The notes below the pieces were generated by a model. It made no database searches. It was not told where the DNA came from and worked only from the letters and a program-made list of their open reading frames with translations. The translations under genes and the position numbers were made by a program. A stretch of DNA of 64,000 bases from an uncultured bacterium (GTDB taxonomy: Bacteria > Desulfobacterota > Syntrophorhabdia > Syntrophorhabdales > JANXAF01): NCBI GenBank assembly GCA_938084905.1, contig CALKEQ010000002.1, forward strand, positions 139,515 to 203,514. The letters run 5' to 3'. Shown piece by piece: positions 1-64,000 of the stretch (within the stretch, counting starts at the first letter, position 1; the number at the start of each line of letters is the position of its first letter).

Positions 1-2640
1 AAGGAGATAAGAAAGAGGTTCTTAGACTTTTTTGAATCTTACGGACACACAGTTTGTCCAAGTTCCTCCCTCGTCCCTGAGAACGATCCAACCCTCCTCT
101 TTGTAAACGCAGGTATGGTTCAGTTTAAGGGACTCTTTCTCGGAACTGAGACTAGACCTTATGTTCGTGCTACATCCTGTCAGAAATGTGTGAGGGCGGG
201 AGGAAAACATAACGACCTCGAAAACGTTGGAAGAACACTGAGACATCACACATTCTTCGAGATGCTCGGCAATTTTTCATTTGGAGATTATTTCAAAAAG
301 GAGGCCATAGCCTACGCTTGGGAGTTCGTAATTAAAGAACTGAATCTGGAAAAGGAAAAAATATGGATAACTGTCTTCAAGGAAGACGAGGAAGCGGAGA
401 GAATTTGGCTCAGCATGGGTATTCCAAGGGAAAGGATCCTTAGGCTCACAGAGAAGGATAACTTCTGGGCGATGGGTGATGAAGGACCCTGCGGTCCATG
501 TTCAGAGATCCATTATGACATGGGAAAGGAGATGGGGTGCGGAAGACCTGACTGTGGAGTGGAATGCGATTGTGACCGATTCTTAGAGGTCTGGAACCTT
601 GTCTTTATCCAGTATGAGAGAAAGAGGAATGGTGAGCTGGTTCCTCTTCTTAAGCCCTCAATCGATACTGGTATGGGATTGGAGAGAATCTCCTCTATCA
701 TGCAGGGAAAGAGGGGAAACTACGAAACTGATCTTTTCTCTCCCATAGTAAGACAGATAGAGACGCTCTCCGGTTTTAGATACGGGGAAGATCCTGAAAG
801 GGATATAGCTATCCGTGTTATAGCTGACCATATAAGGGGGGCAACTTTCATAATCGGAGACGGAGTTTTACCGGCAAGGGATGGGCGCGGATACGTACTG
901 AGAAGAATAATAAGAAGAGCTATGAGGTACGCGAGAAAACTAGGAATAGAAAAGAACTTTCTTTACTCTCTTTCTGCCACAGTTGTTGACGTTATGGGAG
1001 ATGTTTATCCGGAGATAAGGCAGAATCATCCTCACATCGCAATGGTCATAAAAGCGGAGGAGGAGAGGTTCAAAGAGACTCTCTCCATTGGAACAAAAAT
1101 TTACGAGGAGTTCGTTTACGATATAAAAAGAAAGGGTGAAAGATTTATTCCCGGGGAGTTAATATACAAGCTGTACGATACTTATGGTTTTCCTGTGGAT
1201 TTAACACTCGAGATGGCAAGGGAGGATGGGTTAGATGTGGATATAGAGGGTTTTAACAGGTCCTTGTCTGAACAGAGGCAGAGATCGAAAATAGCGACAA
1301 GAATAAGGAAGGGAATGGAAATGTATGGGGAGCAGGCTTCATTTTTAGATTACGAACCTACCGTTTTTGTTGGATACGATCAGTTGGAAAGTGAAAGTAG
1401 GATTCTAGGTATAAGAAGAGACGGCTCAGAAAGCAGAAGGTTAAATGAAGGTGAGGATGGAGAAATAGTGATCGATATTACCCCTTTTTACGCGGAAGGT
1501 GGTGGACAAGTATCGGATGAGGGGTTCATCGAAGGAAAACGAGGCAGGGCAAGGGTCATATCTGTTGAAAAAACACCATCTGATGTATTTTTGCACAAGG
1601 TGAAGGTTGAGCATGGTTACCTTGAGGTGGGAGAAGTAATAAAGGCGTATGTGGACATGGAAAGGAGGAAGGATGTCTCGAGAAACCACACAGCAACACA
1701 TCTTTTACACTACGCTTTAAGACAAACCCTAGGTGATCATGTGAGACAGAAGGGCTCCCTTGTTGATAGAGACCGACTCAGATTCGATTTTACCCACCTT
1801 AAGGTACTTGATGAGGGCGAGATATCGAAGGTTGAGGAAATTGTAAATAGAAAGATAATGGAATGCCTCAATGTGCAAACTGAGGTAAAATCGAAGGACC
1901 AGGCTTTAAAGGAAGGAGCTATAGCTCTTTTTGAAGAAAAGTACGGCGATCTTGTGAGAGTAGTAAGCATAGGCGACTTCAGTAAGGAGCTCTGCGGAGG
2001 TACTCACGTAAGAAACACAGGAGAAATAGGAGTCTTTATCATTTTACGCGAAGAGCCTCTCGCATCGGGTGTGAGAAGAATAGAAGCTGTAACAGGAAGG
2101 TACGCACTAAATTACGTAAGAAGGGAGCGAAAAACATTGGATGAGATCTGTTCGATTGTAAATGTGGAGAGGGGAAGAATCACAGAAAGGCTCCTATCAC
2201 TCACTTCCGAGCTTAAAGAGAGGGAAAGACAAATCGAAAAGTTACATGATCTCCTCTTCTCTTTGAAGGTGGATGAAGCAACAAAGGAGGCTTTCGAAAT
2301 TGATGGAGTAAAGATCGTTTCCCTTTTTATGGATAACCTTGATGTGAACTCACTTAGAAGACTATCCGACATAATAAGAGGAAAAATCCCGAATTCCATA
2401 GCCATAGTGGGCACAAAGAAAGATGATAAAGGGATTCTCGTTGTTGCAGTAAGTAAGGGTCTTGAACATAGATACAATGCGGGATCTATAGTCAAAAAAA
2501 TCACCGAGAAGTATGGCGGGAAGGGAGGAGGCACTTCCAATTTGGCCCAGGGAGGTGTACCTTCTGATAAGATAAAGAAAGCTGTAAAAGATCTAGATTT
2601 TTTGGGAGAGAAAGGGACTGAAGAATGGAAGAGCCCCTAA
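1..2640 (+). CDS. alaS: Alanine--tRNA ligase (5' end outside window)
   Basis: Frame 1 is open from base 1: KEIRKRFLDFFESYGHTVCPSSSLVPENDPTLLFVNAGM precedes the tracked Met at 115. Class II AlaRS core, editing-domain motifs (NHTATHLLH, CGGTH) and a C-terminal GGKGGGTSNLAQGG segment. Confidence 0.95.
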   Translation, partial: KEIRKRFLDFFESYGHTVCPSSSLVPENDPTLLFVNAGMVQFKGLFLGTETRPYVRATSCQKCVRAGGKHNDLENVGRTLRHHTFFEMLGNFSFGDYFKKEAIAYAWEFVIKELNLEKEKIWITVFKEDEEAERIWLSMGIPRERILRLTEKDNFWAMGDEGPCGPCSEIHYDMGKEMGCGRPDCGVECDCDRFLEVWNLVFIQYERKRNGELVPLLKPSIDTGMGLERISSIMQGKRGNYETDLFSPIVRQIETLSGFRYGEDPERDIAIRVIADHIRGATFIIGDGVLPARDGRGYVLRRIIRRAMRYARKLGIEKNFLYSLSATVVDVMGDVYPEIRQNHPHIAMVIKAEEERFKETLSIGTKIYEEFVYDIKRKGERFIPGELIYKLYDTYGFPVDLTLEMAREDGLDVDIEGFNRSLSEQRQRSKIATRIRKGMEMYGEQASFLDYEPTVFVGYDQLESESRILGIRRDGSESRRLNEGEDGEIVIDITPFYAEGGGQVSDEGFIEGKRGRARVISVEKTPSDVFLHKVKVEHGYLEVGEVIKAYVDMERRKDVSRNHTATHLLHYALRQTLGDHVRQKGSLVDRDRLRFDFTHLKVLDEGEISKVEEIVNRKIMECLNVQTEVKSKDQALKEGAIALFEEKYGDLVRVVSIGDFSKELCGGTHVRNTGEIGVFIILREEPLASGVRRIEAVTGRYALNYVRRERKTLDEICSIVNVERGRITERLLSLTSELKERERQIEKLHDLLFSLKVDEATKEAFEIDGVKIVSLFMDNLDVNSLRRLSDIIRGKIPNSIAIVGTKKDDKGILVVAVSKGLEHRYNAGSIVKKITEKYGGKGGGTSNLAQGGVPSDKIKKAVKDLDFLGEKGTEEWKSP

Positions 2641-3293
2641 GAACGTTAAAGAGGGTCTCAATCTTTTCATCCCTCGATGAGAACACACTTAAAGATATCT
2701 TAAGGATCGGAAGAAGAAAGAAATTCGAGAAGGGGAAAACGATTTGTCAAGAGGGAGAACATGGCGACTCCATGTACATTGTCCTTTCCGGAAAGGTGAG
2801 AGTTTCACTTTTCCATGAAGGCAAAGAACATATTCTTGCCACTATTGAGAAGGGAGGGTTCTTCGGTGAATTATCACTTATAGACGGGTTTCCCAGATCT
2901 GCCAATGTTGAGACTGATGAAGATTCAGAATTCCTAATTATCCAGAGGCAGGATTTTTTGAGGCTCATGAAAAAGAATCCGGAGGTTTCGATTGAAATAA
3001 TGAAAACCTTGTCAAAGAGGCTCAGATCTGCAGATGAAAGGATCAGAGATCTCGTGTTCTTACCTGTGGAGAGACGGGTACTCGGCTACCTTTTAGACTT
3101 TGCGGAAAAAAATGGGAGCAGGATAAAAAACTATCTCATAATTGAAAAAGGCCCCACAAACAATGAAATATCAAGTTTCTGTGGATGTGCTAGGGAGACC
3201 GTATCAAGAGCTATAAAGATGCTTGAAAGGAAAGGAATAATCAAAAGGGTTAAACACAGATACGTTATTTACCCCTCAGGTCAGGTTGTCTGA
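2625..3293 (+). CDS. Crp/Fnr-family transcriptional regulator
   Basis: cNMP-binding fold (FFGELSLIDGFPRSANV) plus C-terminal HTH (ETVSRAIKMLERKGII). Starts 16 nt inside the alaS 3' end. Confidence 0.85.
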   Translation: MEEPLRTLKRVSIFSSLDENTLKDILRIGRRKKFEKGKTICQEGEHGDSMYIVLSGKVRVSLFHEGKEHILATIEKGGFFGELSLIDGFPRSANVETDEDSEFLIIQRQDFLRLMKKNPEVSIEIMKTLSKRLRSADERIRDLVFLPVERRVLGYLLDFAEKNGSRIKNYLIIEKGPTNNEISSFCGCARETVSRAIKMLERKGIIKRVKHRYVIYPSGQVV

Positions 3294-3303
3294 AAAATGT
3301 TGT

Positions 3304-3852
3304 CTAAGCCTCTATGATCTTTGTCTCTTCATAAGCCCTCGTGTAAGCCTTTATGTTTCTCTCAGCTGCCTTTTGAAATCTCTCTCTAACGGGAACTTCG
3401 AGTACCTCAAGGGGAAAAAGGTTGGATGCCCTAATTAAAGCTCCGAGCATTGTGGTGTTTGTTATGGGAACACCCAGCTCCTCCATTGCTATTTTAAGAG
3501 CATCCACATAGGCTACCCTAATTCCTGGAAAGAGCCTTTTTAGTGACTCTTCTTCAAGATTTGTACTTAGGATCAAAGTGCCTCCCTCTTTCAACCCCGA
3601 AATTGAGTCAGTCGAGTTTAGAAGGCTAGGATCTAGAATCACTATAAAGTCCGGATTGTAAATCTTTGACCTCAACCTTATCGGTTCTTGGGAGATCCTT
3701 AAGAAAGCCTGCACGGGTGCTCCTCTTCTTTCAGGTCCAAAACTTGGAAAAGCCTGAGCGTAAAGACCATAGGAGATTGCAGCCTGGGCAGCAAGCTCGG
3801 CGGATGTTACTGCTCCCTGGCCTCCTCTTCCGTGAAATCTTATCTCCTTCAT
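3304..3852 (-). CDS. 2-oxoacid (pyruvate):ferredoxin oxidoreductase gamma subunit, stand-alone
   Basis: N-terminus MKEIRFHGRGGQGAVTSAELAA...FGPERRGAP is the gamma-subunit signature. No alpha, beta or delta genes are adjacent. Confidence 0.75.
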   Translation of the reverse strand: MKEIRFHGRGGQGAVTSAELAAQAAISYGLYAQAFPSFGPERRGAPVQAFLRISQEPIRLRSKIYNPDFIVILDPSLLNSTDSISGLKEGGTLILSTNLEEESLKRLFPGIRVAYVDALKIAMEELGVPITNTTMLGALIRASNLFPLEVLEVPVRERFQKAAERNIKAYTRAYEETKIIEA

Positions 3853-3875
3853 AGGCTGCTCCTTTTATTGTAAAT

Positions 3876-5309
3876 TTATCTTACCCTCCATGCGGTCCCA
3901 TCCTTTGTATCCATTAGAACTATGCCCTTTTCAAGTAGTTCTTTCCTTATTCTGTCCGCCCTTTCGTAATCTTTTACCTCTCTTGCTGATGCCCTTTCCC
4001 TTATCTTACTTTCCACGTATTCTAAGCTAAGACCCATTTTCGCGAGACGCCTCATCTTTTCTTCCCTTTCAAAAATGTACGGATCTTTACCAAGCAAACC
4101 CATAATGCTGGATAGTCTAAGAAGTGTCTCCCTCGCGTGATTGATGTAAGGATGCGCACTCTCGTCACCTTCATCCATAAGTCTGTTGATAGATCTGGAA
4201 AGTTCAAAAAGGACAGAAATGGCAACCGGCGTGTTAAAGTCATCTTCCATAGCTTCGAAAAAGCGGGCTTCGCAAGTAAGAGCTTCTTCGTAAGGTTCGT
4301 AACTGAAAGGCTCCTTTTTCTCCAAACCCTTAGATCTTAAAACCGTGTAGTAGAGTCTTCTTAGGGCCTCCTCAGAATCTCTTATCGATTTCTCATTATA
4401 TTCGATAGGACTTCTGTAATGAGTCGAGAGGAAAAAGAGCCTTAAAACTTCAGGGTCGTGCTCCTTCAAAAACTCCTTTATGAGGAGTATATTTCCCAAG
4501 GATTTAGACATCTTCTCCTTCTCAAAATTTACAAATCCGTGGTGTACCCAGTAATTAACAAATCTCTCACCAAAGGCTGCTTCAGACTGTGCCTTTTCAT
4601 TTTCGTGATGAGGAAAAACAAGATCCCGTCCTCCTCCGTGTATGTCAAAAGGTACACCTAGGTATTTTGTACTCATAGCGGAACATTCGATGTGCCAACC
4701 GGGTCTTCCTCTGCCAAAGGGGGAATCCCAGGAAGGTTCCCCCTCTTTTGAACTTTTCCACAAAGCGAAATCAAGGGGATTTCTCTTCCTCTCATCCACA
4801 TCGACCCTTGCTCCGGCAAGCATGTCCTCAGGGCTTCTTTTAGACAGCTCGCCATAGGCGGGGAAGCTTTCCACAGAAAAATAAACATTTCCATCCACTA
4901 TGTAGGCATTTTTCTTACGGAGAAGTATCTCTATCATTTTTATCATATCTTCAATGTGGTCAGTGGCCCGAGGTTCGTAGGTTGGCTTAAGAACATTGAG
5001 ACTTTTCATATCCTCATAGTACGACTCTGTGTACTTCTCCGCCACCTCCCTCCAGGAAATCCCTTCTTCCATCGATTTTTTTATGATCTTATCATCGATG
5101 TCTGTAAAGTTTTTTACGTAGATGACCTCGTAGTTCCTTGAGAGAAAGTACCTGTATATGGCATCGAAGACTATGGCATTTCTGGCATGGCCTATATGGC
5201 AATGGTCATAAACTGTGACTCCGCAAACGTACATCTTCACTTTCCCTTTTCCCGATGGTTGGAACTCCTCCTTTTCTCCTTTTAGGGTGTTGAAAACTTT
5301 CTGTGGCAC
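3876..5309 (-). CDS. cysS: Cysteine--tRNA ligase
   Basis: HIGH-type motif (CHIGHARN) and KMSKS motif. Full-length 477 aa class I synthetase. Confidence 0.95.
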   Translation of the reverse strand: MPQKVFNTLKGEKEEFQPSGKGKVKMYVCGVTVYDHCHIGHARNAIVFDAIYRYFLSRNYEVIYVKNFTDIDDKIIKKSMEEGISWREVAEKYTESYYEDMKSLNVLKPTYEPRATDHIEDMIKMIEILLRKKNAYIVDGNVYFSVESFPAYGELSKRSPEDMLAGARVDVDERKRNPLDFALWKSSKEGEPSWDSPFGRGRPGWHIECSAMSTKYLGVPFDIHGGGRDLVFPHHENEKAQSEAAFGERFVNYWVHHGFVNFEKEKMSKSLGNILLIKEFLKEHDPEVLRLFFLSTHYRSPIEYNEKSIRDSEEALRRLYYTVLRSKGLEKKEPFSYEPYEEALTCEARFFEAMEDDFNTPVAISVLFELSRSINRLMDEGDESAHPYINHARETLLRLSSIMGLLGKDPYIFEREEKMRRLAKMGLSLEYVESKIRERASAREVKDYERADRIRKELLEKGIVLMDTKDGTAWRVR

Positions 5310-5321
5310 GGGCCGTATTAT

Positions 5322-6335
5322 TTACCACGAAGGTGCTTCTTTGTCAAAGATCTCAAAGACCATATCCGGCACCTCTTTGAGCAACTCCATAGCCCTTTTT
5401 GCATCTTTTACATCGAGGCTGCCTAGTCCGCAGCTATGAGTGATAAGGATTTCATCTAAAATCAGTTTCCCTTTTACATCATGGACCTTTCTCACGAATT
5501 CCACTAGAATCCTTTTTACGTCTTCGTTGGTCGTTTTTTTAACATCCTCTGTTGAGGGGATCAACCCTGGAGATAAGATGCCATTATTTTTAAAAAAGTG
5601 GACGAGATCATCGCTGTAGAGGAATATACTTTCCAGATAGTTGAAAGCGTCGTAGTTGACTATTTCCACACCCGCTTTGAGGACCACTGACCAGTCAGTG
5701 TTTCCACAGCAGTGGATCCCCTTTTTCGCATCTAGATCTTTTATCACTTCCCCAATCGAATCAACCACATGTTCTTTAGGAAGCGAGAAGTAGACAGATC
5801 CATAGGCAACAAGGTAAGGTTCATCAAAGAAGATTATAACGTCCTTTTCCGGAAAATGCCTTCTAATTTCTTGCACCATCCACTTTGCCTTCATGTTTAT
5901 TGCCTTTTTTACAACGGAAAAGAGAAAATCGTCATATATCACCGGTATCCCTTTTCTGTCTTTTATTCCAAGCCCCATGCTTATAGGACCAGTTATTTGA
6001 GTTTTGATGGCTTTCACAACTGGTTCAATTTCTTTAAGCCTTTCCAGAATCCTGTAAAAGCCCGGAATAAGATCGGGAGGTATCTCGATCCCTTTCCCCT
6101 CCATAAGGCTTTCAAATTCTTCAGAAGTGAAAGCACAATCCTCGTCCACGTATACTGAGCCGTCCTCAGATGTCCTAAAAAATGGTACCCCTTCCATAAA
6201 TGGTACGTACATGCCCTCCTTCTTCGATCTTTTCGGCAATTGAGGCCAAAACGGTATCTCAGGACATGTGGAAAAGATGAGATCTATAGCCTCATCCACA
6301 TCCTTGAAGGGAAGGCTTCCGATTCCTGTGATCAT
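5322..6335 (-). CDS. MetE C-terminal / URO-D-like methyltransferase-family protein (tentative)
   Basis: 337 aa with His/Cys motifs resembling Zn ligands of cobalamin-independent methionine-synthase-like proteins (GIHCCGNT, ITHSCGLGS). First gene of an apparent operon with cysS and the gamma subunit gene. Confidence 0.5.
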   Translation of the reverse strand: MITGIGSLPFKDVDEAIDLIFSTCPEIPFWPQLPKRSKKEGMYVPFMEGVPFFRTSEDGSVYVDEDCAFTSEEFESLMEGKGIEIPPDLIPGFYRILERLKEIEPVVKAIKTQITGPISMGLGIKDRKGIPVIYDDFLFSVVKKAINMKAKWMVQEIRRHFPEKDVIIFFDEPYLVAYGSVYFSLPKEHVVDSIGEVIKDLDAKKGIHCCGNTDWSVVLKAGVEIVNYDAFNYLESIFLYSDDLVHFFKNNGILSPGLIPSTEDVKKTTNEDVKRILVEFVRKVHDVKGKLILDEILITHSCGLGSLDVKDAKRAMELLKEVPDMVFEIFDKEAPSW

Positions 6336-6419
6336 CTTTCCGGTCCGTAAATTTTACTTCAAATCTTGCGGAAAAAGACAAGTTTTTTCTTTCACCGGAA
6401 GATGTGTTATAATTAAAAA

Positions 6420-6475
6420 AACCCTTTCTTCTTTAAACGTCCGGCAGAAGGCTCCGTTTTAAAGACCAAAGGGTT
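6420..6475 (-). terminator. Long stem-loop flanked by A/T runs; a terminator-like element when read on the minus strand
   Basis: Outer 8-bp stem AACCCTTT/AAAGGGTT, an inner stem of about 9 bp CTTTAAACG/CGTTTTAAAG, and apical CC..GG. On the minus strand it is followed by TTTTTTTAATT. It lies between the slyD promoter (TATAAT at 6407) and the slyD SD. Confidence 0.4.
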
Positions 6476-6494
6476 AAAAAAAACGGGAGGATTT

Positions 6495-6926
6495 ATGATT
6501 GAGGCAAAATTACACGATACCGTCAGGGTTCACTATACCCTTTCCCTGGAAGATGGATCAGTATTTGACTCAACTGAGGGAAAAGAGCCCTTCCAGTTTA
6601 CCATTGGAGAGGGGATGGTTATACCCGGTTTTGAAAAGGGTATCCTCGGCATGAAGGAGGGGGAAACAAGGGTCTTCTCCGTCCCTCCAGAGGATGGGTA
6701 CGGACCTTATAATGAAGACCTTGTTCTCAAAATCGACAGGTCCTATATTCCACCCCATATAGACCCGAAGGTGGGAATGGTCTTAAGAGTGTATGCCCCC
6801 CATGGAGGGACTACTCTTGTGACTGTAAAAGAGGTTGGAGAAGAAACCATCATGCTTGATGCCAATCATCCATTGGCAGGAAAGGAACTGAGATTCCAGG
6901 TCACCCTTCTTGAAATCCTGAAATAA
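6495..6926 (+). CDS. slyD: FKBP-type peptidyl-prolyl cis-trans isomerase (SlyD-like)
   Basis: FKBP core with insert-in-flap (VHYTLSLEDGSVFDST..., HPLAGKELRFQVTLLEI). SD GGGAGGA lies upstream of the ATG. Confidence 0.8.
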   Translation: MIEAKLHDTVRVHYTLSLEDGSVFDSTEGKEPFQFTIGEGMVIPGFEKGILGMKEGETRVFSVPPEDGYGPYNEDLVLKIDRSYIPPHIDPKVGMVLRVYAPHGGTTLVTVKEVGEETIMLDANHPLAGKELRFQVTLLEILK

Positions 6927-8081
6927 CTATATGTACCTTTCAAGAATTAGAGAGAGAGTCCTCTCAACACTTCCAGGCTCTCTCTCTTCCATCTCCTTGA
7001 TTGTCTTTTTTAGCCTGTAATATGTGAGTTCGTCGTGGAGATCATAGAGGGTTCTGTAAATTCCCATCCTCCTTCCAAATCTGAAAACGAGCCTTTCCTC
7101 CTCTGTCAAAGAAAAGTACCTATCTATGACAGAGATCATCTTTTCCTTTTCCTCGGGAAGCTTCCCTTCAACTTCCTCTAAAAGGTTCAGTATGTGGTCG
7201 CTTTTCACATAACTCCCTATACCCTCAAGCCTCTGCAGGAGGTATTTTTCCTCCCTAAGAATATCCTCCTCAGTTTGGAGTAAAAATTCTCCGTTCCTTA
7301 TCTTCTCAAAGAGCGGCATCCCCTCCACGACCTTTAGTGTCCTGAACCTTATAAAGTCCGGATCTATCTGGTTTAAGACAGAAGCCGTTTCTTCCGCATG
7401 CTCCTGCCACCAATTTTTCCCTCCTAAACCTAGTATCACGTATTCTGAAAGTTCGATCCCAGACTCTTTTATTTTTCTGCCTGCCTCTATGTGCTCCTTA
7501 GGGGTAACTCCCTTTCTCATAAATCTCAGAATATGTTCACTCCCAGACTCAAGTCCCACATGGAGTCTTGTAAGACCAGCTTCTTTTAATTTCAAAAGAT
7601 CTTCGACCTTTAGTCTCCTGGCTATGGTCTGAGACCTGGCATACGATGTGATCCTTTCCACTGACGGGAACCTCTCTTTTAGGTAGCGAAGTAAGAAGGA
7701 GAGGTCCTCCACCTTCATGACAAGGGAATTTGCGTCTTGAATGAAGACGTTTTTTGCTCCAGTGTAAGCCCATATGGCAATTTGCCTGTAGCATTCGTTA
7801 AAACCTTCCTCAGATAAGATATCTTGAACAAGATCATCAGTTATCTGACCTCCAAATCCGCGTCTCCAGGATTCAAGAATTATATCGTCGTAGATCCTCT
7901 TCACATTATCTATGTCTTCTTTTATCTCAGAGACGGGCCTTATCTGAAACCTTTCCTTCTTGTAAAGATGGCAAAATTCGCATTTATTCCAAGGACAGTT
8001 CCTCGTAAACCTGAGAAGGAGGCTATACGCCTCACTAGGAGGGCGGATGGGTCCTATTTCGTATTTTAAATCCCTATTCAT
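6927..8081 (-). CDS. Radical SAM enzyme with non-canonical CX4CX2C cluster motif
   Basis: CPWNKCEFC gives C29, C34 and C37. Radical-SAM TIM-barrel-like core (RITSYARS, LHVGLESGS). No C-terminal Cys-rich auxiliary-cluster region. Confidence 0.8.
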   Translation of the reverse strand: MNRDLKYEIGPIRPPSEAYSLLLRFTRNCPWNKCEFCHLYKKERFQIRPVSEIKEDIDNVKRIYDDIILESWRRGFGGQITDDLVQDILSEEGFNECYRQIAIWAYTGAKNVFIQDANSLVMKVEDLSFLLRYLKERFPSVERITSYARSQTIARRLKVEDLLKLKEAGLTRLHVGLESGSEHILRFMRKGVTPKEHIEAGRKIKESGIELSEYVILGLGGKNWWQEHAEETASVLNQIDPDFIRFRTLKVVEGMPLFEKIRNGEFLLQTEEDILREEKYLLQRLEGIGSYVKSDHILNLLEEVEGKLPEEKEKMISVIDRYFSLTEEERLVFRFGRRMGIYRTLYDLHDELTYYRLKKTIKEMEEREPGSVERTLSLILERYI

Positions 8082-8205
8082 CTTTTTCCGGATGGATGGG
8101 GAAAGGTGGTGTGGAGTTTTTCGCCATCATTTTTTTTCTTTTCTTTCCCATATTACTCCTTCTTATTCGTCTCCTTATCCTCGTCTTTTTCGTGAGTGAA
8201 GCCAT
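8074..8205 (-). CDS. Hypothetical 43-aa Arg/Lys-rich micro-protein (below ORF-track cutoff)
   Basis: Hand-translated as MASLTKKTRIRRRIRRSNMGKKRKKMMAKNSTPPFPIHPEKDE*. SD AAGGAGG lies 5 nt upstream of the ATG at 8205. The TAG stop lies just inside the radical-SAM ORF (GATGAATAG), which suggests coupling. Confidence 0.4.
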   Translation of the reverse strand: MASLTKKTRIRRRIRRSNMGKKRKKMMAKNSTPPFPIHPEKDE

Positions 8206-8222
8206 ACTATCCTCCTTGCCTT

Positions 8223-8290
8223 AAGGATACCACAGATTTTCTTATAAATTCAATTTTTCGTTGATGAATGCGCATCCTCATGGTATCCTT
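8223..8290. promoter_or_regulatory. Perfect 10-bp inverted repeat bracketing the divergent micro-ORF/radical-SAM and HDAC promoter region
   Basis: AAGGATACCA (8223-8232) and TGGTATCCTT (8281-8290) are separated by 48 bp. This interval contains TTGAAT-18-TATCCT on the minus strand. Confidence 0.4.
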
Positions 8291-8295
8291 TATCT

Positions 8296-9321
8296 GTGGT
8301 AGGGATCGTAAAGGACGATATATTCCTTGAACATAGCCCTGAGGGCTACCATCCCGAAAATCCAAAAAGACTTGAATCCATCTATCGCATGTTGCCTCAG
8401 ATAGATAAAGATGGTGTCTTATATGTAGAGGCAAAAGATGCATCGGAAAGTGAACTTTCATACGTTCATGACCCCTCATATGTGAAACTTATCGCTTCAA
8501 CAAAGGGCACCTCAATAAGGCTTGATCCGGATACGTATGTATCACCTCTTTCTTACGATGCGGCAATAAGGGCAGCTGGAGCTGTTATAGCCCTCTCCGA
8601 TGCTATAATGGCGGAAAAGGTTGAGTCGGGTTTTGCCCTCGTTCGGCCCCCAGGACATCATGCAGAAAGGTCCAAAGCTATGGGATTTTGCCTTTTCAAT
8701 AACGTTGCCATAGGAGCTAGACATTTACAGAAAAAATATGGACTCGAGAGGATAGCTATAATTGACTTCGACCTCCACCATGGAAATGGAACTCAAAACT
8801 CCTTTTACAGTGAAAAGACTGTTCTTTACTTTTCAACTCACCAATATCCCTACTACCCTGGAACTGGTTCGGTAGACGAGATAGGGGAAAGGGAAGGAAG
8901 GGGGTATACGGTTAACGTTCCTCTTCCATATGGGATGGGGGATGACGACTACGTTTTCATCTTTAATGAACTACTCGTTCCTCTCCTTCATCAGTTTAAC
9001 CCCCAGTTCATAATGGTTTCAGCTGGCTTTGACGCTTACCACAGAGACCCATTAGGAGGTATGGATCTTACGGAGGATGGATATTCATTAATGACAAGAA
9101 TCATGTGTAATCTTTCGCGCAAAATATGTAATGGAAGAGTCCTTTTCGTCCTGGAAGGAGGTTATGATCCAGATGGCCTCTCAGCCTCTGTGAAAAGAGT
9201 TATCGAGGAGTTAAAAAAACCTGGAAATCTCCCCCTTGAAAAAGAGATAAGACCTTCAAATAGGGTAATCAGTGTTGTGGAGGAGGTCAAAAAAAAGATC
9301 TCACCCTACTGGAACTTTTAA
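8296..9321 (+). CDS. Histone deacetylase / acetylpolyamine amidohydrolase family protein
   Basis: HDAC catalytic motifs RPPGHHA, DFDLHHGNG and EGGY. GTG start taken from the track. Confidence 0.85.
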   Translation: MVGIVKDDIFLEHSPEGYHPENPKRLESIYRMLPQIDKDGVLYVEAKDASESELSYVHDPSYVKLIASTKGTSIRLDPDTYVSPLSYDAAIRAAGAVIALSDAIMAEKVESGFALVRPPGHHAERSKAMGFCLFNNVAIGARHLQKKYGLERIAIIDFDLHHGNGTQNSFYSEKTVLYFSTHQYPYYPGTGSVDEIGEREGRGYTVNVPLPYGMGDDDYVFIFNELLVPLLHQFNPQFIMVSAGFDAYHRDPLGGMDLTEDGYSLMTRIMCNLSRKICNGRVLFVLEGGYDPDGLSASVKRVIEELKKPGNLPLEKEIRPSNRVISVVEEVKKKISPYWNF

Positions 9322-9605
9322 TCTTTCTTTGCTCCCATTATCATCTCCTTCAGTTCTTTTCCCACTTTGAAATAGGTCAATCTTTTCGGCTTAACTTGGA
9401 CCTTTTCCCCTGTTTTAGGATTCCTTCCTATATATGGGCCGTAATGTCTCGGGGAAAAACTGCCAAAGCCTCTTATTTCTATTCTTTCCCCGTTTATTAT
9501 AGCTTTTTTTAGTCTGTCGATTATGGTATCGACTGCGATTTTGGCTATTTTGAGACTGAGCCCCCTCCTTTTTGCAAGTTCTGCTATTAGCTCTGCCTTG
9601 TTCAT
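9318..9605 (-). CDS. HU/IHF-family DNA-binding protein
   Basis: MNKAELIAELA...RIEIRGFGSF...RNPKTGEKV is the typical HU/IHF fold signature. Its stop overlaps the HDAC-family gene stop within TTAA. Confidence 0.85.
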   Translation of the reverse strand: MNKAELIAELAKRRGLSLKIAKIAVDTIIDRLKKAIINGERIEIRGFGSFSPRHYGPYIGRNPKTGEKVQVKPKRLTYFKVGKELKEMIMGAKKD

Positions 9606-9620
9606 AGGAACTTCCTCCTC

Positions 9621-10442
9621 TTACAGATTTTCAATACAGTAATTAGCCGCGTTTTTGAATATTCTCAGGCCATCAGGTTCTTCTGGAAGGGCCTCCCTCT
9701 TCCACCTAGGGTGAAGTTTAAGATCCAAATATGCCTCCGGATGGGGCATAAGGCCGAATATCCTTCCCGTCTCATCGCATACTCCCGCTATACTCTCCTC
9801 GGAACCGTTTGGATTGTACGGGTATTCTTGTGTAACCTTCCCAGTCTTATCAGCGTACTGTAAAGAAATATGATTTTTTTCCTTCATCTTTTTTATCAAG
9901 TCCTCACTTTTGGCCACAAATTTACCTTCTCCGTGCCTAACAGGTAAGTAGATGAACTCAAGACCTTTGAGAAATACGCATGGGGACATTCTATTCACCT
10001 TTAGGTAGACCCATCTGTCTTCAAATTTTCCCGAATCGTTGAAGGTAAGCGTTACAACCTGTTCCCTGTAATTCTTGTCAAGCCCTGGTAGGAGTCCCGT
10101 TTTTACAAGGAGCTGGAAACCGTTGCATATTCCAAGAATTATCTTCCCATCTTCTACGAATTTTATAAGCTCATCGATGAAATATCCACCCTTACCCTTT
10201 AACGGTTGGTATTTCCATTTTACAGACTGTGCCTTTGCGGATCCAAGGTCGTCCCCATCAAGGAAGCCTCCGGGCAGTGTGATGAAGCAAAATTTGTGGA
10301 TCATCTGTGGCTTATCAAGAAGTTCATAGATGTGGACAAGCTCTGGAGAAAACCCTGCCATCTTGTGCGCCAGATAGGTTTCCTGCTCACAGTTTATTCC
10401 GTTTCCGAAAAGAACGAGGCTCCTTAGTTTTTTTCCCTTCAT
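9621..10442 (-). CDS. purQ: Phosphoribosylformylglycinamidine synthase, glutamine amidotransferase subunit (long PurQ type)
   Basis: Class I GATase triad context GICNGFQ and MPHPE. Resembles the C-terminal domain of large PurL. Confidence 0.7.
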   Translation of the reverse strand: MKGKKLRSLVLFGNGINCEQETYLAHKMAGFSPELVHIYELLDKPQMIHKFCFITLPGGFLDGDDLGSAKAQSVKWKYQPLKGKGGYFIDELIKFVEDGKIILGICNGFQLLVKTGLLPGLDKNYREQVVTLTFNDSGKFEDRWVYLKVNRMSPCVFLKGLEFIYLPVRHGEGKFVAKSEDLIKKMKEKNHISLQYADKTGKVTQEYPYNPNGSEESIAGVCDETGRIFGLMPHPEAYLDLKLHPRWKREALPEEPDGLRIFKNAANYCIENL

Positions 10443-11239
10443 GTAGCGTAGCTATGGAGACCTGATAAGAGGAAATTGACTCCAAAATAAGTGAAAAGAA
10501 CACTCAAAAAACCTATCACTGATAAAAGGGCCAGTTTCTTGCCAGTCCAGCCCTTAACTAACCTGCCGTGGAGGAAAAGGGCGTATATGATCCAGGTGAT
10601 AAGTGACCACGTCTCCTTTGGATCCCAGCTCCAATACGAACCCCATGCGTAGTGTGCCCAAACTGCACCTGTAAGGATACCAGCGGTAAGAAATACAAAG
10701 CCTATCGATACGCTTTTCCAGTTTATTTCTTCAAGAATTGAGGCCGTAGATGAAGATCCTTTTGACTGAAAAAAGAAGAGAATCCCGCAAAGGAAGGAGA
10801 GGAAGAAGGAAGCGTACGCGACGAAACAAGTAGAGACGTGAAAGTGCAACCAATTACTCTGCAAAGCAGGAACAAGAGGCTTGATGTCCCTTTCTATTGA
10901 AGGGGAGAGATTTGCGTAAATCATTATAAGGAGAGATCCTGCAAGGGCCGAATGAAGAACTGAAGGGTATCTCAAGTTCTTTTTAAGAAGAAGTGATAGA
11001 AGAGTTATACACCATGCAAAAAAAACAAGAGACTCGTAATAGTTGGAAAGTGGTGCGTGCCCATAGCCAAGCTCGTACGACTCGAGCCACCTAGTAATGA
11101 GTGCTAGCGTGTGAAATGAAAAAACAACCAGAATCGAATGGAAGAGGTATTTTTTTCGTGTAGCCTCACTGAATAGAATGAGAACGATCAGAACAAGGTA
11201 AAGAAAGGTAGTTATGAGGAATAGGGTTTCATTGAGCAT
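10439..11239 (-). CDS. ccsA: Cytochrome c biogenesis protein CcsA/ResC (System II)
   Basis: Polytopic membrane protein with the heme-handling WWD motif (WGSYWSWDPKETW). Confidence 0.85.
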   Translation of the reverse strand: MLNETLFLITTFLYLVLIVLILFSEATRKKYLFHSILVVFSFHTLALITRWLESYELGYGHAPLSNYYESLVFFAWCITLLSLLLKKNLRYPSVLHSALAGSLLIMIYANLSPSIERDIKPLVPALQSNWLHFHVSTCFVAYASFFLSFLCGILFFFQSKGSSSTASILEEINWKSVSIGFVFLTAGILTGAVWAHYAWGSYWSWDPKETWSLITWIIYALFLHGRLVKGWTGKKLALLSVIGFLSVLFTYFGVNFLLSGLHSYAT

Positions 11240-12512
11240 AAAATCTACTCCCGATTTTTTTTAATTCCCTTTCAGAATCCTCTCTCCTCTTCTCCGAATG
11301 AACAGCAACCCACGTTCCAGTCGAGTCGCCTCTTAAATAAACCTTCCTGGGGGATAAAAAAAAGGTAGTGAAAAGTCCAAAAAGAAGGAGAGAAAAGCCG
11401 GACCAGACGATGTAGATGCCAGGGTCTTTTGTAACCTCGAGTACCGTGTAAAGATCCTCCTTCACGTCTATAAACTCAACCTTTTTTCCTCCTATTTCCT
11501 TAAGTCTCATTTTCTGCACGTCCCTTAAAAACCACGTCGTTTCAGGATGACCATTTTGCAAATAAGCAACGAGTACTCCAGGACCAAAATCATGAATGGA
11601 AGGTTCATATCTCATAACCCTCATAATAAGACCATCCTCTCTGAAGACCTCCCTATCTGTAATGCTCCTTTTTCTTCCATCCACTTCAAAATAGAATGTA
11701 GCCTCCTTTCCGTAACTCGCCTGATAGAAATAGTAACCTTCGTATTTTAGGGGTTCGTTCACTCTTATCCTTTTTTCCATAATTTTTTCGCCGTCTTTCA
11801 AAATTTCTATCTCCGTTACATAGTCCTTTGGTGTCCCATCGGCGTAAAAGTCAACTCTAAAATCCTTGCACCTTAATAGAAAATCGAGTTTTGTTTCTTC
11901 TGGGTTTTTTCCTCTCAGTGTAACGTAGCTCTTCTCCTCTCCCTTTTTTAAACTCACAAAACCCCTCAACCCGAAGAGCAGACCCAGGAGACTACCAAGG
12001 AGAATGATGATTATGCTAAAGTGAATAAAATGAACCCCGTACCTTGAAAATCCCCATTTTTCAAGGCAGACACCGTCCTCTTCTTTAATTAAGACCTTAT
12101 AATCCTTCTTCAATTCCTCAGTAACAGATTCCAGACTCAACCCAGAAAGATAAAGGGAATTACGCATTTTCCTTAAGTTCTCAATCGGCGGAATAGTCTC
12201 CTTGGAATTTCTCCTTAGGTCCCTCTCAAGTCTTTTCAGGCTGCACGTAAAAAGGTTTAACGCGAAAAGAAAGAGGAGGAGAATGAACCACCATGTACGA
12301 AAAACATCATCAAGACCAAAAAGCTTTATGATCCTGTATCCAGATTGCGTATAGAGCTGAACGTATTCCTCTGGGGTTCCTCCCTGTTTTATGATGGTTC
12401 CCAGTACCGAACTGGCCGCTATGATTAATAAAAGGGAAATACCCAGTTTTACAGAACTGAGGAAATCATATACCTTTTTTCCATATGTTACTTCTTGTGA
12501 CATTCCGTGCAC
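11229..12512 (-). CDS. Cytochrome c biogenesis protein ResB/Ccs1 (System II)
   Basis: 427 aa with N-terminal TM helices, a large soluble loop and a C-terminal TM, lying directly upstream of ccsA. The start may be Met4 at 12503. Confidence 0.8.
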   Translation of the reverse strand: MHGMSQEVTYGKKVYDFLSSVKLGISLLLIIAASSVLGTIIKQGGTPEEYVQLYTQSGYRIIKLFGLDDVFRTWWFILLLFLFALNLFTCSLKRLERDLRRNSKETIPPIENLRKMRNSLYLSGLSLESVTEELKKDYKVLIKEEDGVCLEKWGFSRYGVHFIHFSIIIILLGSLLGLLFGLRGFVSLKKGEEKSYVTLRGKNPEETKLDFLLRCKDFRVDFYADGTPKDYVTEIEILKDGEKIMEKRIRVNEPLKYEGYYFYQASYGKEATFYFEVDGRKRSITDREVFREDGLIMRVMRYEPSIHDFGPGVLVAYLQNGHPETTWFLRDVQKMRLKEIGGKKVEFIDVKEDLYTVLEVTKDPGIYIVWSGFSLLLFGLFTTFFLSPRKVYLRGDSTGTWVAVHSEKRREDSERELKKIGSRFYAQ

Positions 12513-12865
12513 TTCGTAGGAGCCTTGTTTCCTTTGGCCACAACTTCCTTATGACAATCTATACAAAGTTTGTGGTATGCGTCCTTAAATAGAGGTACCC
12601 CTTCCTTTGCATCTTTCACAGGATGGCATTTGATACATAGCTCAGGCTGTGTGGGATCTGGTTCCTTGTGATGACATTTTGAACATTGAATCTTATGCTT
12701 CTCAGCATGCAACGCGTGAGGGAAGGGAACGGGAGCGAGTTTTCCACCTTCCACTTTAAGTGTCATTACCTCTGGAGCCTTCTTTTGGGCAAATACGGAA
12801 AGAGCTAAAACAAGGAAAAGGAAAATCGGAAAGAAAAGGAAAACATGAGTTATTCTACTTTTCAT
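12488..12865 (-). CDS. Tetraheme c-type cytochrome (c3-like), secreted
   Basis: Signal peptide plus four CxxCH motifs (CSKCH, CIKCH, CIDCH, CTECH) in 125 aa. Confidence 0.85.
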   Translation of the reverse strand: MKSRITHVFLFFPIFLFLVLALSVFAQKKAPEVMTLKVEGGKLAPVPFPHALHAEKHKIQCSKCHHKEPDPTQPELCIKCHPVKDAKEGVPLFKDAYHKLCIDCHKEVVAKGNKAPTKCTECHKK

Positions 12866-12945
12866 CGCGACCTCCCTGAAAATTTGGAAATATATAATTC
12901 AAAAGGGGTGGCAAGTCAAGTAAAACATCGGCAAATAAATTTTCC

Positions 12946-12974
12946 TTGACAGGAGCTTAAATTCGTCATATTTT
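12946..12974 (+). promoter_or_regulatory. Sigma-70-like promoter for dfx-rbr
   Basis: TTGACA (12946-12951), a 17-nt spacer, then TATTTT (12969-12974), about 35 nt upstream of the dfx ATG. Confidence 0.45.
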
Positions 12975-13007
12975 TAGTTTAAAACGTTTTTAGATTAGGA
13001 GGGTAGA

Positions 13008-13385
13008 ATGACCGAGAGATACGAAGTTTATAAATGCACAGTTTGCGGGAACATAGTTGAGGTGCTTCATCCTGGAAAAGGTCAGCTCGTCTGCTGCAAC
13101 AAGCCAATGGAACTGATGAAGGAAAATACGGTCGATGCCTCATACGAGAAGCACATTCCAGTGATTGAGAGGAAGGAAGAAGATTTTGAAATCAGAGTCG
13201 GCTCCGCGCCTCATCCCATGGAGGAGACTCACTACATTGAGTGGATCGAGATCCTCCACGACGGGAGAGTGCTGAGGCAGTTTCTGAATCCGAAAGATGA
13301 ACCGAAGGCTTATTTTAAGGAGAAAGCAGAAGATGTGACGGCCAGAGAGTACTGCAATCTACACGGACTATGGAAATCAAAATAA
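13008..13385 (+). CDS. dfx: Desulfoferrodoxin (superoxide reductase, 2Fe type)
   Basis: N-terminal desulforedoxin centre (CTVCGN...CC) and centre II ligands ([20 protein letters not shown]). Confidence 0.9.
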
Positions 13386-13404
13386 AGCTATAGGAGGTAA
13401 TTCG

Positions 13405-13980
13405 ATGAAACACCTAAAGGGAACAAAAACGGAAAAAAATTTGGTCGCTCTTTTTGCCGGTGAGTCACAAGCCAGGAACAGGTACACTTTTTTTGCCTCT
13501 GAAGCTAAAAAGGAGGGGTATGAACAGATCGCCTCGATCTTCCTTGACACTGCTGACAATGAGAAGGAGCATGCAAAAAGGCTTTTTAAGTTCTTAGAGG
13601 GTGGAGAGGTGGAAATAACTGCCTCTTATCCAGCAGGAAAGATATCTAACACACTTGAGAACCTGAAAGCTGCTGCCTCAGGTGAGAATCTAGAATGGAC
13701 AAAACTTTATCCTGAAGCTGCCAAGGTCGCAGATGAGGAAGGTTTTCCGGAGATAGCAAAAGTATTCAGAGAAATAGCAAAGGCGGAAGCAGAGCACGAA
13801 AAAAGGTACAGACAACTGATAAAAAACATTGAAGAGGGTAAGGTCTTTAAAAGAGAAAAGCCTGTAAAATGGAGATGTAGGAACTGCGGATATGTGTATG
13901 AGGGAGAAGAGGCTCCAGAGGTTTGCCCTGCTTGCGACCATCCAAGGGCTTACTATGAACTCTTCGTCGAAAACTACTGA
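13405..13980 (+). CDS. rbr: Rubrerythrin
   Basis: Di-iron four-helix bundle (ExxH motifs: EKEHAKR, EAEHEKR) plus a C-terminal rubredoxin-like CRNCGY...CPACDHP. Confidence 0.9.
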   Translation: MKHLKGTKTEKNLVALFAGESQARNRYTFFASEAKKEGYEQIASIFLDTADNEKEHAKRLFKFLEGGEVEITASYPAGKISNTLENLKAAASGENLEWTKLYPEAAKVADEEGFPEIAKVFREIAKAEAEHEKRYRQLIKNIEEGKVFKREKPVKWRCRNCGYVYEGEEAPEVCPACDHPRAYYELFVENY

Positions 13981-13986
13981 TCTTCT

Positions 13987-14015
13987 GGCCGGGATACCCG
14001 GCCTAAATTTTTTTT
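13987..14015 (+). terminator. Rho-independent terminator after rbr
   Basis: GGCCGGG-ATA-CCCGGCC perfect 7-bp stem followed by TAAATTTTTTTT. Confidence 0.8.
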
Positions 14016-14057
14016 CATCAGATTGACTATCCTTTGAGCCAATGATAGACTACCCTT

Positions 14058-15239
14058 GTGAAAAAAAGGGTTCAGATTTTCAATACTTTCCATTTTTACA
14101 TTATAAAGGAAGTTTTCCCCATCTTCTCTTTGTCAGCCTTACTCTTTGCCTTCATCCTCGTTGTTGGAAGGATTAGGCAGCTAACCGATCTCATCATAAA
14201 CAAGGGTGTGGAAATAAAGGACATTTTTTTAGTTTTGCTTTACTCCTCACCTCCCTCCCTGACATTCACTTTACCCATGGCCTTTCTTCTTTCAACGATT
14301 GTCGTTCTCGGAAGACTATCGTCAGAGAACGAGATATTGACCTTAAAAACCTCAGGGATAAGCCTCAAAAAGATTTACCTTCCTGTTTTTTCCTTCGGTC
14401 TTGCAATAACATTTTTCGGGCTTTTAAATACATTCGTTCTTCTGCCGCGAAGTACCGAGCTTTTTAAGGATACGTTAATCCGGGTTGTGAAAAAGGGTAT
14501 AACGGTACAGGATCGGGAAGGTGTATTTAACGATTCAATTCCAGGAATCGTGATTTACATTGATAAGGTTCAGTTGGAGAGGGGCTATTTTTCAGGCATC
14601 CTCGTCTCAGACGAAAGGGAAAAAAACGTAAGGCAGATAGTCGCCGCTAAGAGCGGGATTATAAATTTTGACAGCTCAAACTTGAATCTGAGCTTTATTT
14701 TGAAGGATGGAGTGATACATAGATGGGAAAAAGAAAAGGACATATACAGAAACCTATCATTTAAAGACTACACATTCACGATAGATTTAGCCACTCTCGT
14801 TCCCAGAGGAAAACCAATAAAGAAAAAGCCTTACGAGATGGGAATATCAGAGTTGAAAGAGATCTTAAAGAGGGAGGAAGACGCCTCTAAAAGGTACTAC
14901 CTTTCACTTGAGATATACAAAAAGATCTCTCTTCCCCTTTCACCTCTCTCCTTTGCCTTCCTTGCGGTCCCCTTAGGGATAAGGAGAAAGACGGAGGGTA
15001 AGTTTGCCGGTGCAATTTTAAGCCTTCTCCTCTTTTTGGCTTATTATCTTCTTATGGGTTTGGCAGACTACGCTGGAGGGAATTTCAAATTCCCACCTCT
15101 ATTTACTGCCTTCATCCCTAACATTCTTTTTTTCCTAACAGGACTTTATCTCACAAAAGGACTGGATCAGGATGAGCACCCAGGCTCTTTTGAAAGGCTT
15201 AAGCGGTTTTTTTCTTCTCTTTATGAAAAAATTAGATAG
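14058..15239 (+). CDS. lptF: LPS export permease LptF (YjgP/YjgQ family)
   Basis: 393 aa, six-TM YjgP/YjgQ architecture with a periplasmic beta-jellyroll insert. GTG start downstream of TTGACT-17-TAGACT. Confidence 0.75.
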   Translation: MKKRVQIFNTFHFYIIKEVFPIFSLSALLFAFILVVGRIRQLTDLIINKGVEIKDIFLVLLYSSPPSLTFTLPMAFLLSTIVVLGRLSSENEILTLKTSGISLKKIYLPVFSFGLAITFFGLLNTFVLLPRSTELFKDTLIRVVKKGITVQDREGVFNDSIPGIVIYIDKVQLERGYFSGILVSDEREKNVRQIVAAKSGIINFDSSNLNLSFILKDGVIHRWEKEKDIYRNLSFKDYTFTIDLATLVPRGKPIKKKPYEMGISELKEILKREEDASKRYYLSLEIYKKISLPLSPLSFAFLAVPLGIRRKTEGKFAGAILSLLLFLAYYLLMGLADYAGGNFKFPPLFTAFIPNILFFLTGLYLTKGLDQDEHPGSFERLKRFFSSLYEKIR

Positions 15240-16302
15240 CTATCTTACGTCTACTACGTTAAAGATTTTGCTAATTTGCGAAATCTGTGGGGTCTTTATA
15301 TACTCGATTGTAGAATTTTTTGAACATATAGACCGTTTTGCCTCTTCCTTCGACAACTTTCTTCTGTCACTTTTGTATCTTCTTGTAAAAGCACCTTTCT
15401 CCGCAAGCCTCATACTTCCTTTGGCTTTTCTCACCTCAATGCTCATTACATTCGTATTGATGATAAGAAACAACGAAATCATCATAATAAGAAGTTCCGG
15501 AATTAGCACTATCCATTTCATAAGACCCCTTCTTTACCTTTCATTTGGGCTCACCCTTTTGAGTTTTTTGCTCTCAGAGTGGGTCACTCCAGAATCTTAC
15601 AGGCTATCAGAGTACATCTACAGGGTGAGAATAAAAAAGGAGGAGCCTTACATTTCAGTGAAAAATGATAGAATATGGTTTAGAAAAGGGAACATTATCA
15701 CAAGAATAGACTACTTTGACGCGAAAGAAGATGTGGTAAAGGATATCACTGTTATAGAACTTTCCCGCGACTACACTATAAAAAGGAGGCTTGACGCAAA
15801 AGAGGGCGTATATGTGGAAAGTCAGTGGATTTTTAGGGATGTGGTAGAGAGAACATTCGATAAGGAGGGAGCTATTTCAAAGAAATTCTACCCCTTTCTC
15901 TTTGGACTTTTAACGGAACCACCTCAATCATTCAAAAACGTGCAAAAAAATCCAGAGGAGATGGGCTTAAAAGAACTCTTCCTTTACATAGAAAAGTTAA
16001 GGGAAAATGGGTACAACGCGAAAAGGTACATGGTTGATCTATACAATAAGATATCCTTCCCCTTCGTAAATATAATAATGGTGACGATTGCATGCTCAAT
16101 AGGACTTAGGTACTCGAAAACGAGGCATATAGCACGTGGTATTTTTTCAGGCATAGTTGTAGGAGCTTTATACTGGTTTTCACATTCTTTTTGCCTCTCC
16201 CTTGGCTATTCAGAGATATTTCCTCCGATCTTCTCCGCCTGGCTTACAAATGTTGTTTTTTTCTCCTCAGGAGTAATAGGTATTTTAACCCTGAGAACAT
16301 AA
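15223..16302 (+). CDS. lptG: LPS export permease LptG (YjgP/YjgQ family)
   Basis: Paralogue of the preceding gene. I place the start at MKKLDSYL (15223), 17 nt inside the lptF 3' end, rather than the tracked 15172. Confidence 0.75.
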   Translation: MKKLDSYLTSTTLKILLICEICGVFIYSIVEFFEHIDRFASSFDNFLLSLLYLLVKAPFSASLILPLAFLTSMLITFVLMIRNNEIIIIRSSGISTIHFIRPLLYLSFGLTLLSFLLSEWVTPESYRLSEYIYRVRIKKEEPYISVKNDRIWFRKGNIITRIDYFDAKEDVVKDITVIELSRDYTIKRRLDAKEGVYVESQWIFRDVVERTFDKEGAISKKFYPFLFGLLTEPPQSFKNVQKNPEEMGLKELFLYIEKLRENGYNAKRYMVDLYNKISFPFVNIIMVTIACSIGLRYSKTRHIARGIFSGIVVGALYWFSHSFCLSLGYSEIFPPIFSAWLTNVVFFSSGVIGILTLRT

Positions 16303-16305
16303 GAT

Positions 16306-16833
16306 ATGGACGATACCTTACTCCTCCTTCTTCACCCTGAAATGAAAAGGGCATATCTGGACGTAGAAACTGATTTTTCCGGAAAGATAAGTGTTATAGG
16401 GGTCTCCAGCGGGGAAGGGGATTTTGTACAGTTCTATGGAGAGGACGTTACTTTTCAAAACTTAGAAAGGGTTCTCTTGGGAAAAGAGGTGATTGTTACA
16501 TTCAATGGAGATCGGTTCGATCTACCGCTGATAAAAAGAGAGCTAAATTTCGACGTAAAATTATCTTACATTTCCCTTGACCTCTTCAGGGTAAAGAAAA
16601 GGATGGGGATAGGAGGGGGACTTAAAGAGGTTGAAAGATACTTCGGTATAAGAAGAAGCACCCAAATTAGTGGGCGCGATGCTCCTTTTCTCTGGGATCA
16701 TTACATCCGTTACGGTGACCTTTTTGCCCTTCAATTACTGCTTACGTACAACAGGGAGGATGTGCTTAACCTTATTGAACTTGAAAATAAATTGAGGTCC
16801 ATGCTTCAGAATAAGTATGAAGGAAACCTTTGA
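16306..16833 (+). CDS. RNase H-fold DEDD-type 3'-5' exonuclease-like protein
   Basis: Exo motifs LDVET (DxE), FNGDRFDLPL and YNREDV in 175 aa. Confidence 0.55.
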   Translation: MDDTLLLLLHPEMKRAYLDVETDFSGKISVIGVSSGEGDFVQFYGEDVTFQNLERVLLGKEVIVTFNGDRFDLPLIKRELNFDVKLSYISLDLFRVKKRMGIGGGLKEVERYFGIRRSTQISGRDAPFLWDHYIRYGDLFALQLLLTYNREDVLNLIELENKLRSMLQNKYEGNL

Positions 16834-17524
16834 AATAGATTCGGCCTATAACAGAATAAAAGGGATTGTGAAGTACCCTTTAGAGGAGGGTGGTCCCTTT
16901 GCATGCGTTATTTTTTCGCACGGTCTTTTAAGCTCAAAGGAAAGTTCCAAGTACGTCGAAATTTCGGAAGGCTTGGCAACTTTAGGGATTATGAGTGTTA
17001 GTTTCGACTATCACGGCTGTGGGGAATCTGGGGGGAAAATAGAAGAGACAACATTGACAAAGAGGCTTGAGAATCTTGAAAGGGTTTTTGAGTTCGCCTA
17101 TTCAAACAGAAGGGTTGATAGGGAAAGGATCGGTATACTCGGAAGTAGCTTTGGAGGGACAATCGCAATTCTTAAAGCTGCAAAGGATAAGAGAGTAAAA
17201 GCGCTCGTGATCTTTGCTACACCTTACAGATTGGAAAAAAATAAAGATGTTCTTTCTGGGTTGGGGTTCCCCGATTCTTTTTTTAGGGACTTTTCTTCAT
17301 ACAATGTCCTCTCCGCTGCCAGTTCAGTATCTAATTGCCTTGTGATTCACGGAGAAAATGACGAGGTTGTACCATCTGAACATGCAATGGCAATATTCGA
17401 AAGTTTAAAAGAACCTAAGAGATTGGAAATAATCGAAGGTGCAGATCATACTTTTTCTAACCCTTATCACAGGAAGGTTGCGATCGGGATTGCCCTCTCC
17501 TGGTTAAAAGACCATTTACTGTGA
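16817..17524 (+). CDS. Alpha/beta hydrolase (dienelactone-hydrolase-like)
   Basis: Nucleophile elbow GSSFGG, acid and His region (IHGENDEVV, GADHTF). Confidence 0.7.
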   Translation: MKETFEIDSAYNRIKGIVKYPLEEGGPFACVIFSHGLLSSKESSKYVEISEGLATLGIMSVSFDYHGCGESGGKIEETTLTKRLENLERVFEFAYSNRRVDRERIGILGSSFGGTIAILKAAKDKRVKALVIFATPYRLEKNKDVLSGLGFPDSFFRDFSSYNVLSAASSVSNCLVIHGENDEVVPSEHAMAIFESLKEPKRLEIIEGADHTFSNPYHRKVAIGIALSWLKDHLL

Positions 17525-18193
17525 TTTTTCTTTCTCTTTAGTTTTCAGATGTTCTTTTATATATTCTCCCACAATATGACTTAAACCTATGCCTAGCGCA
17601 AGGGACAATGCCATTATTACACCACCGAATACTATGAGAAAACTCACCGTTATTATGGTGTTTCCTATCCCTATGTATTCAAAGACGATTCCAAATGTGA
17701 TTACTATGAGAAATATGCGCACAGCTTTTGCTATTATGTCTCCGTACTTTATATTCGCATTTTCGCATGCCATAAATATAAGCCTGCCAACGAAGTTACT
17801 GAATATGATGCCGATTATTATCATTACGACGCTTACGATGATAGTGGGAAGAGCGCTCGAGATCTTCGAGGCGTACTCAGAGAACTGTGAAATCCCGATA
17901 AAATTTAGCCCAAAGGAAAAGAAGGATATGATGAATATCCAGTAGAGGATCTTGCTTACAATAACTGAAGGACTTGAAGTGATCCCACCCTTTTTTAGAA
18001 AGTTCAAAATCCCCGCTTCTTCAGCCCACCCGTCAAATCTCAGAAGAACGAGTATCTTTTCAACAAGTTTCCTTATGAGCCAGCTTACTATAACCCCCCC
18101 TATCATGACGATCACCATGACTAAAATACTTAGAAAGATCTCTGTGAAATTTTCGTAGAGATCGATGAAGAGATCCTTTAGGAAATCTTTCAT
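17516..18193 (-). CDS. Integral membrane protein with conserved TM-helix repeats (mechanosensitive-channel-associated type)
   Basis: 225 aa with several hydrophobic helices and no catalytic motif recognised. Last gene of the Mo-hydroxylase transcription unit. Confidence 0.45.
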   Translation of the reverse strand: MKDFLKDLFIDLYENFTEIFLSILVMVIVMIGGVIVSWLIRKLVEKILVLLRFDGWAEEAGILNFLKKGGITSSPSVIVSKILYWIFIISFFSFGLNFIGISQFSEYASKISSALPTIIVSVVMIIIGIIFSNFVGRLIFMACENANIKYGDIIAKAVRIFLIVITFGIVFEYIGIGNTIITVSFLIVFGGVIMALSLALGIGLSHIVGEYIKEHLKTKEKEKSQ

Positions 18194-18654
18194 TTCCTCG
18201 AAGCTTCCTCTATAGCTTCAATTATCTTTTTGTAGCCAGTGCATCTGCAAAGGTTGGATGAGATACTCTCCACGATTTCGGCCCTTTCTGGATGAGGATT
18301 CCTTTGAAGGAGAGCCTTTGCAGTCATGATCATACCTGGCGTACAAAAACCGCACTGAACGGCACCTTTCTCCACAAATGCCTTCTGCAATGGGTGTAAA
18401 TTCCCATCCTTTTTTAAGCCTTCTATAGTTTCTATTTCAGCTCCTTGAGCCTCGAGAGTAAGGACAAGGCAAGATCTTACAGGCGTACCGTTTAAAATTA
18501 CAGTGCACGCGCCACAAGAACCAAGACTACAAGCCTCCTTCGCACCTGTCAGTGAAAGCCTCTCCCTCAGTGTCTCAAGGAGGGTCTCATATGGCCTGAC
18601 CTCTATTGAAATTTTCTCGCCATTGACAGTAAAAGAGACCTTCCGCAGTCTCAT
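18190..18654 (-). CDS. Molybdenum hydroxylase small subunit, two [2Fe-2S] clusters
   Basis: Plant-type CSLGSCGACTV plus a second cluster CGFCTPG...CRCTGY. Confidence 0.9.
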   Translation of the reverse strand: MRLRKVSFTVNGEKISIEVRPYETLLETLRERLSLTGAKEACSLGSCGACTVILNGTPVRSCLVLTLEAQGAEIETIEGLKKDGNLHPLQKAFVEKGAVQCGFCTPGMIMTAKALLQRNPHPERAEIVESISSNLCRCTGYKKIIEAIEEASRK

Positions 18655-18655
18655 C

Positions 18656-19597
18656 TTAGACCCCCTTTCTCATTTTCTCTATCAACCTTCTTGCTATGAC
18701 TTTTCCCATCTTCTTTATGTAAATTGGGGAAAGAACAGTGTTGGCTACTGGCTTAAGATCCTGATAAACCCTCTCTATAAGCCCCTCAACGTAGTCTCCG
18801 TTTAAGTCTTCAACAACGTATTTGAGGGGCTTCGCTCCAACTGCACCTATTACGAGAATGCAATTTTTTCCATTCAGAGAGATGGCTCCGTTTATAATTG
18901 CATAGTCTATAGATCCTCTAACTCTCAATTTTTCGAAAGCACCAGGCCTCTCATCTTCACTGATCTCTATCTCCTTTACAATCTCTCCATCCTTAAGATT
19001 GAAGGGGGATTCAGATTTTCCAGTGAAAATCTCCTCCAATTTGCACCTTCTCTCCCCCTCTTTACCATAGAGCACAACTCTCGCATCCAAGGATAAGAGG
19101 GCAGGGGATAAATCGCTCAAGTAATTGGCAAAGCAAACGTTTTTACCTCCTACCGCATGGCAGGAGGTCCCTCCCATTTTGTAGCAGTAGCCCTTAGCTC
19201 TTCTCCATTCCAATGATTTATTGTAAAAAAGGCATCTTGTCTCTTGAAGTACATTACCCCCTATCGTTCCCCTCATCTGTAAAGTTTCGCAAGAGGTCAT
19301 ACAGGCTGCCTCATGGAGGCAGGGATATTTTCTCTTTATCGTTTCGTTCCTTTTTAATTCAAAGATCGTCGTATTTGAGCCTATTGCAATCGAACCATCC
19401 TTCTCTCTTACTCCTTTCATCTCCTCAATCTGCTTTATGTCAATCACCAAAGAAGGTGTTTTAAGTCTAAGCTTTATTCGTGGGATAAGATCCGTTCCTC
19501 CCGCAAGATAGACCGCATTCCCTTTGTATTTCTCAAAAACCTCAAAAGCCTCCTTTACGCTTCTTACCCTTCTGTAGTCCAATTTGGGGAGTATCAT
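18656..19597 (-). CDS. Molybdenum hydroxylase FAD-binding medium subunit with four-Cys insertion (HcrB-like)
   Basis: FAD-binding-5 motif (AGGTDL) and CO-dehydrogenase flavoprotein C-terminal region. Extra Cys at residues 122, 138, 146 and 155. Confidence 0.85.
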   Translation of the reverse strand: MILPKLDYRRVRSVKEAFEVFEKYKGNAVYLAGGTDLIPRIKLRLKTPSLVIDIKQIEEMKGVREKDGSIAIGSNTTIFELKRNETIKRKYPCLHEAACMTSCETLQMRGTIGGNVLQETRCLFYNKSLEWRRAKGYCYKMGGTSCHAVGGKNVCFANYLSDLSPALLSLDARVVLYGKEGERRCKLEEIFTGKSESPFNLKDGEIVKEIEISEDERPGAFEKLRVRGSIDYAIINGAISLNGKNCILVIGAVGAKPLKYVVEDLNGDYVEGLIERVYQDLKPVANTVLSPIYIKKMGKVIARRLIEKMRKGV

Positions 19598-21864
19598 CCC
19601 TTCACCTCCTCAAGGAGTTCGATCACTTTATCAGGAGTAAGGGGTAGTTCTTTGAAGAGTTTTCCTGTCGCATTGTAAAAGGCACATGCCACCGCGCTGT
19701 AAGCGTTCATCCTTATAGTCAAACCCCCTTCCTTCGCTCCAAAGGGACCTTCAGGATCGAGGGTCGTAACAATCACACTCTTTATTTCAGGCATGTCTTT
19801 TGCCGTCGGAACCTTATACTCAAGAAGATCGGGGTTGAGGAGGAAACCTTGGTGCCAGAGATTACCTTCCATTATTGTCGCCACCCCTGCCTGCATCACA
19901 GATCCTTCTAACTGGCCTTCAACTGCCATTGGGTTGATAGCCCTTCCGCAGTCATGAACTGCTATAAATGTTGGTATGCTTATCTTGCCCGTTTCCGCGT
20001 CCAGTTCTATCTCTGCCACTGAGGTTCCGTAGCTGAAAGTTCCTGCCATTTGTCCGTAGGGCCTAGAAACCCATTCTCTTTTTAGATCTATAGCTGGAAA
20101 GTAAGACCCTCTTCCCATAATCGGTCTTCCTCTAAGGAAAGCCTCCCTAACAATCCAAGAGATAGGTATTTTGTTCTCAGGGTTCTTTTTAGAAAAAACC
20201 ATCCTGTCCCTCAGGACTATGTCCTCTTCATCTCCACCGATTTTCTCCTTTGCTATTTCTACTATCTGCCTTCTTGCATCCTCGCATGCTCTTTTTACCG
20301 CATTTACTCCCACAAATGCAGCCGCTTGTGAATAGGCGCCTGGATCCAGGTTCGTAACCTCTGTATCCGCATTCACGATGTTTATGTCTTCCATCGGTAT
20401 CCCAAGAACCTCCGATGCAACCTGAATTGCCATCGACTCATTTCCCTGGCCATTGTCAACGATCGCAGTTACGATTGTAGCCTGACCGTCATCGTTCAGT
20501 TTCACGTAACAGGAGGAACCAGATCTGAATCCCATAGGAAAACCGCACATGATGGCAACGCATCCCATCCCTATTCCTTTAAACGGCTCATTTTTACTCC
20601 ATTTGTATTTGAAATTGGACCTTTTTGAAGCCTCCTCAATCGTTTCTGAGAGTCCACAGCTTATGATCTTTGAGCCTGTTGCAGTCTGATCGCCTGTCCT
20701 TAATCCGTTCTTCAGTCTTATTTCAACCGGATCGAGTCCCAATTCCTTTGCAATGAGGTCAAGCTGAGCCTCACATCCTGCGAGGAAGGCTCTCCCGTGA
20801 CATCCGTACATTCCCCTTATACCCTTGTTTGTAAAGACCCTGTAACCGTGGTATCTCACATTTGGCATCCTGTAGCACTCCTCGTAGACGTAAAAGGGAA
20901 CGGATGTGGCAATAGGTCCCGTGCTGCTATAAGCTCCACCATCGTATATGACTTCGTAGTCCCTGGCTATTATAGTTCCGTCCTTTTTTACTCCCGTCTT
21001 TATACGAGCAATTAAATCGTGAACCTGCCTACTACATATTGCGTTCTCCTCCCTTGACATGACAAGCTTTACAGGCCTTTCAGTCTTGATTGATAAAAGA
21101 GAGGCAATAAAATCAGCAGGGGCAACCTCAGACCTTCCACCGAAAGCACCTCCTATAAAGACCCTTCTAACCCTTATCCTGTTCAGAGGTATTCTAAGAA
21201 GATTTGAGAGAGCCTTAGCCCTTACGTGTGGTCCTGCGTTGGGCATCCATAGATCTAGATAACCGTTATTGTAATAGGCAACACAGGCGTAAGGCTCAAG
21301 CATTGCGTATGCTTCCCCTTTTGCCCTGAACTTATCCTCCCTCACATAGTAAGCCTCTTTGAACGCATCGTCCACATTTCCAACTTCTATGTGAACATGG
21401 ATATTTATGTTTCTCGGGAACTCCTCATGTATAAGAGGGGCTCCCTCTTTCATCGCCTCTTCTGGGTCAAATACCGCCTCAAGTGGTTCGTAATCGACTT
21501 TTATTAGATCAAGTGCTTCTTGCGCGGTTTCTTCATCCACAGCTGCCACAGCCGCCACATCTTCTCCAACGTATCTCACCTTGTCAGTTGGCAACATCAT
21601 ATGGTCCTGAGTGTACTTAAAAACCCCCCATTTTACGCCATAGCCATCCTTACCTGTAATTACAGCCTTAACACCTAAGAGTTTTTTAGCCCTAGATACG
21701 TCAATGTTTAGAATCTTCGCATGAGCATAAGGGCTCCTCAAAACTTTTGCAATGAGCATATTTGGTAATTTGATGTCAGCAGTGTACTGAGCAGAGCCAG
21801 TTACCTTGAAAATAGAGTCGGTTCTTGGAACTCTCTTTCCAACAACGTAAAATTCTTGATCCAT
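19594..21864 (-). CDS. Molybdenum hydroxylase large (molybdopterin-binding) subunit, aldehyde oxidase/xanthine dehydrogenase family
   Basis: 756 aa with an a/b-hammerhead N-terminus (VPRTDSIFKVTGSAQYTADI) and MoCo-binding segments (GGAFGGR, catalytic-Glu region KEGG). Confidence 0.9.
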   Translation of the reverse strand: MDQEFYVVGKRVPRTDSIFKVTGSAQYTADIKLPNMLIAKVLRSPYAHAKILNIDVSRAKKLLGVKAVITGKDGYGVKWGVFKYTQDHMMLPTDKVRYVGEDVAAVAAVDEETAQEALDLIKVDYEPLEAVFDPEEAMKEGAPLIHEEFPRNINIHVHIEVGNVDDAFKEAYYVREDKFRAKGEAYAMLEPYACVAYYNNGYLDLWMPNAGPHVRAKALSNLLRIPLNRIRVRRVFIGGAFGGRSEVAPADFIASLLSIKTERPVKLVMSREENAICSRQVHDLIARIKTGVKKDGTIIARDYEVIYDGGAYSSTGPIATSVPFYVYEECYRMPNVRYHGYRVFTNKGIRGMYGCHGRAFLAGCEAQLDLIAKELGLDPVEIRLKNGLRTGDQTATGSKIISCGLSETIEEASKRSNFKYKWSKNEPFKGIGMGCVAIMCGFPMGFRSGSSCYVKLNDDGQATIVTAIVDNGQGNESMAIQVASEVLGIPMEDINIVNADTEVTNLDPGAYSQAAAFVGVNAVKRACEDARRQIVEIAKEKIGGDEEDIVLRDRMVFSKKNPENKIPISWIVREAFLRGRPIMGRGSYFPAIDLKREWVSRPYGQMAGTFSYGTSVAEIELDAETGKISIPTFIAVHDCGRAINPMAVEGQLEGSVMQAGVATIMEGNLWHQGFLLNPDLLEYKVPTAKDMPEIKSVIVTTLDPEGPFGAKEGGLTIRMNAYSAVACAFYNATGKLFKELPLTPDKVIELLEEVKG

Positions 21865-21934
21865 AGAAAGCCTCCGTGAGATCTAGTGTATCAACAATAG
21901 AATAAAGGATTACTTTCCTTAAAGCAAGGAAAAT

Positions 21935-21944
21935 TTGTATACAA
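21935..21944. promoter_or_regulatory. Perfect palindrome TTGTATACAA upstream of the Mo-hydroxylase operon
   Basis: 10-bp palindrome inside an AT-rich imperfect extension (AAAATTTGTATACAAGATTTT), about 75 nt upstream of the large-subunit ATG. Candidate operator. Confidence 0.3.
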
Positions 21945-21993
21945 GATTTTTACGGGACGGGCTGAGTATTAATTCAAGACTAAAAGAGCCTTT

Positions 21994-22131
21994 CTATCCT
22001 TCCTCTTTAAAAAAGGCGCTCTTTGGCGCATTGCATACAGGGCACCGCCAGTCCTCAGGAAGCTCCTCAAAAGGGACTTTCTCTACTCTTTCATCGTACT
22101 GATACCCACATACACTGCAAGTCCAGATCAT
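21994..22131 (-). CDS. rub: Rubredoxin (45 aa, below ORF-track cutoff)
   Basis: Hand-translated as MIWTCSVCGYQYDERVEKVPFEELPEDWRCPVCNAPKSAFFKEEG*. CxxCG...CPxC with conserved Y/W/F. SD AAGGAGG upstream. The ATG overlaps the perR-like stop (ATGA). Confidence 0.85.
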   Translation of the reverse strand: MIWTCSVCGYQYDERVEKVPFEELPEDWRCPVCNAPKSAFFKEEG

Positions 22132-22547
22132 CTTTCCTCCTTTTGTTTTGCTTTACAAGGTGGACACTTCCCGTAAATGTCCACTTGGATCCTATCTATG
22201 GAGAAACCACGCTTCTCCAGTTGGGCAGTATCAACTGGAAGATCCATTGAAATATCCAGGACCTTTCCACATTTGGTACATTTAAGGTGATGATGGGGAC
22301 TTACGTCCGGATCATAACGCTTTCTTTCAGGATCTATGTTCAGTTCAAGTACCATCCCTTTATTTTTTAACATTTCCAGGGTATTATAGACAGTGGCAAA
22401 TGATATGGTTGGGAACTTTTTCGATATGGCTCTGAAGACGTCCAGGGCTGAGGGGTGCTCCTTATTGTTTTTCAGATACTCAATTATTGCTAGACGTTGC
22501 GGGGTCATCTTGAAATCGTACTTTCTTAGTTTTCTTCGAGGCATCAA
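22128..22547 (-). CDS. Fur-family regulator, PerR-like
   Basis: Winged-helix N-terminus (TPQRLAIIEYL), HHH, and CTKCG...CPPC structural Zn site. Co-transcribed with rubredoxin. Confidence 0.8.
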   Translation of the reverse strand: MMPRRKLRKYDFKMTPQRLAIIEYLKNNKEHPSALDVFRAISKKFPTISFATVYNTLEMLKNKGMVLELNIDPERKRYDPDVSPHHHLKCTKCGKVLDISMDLPVDTAQLEKRGFSIDRIQVDIYGKCPPCKAKQKEER

Positions 22548-22551
22548 TTTA

Positions 22552-22568
22552 TGTTACAATCTGTAACA
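22552..22568. promoter_or_regulatory. Inverted repeat TGTTACA-ATC-TGTAACA (candidate Fur/PerR operator)
   Basis: Perfect 7-3-7 palindrome starting 5 nt upstream of the perR-like start codon, in the 80-bp divergent perR/ilvD region. Confidence 0.45.
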
Positions 22569-22627
22569 ATTACTGTCAAGTTATTTTTTCAATTTTTCTA
22601 GATTGACAAAAAATCTCGGGAGGGATC

Positions 22628-24292
22628 ATGAGATCAGACAAGATGAAGAAAGGCATAGATAGGGCGCCTCACAGATCTCTCTTTTATGCCTTGGGGTATG
22701 AGAGAGATGAAATTGAAAGACCAATAATAGGTATTGCAAATTCTGCGAACGAGCTGATCCCAGGCCATATGCACCTTGACAGGATAGCGCAGGCTGTAAA
22801 GGAAGGGATAAGAATGGCAGGGGGAACTCCTATGGAATTTAGGACAATAGGAATCTGCGACGGAATAGCGATGGGTCACGAAGGTATGAAGTACTCTCTT
22901 TGCTCAAGGGAACTGATATGTGATTCTATTGAGGTTATGGCTCGGGCCTATCTTTTCGACGGACTCGTTCTCATACCCAACTGTGACAAAATAGTTCCAG
23001 GAATGATGATGGCTGCCATGAGACTTAACATACCTTCGATAGTTGTAAGTGGTGGGCCTATGCTTAAGGGCAGATTGAGAGGTAAACCTGTTGATCTTAT
23101 CTCAGTCTTCGAGGGCGTTGGCAAGGTTGCGGGAGGGCTCATGGATGAGGAAGAACTTTCCCATCTCGAGTTTAGTGCGTGTCCAGGACCTGGTTCCTGT
23201 AGCGGAATGTTTACTGCAAATTCCATGAACTGTCTCTCGGAGGCGCTCGGAATCGCTCTTCCTGGAAATGGCACGATCCCCGCTGTTTACTCTGAGAGGA
23301 TCCGTCTTGCAAAGCTCTCAGGAAGAAAGATTGTGGAGCTTGTAAAGAAAGGGATTACGCCAAGAGAAATTATGACTTTGGAAGCTTTCAAAAATGCAAT
23401 AGCAGTCGATATGGCTTTCGGTGGTTCCAGTAACACTGTCCTCCATCTAAAGGCCATCGCAAGCGAGGGAAAGGTCGATTTAGATCTCTCCGTTTTTGAC
23501 GAAATATCGGAAAAAACTCCCCATATATGCAACATGAGGCCTTCCGGACCTTACCATCTTGAAGATCTCTATTTTGCCGGTGGAGTGGCTGCTATTATGA
23601 AGAGACTTTCGGAGATAGATCTTATACACCAGGAATGTCTCACAGTTTCGGGAAAGAAGATAGGAGAGATTATAAGGGAGGCAAAAATTGAGGAGGAAGA
23701 TGTAATAAGGCCACTTGAGAGAGCCTACGACGTAAAAGGAGGTCTAACCATCTTAAAAGGAAGTTTAGCTCCACAAGGAGCCATAGTTAAAAAAAGTGGT
23801 GTGGACAGAAGACTCTGGAGGTTTGAAGGAAGGGCAAGGGTATTCGAGAGCGAAGAAGAATCTGTTCAAGCATTAAAAGAAGGTAGAATAAGACCGAAAG
23901 AGGCGATCATCATCCGCTACGAGGGGCCAAAAGGTGGTCCTGGAATGAGGGAAATGCTTGCACCCACAAGCATCCTTGTTGGCCTTGGCCTTGACAGGGA
24001 ATGTGCTTTGATCACGGATGGTAGGTTTTCAGGAGGAACAAGGGGGTTGTGCGTAGGTCACGTATCTCCAGAGGCCCAAAGTGGTGGTCCCATAGCCTAT
24101 GTAAAGGATGGGGACAGGATCATTATAGATATTGAGAGGAAGAGTATTGAGCTTTTGGTTCCGGAAAAGGAGATGGAGGAGAGGAGAAGGGGATGGAGGC
24201 CGCCTGAAAAAAAGGTGAAGGAAGGATATATGGTCCGCTATTCTTATTTTGTAAGTTCCGCCTCAGATGGTGCGATCTTGGAGATGCCCTGA
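22628..24292 (+). CDS. ilvD: Dihydroxy-acid dehydratase
   Basis: 554 aa. RAPHRSL N-terminus, Fe-S ligand region CDKIVPGM, and the GGPGMREML signature. Confidence 0.95.
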
Positions 24293-24356
24293 AACCGGTT
24301 GCAGAAGTGTAAGCTTTGTGTTAACTTAAAAAATCGAATCTCCCTCATAGACGAGC

Positions 24357-27110
24357 ATGGACTATAAAGGAACCTTAAATCTTCCGAATACTGATTTTCC
24401 AATGAAGGCCAATCTTCCACAAAAGGAAAAGGAGATACTCGAATACTGGAAGAAGATAGATCTTTACAGAAGGCTTGTGGAAAAATCGAAGGATAGAGAG
24501 ACCTTCACTCTCCACGACGGTCCACCTTACGCAAATGGCCATATCCATCTTGGTACTGCCCTAAATAAGATTTTAAAAGACATAGTTGTAAAATCGAGAT
24601 TCATGTCAGGATACAGGGCCGATTTCGTCCCTGGATGGGACTGTCACGGCCTGCCAATAGAGCATCAGATAGAAAAGGAGCTTAAAGAAAAAAACCTTAA
24701 TCCCTCAAAGCTGGAGATGAGAAAACTTTGTCGGTCATACGCAGAGAAGTACGTGAATATTCAGAGAGAGGAATTCAAAAAACTTGGATGTATAGGGGAC
24801 TGGGAGAGGCCTTATATGACAATGGATTACGATTACCAGGCCTCCATTTTAGAGGAGATGATGAAGTTTTTCCTAAGGGGGGAAATTTACAGAAAGAGAA
24901 AACCTGTTCACTGGTGCATAAATTGCATGACAGCCCTCGCTGAGGCAGAAATTGAGTACGAGCTTGAATTAACAGACTCCATATACGTTAAGTTTCCCTT
25001 GATGAGAAAAACTGACGATTACTTGGGGTTTTTTTCAGATAAACCTTACTTCATCCTCATATGGACCACAACTCCATGGACTCTTCCTGCCAATTTGGCT
25101 GTAGCTATCCATCCGGCCTATAAGTACGTGGCAGTGGAAACGGATGAGGAGGTCTACATTCTACTTTCCGACCTCGTTGAAGAGGTTATGGGGAAAAAGG
25201 GTATAAAAAAGTACAGGGTTTCAGATCCTATTCCTCAAGAGAAGTTGAAGGGTCTTGTTTTCAGGCATCCCTTTCTTGAAAGGGAATCTCTCCTCGTCTT
25301 TGCTGACTACGTGGCAAGGGATGTGGGAACTGGTGTGGTTCACATAGCTCCAGGTCATGGGGAGGAGGATTATGAAACAGGAATAGAATATGGACTAGAA
25401 TGTTACTCTCCAGTTGATGAGAGAGGAAATTTTACGGAGGAAGTTCGGGAACTAAAAGGACTAAACGTTTTTTCCGCAAATTCCTTCATCATAGATAAAC
25501 TTGAGACCCTGAACATGCTTTTCTACAAAGAAAAAATCGAACATTCCTATCCTCACTGCTGGAGATGCAAAAACCCTGTCATATTCAGGGCAACAGAGCA
25601 ATGGTTCATCTCCCTTGACAAAAATAAGCTTAGGGAAAGGGCTTTAAAGGAAATTGACAGCGTCAGATGGGTACCAAGATGGGGAAGGGATAGAATATAC
25701 AACATGTTGTTTTCGAGACCTGACTGGTGCATCTCTAGACAGAGAAGCTGGGGCATCCCAATAACGGTTTTTTACTGTACAGAATGTAACGAACCTTTCT
25801 GGTCAGAGGAAAGTTTCAAAAGGGTTATAGAGGAAGTGAGAAAGAGAGGAGCTGATGTCTGGTTCGAAGAGAATGTCTCCTACTTTCTCCCAGAGGGTAC
25901 GAGATGTAGGAGATGTGGGGGAAAAAATTTCAGAAAGGAAGAGGATATAGTAGATGTCTGGTTCGATTCTGGGGTAAGCTGGGCAGCTGTATGTAAAAAA
26001 AGGGAAGAACTGAAATATCCAGCAGATCTTTACCTGGAAGGGTCGGACCAGCACAGAGGCTGGTTCCACAGCTCTCTTCTCACATCGGTAGGAAACGAGG
26101 GTATGGCTCCTTACAGAACCGTGCTAACACATGGTTTCGTTGTTGACGGAAGTGGAAGAAAAATGTCCAAATCTTTGGGTAACATAATTGCGCCTGAAGA
26201 GATAATAGATAAATACGGAGCCGAAATACTGAGACTGTGGGTAACTTACGAGGACTTTCGGAACGACATAAAAATATCAAAGGAGATCTTGCTCAGAGTT
26301 GTGGAAACCTACAGAAGGATAAGGAACACTCTCCGTTTTCTCCATGCAAACATTTACGATTTTGATCCAAAAAAGGATAGCGTTCCTTACGAAGAGCTAT
26401 CATTTGTCGATAAGTGGATCCTCTCAAGATTGAACGATGTGATCTCAAGGTGCCTTCATGCGTACAATGATTACACCTTCCACGTTATCTACCATACTGT
26501 CCTCAATTTCTGTGCTGTAGATTTGAGCGCCCTCTATCTTGATATAGTCAAGGACAGACTCTATGTGGAGAGGAAAGACTCGCCAAAAAGAAGAGCGACT
26601 CAAACGGCCATATACACCATTCTTATTTCTCTTGTTAAGCTTATCGCTCCTGTACTATCCACTACTTCTGAGGAAATGTGGCTACACCTCAGACGATCCG
26701 TTGAGGAGGAGAGTGTCTTTTTGAGTCAATTTCCACAACCTGAAGCTAAGTACAAAAATCCCGAAATTGAAAGGATATGGGAAAGAATATTAAAAATAAG
26801 GGAAGAGGTGAACAAAAGGATCGAGAAAAAAAGAAACGAAAAAGCAGTTGGTCACTCCCTTGATGCGAAGGTTACACTCTTTTTAGAAAAGGAGGATTAC
26901 GATCTTTTCCTTCCTCTCCAAGATGAACTTAAAGATATACTTATCGTTTCTCAGCTAACTTTGAAAAGGGCAGAAAGTTACGATGTAGAGGTTGAGAGAG
27001 CCCAGGGGATGAAGTGTGAAAGATGCTGGCACTATTCTCTGGATACGGGAAATTACGGAAGTTACGTGAATATTTGCAAAAGATGCGCGGATATCTTGTC
27101 CTCATTGTAG
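24357..27110 (+). CDS. ileS: Isoleucine--tRNA ligase
   Basis: HIGH-type PPYANGHIHLGT, KMSKS, a CP1 editing domain, and C-terminal Zn ribbon CERCW...CKRC. Confidence 0.95.
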   Translation: MDYKGTLNLPNTDFPMKANLPQKEKEILEYWKKIDLYRRLVEKSKDRETFTLHDGPPYANGHIHLGTALNKILKDIVVKSRFMSGYRADFVPGWDCHGLPIEHQIEKELKEKNLNPSKLEMRKLCRSYAEKYVNIQREEFKKLGCIGDWERPYMTMDYDYQASILEEMMKFFLRGEIYRKRKPVHWCINCMTALAEAEIEYELELTDSIYVKFPLMRKTDDYLGFFSDKPYFILIWTTTPWTLPANLAVAIHPAYKYVAVETDEEVYILLSDLVEEVMGKKGIKKYRVSDPIPQEKLKGLVFRHPFLERESLLVFADYVARDVGTGVVHIAPGHGEEDYETGIEYGLECYSPVDERGNFTEEVRELKGLNVFSANSFIIDKLETLNMLFYKEKIEHSYPHCWRCKNPVIFRATEQWFISLDKNKLRERALKEIDSVRWVPRWGRDRIYNMLFSRPDWCISRQRSWGIPITVFYCTECNEPFWSEESFKRVIEEVRKRGADVWFEENVSYFLPEGTRCRRCGGKNFRKEEDIVDVWFDSGVSWAAVCKKREELKYPADLYLEGSDQHRGWFHSSLLTSVGNEGMAPYRTVLTHGFVVDGSGRKMSKSLGNIIAPEEIIDKYGAEILRLWVTYEDFRNDIKISKEILLRVVETYRRIRNTLRFLHANIYDFDPKKDSVPYEELSFVDKWILSRLNDVISRCLHAYNDYTFHVIYHTVLNFCAVDLSALYLDIVKDRLYVERKDSPKRRATQTAIYTILISLVKLIAPVLSTTSEEMWLHLRRSVEEESVFLSQFPQPEAKYKNPEIERIWERILKIREEVNKRIEKKRNEKAVGHSLDAKVTLFLEKEDYDLFLPLQDELKDILIVSQLTLKRAESYDVEVERAQGMKCERCWHYSLDTGNYGSYVNICKRCADILSSL

Positions 27111-27535
27111 TACCTTTAATCTTCTTTATTGACATGGTATCGAAGGAATACGTAGAGAAACTCATCCCTCTTGGAGGTTCAAGGGAGTGTACCTCCTTTT
27201 TTTCAATTGTACACATAAGAAATTACGGAGGGGCCTTTAGCCTCCTCTCGGATTCCGAGTATGGGACACTCCTTCTCAAGGTCGTCCCCCTTCTTATAGT
27301 TGGAGCCTTGCTTTTTTTTGTATTAAGGGGTTTTTTTTCAAGCAAAAATTTACTTCCTGTCCTCCTCATTCTTGGAGGAGCGTTGGGAAATCTATACGAC
27401 AGAATCTTTAGGGGATACGTGATTGACTTTCTCGATTTCCACTACCAAAATCTGCACTGGCCAGCTTTTAACGTTGCAGATGCCAGTATTACATGCGGTG
27501 TTTTTCTCTGGATCCTCACGGAGATTAAAAAGTAG
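27083..27535 (+). CDS. lspA: Lipoprotein signal peptidase II
   Basis: NYGGAFS and FNVAD catalytic Asp motifs. I place the start at MRGYLVLIV (27083), in frame with the tracked 27023 and overlapping the ileS 3' end. Confidence 0.85.
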   Translation: MRGYLVLIVVPLIFFIDMVSKEYVEKLIPLGGSRECTSFFSIVHIRNYGGAFSLLSDSEYGTLLLKVVPLLIVGALLFFVLRGFFSSKNLLPVLLILGGALGNLYDRIFRGYVIDFLDFHYQNLHWPAFNVADASITCGVFLWILTEIKK

Positions 27536-27545
27536 ATAGAAAGCC

Positions 27546-27779
27546 ATGGATGATGAACTTAGAGATGAGGAAAGAAGGATAAGAAGGCTTAGGTTTATTG
27601 TGGACTTTGCCTTGAACTTCATAAGGGTCAACGACATTACCCATGAGGAAGCCTTAAGCATATTTGAAGGGGTAAAAAGACACGCCCTAAAACTCTTTCC
27701 TGACAAGGAGGAGGCTTTCGAAATAATCTACGCTCCCCGTTTCAGAAGACTCCTCAACGAGAAGTACAAAAGATCATAG
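27546..27779 (+). CDS. Hypothetical 77-aa protein
   Basis: Charged helical sequence with no recognisable motif. The ATG lies 10 nt after lspA, and the 3' end overlaps the convergent M24 peptidase gene by 6 nt. Confidence 0.4.
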   Translation: MDDELRDEERRIRRLRFIVDFALNFIRVNDITHEEALSIFEGVKRHALKLFPDKEEAFEIIYAPRFRRLLNEKYKRS

Positions 27780-28979
27780 TTGTACAACCTCCAGTGGAAA
27801 ATCTGTAACTCTCTCTAAGCCCCATTTTCTCACGATATAGTCAACCTCAAGGCCTGATGCGCCAACTCCGGGAATCACAAATTTTGGCTCAAATGCGAAA
27901 ACCATACCCTCTTTCAATTCTCCTCTGTGCCTTCCAGTTATAACTGGCAACTCATTTATCTCCAGGCCAAACCCGTGTCCTACGAAGCTGACCTTCGCCT
28001 GGCCGTATCCCATAAAATAATCCTCAAGGCCTGCCTCTTTAGCAAGGGTAAGTGCCCTTTCAAAGATCTCAATAGCGGCAGTTCCTTCTTTTGCGAAGGA
28101 ATACACTTCATTTACGATCTGGTAGGAGCAGTCGAAGGCTTTTTTCAAAATCTCTCTTTCCCACTCACCTATGATGAATAACCTGGTCTCGTCAGTGACG
28201 TATCCGTTATATCCGCCACCGTAATCGATGAGTGTCGGTACACCCCTTTTTATCCTGTTTAGTGATGGGCCTTGAGCAATAGCATGGGTCGTCCCATAGC
28301 CAGATATGGGAACATCTCCAAAGGAGGGGATGGTAGCGGAAATTCCGTGTAGAACGTATATGTTCATCATCTCTTGATTGAGGCCCCTCATCCTTATGAA
28401 ACCCTGGTGACCATTCATCCTTCCAATACATTCAAGTTTTGCCGCAATATCAACCTCCCTTTCTCCCTCTTTTAGTATTTTCCTTGCCTCACTGAAGACC
28501 AAGGAAGCGATCTGCCCAGATTTCTTTATCTGGGAGATCTCAAACTCACTCTTTATAGCCCTTATCTCCCTTAAGACCTTCGATATATCCTCAATCTCGC
28601 ACCCATCTAGCATTCTCCTCCAGCGATCATAGAGGGAAAAAGGTACAATGTCCAGTTCCATTCCGCACTTTCCATTCCGAACGAGATATTTCCGAACGTA
28701 GGTTCTCAGTTCCCTTTCACCTTTGAATGTAATCTGGGCAAGAGGCGATTCCATCCTTGCCCTATCGGCGTTTTTCTCAACCAGCAAAACAGCCTCATCC
28801 TCAAGTGGTATAAGAAGAACAGATTTCTGTACCGTGCCTGCAAGATAAAAGATGTGGACGTTATGTAGGATTACTGAAAGGTAAATCCCCCTTTTCTCCA
28901 TCTGCTCCTTCAGTTTCTCTATCCTTCTTCTTATCTCCTCCTCGGGCGTAAATTCACACTGACTTATGCTCTCTAACAT
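27774..28979 (-). CDS. M24-family Xaa-Pro aminopeptidase / creatinase-like peptidase
   Basis: Creatinase-like N-domain plus pita-bread fold metal ligands (DYGGGYNGYVTDETR, HGFGLEINE, FAFEP). Confidence 0.8.
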   Translation of the reverse strand: MLESISQCEFTPEEEIRRRIEKLKEQMEKRGIYLSVILHNVHIFYLAGTVQKSVLLIPLEDEAVLLVEKNADRARMESPLAQITFKGERELRTYVRKYLVRNGKCGMELDIVPFSLYDRWRRMLDGCEIEDISKVLREIRAIKSEFEISQIKKSGQIASLVFSEARKILKEGEREVDIAAKLECIGRMNGHQGFIRMRGLNQEMMNIYVLHGISATIPSFGDVPISGYGTTHAIAQGPSLNRIKRGVPTLIDYGGGYNGYVTDETRLFIIGEWEREILKKAFDCSYQIVNEVYSFAKEGTAAIEIFERALTLAKEAGLEDYFMGYGQAKVSFVGHGFGLEINELPVITGRHRGELKEGMVFAFEPKFVIPGVGASGLEVDYIVRKWGLERVTDFPLEVVQL

Positions 28980-30663
28980 ATTCGTTCACCCTCCTTACAA
29001 CCTCCTCCTTTTTTATTCTTACATTCTCCCTAGATGTCCGAAATTTGATCTCCACATAACCTTCCCTTACGTTCTTTTCACCAACCGTGATCCTCAAAGG
29101 GACACCTATAAGGTCGCAGTCCTTAAATTTCACACCTGGCCTTTCGTCCCTGTCATCAATTACAACGTCTGTACCACCTTTCAAAAGTTCATGGTATATT
29201 GCCTCTGCCGTCTCCATCGATAATGAATCCGATACATTTACGGGTAGAACCATAACTTCAAAAGGAGCGATAGGCAGAGGAAGGATCATTCCGTTCTCGT
29301 CGTGATTCTGTTCTATAGCTCCTGCGAGAACCCTACTTACCCCTATCCCATAGCAGCCCATGACTATGAACTTCTCCTTTCCGTCCCTGTCTAAGAATTT
29401 TGCGTTCATCGCCTCGCTATACTTTGTTCCAAGCTTGAATATGTGGCCAACCTCTATACCCCTCATTGAGGAGAGATAGCCATTGCACCTTGGACATAAG
29501 TCACCATTCTTAGCGTAAACAAGGTCATAAAAACCCTCGATGGACAAATCCGCAATGTTAACCCCAATAATATGGGTATCCCTTTCATTTCCTCCTACAA
29601 CAAAGTCCTCCATACTACCTATCTCCTGGTCTGCATATAGTGGGATGCTAAGTCCAATGGGACCTGAGAAACCTACTGGTGCGCCTGTCACCCTTTCTAT
29701 CTCTTCTGGACCTAAAAGCAAAACGTATTCAAGATCTAAGACGTTTTTAAGCTTGGTCTCGTTCACCTCTCTATCCCCTCTAATCAGAACACCAAAGATA
29801 CCCTTATCTGAAGTGTAAAGGACCGTCTTCACGATTTTTTCCACAGGTACTTTCAGAAATTCCGCAACCTCATCAACCCTTCTCTTTTGAGGAGTAAATA
29901 CCTTTTTGTAGACTCCCCTTCTTTCTTTGTCCAAAATTTTTTTCCTTCCAATTTCTGCCTTCTCATAACTTGCGCTGTATCCGCAACCCTCACAGAAAAA
30001 GATCAGATCCTCACCAGTCTCCGCTAGAACCATGAATTCGTGGGAAAAGCTTCCGCCTATCTGGCCAGTTTCAGCCTCAACAACCTTAAATTTCAAACCA
30101 CACCTTTCGAATATTTTCTCGTAGGCCTCGTACATGGCAGTGTAGCTCCCATCAGCCTCAATTTCAGTTCTATCGAAACTGTAAGCATCTTTCATGAGAA
30201 ACTCCCTTGCCCGCATAACTCCAAATCTAGGCCTTATCTCATCTCTGAATTTTGTGTGAATCTGGTAAAGGATAAGGGGCATATCCCTATAAGATCGTAT
30301 CTCTCTCCTCACCAAATCTGTTACAACCTCCTCGTGTGTAGGAGCAAGGCAAAGTTCCCTGTCGTTCCTATCCTTGAAACGGAGAAGTTCTTTCCCATAC
30401 CTCTCCCACCTTCCGCTCTCGACCCAGAGCTCTTTTGGCTGCACAATTGGCATTATTATCTCTTGGCCACCTTTTTTGTTCATCTCTTCCCTTATTATGT
30501 TTTCAATCTTCCTTAAAGACTTAAGCCCTAAGGGCAGCCAAGTGTAAATGCCTGAAGATAGCTTCATTATGAAAGAGGCCCTGAGCATCAGCTTGTGACT
30601 TACAACCTCCGCATCTTTTGGGTCCTCCCTCATGGGAAAATAAAAGACCTTAGAGAATCTCAT
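28954..30663 (-). CDS. proS: Proline--tRNA ligase (bacterial type with INS editing domain)
   Basis: 569 aa with class II motifs (FRDEIRPRFGVMRAREF, GCYGIGVSR) and an inserted editing domain. Confidence 0.95.
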   Translation of the reverse strand: MRFSKVFYFPMREDPKDAEVVSHKLMLRASFIMKLSSGIYTWLPLGLKSLRKIENIIREEMNKKGGQEIIMPIVQPKELWVESGRWERYGKELLRFKDRNDRELCLAPTHEEVVTDLVRREIRSYRDMPLILYQIHTKFRDEIRPRFGVMRAREFLMKDAYSFDRTEIEADGSYTAMYEAYEKIFERCGLKFKVVEAETGQIGGSFSHEFMVLAETGEDLIFFCEGCGYSASYEKAEIGRKKILDKERRGVYKKVFTPQKRRVDEVAEFLKVPVEKIVKTVLYTSDKGIFGVLIRGDREVNETKLKNVLDLEYVLLLGPEEIERVTGAPVGFSGPIGLSIPLYADQEIGSMEDFVVGGNERDTHIIGVNIADLSIEGFYDLVYAKNGDLCPRCNGYLSSMRGIEVGHIFKLGTKYSEAMNAKFLDRDGKEKFIVMGCYGIGVSRVLAGAIEQNHDENGMILPLPIAPFEVMVLPVNVSDSLSMETAEAIYHELLKGGTDVVIDDRDERPGVKFKDCDLIGVPLRITVGEKNVREGYVEIKFRTSRENVRIKKEEVVRRVNEYVREHKSV

Positions 30664-30715
30664 TTCCTCCTCCAGTACTTGGATGAAAAAGGTTTACAGG
30701 TAGAAAGCAGGTTCT

Positions 30716-31141
30716 TTATATTGGTATGTCATCTTCTTCGTGGGGAAATTCTTCCTCTAGCTCCTCCTGGAGGATGCCAGTACTTCTCTGAATATCCCCC
30801 TCTTGAGGGGTAGGAGTTGGCAACATTCTCAAATCTGTAGCAACGATCTCGTACGCTCTTCTTTTTACTCCATCCTTTCCCTCATATTCCCTTGACTGGA
30901 TCCTTCCCTCTACGTAAACGAGTCTACCTTTCTTAAGATATTCTCCGCATATCTCCCCTAGCTTTCTCCAGGCTATGACTTTGTGCCATTCTGTTCTTTC
31001 AATCCTGTTCCCATTTTTGTCCCTTCTGACCTCCGTTGTGGCAATGTTAAAGGTGGCAACAGGGACACCGTCAGCTGTATGTCTCAGTTCAGGATCCGCA
31101 CCGAGCCTACCAACTAAAATCACCTTGTTTACACCCGCCAT
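30716..31141 (-). CDS. ssb: Single-stranded DNA-binding protein
   Basis: OB-fold N-terminus (MAGVNKVILVGRLGADPELR), acidic C-terminal tip EEDDIPI. Confidence 0.9.
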   Translation of the reverse strand: MAGVNKVILVGRLGADPELRHTADGVPVATFNIATTEVRRDKNGNRIERTEWHKVIAWRKLGEICGEYLKKGRLVYVEGRIQSREYEGKDGVKRRAYEIVATDLRMLPTPTPQEGDIQRSTGILQEELEEEFPHEEDDIPI

Positions 31142-31214
31142 CGCTCCTCCGAAAATTGGAAAGGTTTAAATTTAGGTTATAGTAAGCAGCCTAAAAAGTC
31201 AATGGAATGATCCC

Positions 31215-31331
31215 CGTTATACATTTATATGACAAGAGAAAACTTTTGGAACACAGATGATTGCTCAAAGATATCAAAGCGTTTTCTAGTAGGCAATTTT
31301 TCTATTGACATGAGAATTTTTTCGTTATACA
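31215..31331 (+). repeat. Two copies of CGTTATACA, 108 bp apart, flanking the RHH promoter region
   Basis: Exact 9-mers at 31215-31223 and 31323-31331. The second overlaps the putative -10 element of the RHH gene. Candidate operator half-sites. Confidence 0.3.
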
Positions 31332-31333
31332 CA
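31305..31333 (+). promoter_or_regulatory. Putative promoter of the RHH gene
   Basis: TTGACA (31305-31310), with TATACA/TACACA 15-17 nt downstream. The predicted start site falls at or next to the GTG at 31341, so the mRNA may be leaderless. Confidence 0.35.
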
Positions 31334-31340
31334 ACCTTCC

Positions 31341-31517
31341 GTGGCAAAGAAAAAGCCGGAAGACGAGAAAAGATCCAAACCAGTGATTGTGCGCCTAAAC
31401 AGGGAAGAGTTTGATATCCTTGAAAAAAGAGCCTCCTCCCTGGGAATGAACATTTCCTCATTTTTGAGACTCCTCATACGTCACGGAAGGATCGATCTGG
31501 AGGAGGTCGATAAATAG
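31341..31517 (+). CDS. Ribbon-helix-helix protein, MobC/CopG-like (58 aa, below ORF-track cutoff)
   Basis: Hand-translated as (V)AKKKPEDEKRSKPVIVRLNREEFDILEKRASSLGMNISSFLRLLIRHGRIDLEEVDK*. Beta-strand/helix/helix pattern typical of RHH (xVRLxxEExxxLxxxAxxxGxxxSxFLRxLI). The start codon is uncertain (GTG at 31341, 31383 or 31389). Confidence 0.6.
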   Translation: MAKKKPEDEKRSKPVIVRLNREEFDILEKRASSLGMNISSFLRLLIRHGRIDLEEVDK

Positions 31518-31535
31518 AGAAAGGGGGTGATGTTT

Positions 31536-31592
31536 ATGGCAGAAAAGAAGAAGGCGGCAGAAAAGAAGAAGGCGGCGAAAAAGAAGAAATAA
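31536..31592 (+). CDS. Possible 18-aa Lys/Ala micro-ORF (MAEKKKAAEKKKAAKKKK)
   Basis: SD AAGGGGG lies 8 nt upstream of the ATG at 31536. The ORF is in the same frame as the RHH gene, separated by TAG plus 6 codons. Coding status unproven. Confidence 0.2.
   Translation: MAEKKKAAEKKKAAKKKK
31539..31574 (+). repeat. Perfect 18-nt tandem duplication GCAGAAAAGAAGAAGGCG x2, plus a degenerate third copy
   Basis: 31539-31556 equals 31557-31574, followed by GCGAAAAAGAAGAAATAA. Confidence 0.85.
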
Positions 31593-31593
31593 G

Positions 31594-31616
31594 GAAAGGG
31601 GGGGTTACCCCCTTTC
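31594..31616. terminator. Bidirectional stem-loop terminator (der on the minus strand, RHH unit on the plus strand)
   Basis: GAAAGGGGG-GGTTA-CCCCCTTTC 9-bp stem. The 3' flanks are U-rich on both strands. It sits 3 nt from the der stop. Confidence 0.7.
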
Positions 31617-31618
31617 AT

Positions 31619-32953
31619 TTACTTCTTTTTGAGCTTTATCCTCAAAGGGGCTCCCAAAAAGGTGTATTTTCGCCTGAGGGAGTTTTCTATGTACCTTTTG
31701 TAACTTTCAGGCAAAAGATCGGGAAAGTTGGAAAAAAATACAAAGGATGGAGGGTATGTTCCAACTTGCGTTCCGTAATATATTCTGATCTTTTTCCCCT
31801 GAGGGGAAGGGGGCTCTCTCTCAGCGAGTATTTCCGCCAAAGCCCTGTTTAATGTGGCAGTCTCAATTCTCTTTTTTAGTTCGTTTTCCACTACCATATC
31901 CATTTCCAGAATTCTGTGGAGATTCTTTCCTGTCCTGGCTGAAACAAAGACAACAGGACAGAAGCTAGCATGCGGGATTCTATCTCTTAAGATTCTCTCG
32001 TAATCTTCCTCCCTTATTTTTCCTTCAACAAGGTCCCACTTGTTAACAACAAGAACAAGACCCTTTCCGTAATTTAGAACAACATGGGCAATCGATGCTT
32101 CCTGATGGCCGGCCCCCTCATGAGCGTCGATAATCAGATTCACGATATGTGACCTTTCAACAGTTTTTATCGCAGATGCTACAGATTTTATCTCCACATT
32201 TGTCGCCACCTTACTCTTTTTTCTTATCCCAGCTGTGTCGACAATTATAAGTCTTCGCTTCGCAAAGATAATCTCAGTATCTATTGGGTCTCTTGTAGTT
32301 CCCGGAATCTCGCTTACAATAACCCTTTCGTCCCCTATTATCCCATTTACGATTGAAGACTTGCCCACATTCGGCTTTCCAATGATGGCGATCCTTATGG
32401 CTTCAGCTGTCTCTTCGTCTTGAGGAAGAGTTATGGGTCTTATGGTTTCTGTTACAGCCTCAAGAAGCACGTCAATGTTTTTTCCATGTAGCGCACTTAT
32501 GGGATATAGCTTTTCCATACCAAGCGCGTAAAAATCGGATAGGTCTTTCTTTTGGCTGTCAACCTTGTTTATTACGCAGAAAATCGGCTTATTAAACTCC
32601 CTTATAAACCTTATTCCCTCTTCGTCCTCAGGAAGGAGGCCATCTTTAGCATCTAAGAGGTATATGATTGCAGATGACTCCTTTATTGTTCTCTCAATCT
32701 GCTTTCTTATCTGTGAGTTCATTTGTTCCTTCGAATGTACCTCTAGTCCTCCTGTATCGCAGATTAAGAACTTTACTCCATTATAGTCACATTCGGAGTA
32801 ATTTCTGTCCCTTGTCACCCCTGGGGTGTCCTCGACTATAGCTTTTTTCTTTCCACATATCCTGTTAAAAAGAGTCGACTTTCCCACATTTGGCCTTCCA
32901 ATTATCGTTACTACTGGCAGTTTCGATTCTTTTCTAAAGACAGAGCACTCCAT
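31619..32953 (-). CDS. der: Ribosome-associated GTPase Der/EngA
   Basis: Tandem GTPase domains (GRPNVGKST, GKPNVGKSS, DTGG/DTAG, NKVD/NKWD) plus a KH-like C-terminus. Confidence 0.95.
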   Translation of the reverse strand: MECSVFRKESKLPVVTIIGRPNVGKSTLFNRICGKKKAIVEDTPGVTRDRNYSECDYNGVKFLICDTGGLEVHSKEQMNSQIRKQIERTIKESSAIIYLLDAKDGLLPEDEEGIRFIREFNKPIFCVINKVDSQKKDLSDFYALGMEKLYPISALHGKNIDVLLEAVTETIRPITLPQDEETAEAIRIAIIGKPNVGKSSIVNGIIGDERVIVSEIPGTTRDPIDTEIIFAKRRLIIVDTAGIRKKSKVATNVEIKSVASAIKTVERSHIVNLIIDAHEGAGHQEASIAHVVLNYGKGLVLVVNKWDLVEGKIREEDYERILRDRIPHASFCPVVFVSARTGKNLHRILEMDMVVENELKKRIETATLNRALAEILAEREPPSPQGKKIRIYYGTQVGTYPPSFVFFSNFPDLLPESYKRYIENSLRRKYTFLGAPLRIKLKKK

Positions 32954-32971
32954 TTTCTAGATAGATCGGGA

Positions 32972-33505
32972 CTAAAGAAGGATTACTGAGCTTAGATTTT
33001 TAAGAATCCTTAAAGTTGCGCCAAATACTCTCTCCCCGTTATTGAGTATAAGAGATTCCTTTCTTTCAAAGTCCTCAACAGTAATTGACTCAATTGGCAA
33101 AAAGATGAGGTAATCAACCTCCTCCCTATTGAGCCTGAATGTATAAGGATAGAGGACTGTGCCAACGTATGGGGAGATAAGGTAACCAGTTTTCGTGTAT
33201 GTGTCATCTAGCCTGCCCAATATCCTTAGGTCTTCCCTTCTTAAACCTATCTCTTCAAAGGATTCTCTTATAGCGGTCTCCTTCGGATTTAAATCGATCT
33301 TTTCACAGGAACCTCCAGGAAAGCAGATCTCACCTTTGTGATTACGTAGATTCAAGCTCCTTTTCGTCAGTATTAGATAAAGTTTTTCTTCCTTTCCATA
33401 AATTGGAACAAATACTCCCGCTCTCTTCGCCCTTCTATCTTCTATCTCTTTTGGCTTGTAGAGAGAAAGCTTTTGAACTATCCTGTCAAGAGTTATTTTT
33501 ACCAT
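32972..33505 (-). CDS. NUDIX hydrolase, CoA pyrophosphatase type
   Basis: LILTKRSLNLRNHKGEICFPGG upstream motif plus the Nudix box (ETAIRESFEEIGL). Confidence 0.8.
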   Translation of the reverse strand: MVKITLDRIVQKLSLYKPKEIEDRRAKRAGVFVPIYGKEEKLYLILTKRSLNLRNHKGEICFPGGSCEKIDLNPKETAIRESFEEIGLRREDLRILGRLDDTYTKTGYLISPYVGTVLYPYTFRLNREEVDYLIFLPIESITVEDFERKESLILNNGERVFGATLRILKNLSSVILL

Positions 33506-35915
33506 CCTTCCCCTTCTTTTCCTCCTCTTCCTCCCTTCTCTTTTCCGTAGCCTCTGTTATCTCCGTGAGCCTCTTCATAACAAGGTAATTTATGGTGCCT
33601 TCAGGGTAGTTTCCATCTTCCATTATCTCTCCAGCAGGCAACCCAGTCAGGATCTCCAATCCCTCTTCCATCTTTTCTATAGCGTAAATCGTGAATTTCC
33701 CTTCCCTTACTGCTTCAATCACATCATCCTTCAGCATAAGGTTTTTTACATTCCTTTTAGGTATTATTACACCGTGATTCCCGTTCAAGCCCCTCATCCG
33801 GCAAAGTTCAAAGAATCCTTCAATTTTTTCATTTATCCCACCTACTGGCTGCACCTCCCCATTCTGATCCATAGATCCTGTGACTGCAAAACTCTGTTTT
33901 AAAGGCAAGTTGGCTATGCTGCTCAAAAGAGCGTAAAGCTCAGCACAGGTGGCACTGTCGCCTTCCACCATCTCGTAGAGCTGTTCAAAGGTTATTGAAG
34001 CTGAAAGGGTTATTGGTTTATTTTTGGCATATTTACTTCCAAGATAACTTGAAATTATGAATATTGCCTTTTCATGTATCCTTCCGCTCATCTTCGTCTC
34101 TCTCTCTATGTTTACGATACCCGCTTTTCCCGCATAAGTCTTGGCAGTAATTCTTGAAGGTTTTCCGAAACTGTAGTCACCGAGGTCCAAAACTGCAAGC
34201 CCATTTATCTGTCCAACCTTTTCGCCATCTGTATCTACGATTAATGTTCCTTCCACCATCATTTCTCTAAGCCTTTCTTCTATCCCGTTTACTCTGTAAA
34301 TTTTTTCCTCAAGTGCTTTCTGGACATGGTGTGACCTTACAACATCAGATCCTTCTTTTTTTGCCCAGTAGCTTGCTTCCCTTATGAGGTCTGCCACTTT
34401 GCCCAATTGCGTCGATAGCTTCTCCTTGTGCTCCGCAAGCCTCGATCCATATTCTACAATTCTTGCGCAGGCTCCTCTGTCGAATGGTAACAAATTTTCA
34501 GCCTTCTGCACAAAGGATATGAAGGAGGCGTATTTCATTACATTCTCTTCTGTCCTATCCATTTTTGTGTCGAAATCAGCCTTAACTTTAAAAAGGTCCC
34601 TCCACTCTTCGTCGAAATTAAAAAGGAGGTAGTAGAGAAAAGGGCTTCCAATCACCACAACCTTAACGTTTAGGGGAATCGGTTCCGGTTTTATGGCTGA
34701 AGTACTCATAAGCCTGTACTGTTCTAAGACATCCTCCATTTTTATTTCCCTATTCTTCAAAGCCCTTTTTAAGGCGTCGTATGAAAATACGTTTTTCAAA
34801 AGATCCTCAACGTAGAGCACGAGATACCCCCCATTTGCCTTATGGAGGGCTCCTGGTCTGAGCATTGTGAAATCTGTTACTGCCATTCCGTATAGGTACT
34901 TGTACTCTATTCTTCCAAAAAGATTCAGGTAGGATGGGTTACTTTCAAAGAGAACAGGAGCGCCTTTCCTCTCTCCGTTTGTAACAAAGAGATTTACAGA
35001 GTATTTTGAGAAAGATGGTTCTTCCTTCGGTAATTTGAGAAAGGGAAAAGGGGACGGGGTTTCCTGCGGCCCTCTGAAGTCGTCAATATTTGAGAGGATG
35101 TCTTCCCTCACCTCTTCCAAGTAAGAAAGGATCTTTTCATTATCACCGTACTTTTTTTTGAGGGTTTCCAAAGCTGGTTCTAAGACCTCAAGGACGATCA
35201 TCTTTTCCAGTTTTGCTATCATCTCATTCACTAACCTTTCAGCCTGTTTTAAGGTTCTTATTACGTCGTTCAACTTTTCCTGCAGTAATCTCCCTCTCTC
35301 CTCAAGGTCCTTTTTTGTAGATTCATCCAGAGCCTCATATTCCTCCCTTGTTAAGGGCTCACCTGTCGGCTTAGAAGGTACGAGGAAAATGCCAGCAGGT
35401 GTTTTCCTTAAGGAGAAACCGTAAGATCTTGCCTCCTCATCTAGCTTTCTCAGGTATCCCTCCTGTTTTTCTTGAAATTCGCTGGTGACCCTGTTTTTCT
35501 GTACCTCATACTCCTTTGACTCGAATGCCCTGGGAATCTCAGTCTTTAAGTACTTTATAAGTTCTTCCATGTCCCTCTGGAATTCAGGCCCACGACCGGG
35601 TGGGAGCTCAATTGCCCGAGGAGAGTCAGGATTCTTGAAATTGTACACGTAGCACCAATCCGAAGGAGTTGGTTCTTTTTTTGCTATCTCATTCAGAATG
35701 CTCATAACCGAAGACATCCTTCCAGTCCCTGATTCGCCGAGAACAAATATGTTAAAGCCAGAACTTTTCATTCCGAGACCAAAATCGAGGGATCTTAGTG
35801 CTTTTTCCTGACCTATGATCCTAAAGTCACCGGCTAGTTCATCTGTCGTTTCGAAGGGAAAAACTGCCTCATCACATCTCCTATGTAAGTCATCCGGCCC
35901 GAGTTTTGTTATCAT
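33486..35915 (-). CDS. Lon-like protease with degenerate AAA-like domain (LonC type)
   Basis: 809 aa. Walker-A-like GESGTGRMS has Arg in place of Lys. Long coiled-coil insert. C-terminal Lon proteolytic domain with GDSA Ser and a downstream Lys (GGINEKIEG). Confidence 0.8.
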   Translation of the reverse strand: MITKLGPDDLHRRCDEAVFPFETTDELAGDFRIIGQEKALRSLDFGLGMKSSGFNIFVLGESGTGRMSSVMSILNEIAKKEPTPSDWCYVYNFKNPDSPRAIELPPGRGPEFQRDMEELIKYLKTEIPRAFESKEYEVQKNRVTSEFQEKQEGYLRKLDEEARSYGFSLRKTPAGIFLVPSKPTGEPLTREEYEALDESTKKDLEERGRLLQEKLNDVIRTLKQAERLVNEMIAKLEKMIVLEVLEPALETLKKKYGDNEKILSYLEEVREDILSNIDDFRGPQETPSPFPFLKLPKEEPSFSKYSVNLFVTNGERKGAPVLFESNPSYLNLFGRIEYKYLYGMAVTDFTMLRPGALHKANGGYLVLYVEDLLKNVFSYDALKRALKNREIKMEDVLEQYRLMSTSAIKPEPIPLNVKVVVIGSPFLYYLLFNFDEEWRDLFKVKADFDTKMDRTEENVMKYASFISFVQKAENLLPFDRGACARIVEYGSRLAEHKEKLSTQLGKVADLIREASYWAKKEGSDVVRSHHVQKALEEKIYRVNGIEERLREMMVEGTLIVDTDGEKVGQINGLAVLDLGDYSFGKPSRITAKTYAGKAGIVNIERETKMSGRIHEKAIFIISSYLGSKYAKNKPITLSASITFEQLYEMVEGDSATCAELYALLSSIANLPLKQSFAVTGSMDQNGEVQPVGGINEKIEGFFELCRMRGLNGNHGVIIPKRNVKNLMLKDDVIEAVREGKFTIYAIEKMEEGLEILTGLPAGEIMEDGNYPEGTINYLVMKRLTEITEATEKRREEEEEKKGKDGKNNS

Positions 35916-36064
35916 CTTTCCCCCCTGGTTCCTCCATGAGTTGATAATTCATATTTCTTTTTCTCTTTCATCGTCAACACCTTTTTTCGTTCTCCAATTC
36001 CGTTTTCCCGGCTTTTCTTGACAAAGATTCGACTCATTATTAATTTAACATAATAGAGGCAAAA

Positions 36065-37093
36065 ATGGGCCTAACAGAAAGAGAGGGAAAAATCCTAGAG
36101 ATCATCATAGAGACATACGTGGATACAGCTCAACCTGTAGGATCCAGTGTTGTTGCAAAATTGATGAACAACAAGCTAAGTTCTGCTACGATCCGCCATA
36201 TAATGTACGAGTTAGAGGAGCAGGGATACTTATTTAAACCCTATGCCGTATCAGGTAGGATCCCCACGACAAAGGCTTTCAGATACTACGTCGACACTTT
36301 TGTAGATCTAAAATTACCTGCAAAAAAGGACATACGCCTCATCACCCACTTCATAAAACCTAGCTACTCTTACGTGGAAGACGCTATGATAGACGCATCT
36401 AGAGCACTTGCCGCTATCTCGAGGTACGCGGGAATAGTTGTAGAGCCAAAATTGAATACTATGGTCTTCAAGGGAGTTGAATTTGTTCCCCTGTCGAAAG
36501 TTTCCCTACTCGTTCTTTTCATCACATCATCCGGCATGGTTTATAAGAGGATACTCACCCTCGAGGAGAAGATCGAGAGGAGTATCCTAGAGAGTATGAA
36601 ACAGTACATGAACGAAAAGTTTGAAGGGCTTACCTTTTCCGAACTGAAAAAGAGACTGAAGGAGGATATAGAAAAAGATAGGGAGGATTTTAAGCTTCTC
36701 ATATCGAAGATCAGAGATTCGCTTAACTCTCTTATAGAAAGTGGGGAAAAGAGGGAGATTTACATTGAAGGTACCTCAAAGATTATCGGCATACCAGAAT
36801 TTACCGACATTCTCAAACTGAGGGAAATATTTAAAGCACTGGAGCAAAAGGAGAGGCTTTTGAGCATACTTGACAGGTGCCTTTCGGAAAAGGAGGTTGT
36901 TGTCATAGTGGGAGAGGAATGGGAGATAAAGGAGCTCAAAGAGATGAGTATCATTGCATCGCCATTCGCCGTTGACGAAAAAAGTACGGGTGTTCTTGGT
37001 GTAATAGGTCCTTTGCGAATGGATTATTCAAAACTGATCCCTGTGGTGAATTACACTGCAAAGATGCTCACAAACTTTTTAACAAACATGTGA
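36065..37093 (+). CDS. hrcA: Heat-inducible transcription repressor HrcA
   Basis: N-terminal winged helix (LTEREGKILEIIIETYVDTAQPVGS) and the typical 342-aa HrcA architecture. First gene of hrcA-grpE-dnaJ. Confidence 0.9.
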   Translation: MGLTEREGKILEIIIETYVDTAQPVGSSVVAKLMNNKLSSATIRHIMYELEEQGYLFKPYAVSGRIPTTKAFRYYVDTFVDLKLPAKKDIRLITHFIKPSYSYVEDAMIDASRALAAISRYAGIVVEPKLNTMVFKGVEFVPLSKVSLLVLFITSSGMVYKRILTLEEKIERSILESMKQYMNEKFEGLTFSELKKRLKEDIEKDREDFKLLISKIRDSLNSLIESGEKREIYIEGTSKIIGIPEFTDILKLREIFKALEQKERLLSILDRCLSEKEVVVIVGEEWEIKELKEMSIIASPFAVDEKSTGVLGVIGPLRMDYSKLIPVVNYTAKMLTNFLTNM

Positions 37094-37102
37094 GGTGAAA
37101 AG

Positions 37103-37687
37103 ATGGAGGGAAACGGAGAAAAAAAAGACGAAAAAGTTGAAACATTTGAGAAGGTAGAACACGAGGAACCTAAGAAGAGGAAAAAAAAGGACGAAATAAT
37201 AGAGGAACTGAAGAAAAACTTGGAAGAAAAGGAAAAGAATATAAATGAGTTAAAGGAAAGGCTTCTTTATCTTCAGGCTGACTTTGAGAACTACAAAAAG
37301 CTAAAGCAGAAGGAAAAGCAGGAAATACTGAGATACGGAAACGAGGCCCTAATAAAGGAACTTCTTCCTGTTGTCGATTGCTTGGAGAGAGCATTAGAGT
37401 GTGCCGGCAAGACAAATGATATAAAGGGCTTAGAAGAAGGCGTGAAAATCACGCTAAACGAGTTCTTAAGGGTACTGGAGAAGGCTGGCGTAACCAGGAT
37501 CGAGTCACTTGGTAAAATGTTCGACCCTAATTTGCATGAGGCTTTCACAGAAGAAGAAAGATCGGACTGTGAACCAGGTACAGTTGTTTGTGAATTTCAG
37601 AAGGGTTATCTTTTAAATGGAAGGCTCCTAAGACCGGCTATGGTCTCAGTTGCGAAAAAACCAGAAGTTCAAGAGCAAAACTGTTGA
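37103..37687 (+). CDS. grpE: Nucleotide exchange factor GrpE
   Basis: Coiled-coil N-terminus, RLQADFENYKKR-like LYLQADFENYKK, and a C-terminal beta domain (FDPNLHEA). Confidence 0.9.
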   Translation: MEGNGEKKDEKVETFEKVEHEEPKKRKKKDEIIEELKKNLEEKEKNINELKERLLYLQADFENYKKLKQKEKQEILRYGNEALIKELLPVVDCLERALECAGKTNDIKGLEEGVKITLNEFLRVLEKAGVTRIESLGKMFDPNLHEAFTEEERSDCEPGTVVCEFQKGYLLNGRLLRPAMVSVAKKPEVQEQNC

Positions 37688-37710
37688 TGTAAAGGCCCCA
37701 TCCAGATGCC

Positions 37711-38748
37711 GTGCACAAGGATTATTACGAAATACTAAACGTTGATAGGAACGCCTCAGAAGAAGAGATAAAAAAGGCTTACAGAAGACTTGCACTCAAA
37801 TACCATCCTGACAGGAATCCTGGCGACAAATACGCAGAAGAAAAATTCAAAGAGATAAACGAAGCTTACGAGGTTCTATCTGATCCTGAAAAAAGGGCAA
37901 GATACGACAGATACGGGACAGTCGACGGATCAGGGCCTGCCTTCGATTTTGGATTTAGGACAAGTTTTGACGAAATTTTCGAGGACCTCTTCGGTGACTT
38001 CTTTGGCAGGACAAGAAGAGCAAAAAAGGGAGACGATCTCAAGTACAATCTGGAGATAGAATTTGAAGAGGCAATTTTTGGAACGGAAAAGGAGATTGAA
38101 ATTCCAAAGGATGAAAGATGTCCAGTATGCAAAGGATCGAGAATTGAACCAGGTTATAAACCGAGTGTATGCCCATTATGCGGCGGTAGGGGTCAGATAA
38201 GATATTCCCATTCATTTTTTACCATAAATAAAACTTGCGATTCCTGCCACGGTGAAGGCTACATCATAGATAACCCTTGTAGGGAATGCAGAGGTAGAGG
38301 ATACGTAAAAACTAAGAAGAAGTTGACTGTAAAGGTACCGCCTGGAGTAGAAACGGGCACAAGACTAAGAATAAGGGGAGAAGGGGCAAAATCTCCCACC
38401 GATACCTATCCAGGTGATCTTTACGTTGTTATACATGTGAGACCCCATTCCATATTTGAAAGAGACGGGGACAACATAATCGTGAAGGTGGATGTTGATT
38501 TTCCAATCCTCTGTCTGGGAGGAGAAATAAAGGTACCAACCTTAGATGGGGATAAAAAGATTAAGATTCCCCCTGGAACTGAGCCGGGAAAGATCATCAG
38601 GTTAGAAGGCCTTGGGATTCCAAGAAATAGAGGTTATGGAAGAGGTGACCAGCTCGTTTACATAAACGTCAGGGTTCCGAAGAACTTAACTGATAGACAA
38701 AAAAAGATCCTGGAAGAACTTGCACGCGAACTGGAAAATCAAGGGTAG
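37711..38748 (+). CDS. dnaJ: Molecular chaperone DnaJ
   Basis: J-domain ([13 protein letters not shown]) and four CxxCxGxG Zn-finger repeats. GTG start. Confidence 0.9.
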
Positions 38749-38750
38749 AT

Positions 38751-39401
38751 TCACCTTATCAACATTCCAATTCTTTTCCACCTGACAAATTCCCATATCC
38801 TTTCAGGGTTTTTGTTCCAGGAGAAATAGAGGATAAAGGCCTTACCAACGAGATCCTCCTTTTTCACAAAACCCCAAAATCTACTGTCCAAACTTCTGTC
38901 CCTATTGTCTCCCAAGACAAAGTACGAATCCTTTGGAACCTTTACTGGGCCAAAATTGTCCCTTGGGCCAAGACTACTTGGAAGGACGTAAGGATCTGAA
39001 AAAAATGCGTGCTTATCCTCTATTCTTTTTCCATTCACATAGACAATCTTATCCCTTATCTCAACGATATCCCCCTCAACGCCAATAACCCTCTTTATGA
39101 AGTCTTTGCTTCTATCCAAAGGATACCTGAACACAATAACATCTCCCCTTTTCGGCTTTCCTATCTCATAGATAATCCAGTCAGTAAAAGGAAACTTGAT
39201 AACGTAGCTCAGTCTGTTTACAAGGAGATGGTCACCAACAAGGAGGGTAGGTTCCATTGAACTACTCGGTATTTTGAATGCCTGAATAAAAAAGCTCCTT
39301 ACGAAAAGGGCGATTAGCGCTGCGATTATGAAAGATTCGGCATACTCCCTGATTTTTCCTTTTCTCTTTCCCATTTTTCCGTTACATTTTTTCAGGGGCA
39401 C
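38751..39401 (-). CDS. lepB: Signal peptidase I
   Basis: SSSMEPTL (Ser nucleophile), KRVIGVEGD (Lys), GDNRDRSLDSR. The start may be Met10 at 39374, which would remove the overlap with argS. Confidence 0.9.
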   Translation of the reverse strand: MPLKKCNGKMGKRKGKIREYAESFIIAALIALFVRSFFIQAFKIPSSSMEPTLLVGDHLLVNRLSYVIKFPFTDWIIYEIGKPKRGDVIVFRYPLDRSKDFIKRVIGVEGDIVEIRDKIVYVNGKRIEDKHAFFSDPYVLPSSLGPRDNFGPVKVPKDSYFVLGDNRDRSLDSRFWGFVKKEDLVGKAFILYFSWNKNPERIWEFVRWKRIGMLIR

Positions 39402-41058
39402 AAACCCCGAGAATTCCGAGTCCTTCCTTCAAAGCGTCTTTTAAGGTTTTTACGAGAACCATCCTGGCGCGTGTCAATTTATGATCTTCCTGCAGAACCC
39501 TTGTCGTATTATAGTAAGTGTGGAATTTACCGGCAAGATCAATAAGGTAATACGTCAGTCTGTGGGGTTCTAGATTCCTCGCAGCACCTTCTAGGGTATC
39601 AAAAAAACGGAAAATCATTTTTACAAGCTCCATCTCCTCATCCAGAACGAGGAGATCCAAAATTTCCCTTTCTATCTTTTTATCCTCTAGGAATCCGGTT
39701 TCAAAGCCCTGATCTTTCGCACATCTCAGTATACTTTCAATTCGGGCATGGGCGTATTGAACGTAGTAGACAGGGTTCTCGTTCGTTTTTTTCTTAGCAA
39801 GATCAAGATCAAACTCAAGATGAGCGTCACTTTTTCGCGTAAGGAAGAAGAACCTGGCAGCGTCTTTCCCAACCTCATCTACCAGTTCCCTCAATGTGGT
39901 GTAGGTCCCCTCCCTTGTGGACATCCCAACCGGTCTTCCATCTTTTAGTAAGGTTACAAACTGTATAAGGATTATCTTCAGTTTTTCCTTATCAAGATTC
40001 ATCGCACTTAGAGCAGCCTTCAGTCTTGGTACGTATCCGTGATGGTCCGACCCCCATACGTTGATGAGAAGGTCGTAACCCCTTAAAAACTTTTCCCTGT
40101 GGTATGCGATATCCGAAGTAAAGTAAGTCTTTTCTCCGTCTGACTTCACAAGAACCCTGTCTTCGTCATTTTCAAAAAGGCTCGTCCTGAACCAAACTGC
40201 TCCATCCTTTTTATATATGTAGCCTGACTCTTGCAAGAAGGAAAGCGTCTCTTCTACCATGCCAGATCCAAAAAGATCAGACTCTTTTTTAAAACTGTCG
40301 AAAAAGACACCGAATCTCTCCAAATCCTCCTTTATCTCCCCCATTATCCTCTCAGATGCATACCGCGCCAAAATTTTAATCGATTCGCTCTTCTCTTCGG
40401 GAAGTACTACCTTTCTATCCATTAGTTCCTTTGCAATCTCTTTTACATATTCACCTTTGTAGAGATTCTCGGGAAAATCGACCCTTTCCCCGGAGAGCTC
40501 CTTAAGCCGCAGATAGACAGACTCTCCAAGCATCTCCATCTGTTTTCCCGCATCATTTATGTAATACTCTTTTGTGACATCGAATCCTGTCTTCTTCAAT
40601 AATCTTGAGAGAGCATCTCCGAAGGCTGCACATCTTCCATGACCAACATGTAGCGGACCTGTGGGATTAGAACTTACAAACTCCAAAAGGACCTTTTTCC
40701 CTTTTCCAACGTCTGGCATGAATCTATGAAGACCCTCTAAAAAAAGGGAAAAGAGGCAATCCTTGAGGAAACTGTCTCTAAGGTAAAAATTCAAAAATCC
40801 ACCTCCCGCAACTGAGGTCCTTTCACATATGTCCTCCACATCCAGATGATCCTTAATCATTTGAGCTATTTGATTGGGAGGCCTCTTTAATATCTTTGAG
40901 AGAATGAAAGGAAGATTTGTGGAGTAATCTCCAAAATCCTTTTCTCTTGGGGTCTCAATATGGGGTTCGAAATTGAGCTCTCCAGGGAGGAGACCCTTCT
41001 TTTTCAGAAGTTCAGAGGCCTTTTTTATTCTCTTCTCCAGTTCCGGTTTTATCATCAC
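39382..41058 (-). CDS. argS: Arginine--tRNA ligase
   Basis: SSNPTGPLHVGH (HIGH), an MSTR variant of KMSK, and a DALR anticodon-binding C-terminus. GTG or ATG start at 41058 or 41055. Confidence 0.95.
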   Translation of the reverse strand: MMIKPELEKRIKKASELLKKKGLLPGELNFEPHIETPREKDFGDYSTNLPFILSKILKRPPNQIAQMIKDHLDVEDICERTSVAGGGFLNFYLRDSFLKDCLFSLFLEGLHRFMPDVGKGKKVLLEFVSSNPTGPLHVGHGRCAAFGDALSRLLKKTGFDVTKEYYINDAGKQMEMLGESVYLRLKELSGERVDFPENLYKGEYVKEIAKELMDRKVVLPEEKSESIKILARYASERIMGEIKEDLERFGVFFDSFKKESDLFGSGMVEETLSFLQESGYIYKKDGAVWFRTSLFENDEDRVLVKSDGEKTYFTSDIAYHREKFLRGYDLLINVWGSDHHGYVPRLKAALSAMNLDKEKLKIILIQFVTLLKDGRPVGMSTREGTYTTLRELVDEVGKDAARFFFLTRKSDAHLEFDLDLAKKKTNENPVYYVQYAHARIESILRCAKDQGFETGFLEDKKIEREILDLLVLDEEMELVKMIFRFFDTLEGAARNLEPHRLTYYLIDLAGKFHTYYNTTRVLQEDHKLTRARMVLVKTLKDALKEGLGILGVCAPEKM

Positions 41059-41188
41059 CCTTTCCTTCTTCCTTTATGGACACGTCCCTAACAAAATCAG
41101 GACACCTCAAAGATAAGCCCTCCCTAGCCATGAACCTTTTTTGACAGTTCTCTCTCCAGGCGCAGATTATACAAAGGGTCTTCTCCAT
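41012..41188 (-). CDS. Hypothetical 58-aa Cys-rich protein (below ORF-track cutoff)
   Basis: Hand-translated as MEKTLCIICAWRENCQKRFMAREGLSLRCPDFVRDVSIKEEGKGDDKTGTGEENKKGL*. SD GAGGTGG lies 5 nt upstream. The ATG directly follows the nitrilase-family stop, and the 3' end overlaps argS by about 47 nt. Confidence 0.5.
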   Translation of the reverse strand: MEKTLCIICAWRENCQKRFMAREGLSLRCPDFVRDVSIKEEGKGDDKTGTGEENKKGL

Positions 41189-42004
41189 TTAATCCACCTC
41201 TTTTAAAAGTTCAGAGTACACTTCCGGTCTTCTCCTTTTCAGGAGGGGCCAGCTCTCCCTCGCACTTTTTTCAACCTCAAAATCGATTTCTGCCAGTACA
41301 ACACTGTCATGAATACCCGCTGGCCCGGCTATTATCTCCCCCTCTGGATTTACACAGAAACTCATCCCATAAAAATCTTGAAAATCTTCACTTCCCACCC
41401 TGTTTACCCTCATTATGTAAATACCATTTGCAAAGGCGTTTGCAGAAATGACCGTCTTCCAAATGTGCTGAGTCTTGAATGCGCAAGATGTTGGAGCAAA
41501 AATTATCTGAGCTCCTTTTATCGCCAGTATTCTTGTACCCTCAGGGTACAAATTGTCCCAGGATATTTGGATTCCTATCTTCCCGTAACCAGTTGAGAAA
41601 ACTGGAAACTCTTCTCCTCGAGAAAAGTAGTAGTCCTCTTCCCAAAGGGGAATCTGGGAGAGATGAACCTTCCTATAAATACCTGACAATTTCCCCATCT
41701 CATCTATGACCATGCAACTATTATAAAACCTTTCCCCAGCTCTTTCAAAGAAGGGAAGGAGGATAACAATCCCTTTCTCCTTTGCCATCTCAAAAAAAGG
41801 CAAAAACAGAGGGGATTCCGCCTCATCAGCCAGTCTGAAGAATGATTCGTTTTTCTCCCTTGGGAACCAAAAAAGATTGAACATCTCTTGGAAGCAAACC
41901 ACATTTGCGCCTTTCTCGTAAGCAACTTTAAGGAGCCTCAGTGCTTTTTCGATGTTCTTCTCTTTATCCTTGAAGCAGGAAAACTGGATGCCCGCTACTT
42001 TCAT
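41189..42004 (-). CDS. Carbon-nitrogen hydrolase (nitrilase superfamily) protein with Ser at the nucleophile position
   Basis: E40 (CFQEMF), K112 (YRKVHL) and the IQISWDNLYPE block. The family normally has ICxDxxFPE here, so Ser148 (codon TCC, 41561-41563) replaces the catalytic Cys. Confidence 0.8.
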   Translation of the reverse strand: MKVAGIQFSCFKDKEKNIEKALRLLKVAYEKGANVVCFQEMFNLFWFPREKNESFFRLADEAESPLFLPFFEMAKEKGIVILLPFFERAGERFYNSCMVIDEMGKLSGIYRKVHLSQIPLWEEDYYFSRGEEFPVFSTGYGKIGIQISWDNLYPEGTRILAIKGAQIIFAPTSCAFKTQHIWKTVISANAFANGIYIMRVNRVGSEDFQDFYGMSFCVNPEGEIIAGPAGIHDSVVLAEIDFEVEKSARESWPLLKRRRPEVYSELLKEVD

Positions 42005-42013
42005 TCAGCCATT

Positions 42014-42796
42014 TCAGTTGCCCCTGAAGGTGGGCTTCCTTTTTTCAACAAAAGCGGTCATCCCCTCTTTCTGGTCCTTCGTACCAAAACAAAAACCAAA
42101 GTTTGCCTCTTCTAGTTTAAGCCCTTCTTCTAGGCTTAACGAGAGGCTCTTATTCAAGCACTCCTTTGCCAGTTTCAGGGCAATCTGACCGCACGACTTG
42201 ATCCTCTCTGCAAGCGAAAAAACCTCCTTCATCAGTTCATCGTGTGGAACAACTTTATTTATTAAACCCAACTCGAAAGCTTCTTGGGCAGTGATCATCT
42301 TCCCTGTGAATATCAGTTCTTTTGCCTTCATCAATCCTATGATCCTCGGTGTCCTCTGGGTGCCGCCAAAACCTGGATGTATAGCCAAGGTTACTTCCGG
42401 AAAACCGAACCTCGCTTTATCGGAAGCGTAAATTATGTCGCATGAGAGGGCGAGTTCGAGCCCTCCTCCGAGTGCATAACCGTTTACAGCCGCAATGACA
42501 ACTTTGCCCATGTTTTCGAGTTTTGAGAAAGCCTCATGCCCCTTTCTTGAAAATTCCATTCCCTGGACAGGATCCATCTCTTTCATCTCCACTATGTCTG
42601 CACCAGCAACGAAGGCTTTATCCCCCTCTCCCGTAACAATAACGACCCTTACTTCACCATTTTTTTCCAGATCCTCTGCTGCCCTTTTTAACTCCTCCAA
42701 TGTTTCAGAGTTTAGGGCATTTAAGGCTTCTGGTCTACTCACTTTGAGAACAGCAATGGCATCTTTTATTTCCAACTTTATATTCTTATACTCCAC
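42014..42796 (-). CDS. Enoyl-CoA hydratase (crotonase family)
   Basis: Crotonase fold (FVAGADI, ALGGGLELAL). I place the start at the GTG at 42796 (MEYKNIKLEIKD), preceded by GGAAAAGGAGGA. The tracked N-terminal 44 aa overlap the thiolase gene and look spurious. Confidence 0.85.
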   Translation of the reverse strand: MEYKNIKLEIKDAIAVLKVSRPEALNALNSETLEELKRAAEDLEKNGEVRVVIVTGEGDKAFVAGADIVEMKEMDPVQGMEFSRKGHEAFSKLENMGKVVIAAVNGYALGGGLELALSCDIIYASDKARFGFPEVTLAIHPGFGGTQRTPRIIGLMKAKELIFTGKMITAQEAFELGLINKVVPHDELMKEVFSLAERIKSCGQIALKLAKECLNKSLSLSLEEGLKLEEANFGFCFGTKDQKEGMTAFVEKRKPTFRGN

Positions 42797-42798
42797 CT

Positions 42799-44082
42799 TT
42801 AGTCCTCCTTTTCCAGCACTGCTGCAATACCCATTCCTCCTCCAATACACATGGAAACAAGACCGTACCTTAGGTTCATTCTCTTCATGGCGTGTAAGGC
42901 TGTTGTCACAAGTCGAGCACCTGTACAACCTATCGGATGGCCTAGGGAAATACCGCCACCGAACATGTTACATCTATCCATGTCTATGTTGAGTTCTCTT
43001 ATACATGCGATTGCTTGAGCTGCAAAAGCTTCGTTCAATTCGATTATGTCTATACGATCTAGAGTAAGGTTAGCCTTCTTTAGCGCCTTTTTTATCGCTG
43101 GAACTGGGCCAAGTCCCATGTAAGCTGGATCAACCCCTCCATTAGCCCATGCGATTATCCTGCCCATCGGTTTTATTCCGAGTTCTTTTGCCTTTTCTCT
43201 GGACATTACTACAACCGCTGAGGCAGCGTCGTTTATGCCTGATGCATTCCCTGCGGTAATCGTTCCATCCTTCTTGAAAACAGGTGGAAGCTTCGCCATC
43301 TTCTCAAGGGACGTATCCATCGGCCTTTCATCCGTATCAAAAACGACTGGTTCTCCCTTCTTCTGTGGAATAACTACAGGCACTATCTCCTCCTTAAAGA
43401 CTCCCTCCATTATCGCTTTTCTTGCTCTCTGGTGGCTCATGAGTCCAAATTTGTCTTGCTCCTCCCTAGATATACCGTATTTTTCAGCAATGTTCTCCGC
43501 CGTAACCCCCATATGGTAACCGTAAAATATTTCCCATACTCCATCGAGTACCATGAGATCAACAGCCTTCGCATCAAACATCCTTGCTCCCCACCTCATG
43601 GCGGGAAGTGCAAAAGGAGCCATGCTCATATTCTCCATTCCACCTGCAACTATTGTGTCCGCATCTCCACATGCAATTGCTTGGATAGCGCATATAATTG
43701 ACTTAAGTCCAGAACCGCATACCTTATTTACTGTGTAAGCGGCTGTCTCTTTAGGAATTCCTGCGTAAATACTTGCCTGTCTTGCAGGGTTCTGTCCCTG
43801 ACCTGCCTGGATCACATTTCCCATGATAACTTCATCAATAATTACCTCTTTTAGGGACGAATCGTAATCGTAGTACTTTTCCTCGAGCTCAGTCGATGTC
43901 ATTCCTTGGAATACTTTAGGAGAAAACTCCCGGTCCTTATCTCTTGATGGTCTTAACCCGGCTCTCTTTAACGCTTCTTTTATAGCTATTGCTCCGAGTT
44001 GGACAGCTGGGATATCTTTAAGCGATTGACCGAATTGACCTATAGGTGTTCTTACGCAAGAAACTATTACGGCCTCTCTCAT
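42799..44082 (-). CDS. Acetyl-CoA C-acetyltransferase (thiolase II)
   Basis: Active-site Cys (VNKVCGSGLK), NEAFAAQ, GHPIGCTGAR and CIGGGMG motifs. Confidence 0.9.
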   Translation of the reverse strand: MREAVIVSCVRTPIGQFGQSLKDIPAVQLGAIAIKEALKRAGLRPSRDKDREFSPKVFQGMTSTELEEKYYDYDSSLKEVIIDEVIMGNVIQAGQGQNPARQASIYAGIPKETAAYTVNKVCGSGLKSIICAIQAIACGDADTIVAGGMENMSMAPFALPAMRWGARMFDAKAVDLMVLDGVWEIFYGYHMGVTAENIAEKYGISREEQDKFGLMSHQRARKAIMEGVFKEEIVPVVIPQKKGEPVVFDTDERPMDTSLEKMAKLPPVFKKDGTITAGNASGINDAASAVVVMSREKAKELGIKPMGRIIAWANGGVDPAYMGLGPVPAIKKALKKANLTLDRIDIIELNEAFAAQAIACIRELNIDMDRCNMFGGGISLGHPIGCTGARLVTTALHAMKRMNLRYGLVSMCIGGGMGIAAVLEKED

Positions 44083-44174
44083 AGCTTTCTCCTTTTTCGA
44101 AAATTGAAAAAAAATTCACAATCTTTTATCCTAATTACATGCCTTTGTCAATGATTTTTAAGGAAGGGAGGGAA

Positions 44175-44262
44175 TGGTGCCGAAGATGGGGCTCGAACCC
44201 ATACGGGCTTTTCGCCCACTAGATCCTGAATCTAGCGCGTCTTCCAATTCCGCCACTTCGGC
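44175..44262 (-). tRNA. tRNA-Leu (anticodon CAG), type II with long variable arm, CCA encoded
   Basis: The reverse complement reads GCCGAAG-UG-GCGGAAUUGGAAGACGC-G-CUAGA-UUCAGGA-UCUAG-UGGGCGAAAGCCCGU-AUGGG-UUCGAGC-CCCAU-CUUCGGC-ACCA. The cloverleaf was folded by eye. Confidence 0.9.
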
Positions 44263-44310
44263 ATTAATTTTAAATTAAGGACATTTACACCAGAAAGTCA
44301 AGGGTCAACT

Positions 44311-45240
44311 ATGAAACTGATAGAAGGGCTGGAAAGAATCAGAAGAATGGACAGGCCGGTTGTAACGATAGGCAACTTTGACGGGATCCACATTGGCCAT
44401 CAAAGGATAATCGAAGAGGTGAGGAGGAAAGCGGCGGAGATAGATGGAGTATCAGCTTTAATAACCTTTGATCCCCATCCTCTCAGCTTGCTCAAACCAG
44501 AGAATCTAGAGGGGCTTATAACACCCCTTCCCGTAAAGAAGAGGATACTTGAGGAGATGGGAATTGATGTCCTAATTATCTTGAAATTTGAGGAAAGTTT
44601 CAGGGGTCTTGAGCCGGAAGATTTTATAAGGGATGTGCTTGTAAAAAGGATTGGAGTGTCAGTCCTTGTTCTCGGATACGATTTCAGATTTGGGAAGGAT
44701 GCGAAGGGAGATGTGAACCTGATAGAGAAACTATCGGAAAAGTACGGTTTCCTCTTCAGAAAGATCGATCCTGTAACACTCGATGGAGAGAAAGTTGGTA
44801 GCAACCGAATAAGAAAGATGATAGTAGACGGAGACTTACTCAGGGTCAGAGATTTCCTTGGCAGAACTTTCTCTGTTACTGGCAAGGTCATTTACGGAGC
44901 TGGGTTGGGAAAGAAAATTGGCTTTCCTACGGCAAATCTCGCTTTTTCAGAGAACCAGCTCCTACCAAAAAAAGGTGTTTACATAACTGAGGTGGAACTT
45001 CACGGAAACTATTATCCATCAGTTACAAACATAGGATTTAAACCAACTTTGAACCTGGAACGGATCTCCGTTGAAACCCATATACTTGACTTCCATAAGG
45101 ACATATACGGCATGGAGATAGAGGTAAAGTTCTACGAGAGGATAAGGGACGAGATGAAATTTGGCTCACTCGAAGAACTGAGATCTGCCATAGCCGAAGA
45201 TGTAAAAAAGGCGAGGGCTTTCTTTAAGGATAGGTTATGA
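44311..45240 (+). CDS. ribF: Bifunctional riboflavin kinase / FMN adenylyltransferase
   Basis: N-terminal FAD synthetase (GNFDGIHIGH) and a C-terminal riboflavin kinase (GFPTANL, ETHILDF). Confidence 0.9.
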   Translation: MKLIEGLERIRRMDRPVVTIGNFDGIHIGHQRIIEEVRRKAAEIDGVSALITFDPHPLSLLKPENLEGLITPLPVKKRILEEMGIDVLIILKFEESFRGLEPEDFIRDVLVKRIGVSVLVLGYDFRFGKDAKGDVNLIEKLSEKYGFLFRKIDPVTLDGEKVGSNRIRKMIVDGDLLRVRDFLGRTFSVTGKVIYGAGLGKKIGFPTANLAFSENQLLPKKGVYITEVELHGNYYPSVTNIGFKPTLNLERISVETHILDFHKDIYGMEIEVKFYERIRDEMKFGSLEELRSAIAEDVKKARAFFKDRL

Positions 45241-45846
45241 AAATGCCCTTTCTATAAAATCTTCTATTTCCGCTTCGAGCCCAAAGTAGAAATGATCCGT
45301 ATTTACCACCATTATTGATTTCTCTATTTGGGGCAACTCTCTGTAAACACGCATGTTACAATCAAGGGGCGAAATTTGATCCTTACTCCCACAAACAAAG
45401 TAGATCCTTTTTTTGAAATTCGTAACCTCTTTTTGGTCAAAAAAAGCAAAAGGATAAGAGACAAGAAAAAGATCTGAAACCTCCCTCCTCAGTGCTGCAA
45501 CTTTTGCGCATATCCATGCACCGAATGAATACCCTGCCAGTACAACTCTCGGGCAAAAATCGAGTCTGGACTCTAAAAAACCAAGGGCAGAGATAAGGTC
45601 CCGAATCTCCCCATCTCCCCCTCCGTAAGATCCTTCGCTTCTTCCAACACCTCTAAAGTTGAATCTGAGAGTGGTGAATCCGGCAGATGAGAAACCCTTC
45701 TCCATGGAATAGATCACGTTGTTGTCCATAGATCCTCCGTAAAGGGGGTGGGGATGGCAAAGGACAGCCCCTTTTTTTCTAGACCTTAAATTTAGCAAAC
45801 CCTCCAAAATGTAGTCTGAGCTGATCCAAACCGTCTCTATTGACAC
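45235..45846 (-). CDS. Alpha/beta hydrolase
   Basis: 203 aa with nucleophile elbow GYSFGAW. Convergent 6-nt overlap with ribF. Confidence 0.7.
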   Translation of the reverse strand: MSIETVWISSDYILEGLLNLRSRKKGAVLCHPHPLYGGSMDNNVIYSMEKGFSSAGFTTLRFNFRGVGRSEGSYGGGDGEIRDLISALGFLESRLDFCPRVVLAGYSFGAWICAKVAALRREVSDLFLVSYPFAFFDQKEVTNFKKRIYFVCGSKDQISPLDCNMRVYRELPQIEKSIMVVNTDHFYFGLEAEIEDFIERAFS

Positions 45847-45889
45847 TTCTCAGTTATTTTGATAGTTTTTCTCAGCAAATTCAAGAAAA

Positions 45890-46765
45890 ATGGGCTTCTT
45901 CAGGAAGAAAGAGGAAAAGGAAGTAAAGGTCCACAAGGAAATAGATATAAAGAGGGAAATAAAAAAGGCCGAAGCAGAAAAGGAGGAGACGCTTTGGCTA
46001 AAGTGTACCTCCTGCATGGAACTTCTTTATAGAAAAGAGGTTGAGAGAAACTTCAGTATCTGTCCAAAGTGTTCGTACCACTTTCCAATTTCAGTGGAAA
46101 AAAGAATAGAGTTTACTTTTGAACCGGAAACTTTCAAAGAGTTTTACAGTGAACTCGCCCCCTATGATTTTCTCAAGTTCAAAGATACAAAGCCTTACAG
46201 TGCAAGGCTTCAGGAACTGAAGGAAAAAACTGGAAGGAACGATGCGGTTGTATGCGGATCTGGAAGGATTGGGGAGATAGAGGTTCTCTCTGCTATCTTC
46301 GATTTTTCTTTCATGGGTGGGAGCCTAGGGTCTGTCGTAGGTGAAAAGATAACCAGGCTACTTGAAGAGGGCAAAAGGAGGAAGATACCCGTTATAGTTT
46401 TCTGTTCATCAGGTGGTGCAAGGATGCAGGAGGGGATAATGTCCCTCATGCAGATGGCAAAGGTAACAGGCGCTATCAATCGTTTAAAGGAGGACGGGGT
46501 ACCTTATATAACTGTCCTTACTGACCCCACACTTGGAGGAGTAACGGCAAGCATCGCTATGCTCGGAGATATAATAATAGCAGAACCGAAGGCAATGATA
46601 GGTTTTGCAGGACCTAGGGTTATAAGGGAGACCATAAAGGAAGAACTCCCCCCTTTTTTCCAGAGGGCTGAGTACCTTCTGGAACATGGGATGATCGATA
46701 TGATAGTGGACAGAAGGGAAATGAAACAGACCCTACACAAGATGCTTTCAACTATCCTTTCATGA
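45890..46765 (+). CDS. accD: Acetyl-CoA carboxylase carboxyltransferase beta subunit
   Basis: N-terminal Zn ribbon CTSC...CPKC and a carboxyltransferase domain (SGGARMQEG). Confidence 0.9.
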   Translation: MGFFRKKEEKEVKVHKEIDIKREIKKAEAEKEETLWLKCTSCMELLYRKEVERNFSICPKCSYHFPISVEKRIEFTFEPETFKEFYSELAPYDFLKFKDTKPYSARLQELKEKTGRNDAVVCGSGRIGEIEVLSAIFDFSFMGGSLGSVVGEKITRLLEEGKRRKIPVIVFCSSGGARMQEGIMSLMQMAKVTGAINRLKEDGVPYITVLTDPTLGGVTASIAMLGDIIIAEPKAMIGFAGPRVIRETIKEELPPFFQRAEYLLEHGMIDMIVDRREMKQTLHKMLSTILS

Positions 46766-48024
46766 AAGATTCTCCTTTGGTCCAATACCTCCTTAGCCTT
46801 GAAAAGAAGGGGATGCTTTTTGGTCTTGAGAACATAAGCTCCATTCTCTTTGCCCTCGGCAACCCCCACCTATCCTATAGGTCCGTTCATGTTGGCGGAA
46901 CAAACGGGAAGGGATCGGTCACCAAGGTCTTATCGAGCCTTCTTGTGAAAGAAGGGTATAGGACAGGAAGGTACACGTCCCCTCACCTTCACAGTATAAC
47001 GGAGAGATTTTCCATAAACGAAGAGGATATAAAATACGAGGAGTTCGTAAAGATCTGCGAGGAAATATGGCAGAGGATAATAGACGAAAAGATTTCAACC
47101 TCCTTTACTTTTTTCGATTTTACTACAGCTGTGGCCTTTGAGTACTTTCGAAGAGAATCTGTTGAAATAGCCGTTGTAGAGGTCGGGTTAGGAGGAAGAC
47201 TAGATTCTACAAATGTGATAAAGCCGCTTCTCTCCGTCATAACGAATGTTTCTTACGATCACATGGACTACCTTGGAAGCACCATCTCCTCCATTGCCCA
47301 GGAGAAAGCTGGGATCATAAAGGAGAATGTTCCTGTTATTACAGGTGCAAAAGGGGTAGCTCTCAGGATATTAGAAGATTTTGCCTCCCGGAAAAGATCG
47401 CCGCTGTATGTGCTTGGCAAGCACTTCTCATTTGAGAAGATAAAGGAAAGAATGATGGATTACAGGGGCATAAAATGGAATTTCCATGATCTTTACGTAA
47501 ACCTTTTAGGAGATCATCAACTCAGTAACGTCTCGCTGGCCCTCTGCGCTCTGGAGATACTTTCAGAAAATGGCTTTCCCGTTAAAGAGTCGACTATAAG
47601 GGAAGGACTTTCAAATATTGAATGGATGGGAAGACTGGAGATTGTAAAAGAAAGACCAAAAATTATTCTCGATGGTGCCCACAACACCTCTGGAATGAGA
47701 GCACTTACCAAGTACATAAGTGAGAACCTGAAAGGGAGAAGAATCGTATGCATTTTCGGTGTTATGAAAGATAAGGATTTCAAAGGTATGGCAAAACTCG
47801 TTCTCTCATGGGCGGAAAAACTCATAATCACAAAACCTTCATTAGATCGTGCCCTTGATGTAAAGGAACTGAAAAAACTGCTTCCTTTCGCCTACCCCGC
47901 AGACTCTGTAAGAGAAGCTTTGGAAAATGCCAAAAAAGAGGTGGGAGAAGACGACGTAATTGTTGTTACTGGTTCACTTTTTCTAGTTGCGGAGGCAAGA
48001 GCGCTGATTCATGAAATCTTTTAG
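46762..48024 (+). CDS. folC: Dihydrofolate synthase / folylpolyglutamate synthase
   Basis: Mur-ligase P-loop GGTNGKGS. 420 aa. ATGA overlap with accD. Confidence 0.85.
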   Translation: MKDSPLVQYLLSLEKKGMLFGLENISSILFALGNPHLSYRSVHVGGTNGKGSVTKVLSSLLVKEGYRTGRYTSPHLHSITERFSINEEDIKYEEFVKICEEIWQRIIDEKISTSFTFFDFTTAVAFEYFRRESVEIAVVEVGLGGRLDSTNVIKPLLSVITNVSYDHMDYLGSTISSIAQEKAGIIKENVPVITGAKGVALRILEDFASRKRSPLYVLGKHFSFEKIKERMMDYRGIKWNFHDLYVNLLGDHQLSNVSLALCALEILSENGFPVKESTIREGLSNIEWMGRLEIVKERPKIILDGAHNTSGMRALTKYISENLKGRRIVCIFGVMKDKDFKGMAKLVLSWAEKLIITKPSLDRALDVKELKKLLPFAYPADSVREALENAKKEVGEDDVIVVTGSLFLVAEARALIHEIF

Positions 48025-50050
48025 TCCATTTATCCTTTTTTTCCCCCTTCTTTTCCCTTCATTATCTTTCTGCTTTGTGGGAAATTTCCAAACATCTTTA
48101 AAAGAAGAATTGGAAATTCAAGCTTTCCGCGTCGATTACGAGACGAGGAAAGGGATAGTGACTCTTGAGGGAGACGCGGAACTTGTTATTGGCAAAAGGT
48201 TATTTAAGGCATCGAAGATAATTTACAATGAGAAAACAAAAGAACTATTTGCAGAGGGGAACGTTTTTTTTAAGGACGGCGAAGATAGCATAACGTGCGA
48301 AAAGCTTTACTTTCACATGGAAAAAAGGACGGGAAGTATTGAGAACGGCCACATCTACATAAAGAAGGGTAATTATCACATAGATGGGGACCTAATAGAA
48401 AAAACGGGGGAAAGTACTTACTGCATAAGGAAAGGTTCACTTACAACATGTAGGCCTGATAGACCAGATTGGAGATTCAGGGCAAAAAACGCTCATATCG
48501 TGGTAGGTGGTTACGCAAAACTGACCAAAGCCACATTTGAGGTTGCCGGTAAACCTCTTTTTTATCTCCCATGGGGTTTATTTCCCGTAAAAACCGAAAG
48601 AGAAACAGGTCTTCTCATGCCCGATATTAAGGTTTCTGGCAGGGATGGCTTCGTTTTTTCTCCTTCCCTTTTTTGGGCGATAGATAAGGATAAGGATGCC
48701 ACATTTTACTTACAGTATATTGAAAAGAGAGGGATAAAACCAGGAATCGAGTTCAGATACGCAATGAGGGAGGACAAAAGAGGAGAGTGGTTTTCGTCAA
48801 TTTTGGATGATAGAAAGTTTATGAATACACGATATGAGATAAAAGGTGAACACCTTCAAGTCCTTCCAATGAAGTTCGAGCTTAAGGCAAAAGTTAGACA
48901 TACATCGGATGTGGATTACTTAATGGATTTCGCCGAAAAATCTGAGGAAAAAAGCGAATCCCTTCTAAAATCTGATCTTTACGTTGAGAGGCCTTTCAGG
49001 AGATCCCATATGACTGGAGAGGTATCCTATTTTCGAGATTTGCGTACAAAGGACAACGATTACACGTTCAAGTACCTTCCCTTTCTAAGTTTTTTTAGCG
49101 AGAAAATCCCCATCCTTGGGGGGATGTTTCTCTTCAACGTAAACTCAGAATTTATAAACTTTTACAGGGAGAAGGGCTCAAGATACGCAAGGTTCAGTTT
49201 TGAACCTTCAATCTCTAAGATCCATTCCTTTTCAGGATTAAACCTCACTCTCTCAGGCAATTACTACGGAAAAATTTACCTTATCGAAAGAGAAATGGAA
49301 AAAGAGAGGAATTCAGCTAAGGTAGATACTTTCAAAATCGAGAGTTCGCTCAATGCAAACTTTTTAAGAAGCTACAATCCCGCACGAATCATTGAGGGAG
49401 AACTAGAAAGTTTGATTAGACCAAACATAAGGTGGGTCTACATTCCAAGAAGGTCTTTTAAGGATATACCGTACATTGATCCCTCAGACAGATTTTACGA
49501 AACTAACATCCTTACTTACTCCTTTTCTCATTACCTTAATCTGAGAGGGGAGTCGGCCCGTGAGATCTCCGAATTTGGGATAGAACAATCCTATGGCCTC
49601 CAAAGAAAGCTTAAACCTTCAATCCTGTACGAGGGTTACGGAAAAAGATTTTCAGATCTGAAGGGAAGGTTAAGGTTCTATGGAATAGAAAATCTTGGTT
49701 TTACAAATGAAAGTGTTGTAAATATCTATGGTGAGGGCCTGAGGAAGACCATAAACGAACTTTCTTACAAATTCAAGGAAGATGGGGGGTTTCATATCTC
49801 CCACACTTACACCAAGGAAACGGCCCATGAGCTTTCCTTAGAAATGAAAGGGAAGTTTCACGATTTTTTTGGAAGGTTCGGACTGAGGTACTCTTTCCTT
49901 AACCGGGAGTGGATAGATACTTCCTATGAAATAACTTACAGTCCCCTATGCTGGTCTCTCACCTTAAGGCTAAGCCAGACAAAAAGACCCAAAGATACGA
50001 GTTTGCGATTGAACTTTGACCTTAAAGGGATAACTGAGAGAACTCGTTAA
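48011..50050 (+). CDS. lptD: LPS assembly outer-membrane protein LptD/OstA-like
   Basis: Signal peptide, an OstA-like N-terminal beta-jellyroll, and a long Tyr/Phe-rich beta-barrel region ending in an aromatic-rich C-terminus. Confidence 0.65.
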   Translation: MKSFSPFILFFPLLFPSLSFCFVGNFQTSLKEELEIQAFRVDYETRKGIVTLEGDAELVIGKRLFKASKIIYNEKTKELFAEGNVFFKDGEDSITCEKLYFHMEKRTGSIENGHIYIKKGNYHIDGDLIEKTGESTYCIRKGSLTTCRPDRPDWRFRAKNAHIVVGGYAKLTKATFEVAGKPLFYLPWGLFPVKTERETGLLMPDIKVSGRDGFVFSPSLFWAIDKDKDATFYLQYIEKRGIKPGIEFRYAMREDKRGEWFSSILDDRKFMNTRYEIKGEHLQVLPMKFELKAKVRHTSDVDYLMDFAEKSEEKSESLLKSDLYVERPFRRSHMTGEVSYFRDLRTKDNDYTFKYLPFLSFFSEKIPILGGMFLFNVNSEFINFYREKGSRYARFSFEPSISKIHSFSGLNLTLSGNYYGKIYLIEREMEKERNSAKVDTFKIESSLNANFLRSYNPARIIEGELESLIRPNIRWVYIPRRSFKDIPYIDPSDRFYETNILTYSFSHYLNLRGESAREISEFGIEQSYGLQRKLKPSILYEGYGKRFSDLKGRLRFYGIENLGFTNESVVNIYGEGLRKTINELSYKFKEDGGFHISHTYTKETAHELSLEMKGKFHDFFGRFGLRYSFLNREWIDTSYEITYSPLCWSLTLRLSQTKRPKDTSLRLNFDLKGITERTR

Positions 50051-50060
50051 GGAGGAAGTT

Positions 50061-50789
50061 ATGAAGGGGGTCATTCTTGCGGGAGGCCTAGGTAGTAGGC
50101 TTTATCCTCTTACAAAGATTACGAATAAACATCTCCTCCCTGTCTACAACAGGCCAATGATCTACTATCCACTGGAGGCTCTCATAAAGGCGGGAATAGA
50201 GGACATAATGATAGTTACTGGTGGAAACTACGCAGGGGATTTCTTAAGGCTTCTCGGAAACGGACGGGAATTTGGGCTAAAACACCTAAATTACACTTAC
50301 CAAGAGGGAGAAGGGGGGATCGCTCACGCATTGTCCCTTGCAGAGTACTTCGCAGATGGTGAACCTATTTGTGTTATCTTAGGTGATAACATACTCGAAA
50401 AAAGTATAAGGAAAGCGGTAAAGAACTTTGAGAAACAAAAGAGGGGTGCAAAGATCCTCTTAAAAGAGGTACCAGATCCGGAAAGATTCGGGGTTGCGGA
50501 GATTGAAAATGGTAAGCTCGTGAGGATAGTTGAGAAGCCAAAAAATCCGAAGAGCAATCTTGCTGTTATCGGTGTTTACATGTACGATTCGAAGGTCTTC
50601 GATATAATAAGGACACTTAAACCCTCAGAGAGGGGCGAACTGGAGATCACAGACGTGAACAATGCCTATATAAGGGAAGGTACCATGACTTACGAGATGC
50701 TAGATGGATGGTGGACAGATGCGGGAACATTCGAGTCGCTTCTTAGGGCAAATATTCTTGTCTCACAGACTGGAGCAAATAACGATTGA
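50061..50789 (+). CDS. rfbA: Glucose-1-phosphate thymidylyltransferase (short form)
   Basis: GGLGSRLYPLT nucleotidyltransferase motif. First gene of an rfbA-C-B-D cluster. Confidence 0.8.
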   Translation: MKGVILAGGLGSRLYPLTKITNKHLLPVYNRPMIYYPLEALIKAGIEDIMIVTGGNYAGDFLRLLGNGREFGLKHLNYTYQEGEGGIAHALSLAEYFADGEPICVILGDNILEKSIRKAVKNFEKQKRGAKILLKEVPDPERFGVAEIENGKLVRIVEKPKNPKSNLAVIGVYMYDSKVFDIIRTLKPSERGELEITDVNNAYIREGTMTYEMLDGWWTDAGTFESLLRANILVSQTGANND

Positions 50790-50801
50790 GAAGGAAGAAG
50801 G

Positions 50802-51257
50802 ATGATAGACGGGGTTAAAATTAAAAAATTGAATGTGATTCCGGACGAAAGGGGAAGGCTTATGGAAATTTTAAGGTGCGATGATGAGATATTTAAGAAA
50901 TTCGGTCAGGTCTACCTTACAACCACCTATCCTGGAGTTGTAAAGGCGTGGCATTACCACAAAATTCAGGATGACTACGTCACCTGCATTAAGGGTATGA
51001 TAAAACTTGTGCTTTACGATGAGAGGGACGGATCTCCAACAAAAGGGGAGATAAACGAGTTCTTCATCGGGGACTACAATTTCTGTCTTGTTATGATTCC
51101 AAGGATGGTTTACCACGGTTGGAAATGTATAAGCGAATCTGAAGCTCTCATAATAAACATACCAACTGAGCCTTACAATCGAGAAAACCCAGACGAATTT
51201 AGAATTGACCCCCACATAAACAACATACCTTATAGGTGGGAAAGGAAGGACGGCTGA
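50802..51257 (+). CDS. rfbC: dTDP-4-dehydrorhamnose 3,5-epimerase-like cupin
   Basis: 151-aa cupin (DERGRLMEI, KAWHYH, HGW). Its position lies between rfbA and rfbB. Confidence 0.7.
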   Translation: MIDGVKIKKLNVIPDERGRLMEILRCDDEIFKKFGQVYLTTTYPGVVKAWHYHKIQDDYVTCIKGMIKLVLYDERDGSPTKGEINEFFIGDYNFCLVMIPRMVYHGWKCISESEALIINIPTEPYNRENPDEFRIDPHINNIPYRWERKDG

Positions 51258-51258
51258 A

Positions 51259-52263
51259 ATGAGAATCCTTGTGACAGGAGGATGTGGTTTTATAGGGAGC
51301 AACTTCATACACTACATGCTTGAGAGGTATCCATACGAGATTGTGAATCTTGACAAGCTTACATACGCGGGCAACCTTGAAAATCTAAAGGACGTAGAGG
51401 ACGATCCCAGGTACAGATTTGTAAGAGGTGATGTGGCAGATAGATCGGTGGTTGTAAAAATTTTTGAGCAGCCCGTGGATGTGGTCGTCCATTTTGCCGC
51501 TGAATCACACGTCGACCGTTCCATACAGGACCCCTCAGATTTTATAAGAACAAACGTTTTAGGAACGTACAATCTCCTGGAGGTGGCCAGAATAAAAGGT
51601 GTTGGCCTTTTCGTCCAAATCTCCACAGATGAGGTTTACGGCTCACTTGGTCCAGAGGGTAAATTCACGGAAGAGACCCCACTTTCTCCAAATAGTCCAT
51701 ACTCTGCCTCTAAAGCCTCAGCAGACCTTATCGCCATGGCTTATTACAAAACATACGGTCTACCTGTGATAATAACGAGGTGTTCAAACAACTACGGTCC
51801 CTATCAGTTTCCCGAGAAACTTATCCCTCTTATGATAACGAATGCCCTTGAGGACAAAGAGCTTCCCATCTACGGAGATGGAAAGAACGTGAGGGACTGG
51901 ATACATGTTACTGACCATGCTCGCGCAATTGATCTTGTGATCCACAAGGGAAAAAAGGGGGAAATTTACAATATCGGAGCGGATAATGAAAGGACCAACA
52001 TAGAGATTGTGGAAATGTTGCTCCAGATCCTTGGGAAACCACGTTCTCTGATTAGGTTTGTAAAGGATAGGCCTGGACATGACAGAAGATACGCAATATG
52101 CGCTGAAAAGATAAGGAAGGAGCTAGGCTTTACTCCTCAGATAGATTTCAAAAAAGGGCTTGAGGAGACTGTTAGATGGTACATTGAAAAAAGATCATGG
52201 TGGCAGAGGATAAAGACCGGTGAGTACATGAAGTACTATGAAAGTATGTACGGACAAAGATGA
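51259..52263 (+). CDS. rfbB: dTDP-glucose 4,6-dehydratase
   Basis: SDR Rossmann TGGCGFIGS, catalytic YSASK, DEVYG. Confidence 0.9.
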   Translation: MRILVTGGCGFIGSNFIHYMLERYPYEIVNLDKLTYAGNLENLKDVEDDPRYRFVRGDVADRSVVVKIFEQPVDVVVHFAAESHVDRSIQDPSDFIRTNVLGTYNLLEVARIKGVGLFVQISTDEVYGSLGPEGKFTEETPLSPNSPYSASKASADLIAMAYYKTYGLPVIITRCSNNYGPYQFPEKLIPLMITNALEDKELPIYGDGKNVRDWIHVTDHARAIDLVIHKGKKGEIYNIGADNERTNIEIVEMLLQILGKPRSLIRFVKDRPGHDRRYAICAEKIRKELGFTPQIDFKKGLEETVRWYIEKRSWWQRIKTGEYMKYYESMYGQR

Positions 52264-53096
52264 GAATAGTGATCACTGGCGGGGACGGATTAATTGGTAA
52301 AAACATAGCTCCTTATCTTACTCGTCATCATGAGTGTTTCTCCCTTACCGCTAGTGAGTGGGACGTAACTGATGAGGAAGCTGGAAGACGTGTGATAAGG
52401 GAGTTAAATCCAGACCTTGTGATAAATCTGGCTGCAATAACGGACGTGGACCTCTGTGAAGATGAGATCGAACTGGCGGAAAGGGTCAACGTTTACGGCG
52501 CAGAGTGCGTCGCAAGACTATGTGCTGAGTATGGAATAGGGCTAGTCCACTTCAGTACCGACTACGTTTTCAATGGAAAAAAGGGCTCTCCTTACACTGA
52601 AGATGATACTCCCGAACCCCTCTCTGTTTATGGAAGAACCAAACTGGAGTCCGAAAAAAAGGTAAGGAACTTTCATCCTTCTCCTCTTATAATCAGGACA
52701 CAGTGGGTTTATGGAGATGGGGGTAAGAACTTTATAACAAAGGTCCTTGATGCAGCAAAGAAAAAAGATCGGATCGAAGTTGTGAATGACCAGTTCGGCT
52801 CACCCACTTACGCGGCTGATCTTGCCGAGCCTTTAGAGCTCCTTTTTGAACTAAAAAAGTCTGGTATATACCATGTTGCCAATTCAGGGATCTGCAGCTG
52901 GTACGATTTAGCAAAGGAGGTCTTCAGAATAAAGAAAATATCCGTAGATCTTGTCCCGGTCTCTTCGGAGGAGATAAAAAGAAGGGCAAAAAGGCCACCT
53001 TTTTCCGCATTAAGCACGGAAAAGCTAAAAAAGGATACGGGATTTAGTTTAAGACCTTGGAAGGAAGCATTGGAGGAATACCTCACCCAGTTATGA
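52260..53096 (+). CDS. rfbD: dTDP-4-dehydrorhamnose reductase
   Basis: TGGDGLIG Rossmann motif, STDYVF, YGRTK catalytic region. Confidence 0.85.
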   Translation: MRIVITGGDGLIGKNIAPYLTRHHECFSLTASEWDVTDEEAGRRVIRELNPDLVINLAAITDVDLCEDEIELAERVNVYGAECVARLCAEYGIGLVHFSTDYVFNGKKGSPYTEDDTPEPLSVYGRTKLESEKKVRNFHPSPLIIRTQWVYGDGGKNFITKVLDAAKKKDRIEVVNDQFGSPTYAADLAEPLELLFELKKSGIYHVANSGICSWYDLAKEVFRIKKISVDLVPVSSEEIKRRAKRPPFSALSTEKLKKDTGFSLRPWKEALEEYLTQL

Positions 53097-53797
53097 AGGC
53101 CATTTTCTTCGGCGACGCACACCTAGGAGAGCTAACACATAAAGAGATGAGTTTTCTGCTTAAGTTCATGGATGAGGTGCTTGAGGACGCAGATTGGGTA
53201 TTTATAATGGGTGACATTTTCCAATTCTACCACGGATATGACGGTTTTATTTACAGTTGGTTTCTCCCTTTCGTTCAAAAAACAAGAGAGCTATCAGCAA
53301 AGGGAAAGAGGCTCTTCTTTCTGGAAGGAAACCACGAGTTCTTCCTTGGGACTTACTTTGAGACTTTAAGTTCTTGTAAATCTTTTATCAGTCTTGATGT
53401 GAATCTCGATGGTCTCCGAATATACACTTCCCACGGTCATGAGTTTTCCCTTTCCCTATTAAATAGAATTCTCCGTTCAAGACCCATAATCTCACTTATG
53501 GATCTTTTAGGACCTGAAACATCATGGAGGCTGGCAAAAATCGCAGGTTTTTTTCTTTCCAGAAAAAAGAAATCATTCAGTGAGAAGGATCTAAGGCTTT
53601 TCAGGAAATACGCTGAGAAAAAGTTCAGGGAGGGGTTTGACGCTGTCGTTCTTGCCCACTCCCATATTCCTGACATCTACGAGATCTTCGAGGAAGGGAA
53701 AAGAAAAATCTACCTGAACACAGGGGACATAATAAAAAACGGAACATACGTTGAGTACACGACAGAGAAAGGTTTTACCTTAAGGAAATATCCTTGA
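53093..53797 (+). CDS. Metallophosphoesterase, UDP-2,3-diacylglucosamine hydrolase (LpxH)-like
   Basis: FFGDAHLG, MGDIF, GNHEF and HSH motifs. I place the start at MKAIFFGD (53093), an ATGA overlap with rfbD, rather than the tracked 53057. Confidence 0.6.
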   Translation: MKAIFFGDAHLGELTHKEMSFLLKFMDEVLEDADWVFIMGDIFQFYHGYDGFIYSWFLPFVQKTRELSAKGKRLFFLEGNHEFFLGTYFETLSSCKSFISLDVNLDGLRIYTSHGHEFSLSLLNRILRSRPIISLMDLLGPETSWRLAKIAGFFLSRKKKSFSEKDLRLFRKYAEKKFREGFDAVVLAHSHIPDIYEIFEEGKRKIYLNTGDIIKNGTYVEYTTEKGFTLRKYP

Positions 53798-53832
53798 CAG
53801 AGTTTTAGGCCTTCGTATAAAATTAATTTCGT

Positions 53833-53905
<73 letters not shown>

Positions 53906-53980
53906 CATTCCAGTTATCTTCAAGGCTCCTCAATCCTCTGGACAATCATCCCTTTTAAGTAGTATATGTGATCATCATCT

Positions 53981-55243
53981 ATGGGGACGAGAGTCCGGAT
54001 TCTAATCCTTTTTTCCCTTTTTAACATCCTTTTTTTAAGGTTTGCTTCCGGGATAACCCTAGAAGAGGCACTAACTAGGGCCCTCTCAGTCTCTTACACC
54101 TTGAAAGAACAAGAGGAAATGATAAAAAAATCGCGCTTTTTCTATCTTTCCACAATCGATCCTTATCTGCCCAGATTCGATCTTAAAGGCTCATATGCAA
54201 GAATTATCTCACCCTCAACCTACACGGCTTCATCCAGAGAGAATTACAGTCTATGCACGGTCATCTCTTACAGAATTTTTGACGGAGGTGAAAGGTATTC
54301 GAGGAGGAAGGGAGCTTATTTTTCCTACGAGAAGGATATGGAGAAACTGAAATCCATAAGACAGGAAGTTGCATACATTGTGAAAAAGTACTTTTATGAG
54401 GCCCTCGGAAAAAGGGAAATAGTGAAAACAAAGGAGGAGTCCTTTGAGAAGGCAAAAAAAGTATTCGAGCTGACAAGAGGTAGGTACGAGGCTGGAATCG
54501 CAAAAAAAAGTGATGTGCTACAAGCTCAGCTTAGAATGGAGTCAGCACTTATAGAATACGAGAATGCTAAAAAGGAATACGAAAAGTCCCTTGAGTCTTT
54601 GGCATCTTATCTCTTACTCGATCAATTACAAACTCTTCATGTTGAGGGGTCATTGGAGAAACCGGATTTCAAAATGGACGTAAATGAAATCATAAAAAAG
54701 GCTCTTACAAGTAAGCCTGAAATACTTGCGCAGAAAAATGAAATAAAAAGGCTTGAGATGGCTTATAAGGAGAAGGAGAGTTCATGGTATCCGAAAATAG
54801 ACGCAGAGATTCAGCACCAACGGCAGGATACCGTTTTTTTCCCAAAGATAAGAAGTGACCAATTTGTAATATCCTTCGTTCTACCCATATTCGATGGATT
54901 TGGCCGGTACTACTCATTAAAAGGAGTAAAAAGCGAAATTTCCGCCGCAAAAGCCAAACTAGAGGAGATGAAAAGGGAAACAGAATCCCAGATAAAGACG
55001 GCCTTCATTGAATACGGAATGTCTCTAAGAAACGTGGAACTATATGAAAAACTCGTTGAGGAAGCCAGGGTGAACTTCGAGCAGTTACTCGGTGAATACC
55101 AGGTTGGAAAGGGTGACATTCTGAGCCTTCTTAACAGTGAAAAGGACCTTGCATCTGCAAAGGAGCGTTATTTGCGGTCTCTCATGGAAGCGAATATCTC
55201 CCTCTTTTACCTTGAGAAGGTAGCGTACCTGAAGGAGTATTAG
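53981..55243 (+). CDS. TolC-family outer-membrane efflux protein
   Basis: Signal peptide plus two OEP repeats rich in coiled-coil sequence. First gene of the efflux cluster. Confidence 0.8.
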   Translation: MGTRVRILILFSLFNILFLRFASGITLEEALTRALSVSYTLKEQEEMIKKSRFFYLSTIDPYLPRFDLKGSYARIISPSTYTASSRENYSLCTVISYRIFDGGERYSRRKGAYFSYEKDMEKLKSIRQEVAYIVKKYFYEALGKREIVKTKEESFEKAKKVFELTRGRYEAGIAKKSDVLQAQLRMESALIEYENAKKEYEKSLESLASYLLLDQLQTLHVEGSLEKPDFKMDVNEIIKKALTSKPEILAQKNEIKRLEMAYKEKESSWYPKIDAEIQHQRQDTVFFPKIRSDQFVISFVLPIFDGFGRYYSLKGVKSEISAAKAKLEEMKRETESQIKTAFIEYGMSLRNVELYEKLVEEARVNFEQLLGEYQVGKGDILSLLNSEKDLASAKERYLRSLMEANISLFYLEKVAYLKEY

Positions 55244-55245
55244 GG

Positions 55246-56370
55246 GTGAAGAAAATCCCGTTTCTTCTTGCAGGATTATTTTTTGTCTTTCTTTTACTTT
55301 ACTTCACCATAGGAAAAAAAGAGAGAGAGGCAATCAATCCGGATGAGATAGCCTTTGTGAAAAGGGGCAATATTACTCATTTTACAGAACAGACTGGCAT
55401 AGTAAAGGCCCAGGTTGGTGCAATAGTGAGGGTTGGTACAAGGGCCACAGGAGAAATAGTTGAGCTTAATTACCAGGTTGGGGATTTTGTGAAAAAAGGG
55501 GCACTGATCGCGCGAATAGATGACAGGGAACTTATGGCAAACAAAAGGGAATTGGAAGCCCAGATAGAGGAGCAAAAGAGGGAGATTGAAGCGAAAGAAG
55601 CTCATTACTCCTATTGTAAAAAGGAGTATGAAAGGCAGCTTCTTCTGCTTTCTAAGGAGTTCACAACTAAAGAGAGTGTTGACAAGGCGGAAAAAGAACT
55701 TCGTATAGCCTATTCCGAACTCCAGCTTTCAAAGGCGAAACTTAGGGCCCTTGAAGAGAAACTGAAAGCTCTCGAAATAAGACTGAGTTACTATAGCATC
55801 TACGCTCCAATATCAGGGTACGTAACAGAGATAAGTGCCCAGAAGGGAGAGACAGTTGTTGCTGGACTTTCGGCAGTAAACCTCGTAACGATCATGGACA
55901 CCACCAAACTGGAAATGTGGATATACGTTGATGAGACTGACATTGGCAGGACAAGGCCCGGTATGAGGGTGGAATATTGGGTTGATGCACACAAAGATAA
56001 AAGATTCAGTGGGAAAATTTCCACCATATACCCTCAACCTCAGATAATGAACAACATAGTTTACTACCTTGCCATCGTAAAAATAGATCCTGCGTACACT
56101 TTCTACCTTAGGCCTGACATGACAACCCATGTAAGAATAATCGTCGATGAGAAAAAGAACGTTCTCCTTTGTCCGAATGGGGCAATTCGTTTTGAAGATG
56201 GAAAGTTTGTGGTCTATGTGAAAAAAGGTGAAAAAATAGAGAGAAGGGTAGTTTCTTGTGGCATAAGTGACGAAAATAACACTGAGATAATATCTGGTCT
56301 TTCAGAAGGGGAGATGGTCCTACTTAAGGTTAAGCCTTTCAAATCAAAGGAGACTAAAAAGAAAAGGTGA
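55246..56370 (+). CDS. HlyD/MacA-family periplasmic adaptor
   Basis: N-terminal TM, a lipoyl-like domain, a long coiled-coil hairpin (KRELEAQIEEQKREIEAKE...) and a beta-barrel domain. Confidence 0.8.
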   Translation: MKKIPFLLAGLFFVFLLLYFTIGKKEREAINPDEIAFVKRGNITHFTEQTGIVKAQVGAIVRVGTRATGEIVELNYQVGDFVKKGALIARIDDRELMANKRELEAQIEEQKREIEAKEAHYSYCKKEYERQLLLLSKEFTTKESVDKAEKELRIAYSELQLSKAKLRALEEKLKALEIRLSYYSIYAPISGYVTEISAQKGETVVAGLSAVNLVTIMDTTKLEMWIYVDETDIGRTRPGMRVEYWVDAHKDKRFSGKISTIYPQPQIMNNIVYYLAIVKIDPAYTFYLRPDMTTHVRIIVDEKKNVLLCPNGAIRFEDGKFVVYVKKGEKIERRVVSCGISDENNTEIISGLSEGEMVLLKVKPFKSKETKKKR

Positions 56371-57041
56371 TAATGCTCAAAAACGTGAAAAAGAGCTATT
56401 TTATAGGGGAGAGAGAGATAAGTGTTTTAAAGGGTGTGGACCTTGAAATAGAAAAGGGGGATTTTGTGATTCTCATGGGAGTCTCCGGCTCTGGTAAGAC
56501 GACCCTTCTCAATATAATCGGGCTCCTTGACCGAAAGTCTGAAGGGGAGTATCTGTTTATGGGTCTAAATGTGGACGATCTTTCAGATGAGGCACTCGCA
56601 AAAATGAGGAATAGACACATAGGCTTTGTTTTCCAGCAGTTTTTTCTCCTTCCCTACCTCAACGCGTTAGAAAACGTTCTCATTCCCATAATTTACTCTG
56701 ACAAGAAGATAAGAAATCCCAGAGAGAGGGCTAAGGCCCTCCTTGAGAGGTTCGGCCTGAAAGACAGGATTTACAGTAAACCTTCTCAGTTATCTGGCGG
56801 AGAGCAGCAAAGGGTCGCAATAGCAAGGGCACTTATAAATGACCCTGACATAATCCTTGCTGACGAGCCAACTGGGGCTTTAGACTCAAAAACTGGATCT
56901 GAGATTATGGATCTTTTCCGTATTCTAAATGAAGAGGGGAAAACAATAGTCTGTGTCACCCATGATCCAAATGTGAAAAGCTTCGGAAGAAGGATCCTTA
57001 AAATCGTAGATGGGGTGATAAGTGAGGACGTCGAGGGCTAA
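56367..57041 (+). CDS. ABC transporter ATP-binding protein (MacB/LolD type)
   Basis: Walker A GVSGSGKTT, signature LSGGEQQR, Walker B ILADEPT. Confidence 0.9.
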   Translation: MIMLKNVKKSYFIGEREISVLKGVDLEIEKGDFVILMGVSGSGKTTLLNIIGLLDRKSEGEYLFMGLNVDDLSDEALAKMRNRHIGFVFQQFFLLPYLNALENVLIPIIYSDKKIRNPRERAKALLERFGLKDRIYSKPSQLSGGEQQRVAIARALINDPDIILADEPTGALDSKTGSEIMDLFRILNEEGKTIVCVTHDPNVKSFGRRILKIVDGVISEDVEG

Positions 57042-58233
57042 GGAGTTTTTTGTCGAATTCCTAAAAATCCTTTACTATTACAAGGGAAGGGTCCTCTTCT
57101 CCTTTTCCGGAGTGGCACTTGGAATCCTTTCCATATGTGTAATAATCACAACAATAGAGGGTGCCAATAGAAAGGCAAAGGAGATATTTGAGTCTTTAGG
57201 ACCAGATTCTATAATGGTCTTCAGCGGGGCTGAGAGACAAAGACAGGCGAGGATAAGAGTAAACACTCTCACCCATGACGATGCTGAGTCAATTTCTAAA
57301 ATCTCAGGGGTCCACGACGTGGTAAAAATCTTGGCTGTACGCGGTTTCCCTGTCAAATATAAGGAGAGAAAATGGCAAACAGTAGTGGTTGGATGCACTC
57401 CAAACTATTTTCACTCATTTTCCTGGAACTTTGAATTAGGAGGACCTTTTGGAGATTCCCAGCTAGATAGACAAGAATCAGTCTGTGTTCTTGGAGCAAA
57501 GGTTAGAAAGGAACTCTTCTCAAATGATGATCCAACTGGAAAGTGGATACTTGTTGGACGCTTGCCAGTGAAAGTTTTGGGTGTCCTAGAAGAAAAAGGA
57601 GGAAGCTTCGGAGGGTCCCATGTGGATGACAGAATAATAATGCCGTTATCCACAGTTATGAATAGAGTCTCAGGGGAGAAGAAGTACCTTTCTATGTTGA
57701 GACTGAAAACTACCAGGGATCCGGAAGAGACGGTTGAAGATATAAGAAGAGTCCTAAGAAGGAATCACGGAATTCTAGAAGGGGCAGAAGACGACTTCAC
57801 GATAAGAAGCTCCAAGGACATTTTCAACTTTGTGAGTGTAATTTCAGGATCACTCCTTCTTTTTTTGGGCACAGCCTCAATTGTTGCACTAATAGTAAGC
57901 GGCTTTGTCCTTTCCAACCTCTTCTACCTAACCATTTACGAAAGAAGGAAGGATATAGGTATAAGGAGGGCTTATGGTGCATCAAGAAGGGGAATCCTCA
58001 TCTCCTTCCTTCTCGAGTCAGTTGTGATCACTCTTATAGGAGGGATTGTAGGTGTGATTCTGAGCTACGCCCTTGGTTCCACATTCGAGAGGCTTTTCGA
58101 TATGCCCATGATTTTTAATTACAAGGTAATACTATTTGCAGTCCTTTTCAGTTTTTTCACTGGTCTTTTATCAGGTCTCAAACCTGCGATGAGGGCAAGC
58201 TCTATTGAGCCAATAGAGGCCATAAGAGGGTAA
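57022..58233 (+). CDS. ABC transporter permease, MacB-PCD + FtsX domain
   Basis: 403 aa with an N-terminal TM, a large periplasmic domain and three C-terminal FtsX-type TMs. Confidence 0.8.
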   Translation: MRTSRAKEFFVEFLKILYYYKGRVLFSFSGVALGILSICVIITTIEGANRKAKEIFESLGPDSIMVFSGAERQRQARIRVNTLTHDDAESISKISGVHDVVKILAVRGFPVKYKERKWQTVVVGCTPNYFHSFSWNFELGGPFGDSQLDRQESVCVLGAKVRKELFSNDDPTGKWILVGRLPVKVLGVLEEKGGSFGGSHVDDRIIMPLSTVMNRVSGEKKYLSMLRLKTTRDPEETVEDIRRVLRRNHGILEGAEDDFTIRSSKDIFNFVSVISGSLLLFLGTASIVALIVSGFVLSNLFYLTIYERRKDIGIRRAYGASRRGILISFLLESVVITLIGGIVGVILSYALGSTFERLFDMPMIFNYKVILFAVLFSFFTGLLSGLKPAMRASSIEPIEAIRG

Positions 58234-59456
58234 TGGCGGAACTTCTCTTTTTCCATCTGGAGGTGGCAGTAAAGAACCTTCTCGTCCATAAAAAGAGGGC
58301 AATTCTTGCCATCCTCGGTATACTTTTTGCCGTCATGAGCCTATTCGCTTTCGGAAATATAAGCAGGGGGCTCAAAAGCAAAATAGAATTGGAAATTTCA
58401 AGATTTGGAGAAAATCTCATCATTCTCAGATCTGGCATATTTTTTGTGGCTGGAAGAAAAACGGCACAGTTCACAGAGGCAAAAACACTGAAGATGAATG
58501 AAATAAAGAGGATCAAGGATTCTATCAGCGATGTTGAGGAGGTTGTTCCTTTTTTTGACGTCTCCTACCCTATCAGGTTTAAAGAAAAGAAGGTTGTGGC
58601 AACCGTAATTGGAGTTGAAAGCAGTGTGTTCAATTTGAGGAACATTGACATTTCCTTTGGAAGGTTCTTTACAAGCGAAGAGGAAAGAAGGCTTGAGAGG
58701 AAGGCAGTTATAGGATTTAAAATTTACGAATCCTTATTCAGCGGAGAAAACCCCCTAGGAAAGTATGTCTTCATCTACAGGGTTCCAACTCAGATAGTTG
58801 GAGTAATGAGTGAGAAGGGAACTGACCTATTTGGCCAAGATCAGGATACTCTTGTCTACATGCCTCTTTCTACTTTCACTAGGAGATACAGCAACGTGGA
58901 CTACGTAAAGGGGGCGTACATAAAGGTTAAGGATGGGGTTCTCCTTTCCGAGACAAAAAGGAAGATTAGGAGCTTTATAAGGTCCGTAAGAAAAATGCGG
59001 GATGAAGAAAAGGACGACTTTACCATCTTCACCGTTGAGGATGTCTTAAAGACAAAGGAGGAGGGGATAAGACTCGTCTCCATTCTAACCGCTATTGCCT
59101 CAATAATATCCTTTTTTATTGGAGGACTGGGAATATTTGCAATCATGCTACTTTCCGTTACTGAGAGGAAGGTGGAGATCGGAATAAGGAGGGCAGTAGG
59201 TTCGAGAAAGAAGGATATAACATTCCAGTTCATGATAGAATCAACCCTTATCTCGGTTCTCGGAGGTTTACTCGGAATAGCAGCCGGTTTTCTAATTACC
59301 CTTATTGTCTGCGCAATAGGTAGTATACCTTTTTTTATAGCTTGGGGACACCTTGCGCTCAGTATATCCATATGTGGAATTATAGGGATATTAGCAGGCG
59401 TATATCCTGCTGTAAGAGGAACTAGGTATGAGCCTATAGAGGTTCTCTCTCCTTAA
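58233..59456 (+). CDS. ABC transporter permease, MacB-PCD + FtsX domain (paralogue)
   Basis: 407 aa with the same architecture as the preceding gene. Its ATG overlaps the preceding gene's stop by 1 nt (TAATG). Confidence 0.8.
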   Translation: MAELLFFHLEVAVKNLLVHKKRAILAILGILFAVMSLFAFGNISRGLKSKIELEISRFGENLIILRSGIFFVAGRKTAQFTEAKTLKMNEIKRIKDSISDVEEVVPFFDVSYPIRFKEKKVVATVIGVESSVFNLRNIDISFGRFFTSEEERRLERKAVIGFKIYESLFSGENPLGKYVFIYRVPTQIVGVMSEKGTDLFGQDQDTLVYMPLSTFTRRYSNVDYVKGAYIKVKDGVLLSETKRKIRSFIRSVRKMRDEEKDDFTIFTVEDVLKTKEEGIRLVSILTAIASIISFFIGGLGIFAIMLLSVTERKVEIGIRRAVGSRKKDITFQFMIESTLISVLGGLLGIAAGFLITLIVCAIGSIPFFIAWGHLALSISICGIIGILAGVYPAVRGTRYEPIEVLSP

Positions 59457-59947
59457 TGGAGACGCTTTAGGGAATCTTCTGCAAGCTCTTTCAGTATCTC
59501 TGACCTTGAGGACTTGATTAGGGCCCTAAGATGTGCTTCCGCCTCTTTTTTCTCTCCCTTCAACTCCTTTATCTTTGCGAGATATAGAGTAGCGATTTCG
59601 GATACTTTCCCCTTTTTCTCCCTGGCAATTTTATTGAATATACTCTCCGACTCGTAAAGGGAGTTCAAATCTTTCCTCAGAAGATACTCCCTGTATAAGG
59701 TCGCCCCTTTTGAAAGCTGCCACTGAAGCTCATCTCTTTTTTTCTCTTCGAAAGAAAGGTAGAAAAAAAGAAGGGCAGAGAGAATGATGGCTCCAACCCC
59801 AATAAAAATAACCACTTTTAAGCGTGTCCTAAAGGTTTCTACAATCCTTAGGATGGTTCTCATAAAAAGATCTGGTTTTTTTGCCTCTTTCTTTAAGCTG
59901 GCCTTCGCCATCTCGTCTATTTGAACACACTTTTGAGATCCTGTCAA
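59453..59947 (-). CDS. Membrane-anchored helical (TPR/YfgM-like) protein
   Basis: One TM helix (VVIFIGVGAIILSALLFFYL) followed by a helical repeat region. The likely true start is MAKASLKK at 59911. Confidence 0.45.
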   Translation of the reverse strand: MTGSQKCVQIDEMAKASLKKEAKKPDLFMRTILRIVETFRTRLKVVIFIGVGAIILSALLFFYLSFEEKKRDELQWQLSKGATLYREYLLRKDLNSLYESESIFNKIAREKKGKVSEIATLYLAKIKELKGEKKEAEAHLRALIKSSRSEILKELAEDSLKRLH

Positions 59948-59977
59948 TTATGGGATAAAATAGGCCATATGCTATAA

Positions 59978-60721
59978 ATGATCCTGGAAGGCGTCCTAAT
60001 TGGTTTTTGCGGCGGATTTTTTGGAGGGCTCGTAGGCCTAGGAGGAGGAGTACTAATGATTCCTCTTATGGTCTATGTGCTTAGACTTCCGCAATCCGCT
60101 GCCCATGGAAACAGTCTTGCTGCAATCGCATTCACAGCAATCTCAGGCGCAGTAACCTATTACATCCACGGATCTGTTGATCCTTTTGCCTCCTTTTTTT
60201 TGGCACTTTCAGCAGTACTGCCAGTAAGGTACGGAGCGAAACTGGCAACGGTTCTGAGGTCTGACAGGCTTAAAAAGTACTTTGCCATTTTTGTTCTCTT
60301 CGCATCCTTCGCTCTCATTCTTAAAGATTACCGTATACCACCGACCTGTAGAGACGGTTCGTTTCATCTCGAAATCTTCCTCCTTCTTCTTACCGGGTCT
60401 TTTACAGGCTTCATAACAGGTCTTTTTGGAGTTGGTGGAGGAACAATAATGGTCCCAGGACTTGTGATGCTCCTAGGCATGCCCCAACAGGTTGCCCAAG
60501 GAACTTCCCTTCTTGCAATGGTACCAGTTTGCCTTTCCGGAACCTTACCATACTTGAGGTTGGGCCACATGCATCTGAGGCTAGTTATTGGATTGTCTTT
60601 AGGAGCAACATTAGGCGGGCCGGTTGGTGCTTTACTCGCCAATTTTTTACCCGAGTTTCATTTAAGGTTCCTCTTTTCTTTTACTCTCATTTTTCTAGCC
60701 ATAAAGCAGTTAAGAGAGTAA
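59978..60721 (+). CDS. TSUP (TauE/SafE, DUF81) family anion exporter
   Basis: Two internal repeats of four-TM units with G-rich motifs (GFCGGFFGGLVGLGGG, GLFGVGGGTIMVP). Confidence 0.8.
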   Translation: MILEGVLIGFCGGFFGGLVGLGGGVLMIPLMVYVLRLPQSAAHGNSLAAIAFTAISGAVTYYIHGSVDPFASFFLALSAVLPVRYGAKLATVLRSDRLKKYFAIFVLFASFALILKDYRIPPTCRDGSFHLEIFLLLLTGSFTGFITGLFGVGGGTIMVPGLVMLLGMPQQVAQGTSLLAMVPVCLSGTLPYLRLGHMHLRLVIGLSLGATLGGPVGALLANFLPEFHLRFLFSFTLIFLAIKQLRE

Positions 60722-60805
60722 ATTAGCATCCACTCCAATGGTGATTTTCCTTAACCCTCGTTTCAGTTTGCAAATGGTGGCAGAAATCTGTAAATTTATC
60801 TTACC

Positions 60806-62722
60806 TTGAGAAGGATAGTAATAGGAACCGCTGGCCACATAGACCATGGAAAAACTGCTCTGATTAAAGCTCTGACCGGGATAGACTGTGACAGACTAAA
60901 GGTTGAGAAGGAAAGAGGAATTACCACAGAATTAGGATTCGCATATCTGAAAGCTAAAGATGACCTTCTTTTTGGCATAGTTGATGTTCCAGGTCACGAA
61001 AAATTCGTTCGGCACATGGTATCCGGAGCATGGGGAATAGATATGGTTTTACTTGTTGTTGCCGCAGATGAAGGTGTTATGCCTCAAACCAGGGAACACG
61101 TGGACATATGTGAACTCTTGGGACTAAGAAGAGCCGTTGTTGCCATAACAAAGGCGGATCTTGTAGACAAAGATATGCTTGAGCTCGCAATCGAAGATGT
61201 GAAGGATTTTTTAAAAGGAAGGGCCTTTCAAGACGCACCGATCATTCCAGTCTCTTCCGTTACAGGTCAGAACTTAGATCTCCTTATAGATAAGATAGTT
61301 GAGGTTTCACAGACCGTTAGGGAAAAGTCGAAAGAAGGAATATTTAGACTTCCAGTTGATAGGGTTTTCTCAGTAAGGGGTTACGGAACTGTTGTTACGG
61401 GAACTTGTATATCAGGCAAAGTGAAACTTGGGGAGCAGGTCGAAATCTACCCTTTGCAAATTTACGCTAGGGTTAGGTCGATCCAAGCTTATTACGAAGA
61501 AAGGGATGAGGCTTGGGCTGGAGAAAGAGTAGCTCTAAATCTTCAGGGGGTAGATAAAGACGAATTACAAAGGGGTGTTGTAGTAGGAAATCCGGGTCGC
61601 CTCATAACTACTCAAAGGGTTGATGCCTCTTTCAGACTTCTTAACCTTCCCATAAAGCCTATAAGGACAGACACGGTTTTTAGATTTCACATAGCCACAA
61701 CTCAGACGGAGGCCCGTCTGGTGATTTTGGAAAAGGATGAGATCAGTCCAGGGGAAGAGGCTTTCTGCCAGTTCGTTTTTAGAGAACCGATGGTTGTCTT
61801 ACCAGGTGACAGATTTATAATTAGGGGTTCTTACACACCTTCCCAGACAATAGGCGGTGGTGTAATCATCAACGCAACCCCAAAAAAGCATAAAAGGAAA
61901 AGACCAGAGCTTTCATTCTATTACCAAATTCTGAAAGAGGGTTCTGAAACTGACAAGGTCGAATTTTTTGTAAGGGAGAGAGGCTATGAGGGTATTTCTC
62001 TAAGTGAACTTGAGGTTGTCTGCGGTCTGGAAAAGAAAAAATACGAGGATTCCCTTTCAAAGCTTGTTGAAGAAAAAAAGGTCCTCGCTTTCGGCAACTA
62101 CGCTCTTCATCAGGAATTTGCTCTTAAGTACCGAACCCAGCTTTTAGATCTTCTTAGAGATTTCCACGATAAAAACCCTATGAAGATTGGAATCTCAAGG
62201 GAGGAGCTAAGACAGAGGCTACCAAAGATCAAAGAACAGTTCTTTCTTTTCATTCTTTCCACCCTGGTAAGTGAGGGGGAGGTGGAGCTTGAAAAGGACA
62301 GGATAAGACTCCGCTCTGCGAAGCATGTAAGGGAGGATACAGATTCCTTGGAGAGAGAGGTAATTAAGAAGCTGCTCGATTTCGGTCTAAATGCTCCGGG
62401 AATTACGGAGCTAAATCAAGGATTGAACTTTCCGGAGAATATCGTGAGGGATCTTGTGGAGAAGCTGGTATATGAAGGAAAGGCTGTAAAGTTGAAGGGA
62501 GATATGTACATTCATCCTGAAAATCTTACGAAGTTTAAAGAAGGCGTTATCAGTTTTCTTAGGGAAAAGGGCGAGGCAAGTCCGTCTGAGATAAAATCCA
62601 TCTTCAACCTTTCAAGAAAGTACATCATCCCCCTCCTCGAATATCTGGACGAGATAAAAGTAACGATAAGAAAAGGGGATAAAAGGGTTCTTAGGGATTC
62701 TCTTCTTGTCAACCAACCCTAA
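60806..62722 (+). CDS. selB: Selenocysteine-specific elongation factor SelB
   Basis: [19 protein letters not shown] and TKAD GTPase motifs, EF-Tu-like domains II and III, and a long winged-helix C-terminal extension. TTG start with no SD. Confidence 0.9.
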
Positions 62723-62725
62723 ACT

Positions 62726-63301
62726 TTACACGATCTTTGTTACGCCCCAGAGGTATCTTACGGCAGAGTAAATGCTCAATATAAGAGCAATACCCAGTAT
62801 GATGATTCCTGGCTCAAAATAAGGGTATCTAAAGACAACCGGTTCTTTAAGTGATCGATTAAGCAGTATGACAGAGATACCGAGTATCTGGAAAGCTGTC
62901 TTGTACTTTCCAGATTTTGTAGGGGAAAGGGTTATACCCTCCTGTGCGTAGAGGGCTCTTATCCCGTTGATTAGAAATTCCCTTAAAATTAAGATCACCG
63001 TTAACCATAGAGGGACAACCCTGTAATAGCTTAAGGTTACAAGGCACGATACGATAAGCATCTTGTCAGCGATCGGGTCCATAAAAACACCAAGCTTAGA
63101 TTTCAGTTTGAATCTTCTTGCAAAAAAACCGTCCAGACCGTCTGTTATTCCGGCTATAACAAATAGGAAAAAGGACATTAAAAAGAACTTTTCCTCCTGA
63201 AGCGATATTAAGATGCAAATAATGGGGATGGAGAGGATTCGGACTAGACTCAGTCTGTTAGGAAGGGTCCAGAGGGGGATCTTTTCATCTTTAGCTTTCA
63301 T
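62726..63301 (-). CDS. pgsA: CDP-diacylglycerol--glycerol-3-phosphate 3-phosphatidyltransferase
   Basis: CDP-alcohol phosphatidyltransferase motif DGLDGFFARRFKLKSKLGVFMDPIADK. Confidence 0.85.
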   Translation of the reverse strand: MKAKDEKIPLWTLPNRLSLVRILSIPIICILISLQEEKFFLMSFFLFVIAGITDGLDGFFARRFKLKSKLGVFMDPIADKMLIVSCLVTLSYYRVVPLWLTVILILREFLINGIRALYAQEGITLSPTKSGKYKTAFQILGISVILLNRSLKEPVVFRYPYFEPGIIILGIALILSIYSAVRYLWGVTKIV

Positions 63302-63904
63302 TTACTTGTTAAGTAATTTGAGCCTGAAGTAAATGTCTTTCACCCTTTTTACGTAATTTATGGTTTCTTCAATGGCAGGAAAGTTCATTTTACTCTCAAT
63401 CACCCTTTTAGGACCCGCGTTATATGCGGCCAGAACAAGATCGAGATTGTCATTGAAGTGTTCTTTGAGGATCTTGAGATAAAGGGTTCCTCCCTTTATG
63501 TTCTCTTCCGGATCGAAGAGGTTTTTTAAATTCAACATCTTTGCAGTCTCCGGCATAATCTGCATAAGCCCCACCGCGCCCCTCCTTGATACCGCGTGAG
63601 GGTTGAAATTGGATTCAGCAATAATTACCGCCTTAACAAGAAGGGGGTCCACATTGTACTTTTTTGCGTAGTAACGGATGATCTCTTCGTAATCGTTCTC
63701 CGATTTTCTTATCTTACCTTGAGAGGAAAAGCTTTTCCTTTCTGGAATTAGAACCTCGTATTTCCTGTTGATCGGTTTAACGTTGGTAAAGTGGATCACC
63801 CCATGTTCATCAACGTAAGTGTATATGGCAGAATGAACAACTCCGAATGTAAGGAGTATGACAAAAAAAAGGAGAAGGGATACTACCTTTTTTTCAAGGT
63901 CCAT
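63302..63904 (-). CDS. Lytic transglycosylase (Slt domain) with N-terminal DUF4124-like region
   Basis: Catalytic Glu block IIAESNFNPHAVSRRGAVGLMQIMP and AYNAGP. Confidence 0.85.
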   Translation of the reverse strand: MDLEKKVVSLLLFFVILLTFGVVHSAIYTYVDEHGVIHFTNVKPINRKYEVLIPERKSFSSQGKIRKSENDYEEIIRYYAKKYNVDPLLVKAVIIAESNFNPHAVSRRGAVGLMQIMPETAKMLNLKNLFDPEENIKGGTLYLKILKEHFNDNLDLVLAAYNAGPKRVIESKMNFPAIEETINYVKRVKDIYFRLKLLNK

Positions 63905-63911
63905 TTTTCCA

Positions 63912-64000
63912 TCATCTTTTTGAGAGTTCGTCTACAAGTCTTTTGAACTCCTCGTATGTTATGGTTTTCACACCTAGCTCCTTTGCCTTCTCAAGCTTTG
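63912..64000 (-). CDS. 3' end of a gene encoding a BRCT-like C-terminus (possibly NAD-dependent DNA ligase); the rest lies outside the window
   Basis: The minus strand reads ..KLEKAKELGVKTITYEEFKRLVDELSKR*, which resembles LigA C-terminal BRCT ends. Only 29 codons are visible. Confidence 0.4.
   Translation of the reverse strand, partial: KLEKAKELGVKTITYEEFKRLVDELSKR

Follow-up and report, generated by a model that had tools for sequence, protein, structure and literature searches.

A conserved ribbon–helix–helix gene and a polycationic micro-ORF form a small unit between ssb and der in an uncultured Syntrophorhabdales bacterium

The region between the genes ssb and der of this uncultured bacterium carries a two-gene unit, in which a gene for a 58-residue ribbon–helix–helix (RHH) protein is followed by a micro-ORF for a polycationic peptide of 18 residues. 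By comparison of the sequences, the unit appears to be vertically inherited, and it is kept in about ten related uncultured bacteria. The reading towards which we lean, with modest confidence, is that of a self-contained, chromosomally inherited and autoregulated RHH operon; its cargo would be a free micro-protein of polycationic character that probably binds nucleic acid or the nucleoid. The RHH gene is not a mobilisation gene, and the two genes are not a typical toxin–antitoxin pair.

The coordinates of the main features are reported in table 1; they refer to the window, that is, to the whole stretch of 64 000 nucleotides that was analysed. All of the elements listed in the initial annotation were found, with coordinates differing by at most 1 base, and its proposal that the ssb–der gap holds a small transcription unit of its own is supported. 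Within 10 kb on either side of the module there are only housekeeping genes, encoding XDH, Fur, IlvD, IleRS, an M24 peptidase, ProRS, SSB, Der, a NUDIX protein, LonC, HrcA, GrpE, DnaJ and ArgRS, and the same neighbour genes are found in six related loci. No relaxase, oriT or mobile-element gene is present in this interval. The RHH gene had been described as an orphan, with neither a relaxase nor a toxin partner and no adjoining mobile-element genes to account for it, and the gene content bears this out.

Table 1. Features of the ssb–der region of the window.
Feature	Position	Strand	Remarks
ssb	30716–31141	minus	left flank of the gap
ssb–der gap	31142–31618		477 bp
Predicted divergent ssb promoter	31176–31203	minus	-35 TTGACT 31203–31198; 16-nt spacer; -10 TATAAC 31181–31176
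CGTTATACA, upstream copy	31215–31223	plus	TATACA core 31218–31223; 15 nt beyond ssb -35; candidate RHH half-site
Module -35 hexamer TTGACA	31305–31310	plus	T-rich tract just before
CGTTATACA, second copy	31323–31331	plus	contains -10-like TATACA; candidate autoregulatory site
RHH gene	31341–31517	plus	58 aa; GTG start; TAG stop 31515–31517; no Shine–Dalgarno (SD) sequence; start 30 nt after -35
Extended SD of the micro-ORF	31519–31530	plus	GAAAGGGGGTGA; AAGGGGG at 31521–31527, 8 nt before ATG
Micro-ORF	31536–31592	plus	18 codons + TAA; encodes MAEKKKAAEKKKAAKKKK
18-nt tandem repeat inside the micro-ORF	31538–31588	plus	Tandem Repeats Finder; period 18, 2.8 copies
G/C hairpin	31594–31616	both	9-bp stem; bidirectional terminator; 1 nt after micro-ORF stop
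der	31619–32953	minus	right flank of the gap

Eleven distinct copies of the module were recovered, all of them from uncultured organisms, in three chromosomal contexts (ssb/der, nifS/HU and a third). They have a common anatomy: TTGACA (examined in 10 upstream regions), an RHH gene without SD, a spacer of 16–22 nt that carries an SD, the micro-ORF and a G/C hairpin (0–3 nt after the micro-ORF stop in 10 of the 11). The synteny is kept in the relatives; the identity of Der among those that retain the locus is 61–69 per cent, or roughly 60–70 per cent. In the window clade ssb is divergent from the module. In the clade L024–L028 (the HU clade), an HU gene lies about 150 nt downstream of the module on the same strand, and no plus-strand terminator was scored between them. 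No Lys-rich micro-ORF was found downstream of the next-closest RHH relatives (P0007 and P0008), which limits the association of the two genes to one narrow subfamily. A plasmid origin was considered and rejected, the best plasmid match in a tblastn search being just 38 per cent identical (E 0.01). A literature search brought up no publication that deals with this RHH subfamily or with a module of an RHH gene and a polylysine micro-ORF.

The initial annotation had assigned the first gene to MobC/CopG-type RHH proteins. The RHH assignment stands, but the Pfam family is NikA-like (PF21983; 35.7 bits against a cut-off of 27, E 9.3e-9) and not MobC (PF05713), for which the Pfam search of the RHH protein gave no match at E ≤ 1. 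Two orthologues also exceed the PF21983 cut-off (P0004, 39.1 bits; L029, 32 bits). The scores for the NCBIfam families MobA, MbpA and TraJ are 20.4, 16.4 and 13.4 bits, against cut-offs of 80, 90 and 134. An AF2 monomer model of the protein (pLDDT 74) has helices at residues 21–34 and 38–48; no strand is assigned, which is normal when a fold that depends on dimerization is modelled as a monomer. The top PDB matches of the model in Foldseek are all RHH proteins (Arc, CopG, TacA, MazE6, ParG and NikA), with weak E values of at least 0.4, Arc and CopG being the best structural matches.

Like the NikA/MobC relaxosome proteins, to which it is related by its domain and by the presence of NikA of plasmid R64 (PDB 2BA3) among the fold matches, the protein is small and has a basic N-terminal arm, a β-strand and two helices. 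It differs from them in its setting, without relaxase, oriT or mobile-element genes and with the synteny of the core genome kept. A NikA/MobC-like annotation therefore does not imply a mobile element, and this RHH subfamily appears to be a vertically inherited, putative chromosomal regulator. The protein has a short acidic C-terminal tail (IDLEEVDK), and the C-terminus is acidic in all of the orthologues. Far from being free of constraint, the RHH frame has a dN/dS of 0.01–0.08 (with dS saturated), a strong indication of purifying selection; its conservation is equal to or higher than that of the housekeeping neighbours, with an identity to L001 of 90 per cent for RHH as against 69 per cent for Der.

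There is a near-perfect SD, AAAGGGGGTGA or AAGGAGGTGA, in front of the micro-ORF in all 11 intact modules, ending 5–10 nt before the start codon and presumably complementary to the canonical 3' tail of 16S rRNA. Its GGTGA is invariant in the alignments, and the SD of the window lies where it had been placed by the initial annotation. The micro-ORF begins 18 nt after the RHH stop codon in the window, starts with ATG in 10 copies and with GTG in one, and ends in a stop codon directly after the last KKK. Its length is 18 codons in six lineages and 22 in the HU clade, and differs by whole codons only. The 18-codon form follows the pattern M-A-x-KKK-xxx-KKK-xxx-KKK, with fixed KKK blocks in which the codons AAG and AAA alternate. 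There are 9–10 lysines among 18 residues, or 10 among 22, the remainder being A, T, S, P, G and E; the units are xxxKKK, or TKK(K)APAKK in the HU clade. The composition is that of a polycationic peptide, with at least 45 per cent Lys/Arg, small residues, repeat units and no hydrophobic core.

Substitutions in the micro-ORF are concentrated in third codon positions: the variable columns at positions 1/2/3 number 7/3/15 and 2/0/11. The pairs of synonymous and non-synonymous codons number 87/60 and 58/10 in frame 0, against 21/122, 2/134, 8/58 and 0/66 in the other forward frames, and pN is 0.00–0.21 as against a pS of 0.14–0.97. The micro-ORF thus behaves as a coding sequence, and it has the marks of a small gene (start, SD, stop, whole-codon indels and third-position changes) in all 11 modules. 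The shared ancestry of the orthologues means that the observations are less independent than the motif and codon statistics suggest; similar scores are obtained for one antisense frame, so that the choice of strand depends on the SD, start and stop. Judged from the substitution patterns, both ORFs of the module are under purifying selection. Of the readings offered earlier for this stretch, that of a separately translated polycationic peptide of 18 residues is the one favoured by the comparative data. The gene callers applied to the related contigs skip the micro-ORF or call a wrong-frame ORF of 54 or 63 residues across it. An A/G-rich stretch of this kind lacks stop codons by composition alone.

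The peptide has no significant match in Pfam or NCBIfam. Chance-level matches only, to Cir_N and Rv3852, were obtained, the sole near profile match, which is insignificant, being to the repeat region of Rv3852. Since the peptide is of low complexity and belongs to no family, its function has to be read from its composition and gene neighbourhood; on these grounds it probably binds nucleic acid, which fits the presence of ssb beside the module in one clade and of HU directly downstream in another.

A perfect 18-nt tandem duplication had been reported within the micro-ORF. It exists in the window, shifted by 1 base (copies 1 and 2, at 31538–31573, are identical), and L001 has a perfect 18-nt pair of its own, but the other lineages have imperfect units; perfection is therefore not general and reflects lineage-specific homogenization. 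What is ancestral is a set of three imperfect hexapeptide units.

The relation between the two frames bears on the suggestion that the RHH protein gains a basic tail by amber read-through, or has lost a fused tail by a recent nonsense mutation. In the window, the frame does continue after the stop codon as described (TAG AGA AAG GGG GTG ATG TTT ATG...) and is open through RKGVMF into the micro-ORF. Among the modules, however, the offset between the RHH gene and the micro-ORF takes the values 0, 0, 1, 1, 1, 2, 2, 1, 1, 1 and 0, and the other two loci with an offset of 0 (L001 and L029) have an in-frame TGA between the ORFs. The RHH stop codon is TAG or TAA in 12 of 12 loci and is replaced by a sense codon in none. 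In 84 RHH relatives, drawn from a search of 1.84 billion representative proteins, there was no case of a fused Lys-rich C-terminal tail, so that a single ORF combining RHH and tail was not encountered elsewhere, and each micro-ORF has a strong SD of its own. Read-through is thereby refuted as a conserved mechanism, and either version of this suggestion is now highly improbable; the comparison shows the RHH protein and the peptide to be, as predicted gene products, separate.

The module has the promoter-like TTGACA reported in the initial annotation, and this hexamer is present in all 10 distinct upstream regions (mean of shuffled sequences 0.91; none of 300 shuffles reaches 10). The best -10 candidate is TATACA (31326–31331), separated from it by a spacer of 15 nt; a consensus promoter scan, which accepts spacers of 16–18 nt, did not report this promoter. 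In the five intact loci of the ssb/der clade, the start codon follows 29–31 nt after the end of TTGACA, with no SD, as would be expected if transcription started approximately at the start codon; these data are consistent with a leaderless RHH mRNA in this clade. In the other clades the distance is 42–43 nt, also without SD, and the implied untranslated region is about 13 nt.

The two exact copies of the 9-mer CGTTATACA, one of them over the -10 element, are confirmed. They are the only copies in the 64 kb window (0.19 expected; a count of two is reached in one of 100 shuffles) and lie 108 bp apart. The same spacing of two TATACA sites is found in L016, where the core of the upstream site is kept at the aligned position; in L017 and L023 this core is present as the palindrome TGTATACA. 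Relative to the start codon, the TATACA of the window, L001 and L016 is at -14 to -16; L017 and L023 have TTTACT, not TATACA, at the -10 position. Nine of the 10 upstream regions contain TATACA or TGTATA, where shuffled sequences give a mean of 2.8 (none of 300 reaches nine); this statistic is inflated by the relatedness of the sequences. Between the -10 box and the ATG, the HU clade has the palindromes TGTAT-N10-ATACA and CTATT-N10-AATAG, and 20-bp palindromes span the region from -10 to the ATG in the HU clade and L029. No obvious palindromic operator was seen in the window clade, where there are only the direct copies.

In the region of the predicted ssb promoter, all six orthologues of the alignment have AAGTCAA unchanged, and the window shares GTTATAGTA with L001 and L016. 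We infer that this element is the promoter of ssb and shares the control region of the module.

The 9-bp G/C terminator shared with der was recovered with a terminator-like score for either strand and is the sole robust element of the RNA fold. The fold of the whole transcript is not unusual (z = -1.1), and Rfam gave no match at the gathering score and chance-level matches only at E ≤ 5; a known RNA family or a structured RNA was rejected on these grounds. In the HU clade the hairpin is without a plus-strand U-tract. A -1 frameshift or a long overlapping ORF was proposed for a conserved element downstream of the hairpin in this clade and was rejected, since the frame of the element is -1 in four loci but +1 in L026, and the element has no conserved start.

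One locus, L049, is decayed. Its housekeeping identities are similar to those of L001. The -35 box is mutated to TTGTCA, RHH is 68 per cent identical with a deletion in helix B, GGTGA is absent, the micro-ORF is frameshifted and the hairpin is absent. Judged from these sequences, the module is conserved as a whole and lost as a whole. The upstream TATACA site is kept in L049, and this site may therefore serve ssb rather than RHH. From the -35 box to the start codon there are 29 nt (hand count). The frameshift of the micro-ORF lies in a run of eight A and could be an assembly error.

These observations can be combined in the following model of an autoregulated operon. A sigma-70-type promoter with the invariant TTGACA would drive a short transcript. 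Its first cistron, without SD and essentially leaderless, would encode the NikA-like DNA-binding protein, and the second, starting 18 nt further on behind a near-perfect SD, would encode the peptide; the hairpin right after the stop codon would end the transcript and also terminate the convergent der. The RHH protein would be the operon's own repressor, acting on half-sites of the TATACA type that overlap the -10 and start region and possibly also at the second site beside the divergent ssb promoter. Poor translation of RHH and strong translation of the peptide would give little regulator and much cargo, and the peptide would act as a free counter-ion, comparable to an H1 tail or a protamine, binding DNA or other nucleic acid. 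As in the autoregulatory RHH repressors CopG, Arc, Mnt and omega, a small RHH protein is encoded by the first gene of a short operon, and the candidate operator repeats overlap its own promoter. Unlike them, the window clade has, as its candidate operator, direct 9-mers 108 bp apart and not adjacent repeats, and the putative cargo is a peptide of 18 residues instead of a replication or lysogeny function.

The translated micro-ORF might instead supply a small basic factor that acts on RNA or the ribosome, or the act of translation alone might matter: a ribosome at the stop codon, 0–3 nt from the hairpin, would melt the terminator and thereby tune read-through into HU or antisense to der, or the stability of the mRNA. 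This is consistent with the strong SD, the close contact of stop codon and hairpin, the complementarity between the SD region (31519–31528) and the 3' arm of the terminator, the HU-clade hairpin with HU next on the same strand, and the translation-related neighbours der, proS, ileS and argS. The peptide pattern is nevertheless kept across clades (KKK blocks with small residues between them, and pN far below pS), which is unexpected if ribosome transit alone mattered. That L049 has lost the module speaks against a core ribosomal component. The ordinary fold of the transcript and the lack of anything downstream on the same strand in the window clade also count against this explanation, which we regard as unlikely. 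We judge improbable a pair resembling a toxin and an antitoxin, in which the acidic tail of an RHH antitoxin would neutralize a toxic polycationic peptide. Gene order and spacing are indeed those of type II operons with RHH antitoxins (ParD, RelB, TacA, AtaR and MazE6), with RHH first and a small second gene 16–22 nt on; an N-terminal RHH with a short acidic tail in all of the orthologues, promoter palindromes in the HU clade, weak profile similarity to CopG_antitoxin, RelB and MazE6, and the joint decay of both genes in L049 add to the likeness. However, the second gene has 18–22 codons, matches no toxin family, and encodes a product without enzymatic character or hydrophobic face; a strong SD precedes the supposed toxin and none the supposed antitoxin, the opposite of what the usual excess of antitoxin would require; and the locus is single-copy, vertically inherited within core-genome synteny and highly conserved (the low dN/dS given above), unlike the mobile and patchy toxin–antitoxin loci. 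PADLOC returned no match for the RHH proteins, and membership in a known defence or toxin–antitoxin family was rejected.

It is quite improbable that the Lys/Ala frame is untranslated and represents a purine-rich 3' untranslated element, or a terminator A-tract that serves as the U-tract of der on the other strand. The last Lys codons do pair with the U-rich tail in the minimum free energy fold and would be read as the U-tract of der on the minus strand, a sequence of A and G only cannot hold stop codons, and the micro-ORF is never called by gene callers. Yet the HU clade and L029, in which the hairpin serves no convergent gene, have the same ORF with SD, start and stop; SD and start are kept in 11 of 11 modules, and the substitutions have a 3-nt periodicity with no Rfam match or significant structure. 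The non-coding repeat RNA considered in the initial annotation is thus the less likely reading. Nor is there much to recommend the view that the real product is a Phe-rich hydrophobic antisense peptide of 45 residues (...PYFFFFAAFFFSAAFFFSAI..., minus strand, 31481–31618), which we hold to be very improbable. Its frame ('rev 1') is open in all of the orthologues and shares its third positions with the Lys frame (67/69 and 56/10 synonymous/non-synonymous pairs), but all antisense frames are open because the sense strand is devoid of T. There is no conserved start or SD, the candidate starts being placed within the stem of the terminator; the frame of the C-terminal part shifts between orthologues, as the spacer lengths differ by non-multiples of three; position 2 is more variable than position 1, which is atypical; and a Glu occurs within the hydrophobic run in L017 and L023. 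The antisense ORF was therefore rejected for lack of a conserved start, SD and frame, and not by the codon statistics.

Returning to the autoregulated operon with a polycationic cargo, genes of 18 codons are invisible to gene callers; for this micro-ORF, the comparison of about ten lineages provides evidence of translation. It is firmly coupled to the gene of a predicted DNA-binding regulator, with the ssb and HU genes as neighbours. Should the peptide prove to bind nucleic acid as a free polycation, it would represent a new minimal class of bacterial nucleoid-associated proteins, and the Lys/Ala-rich 'tails' of HU, H1 and other proteins could then be stand-alone gene products. A bolder proposal, speculative and rather doubtful in our opinion, is that the peptide, as a free polylysine chain of 18–22 residues akin to a protamine or an H1 tail, is the smallest gene-encoded counter-ion of bacterial chromatin or nucleic acid yet proposed, abundant owing to its strong SD, repressed by RHH on a leaderless or near-leaderless transcript and possibly coupled to ssb and HU. 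The narrow distribution of the module and its uncultured hosts set practical limits.

Lys/Ala/Pro-rich tails of the SPKK/AKKA type are known from eukaryotic H1, mycobacterial HupB and Rv3852 and the N-terminal extension of Deinococcus HU, and a comparable case is the adenovirus mu peptide. The micro-ORF product resembles H1- and protamine-like tails in composition and repeat style (TKKKAPAKK in the HU clade, xxxKKK in the window clade); the low complexity precludes a call of homology. It differs in being a free product of 18–22 residues with its own SD and stop, whereas such a tail is a domain of a folded protein. The presence of the module in viral contigs was considered and rejected: RHH is absent nearby, and the peptide motif occurs there in N- or C-terminal tails of larger proteins, with M[AP]TKKKxxxKKK as the N-terminal tail.

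All the elements that the initial annotation had placed between ssb and der were found there: the TTGACA hexamer, the repeated 9-mer, the RHH ORF, the SD, the tandem repeat and the hairpin. The 9-mer occurs only twice in the 64 kb (0.19 expected), and the reading frame past the RHH TAG stays open without a break into the micro-ORF.

Features of the ssb–der gap in the window and the decayed copy in a relative
Feature	Position	Strand	Remarks
Gap	31142-31618		477 bp, between ssb and der
ssb	30716-31141	minus	Pfam SSB, E 1.5e-36
Probable ssb promoter	31176-31203	minus	TTGACT 31203-31198, 16-nt spacer, TATAAC 31181-31176; by inspection
CGTTATACA	31215-31223 and 31323-31331		two copies
TTGACA	31305-31310		
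RHH ORF	GTG 31341 to TAG 31517		58 codons
SD (AAGGGGG)			8 nt upstream of ATG 31536
Micro-ORF	ATG 31536 to TAA, end 31592		18 codons, MAEKKKAAEKKKAAKKKK (18 aa)
18-nt tandem repeat	31538-31588		copies 1 and 2 identical
G/C hairpin	31594-31616		9-bp stem; terminator score on both strands
der/engA	31619-32953	minus	two MMR_HSR1 domains and KH_dom-like
L049, whole module decayed	3001-3323		GCA_025062045.1, JANXAF010000002.1; otherwise syntenic relative

The RHH family is tiny. Five clusters (73–91% identity) were retrieved from 5.8 billion sequences, and when 1.84 billion representatives were searched exhaustively with a profile, 80 matched at E<=1e-3, only five of them below 1e-10. The order proS-ssb-RHH-der-NUDIX-lonC is shared by the related loci L001, L016, L017–L022, L023 and the decayed L049. 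In a second clade, L024–L028 (HU clade), the RHH gene is flanked by nifU/nifS-like genes on one side and by an HU gene on the other, with dsr-like sulfite reductase genes nearby; L029 represents a third context. The module is conserved and vertically inherited. Between the window and L001, from a MAG labelled Deltaproteobacteria (Der ~68–69% identical), amino-acid identity is 90% for RHH, 86.5% for SSB, 77% for ProRS, 69% for Der and 58.5% for NUDIX. The RHH is under purifying selection, the lack of which would have spoken against the initial annotation: dN/dS (Nei–Gojobori) is 0.01–0.08 in the window clade, where dS is saturated, and 0.08–0.23 in the younger HU clade.

The initial annotation described the protein as MobC/CopG-type. 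The RHH assignment stands, within the NikA-like family (Pfam PF21983, 35.7 bits, cut-off 27); CopG and other RHH families in Pfam score lower, and MobC (PF05713) gives no match at E<=1. The AlphaFold model (pLDDT 74) has both helices formed, and its top PDB matches are all RHH proteins (Arc, CopG, TacA, MazE6, ParG, NikA 2ba3), with E-values as weak as ~40 aligned residues would lead one to expect. A mobilisation gene is rejected: the NCBIfam equivalogs MobA, MbpA, RelB and TraJ all score far under their cut-offs, the closest plasmid match has 38% identity (E 0.01) and, in agreement with the earlier remark on missing mobile-element genes, only housekeeping genes lie within ±10 kb (xanthine-dehydrogenase-type enzyme, Fur, IlvD, IleRS, M24 peptidase, ProRS, SSB, Der, NUDIX, LonC, HrcA, GrpE, DnaJ, ArgRS). 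PADLOC has no match for the RHH. The next relatives, P0007 and P0008, are without the micro-ORF, so that the RHH/micro-ORF pairing defines the subfamily: a new, narrow, chromosomal one of known fold, for which a literature search found no describing paper. P0001 (68 aa) is the 58-aa RHH with its start called too far upstream.

The micro-ORF was compared across all eleven distinct intact modules. In every one, the spacer after the RHH is 16–22 nt long and carries AAAGGGGGTGA or AAGGAGGTGA, which we take to be nearly complete anti-SD complements (16S 3' tail); the micro-ORF starts 5–10 nt past the last SD base (ATG in ten, GTG in L023) and stops directly after a terminal KKK. Its length varies by whole codons only. 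The peptide has 18 residues in L001 (MATKKKATTKKKATGKKK), L016 (MATKKKTTAKKKATAKKK), L017 (MATKKKAATKKKASTKKK), L023 ((V)ATKKKTTTKKKASKKKK) and L029 (MATKKKAATKKKATGKKK), and 22 in the HU clade (MPTKKKAPAKK[AT][AT]TKKAPAKKK). Variable columns at codon positions 1, 2 and 3 number 7, 3 and 15 in the 18-codon group and 2, 0 and 11 in the 22-codon group. Of the codon pairs that differ in the Lys frame, 87 are synonymous and 60 non-synonymous (58 and 10 in the 22-codon group); the other two forward frames give 21/122, 2/134, 8/58 and 0/66. The micro-ORF pS (0.14–0.97) far exceeds pN (0.00–0.21). Micro-ORF and RHH are both under purifying selection, as two separate products.

A Phe-rich hydrophobic antisense peptide might instead be the product of this region, since one antisense frame shares its third positions with the Lys frame and has a similar substitution score. 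Every antisense frame is open, however, because the sense strand is nearly T-free; a conserved start or SD is absent, candidate starts fall within the terminator stem, and the downstream part shifts frame among orthologues because spacer lengths differ by non-multiples of three. The coding strand is assigned to the Lys frame on account of its SD, start and stop, and translation of this frame is very likely. Pfam and NCBIfam returned nothing significant for the peptide, and no family-level homology can be claimed. In L024 (1517-1681), L025 (315-479) and the contig of the RHH relative P0005, gene callers missed the real 22-codon ORF and called a wrong-frame ORF of 54 or 63 aa over the Lys region, in which E and K interchange freely (0 synonymous, 66 non-synonymous codon pairs).

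Amber read-through or a recently split fusion, as proposed in the initial annotation, is rejected. The RHH stop is indeed conserved (TAG in 6/6 ssb/der-context loci, TAA in the HU clade and L029, never a sense codon), and the RHH and tail form a single ORF nowhere else: the frame offsets are 0, 0, 1, 1, 1, 2, 2, 1, 1, 1 and 0, the other offset-0 loci (L001, L029) have a spacer TGA belonging to the GGTGA of the SD, and a Lys-rich C-tail is found in 0/84 RHH relatives. That the two ORFs are in frame in the window is a chance result of the 18-nt spacer. Variation in repeat copy number, also raised earlier, is not seen; the 18-codon form always has three hexapeptide units. These are imperfect in L016, L017, L023 and L029, and L001 has a different perfect 18-nt pair of its own (ACAAAGAAAAAAGCGACA twice). 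The perfect duplication in the window is a local homogenisation. At equivalent positions of both identical copies the window peptide has Glu where all other lineages have Thr, consistent with conversion or slippage.

TTGACA, with a T-run ahead of it, occurs in 10/10 upstream regions (shuffle mean 0.9). In five intact ssb/der-clade loci it lies 29–31 nt from the start codon without an SD (also 29 nt in L049, by hand count), a geometry expected of transcription that starts on the start codon or within ~3 nt of it, which makes a leaderless or near-leaderless mRNA plausible. This distance is 42–43 nt in the HU clade and L029, again without an SD, implying a leader of ~13 nt. The next most widely shared hexamer is TATACA/TGTATA, in 9/10 regions (shuffle mean 2.8); 0/300 shuffles reached nine regions, an excess that is suggestive and not a probability because the loci are related. 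TATACA covers the -10 position in the window, L001 and L016, and recurs ~108 bp upstream in the window and L016, beside the predicted divergent ssb promoter. The consensus scan missed this promoter because its -10 hexamer ends in C; AAGTCAA in this region is invariant across orthologues. At the upstream TATACA position, L017 and L023 have the palindrome TGTATACA; in the HU clade TGTAT-N10-ATACA abuts the ATG and CTATT-N10-AATAG covers the -10 box, and L029 has CTATTA-N8-TAATAG. Sites of this kind are used by RHH repressors, and we infer that the RHH autoregulates its own promoter through these candidates. Co-regulation of ssb is a weaker inference because the upstream site survives in L049. 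In the HU clade, a very AT-rich stretch of ~450–620 bp lies upstream of the RHH (L024 1128-1170; upstream regions of L026–L028), with AATAATAGCTGACA twice in L024.

In L049 the housekeeping genes are as near to those of the window as L001's (ProRS 78%, SSB 91%, Der 67%), and the whole module has decayed. The -35 box is TTGTCA, TGTACG replaces TATACA at the -10 position, the RHH (68% identity) has lost three residues from helix B, the GGTGA of the SD is missing, a frameshift in an A8 run interrupts the micro-ORF (TTSKKK and then a stop can still be read in the shifted frame), and no G/C hairpin separates the module from der. Misassembly might account for the frameshift by itself; the remaining changes do not depend on it. 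This joint decay indicates that the parts of the module behave as one functional unit, which is dispensable.

Conservation of the promoter-RHH-SD-micro-ORF-hairpin unit is good comparative evidence that an unannotated small protein exists, and its probable function is read from composition and neighbourhood only. The RHH would repress its own promoter, and the SD-less first cistron, set against the near-perfect SD of the second, would yield little regulator and much peptide. With 9–10 Lys among 18–22 residues, Ala as its largest hydrophobic residue past the initiator Met, and TKKKAPAKK-type units (HU clade), the peptide resembles Lys-rich, small-residue tails of H1 or protamine type and may act as a nucleic-acid-binding counter-ion. 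This reading fits the context: in the window clade the module has ssb as its divergent neighbour, in the HU clade HU follows ~150 nt downstream in the same orientation (the terminator scan scores no plus-strand terminator there), and the motif M[AP]TKKKxxxKKK is normally a terminal tail of larger proteins in viral contigs. An RNA- or ribosome-directed, or translation-only, role is less well supported; the stop codon lies 0–3 nt from the hairpin in 10/11 modules, so that a terminating ribosome would melt it, but dispensability in L049 argues against a core ribosomal role. Toxin–antitoxin-like pairing through the acidic RHH C-tail is likewise less well supported. The nucleoid hypothesis is testable. 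The module is narrowly distributed and its hosts are uncultured. To our knowledge, no gene for a free-standing polylysine micro-protein has been described in association with an RHH regulator.

The viral contigs L033–L047 encode a 66-aa family beginning MPTKKKTTTKKKSTVNKAGNY, and L048 (7082-7255, minus; 182-kb contig) a 57-aa ORF ending MATKKKAATKKKVAKKAKKK with an internal SD-like site before a Met; none of these loci has an RHH neighbour. The window has an HU/IHF-like ORF (9339-9605, minus; 30% identity to the L024 HU, tblastn E 7e-13), ~22 kb from the module and thus unlinked to it in this genome. Between hairpin and HU start, the HU clade has a conserved ~36-nt element, GARGCTGAYAAAGYKGCTGAATGYGCT (L024 1600-1745; L027 3290-3420), absent from the window. 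It varies mainly at every third base and would read EADK[VA]AECAH; the element lacks a conserved start codon and keeps no constant frame with the micro-ORF (-1 in four loci, +1 in L026). In the window, AAATAR-(A)G-GAAAGGGGG stands after both stop codons (31512-31527 and 31587-31602), so that the terminator 5' arm resembles a second SD, as in all orthologues, and the real SD (31519-31528) is perfectly complementary over 10 nt to the 3' arm (31607-31616); a duplication origin or alternative pairing could account for this. The final Lys codons (AAAAAGAAGAAA; 31574-31630) form the A-tract of the hairpin and, on the minus strand, the U-tract of the der terminator, so that the coding sequence overlaps the terminator of the convergent gene.
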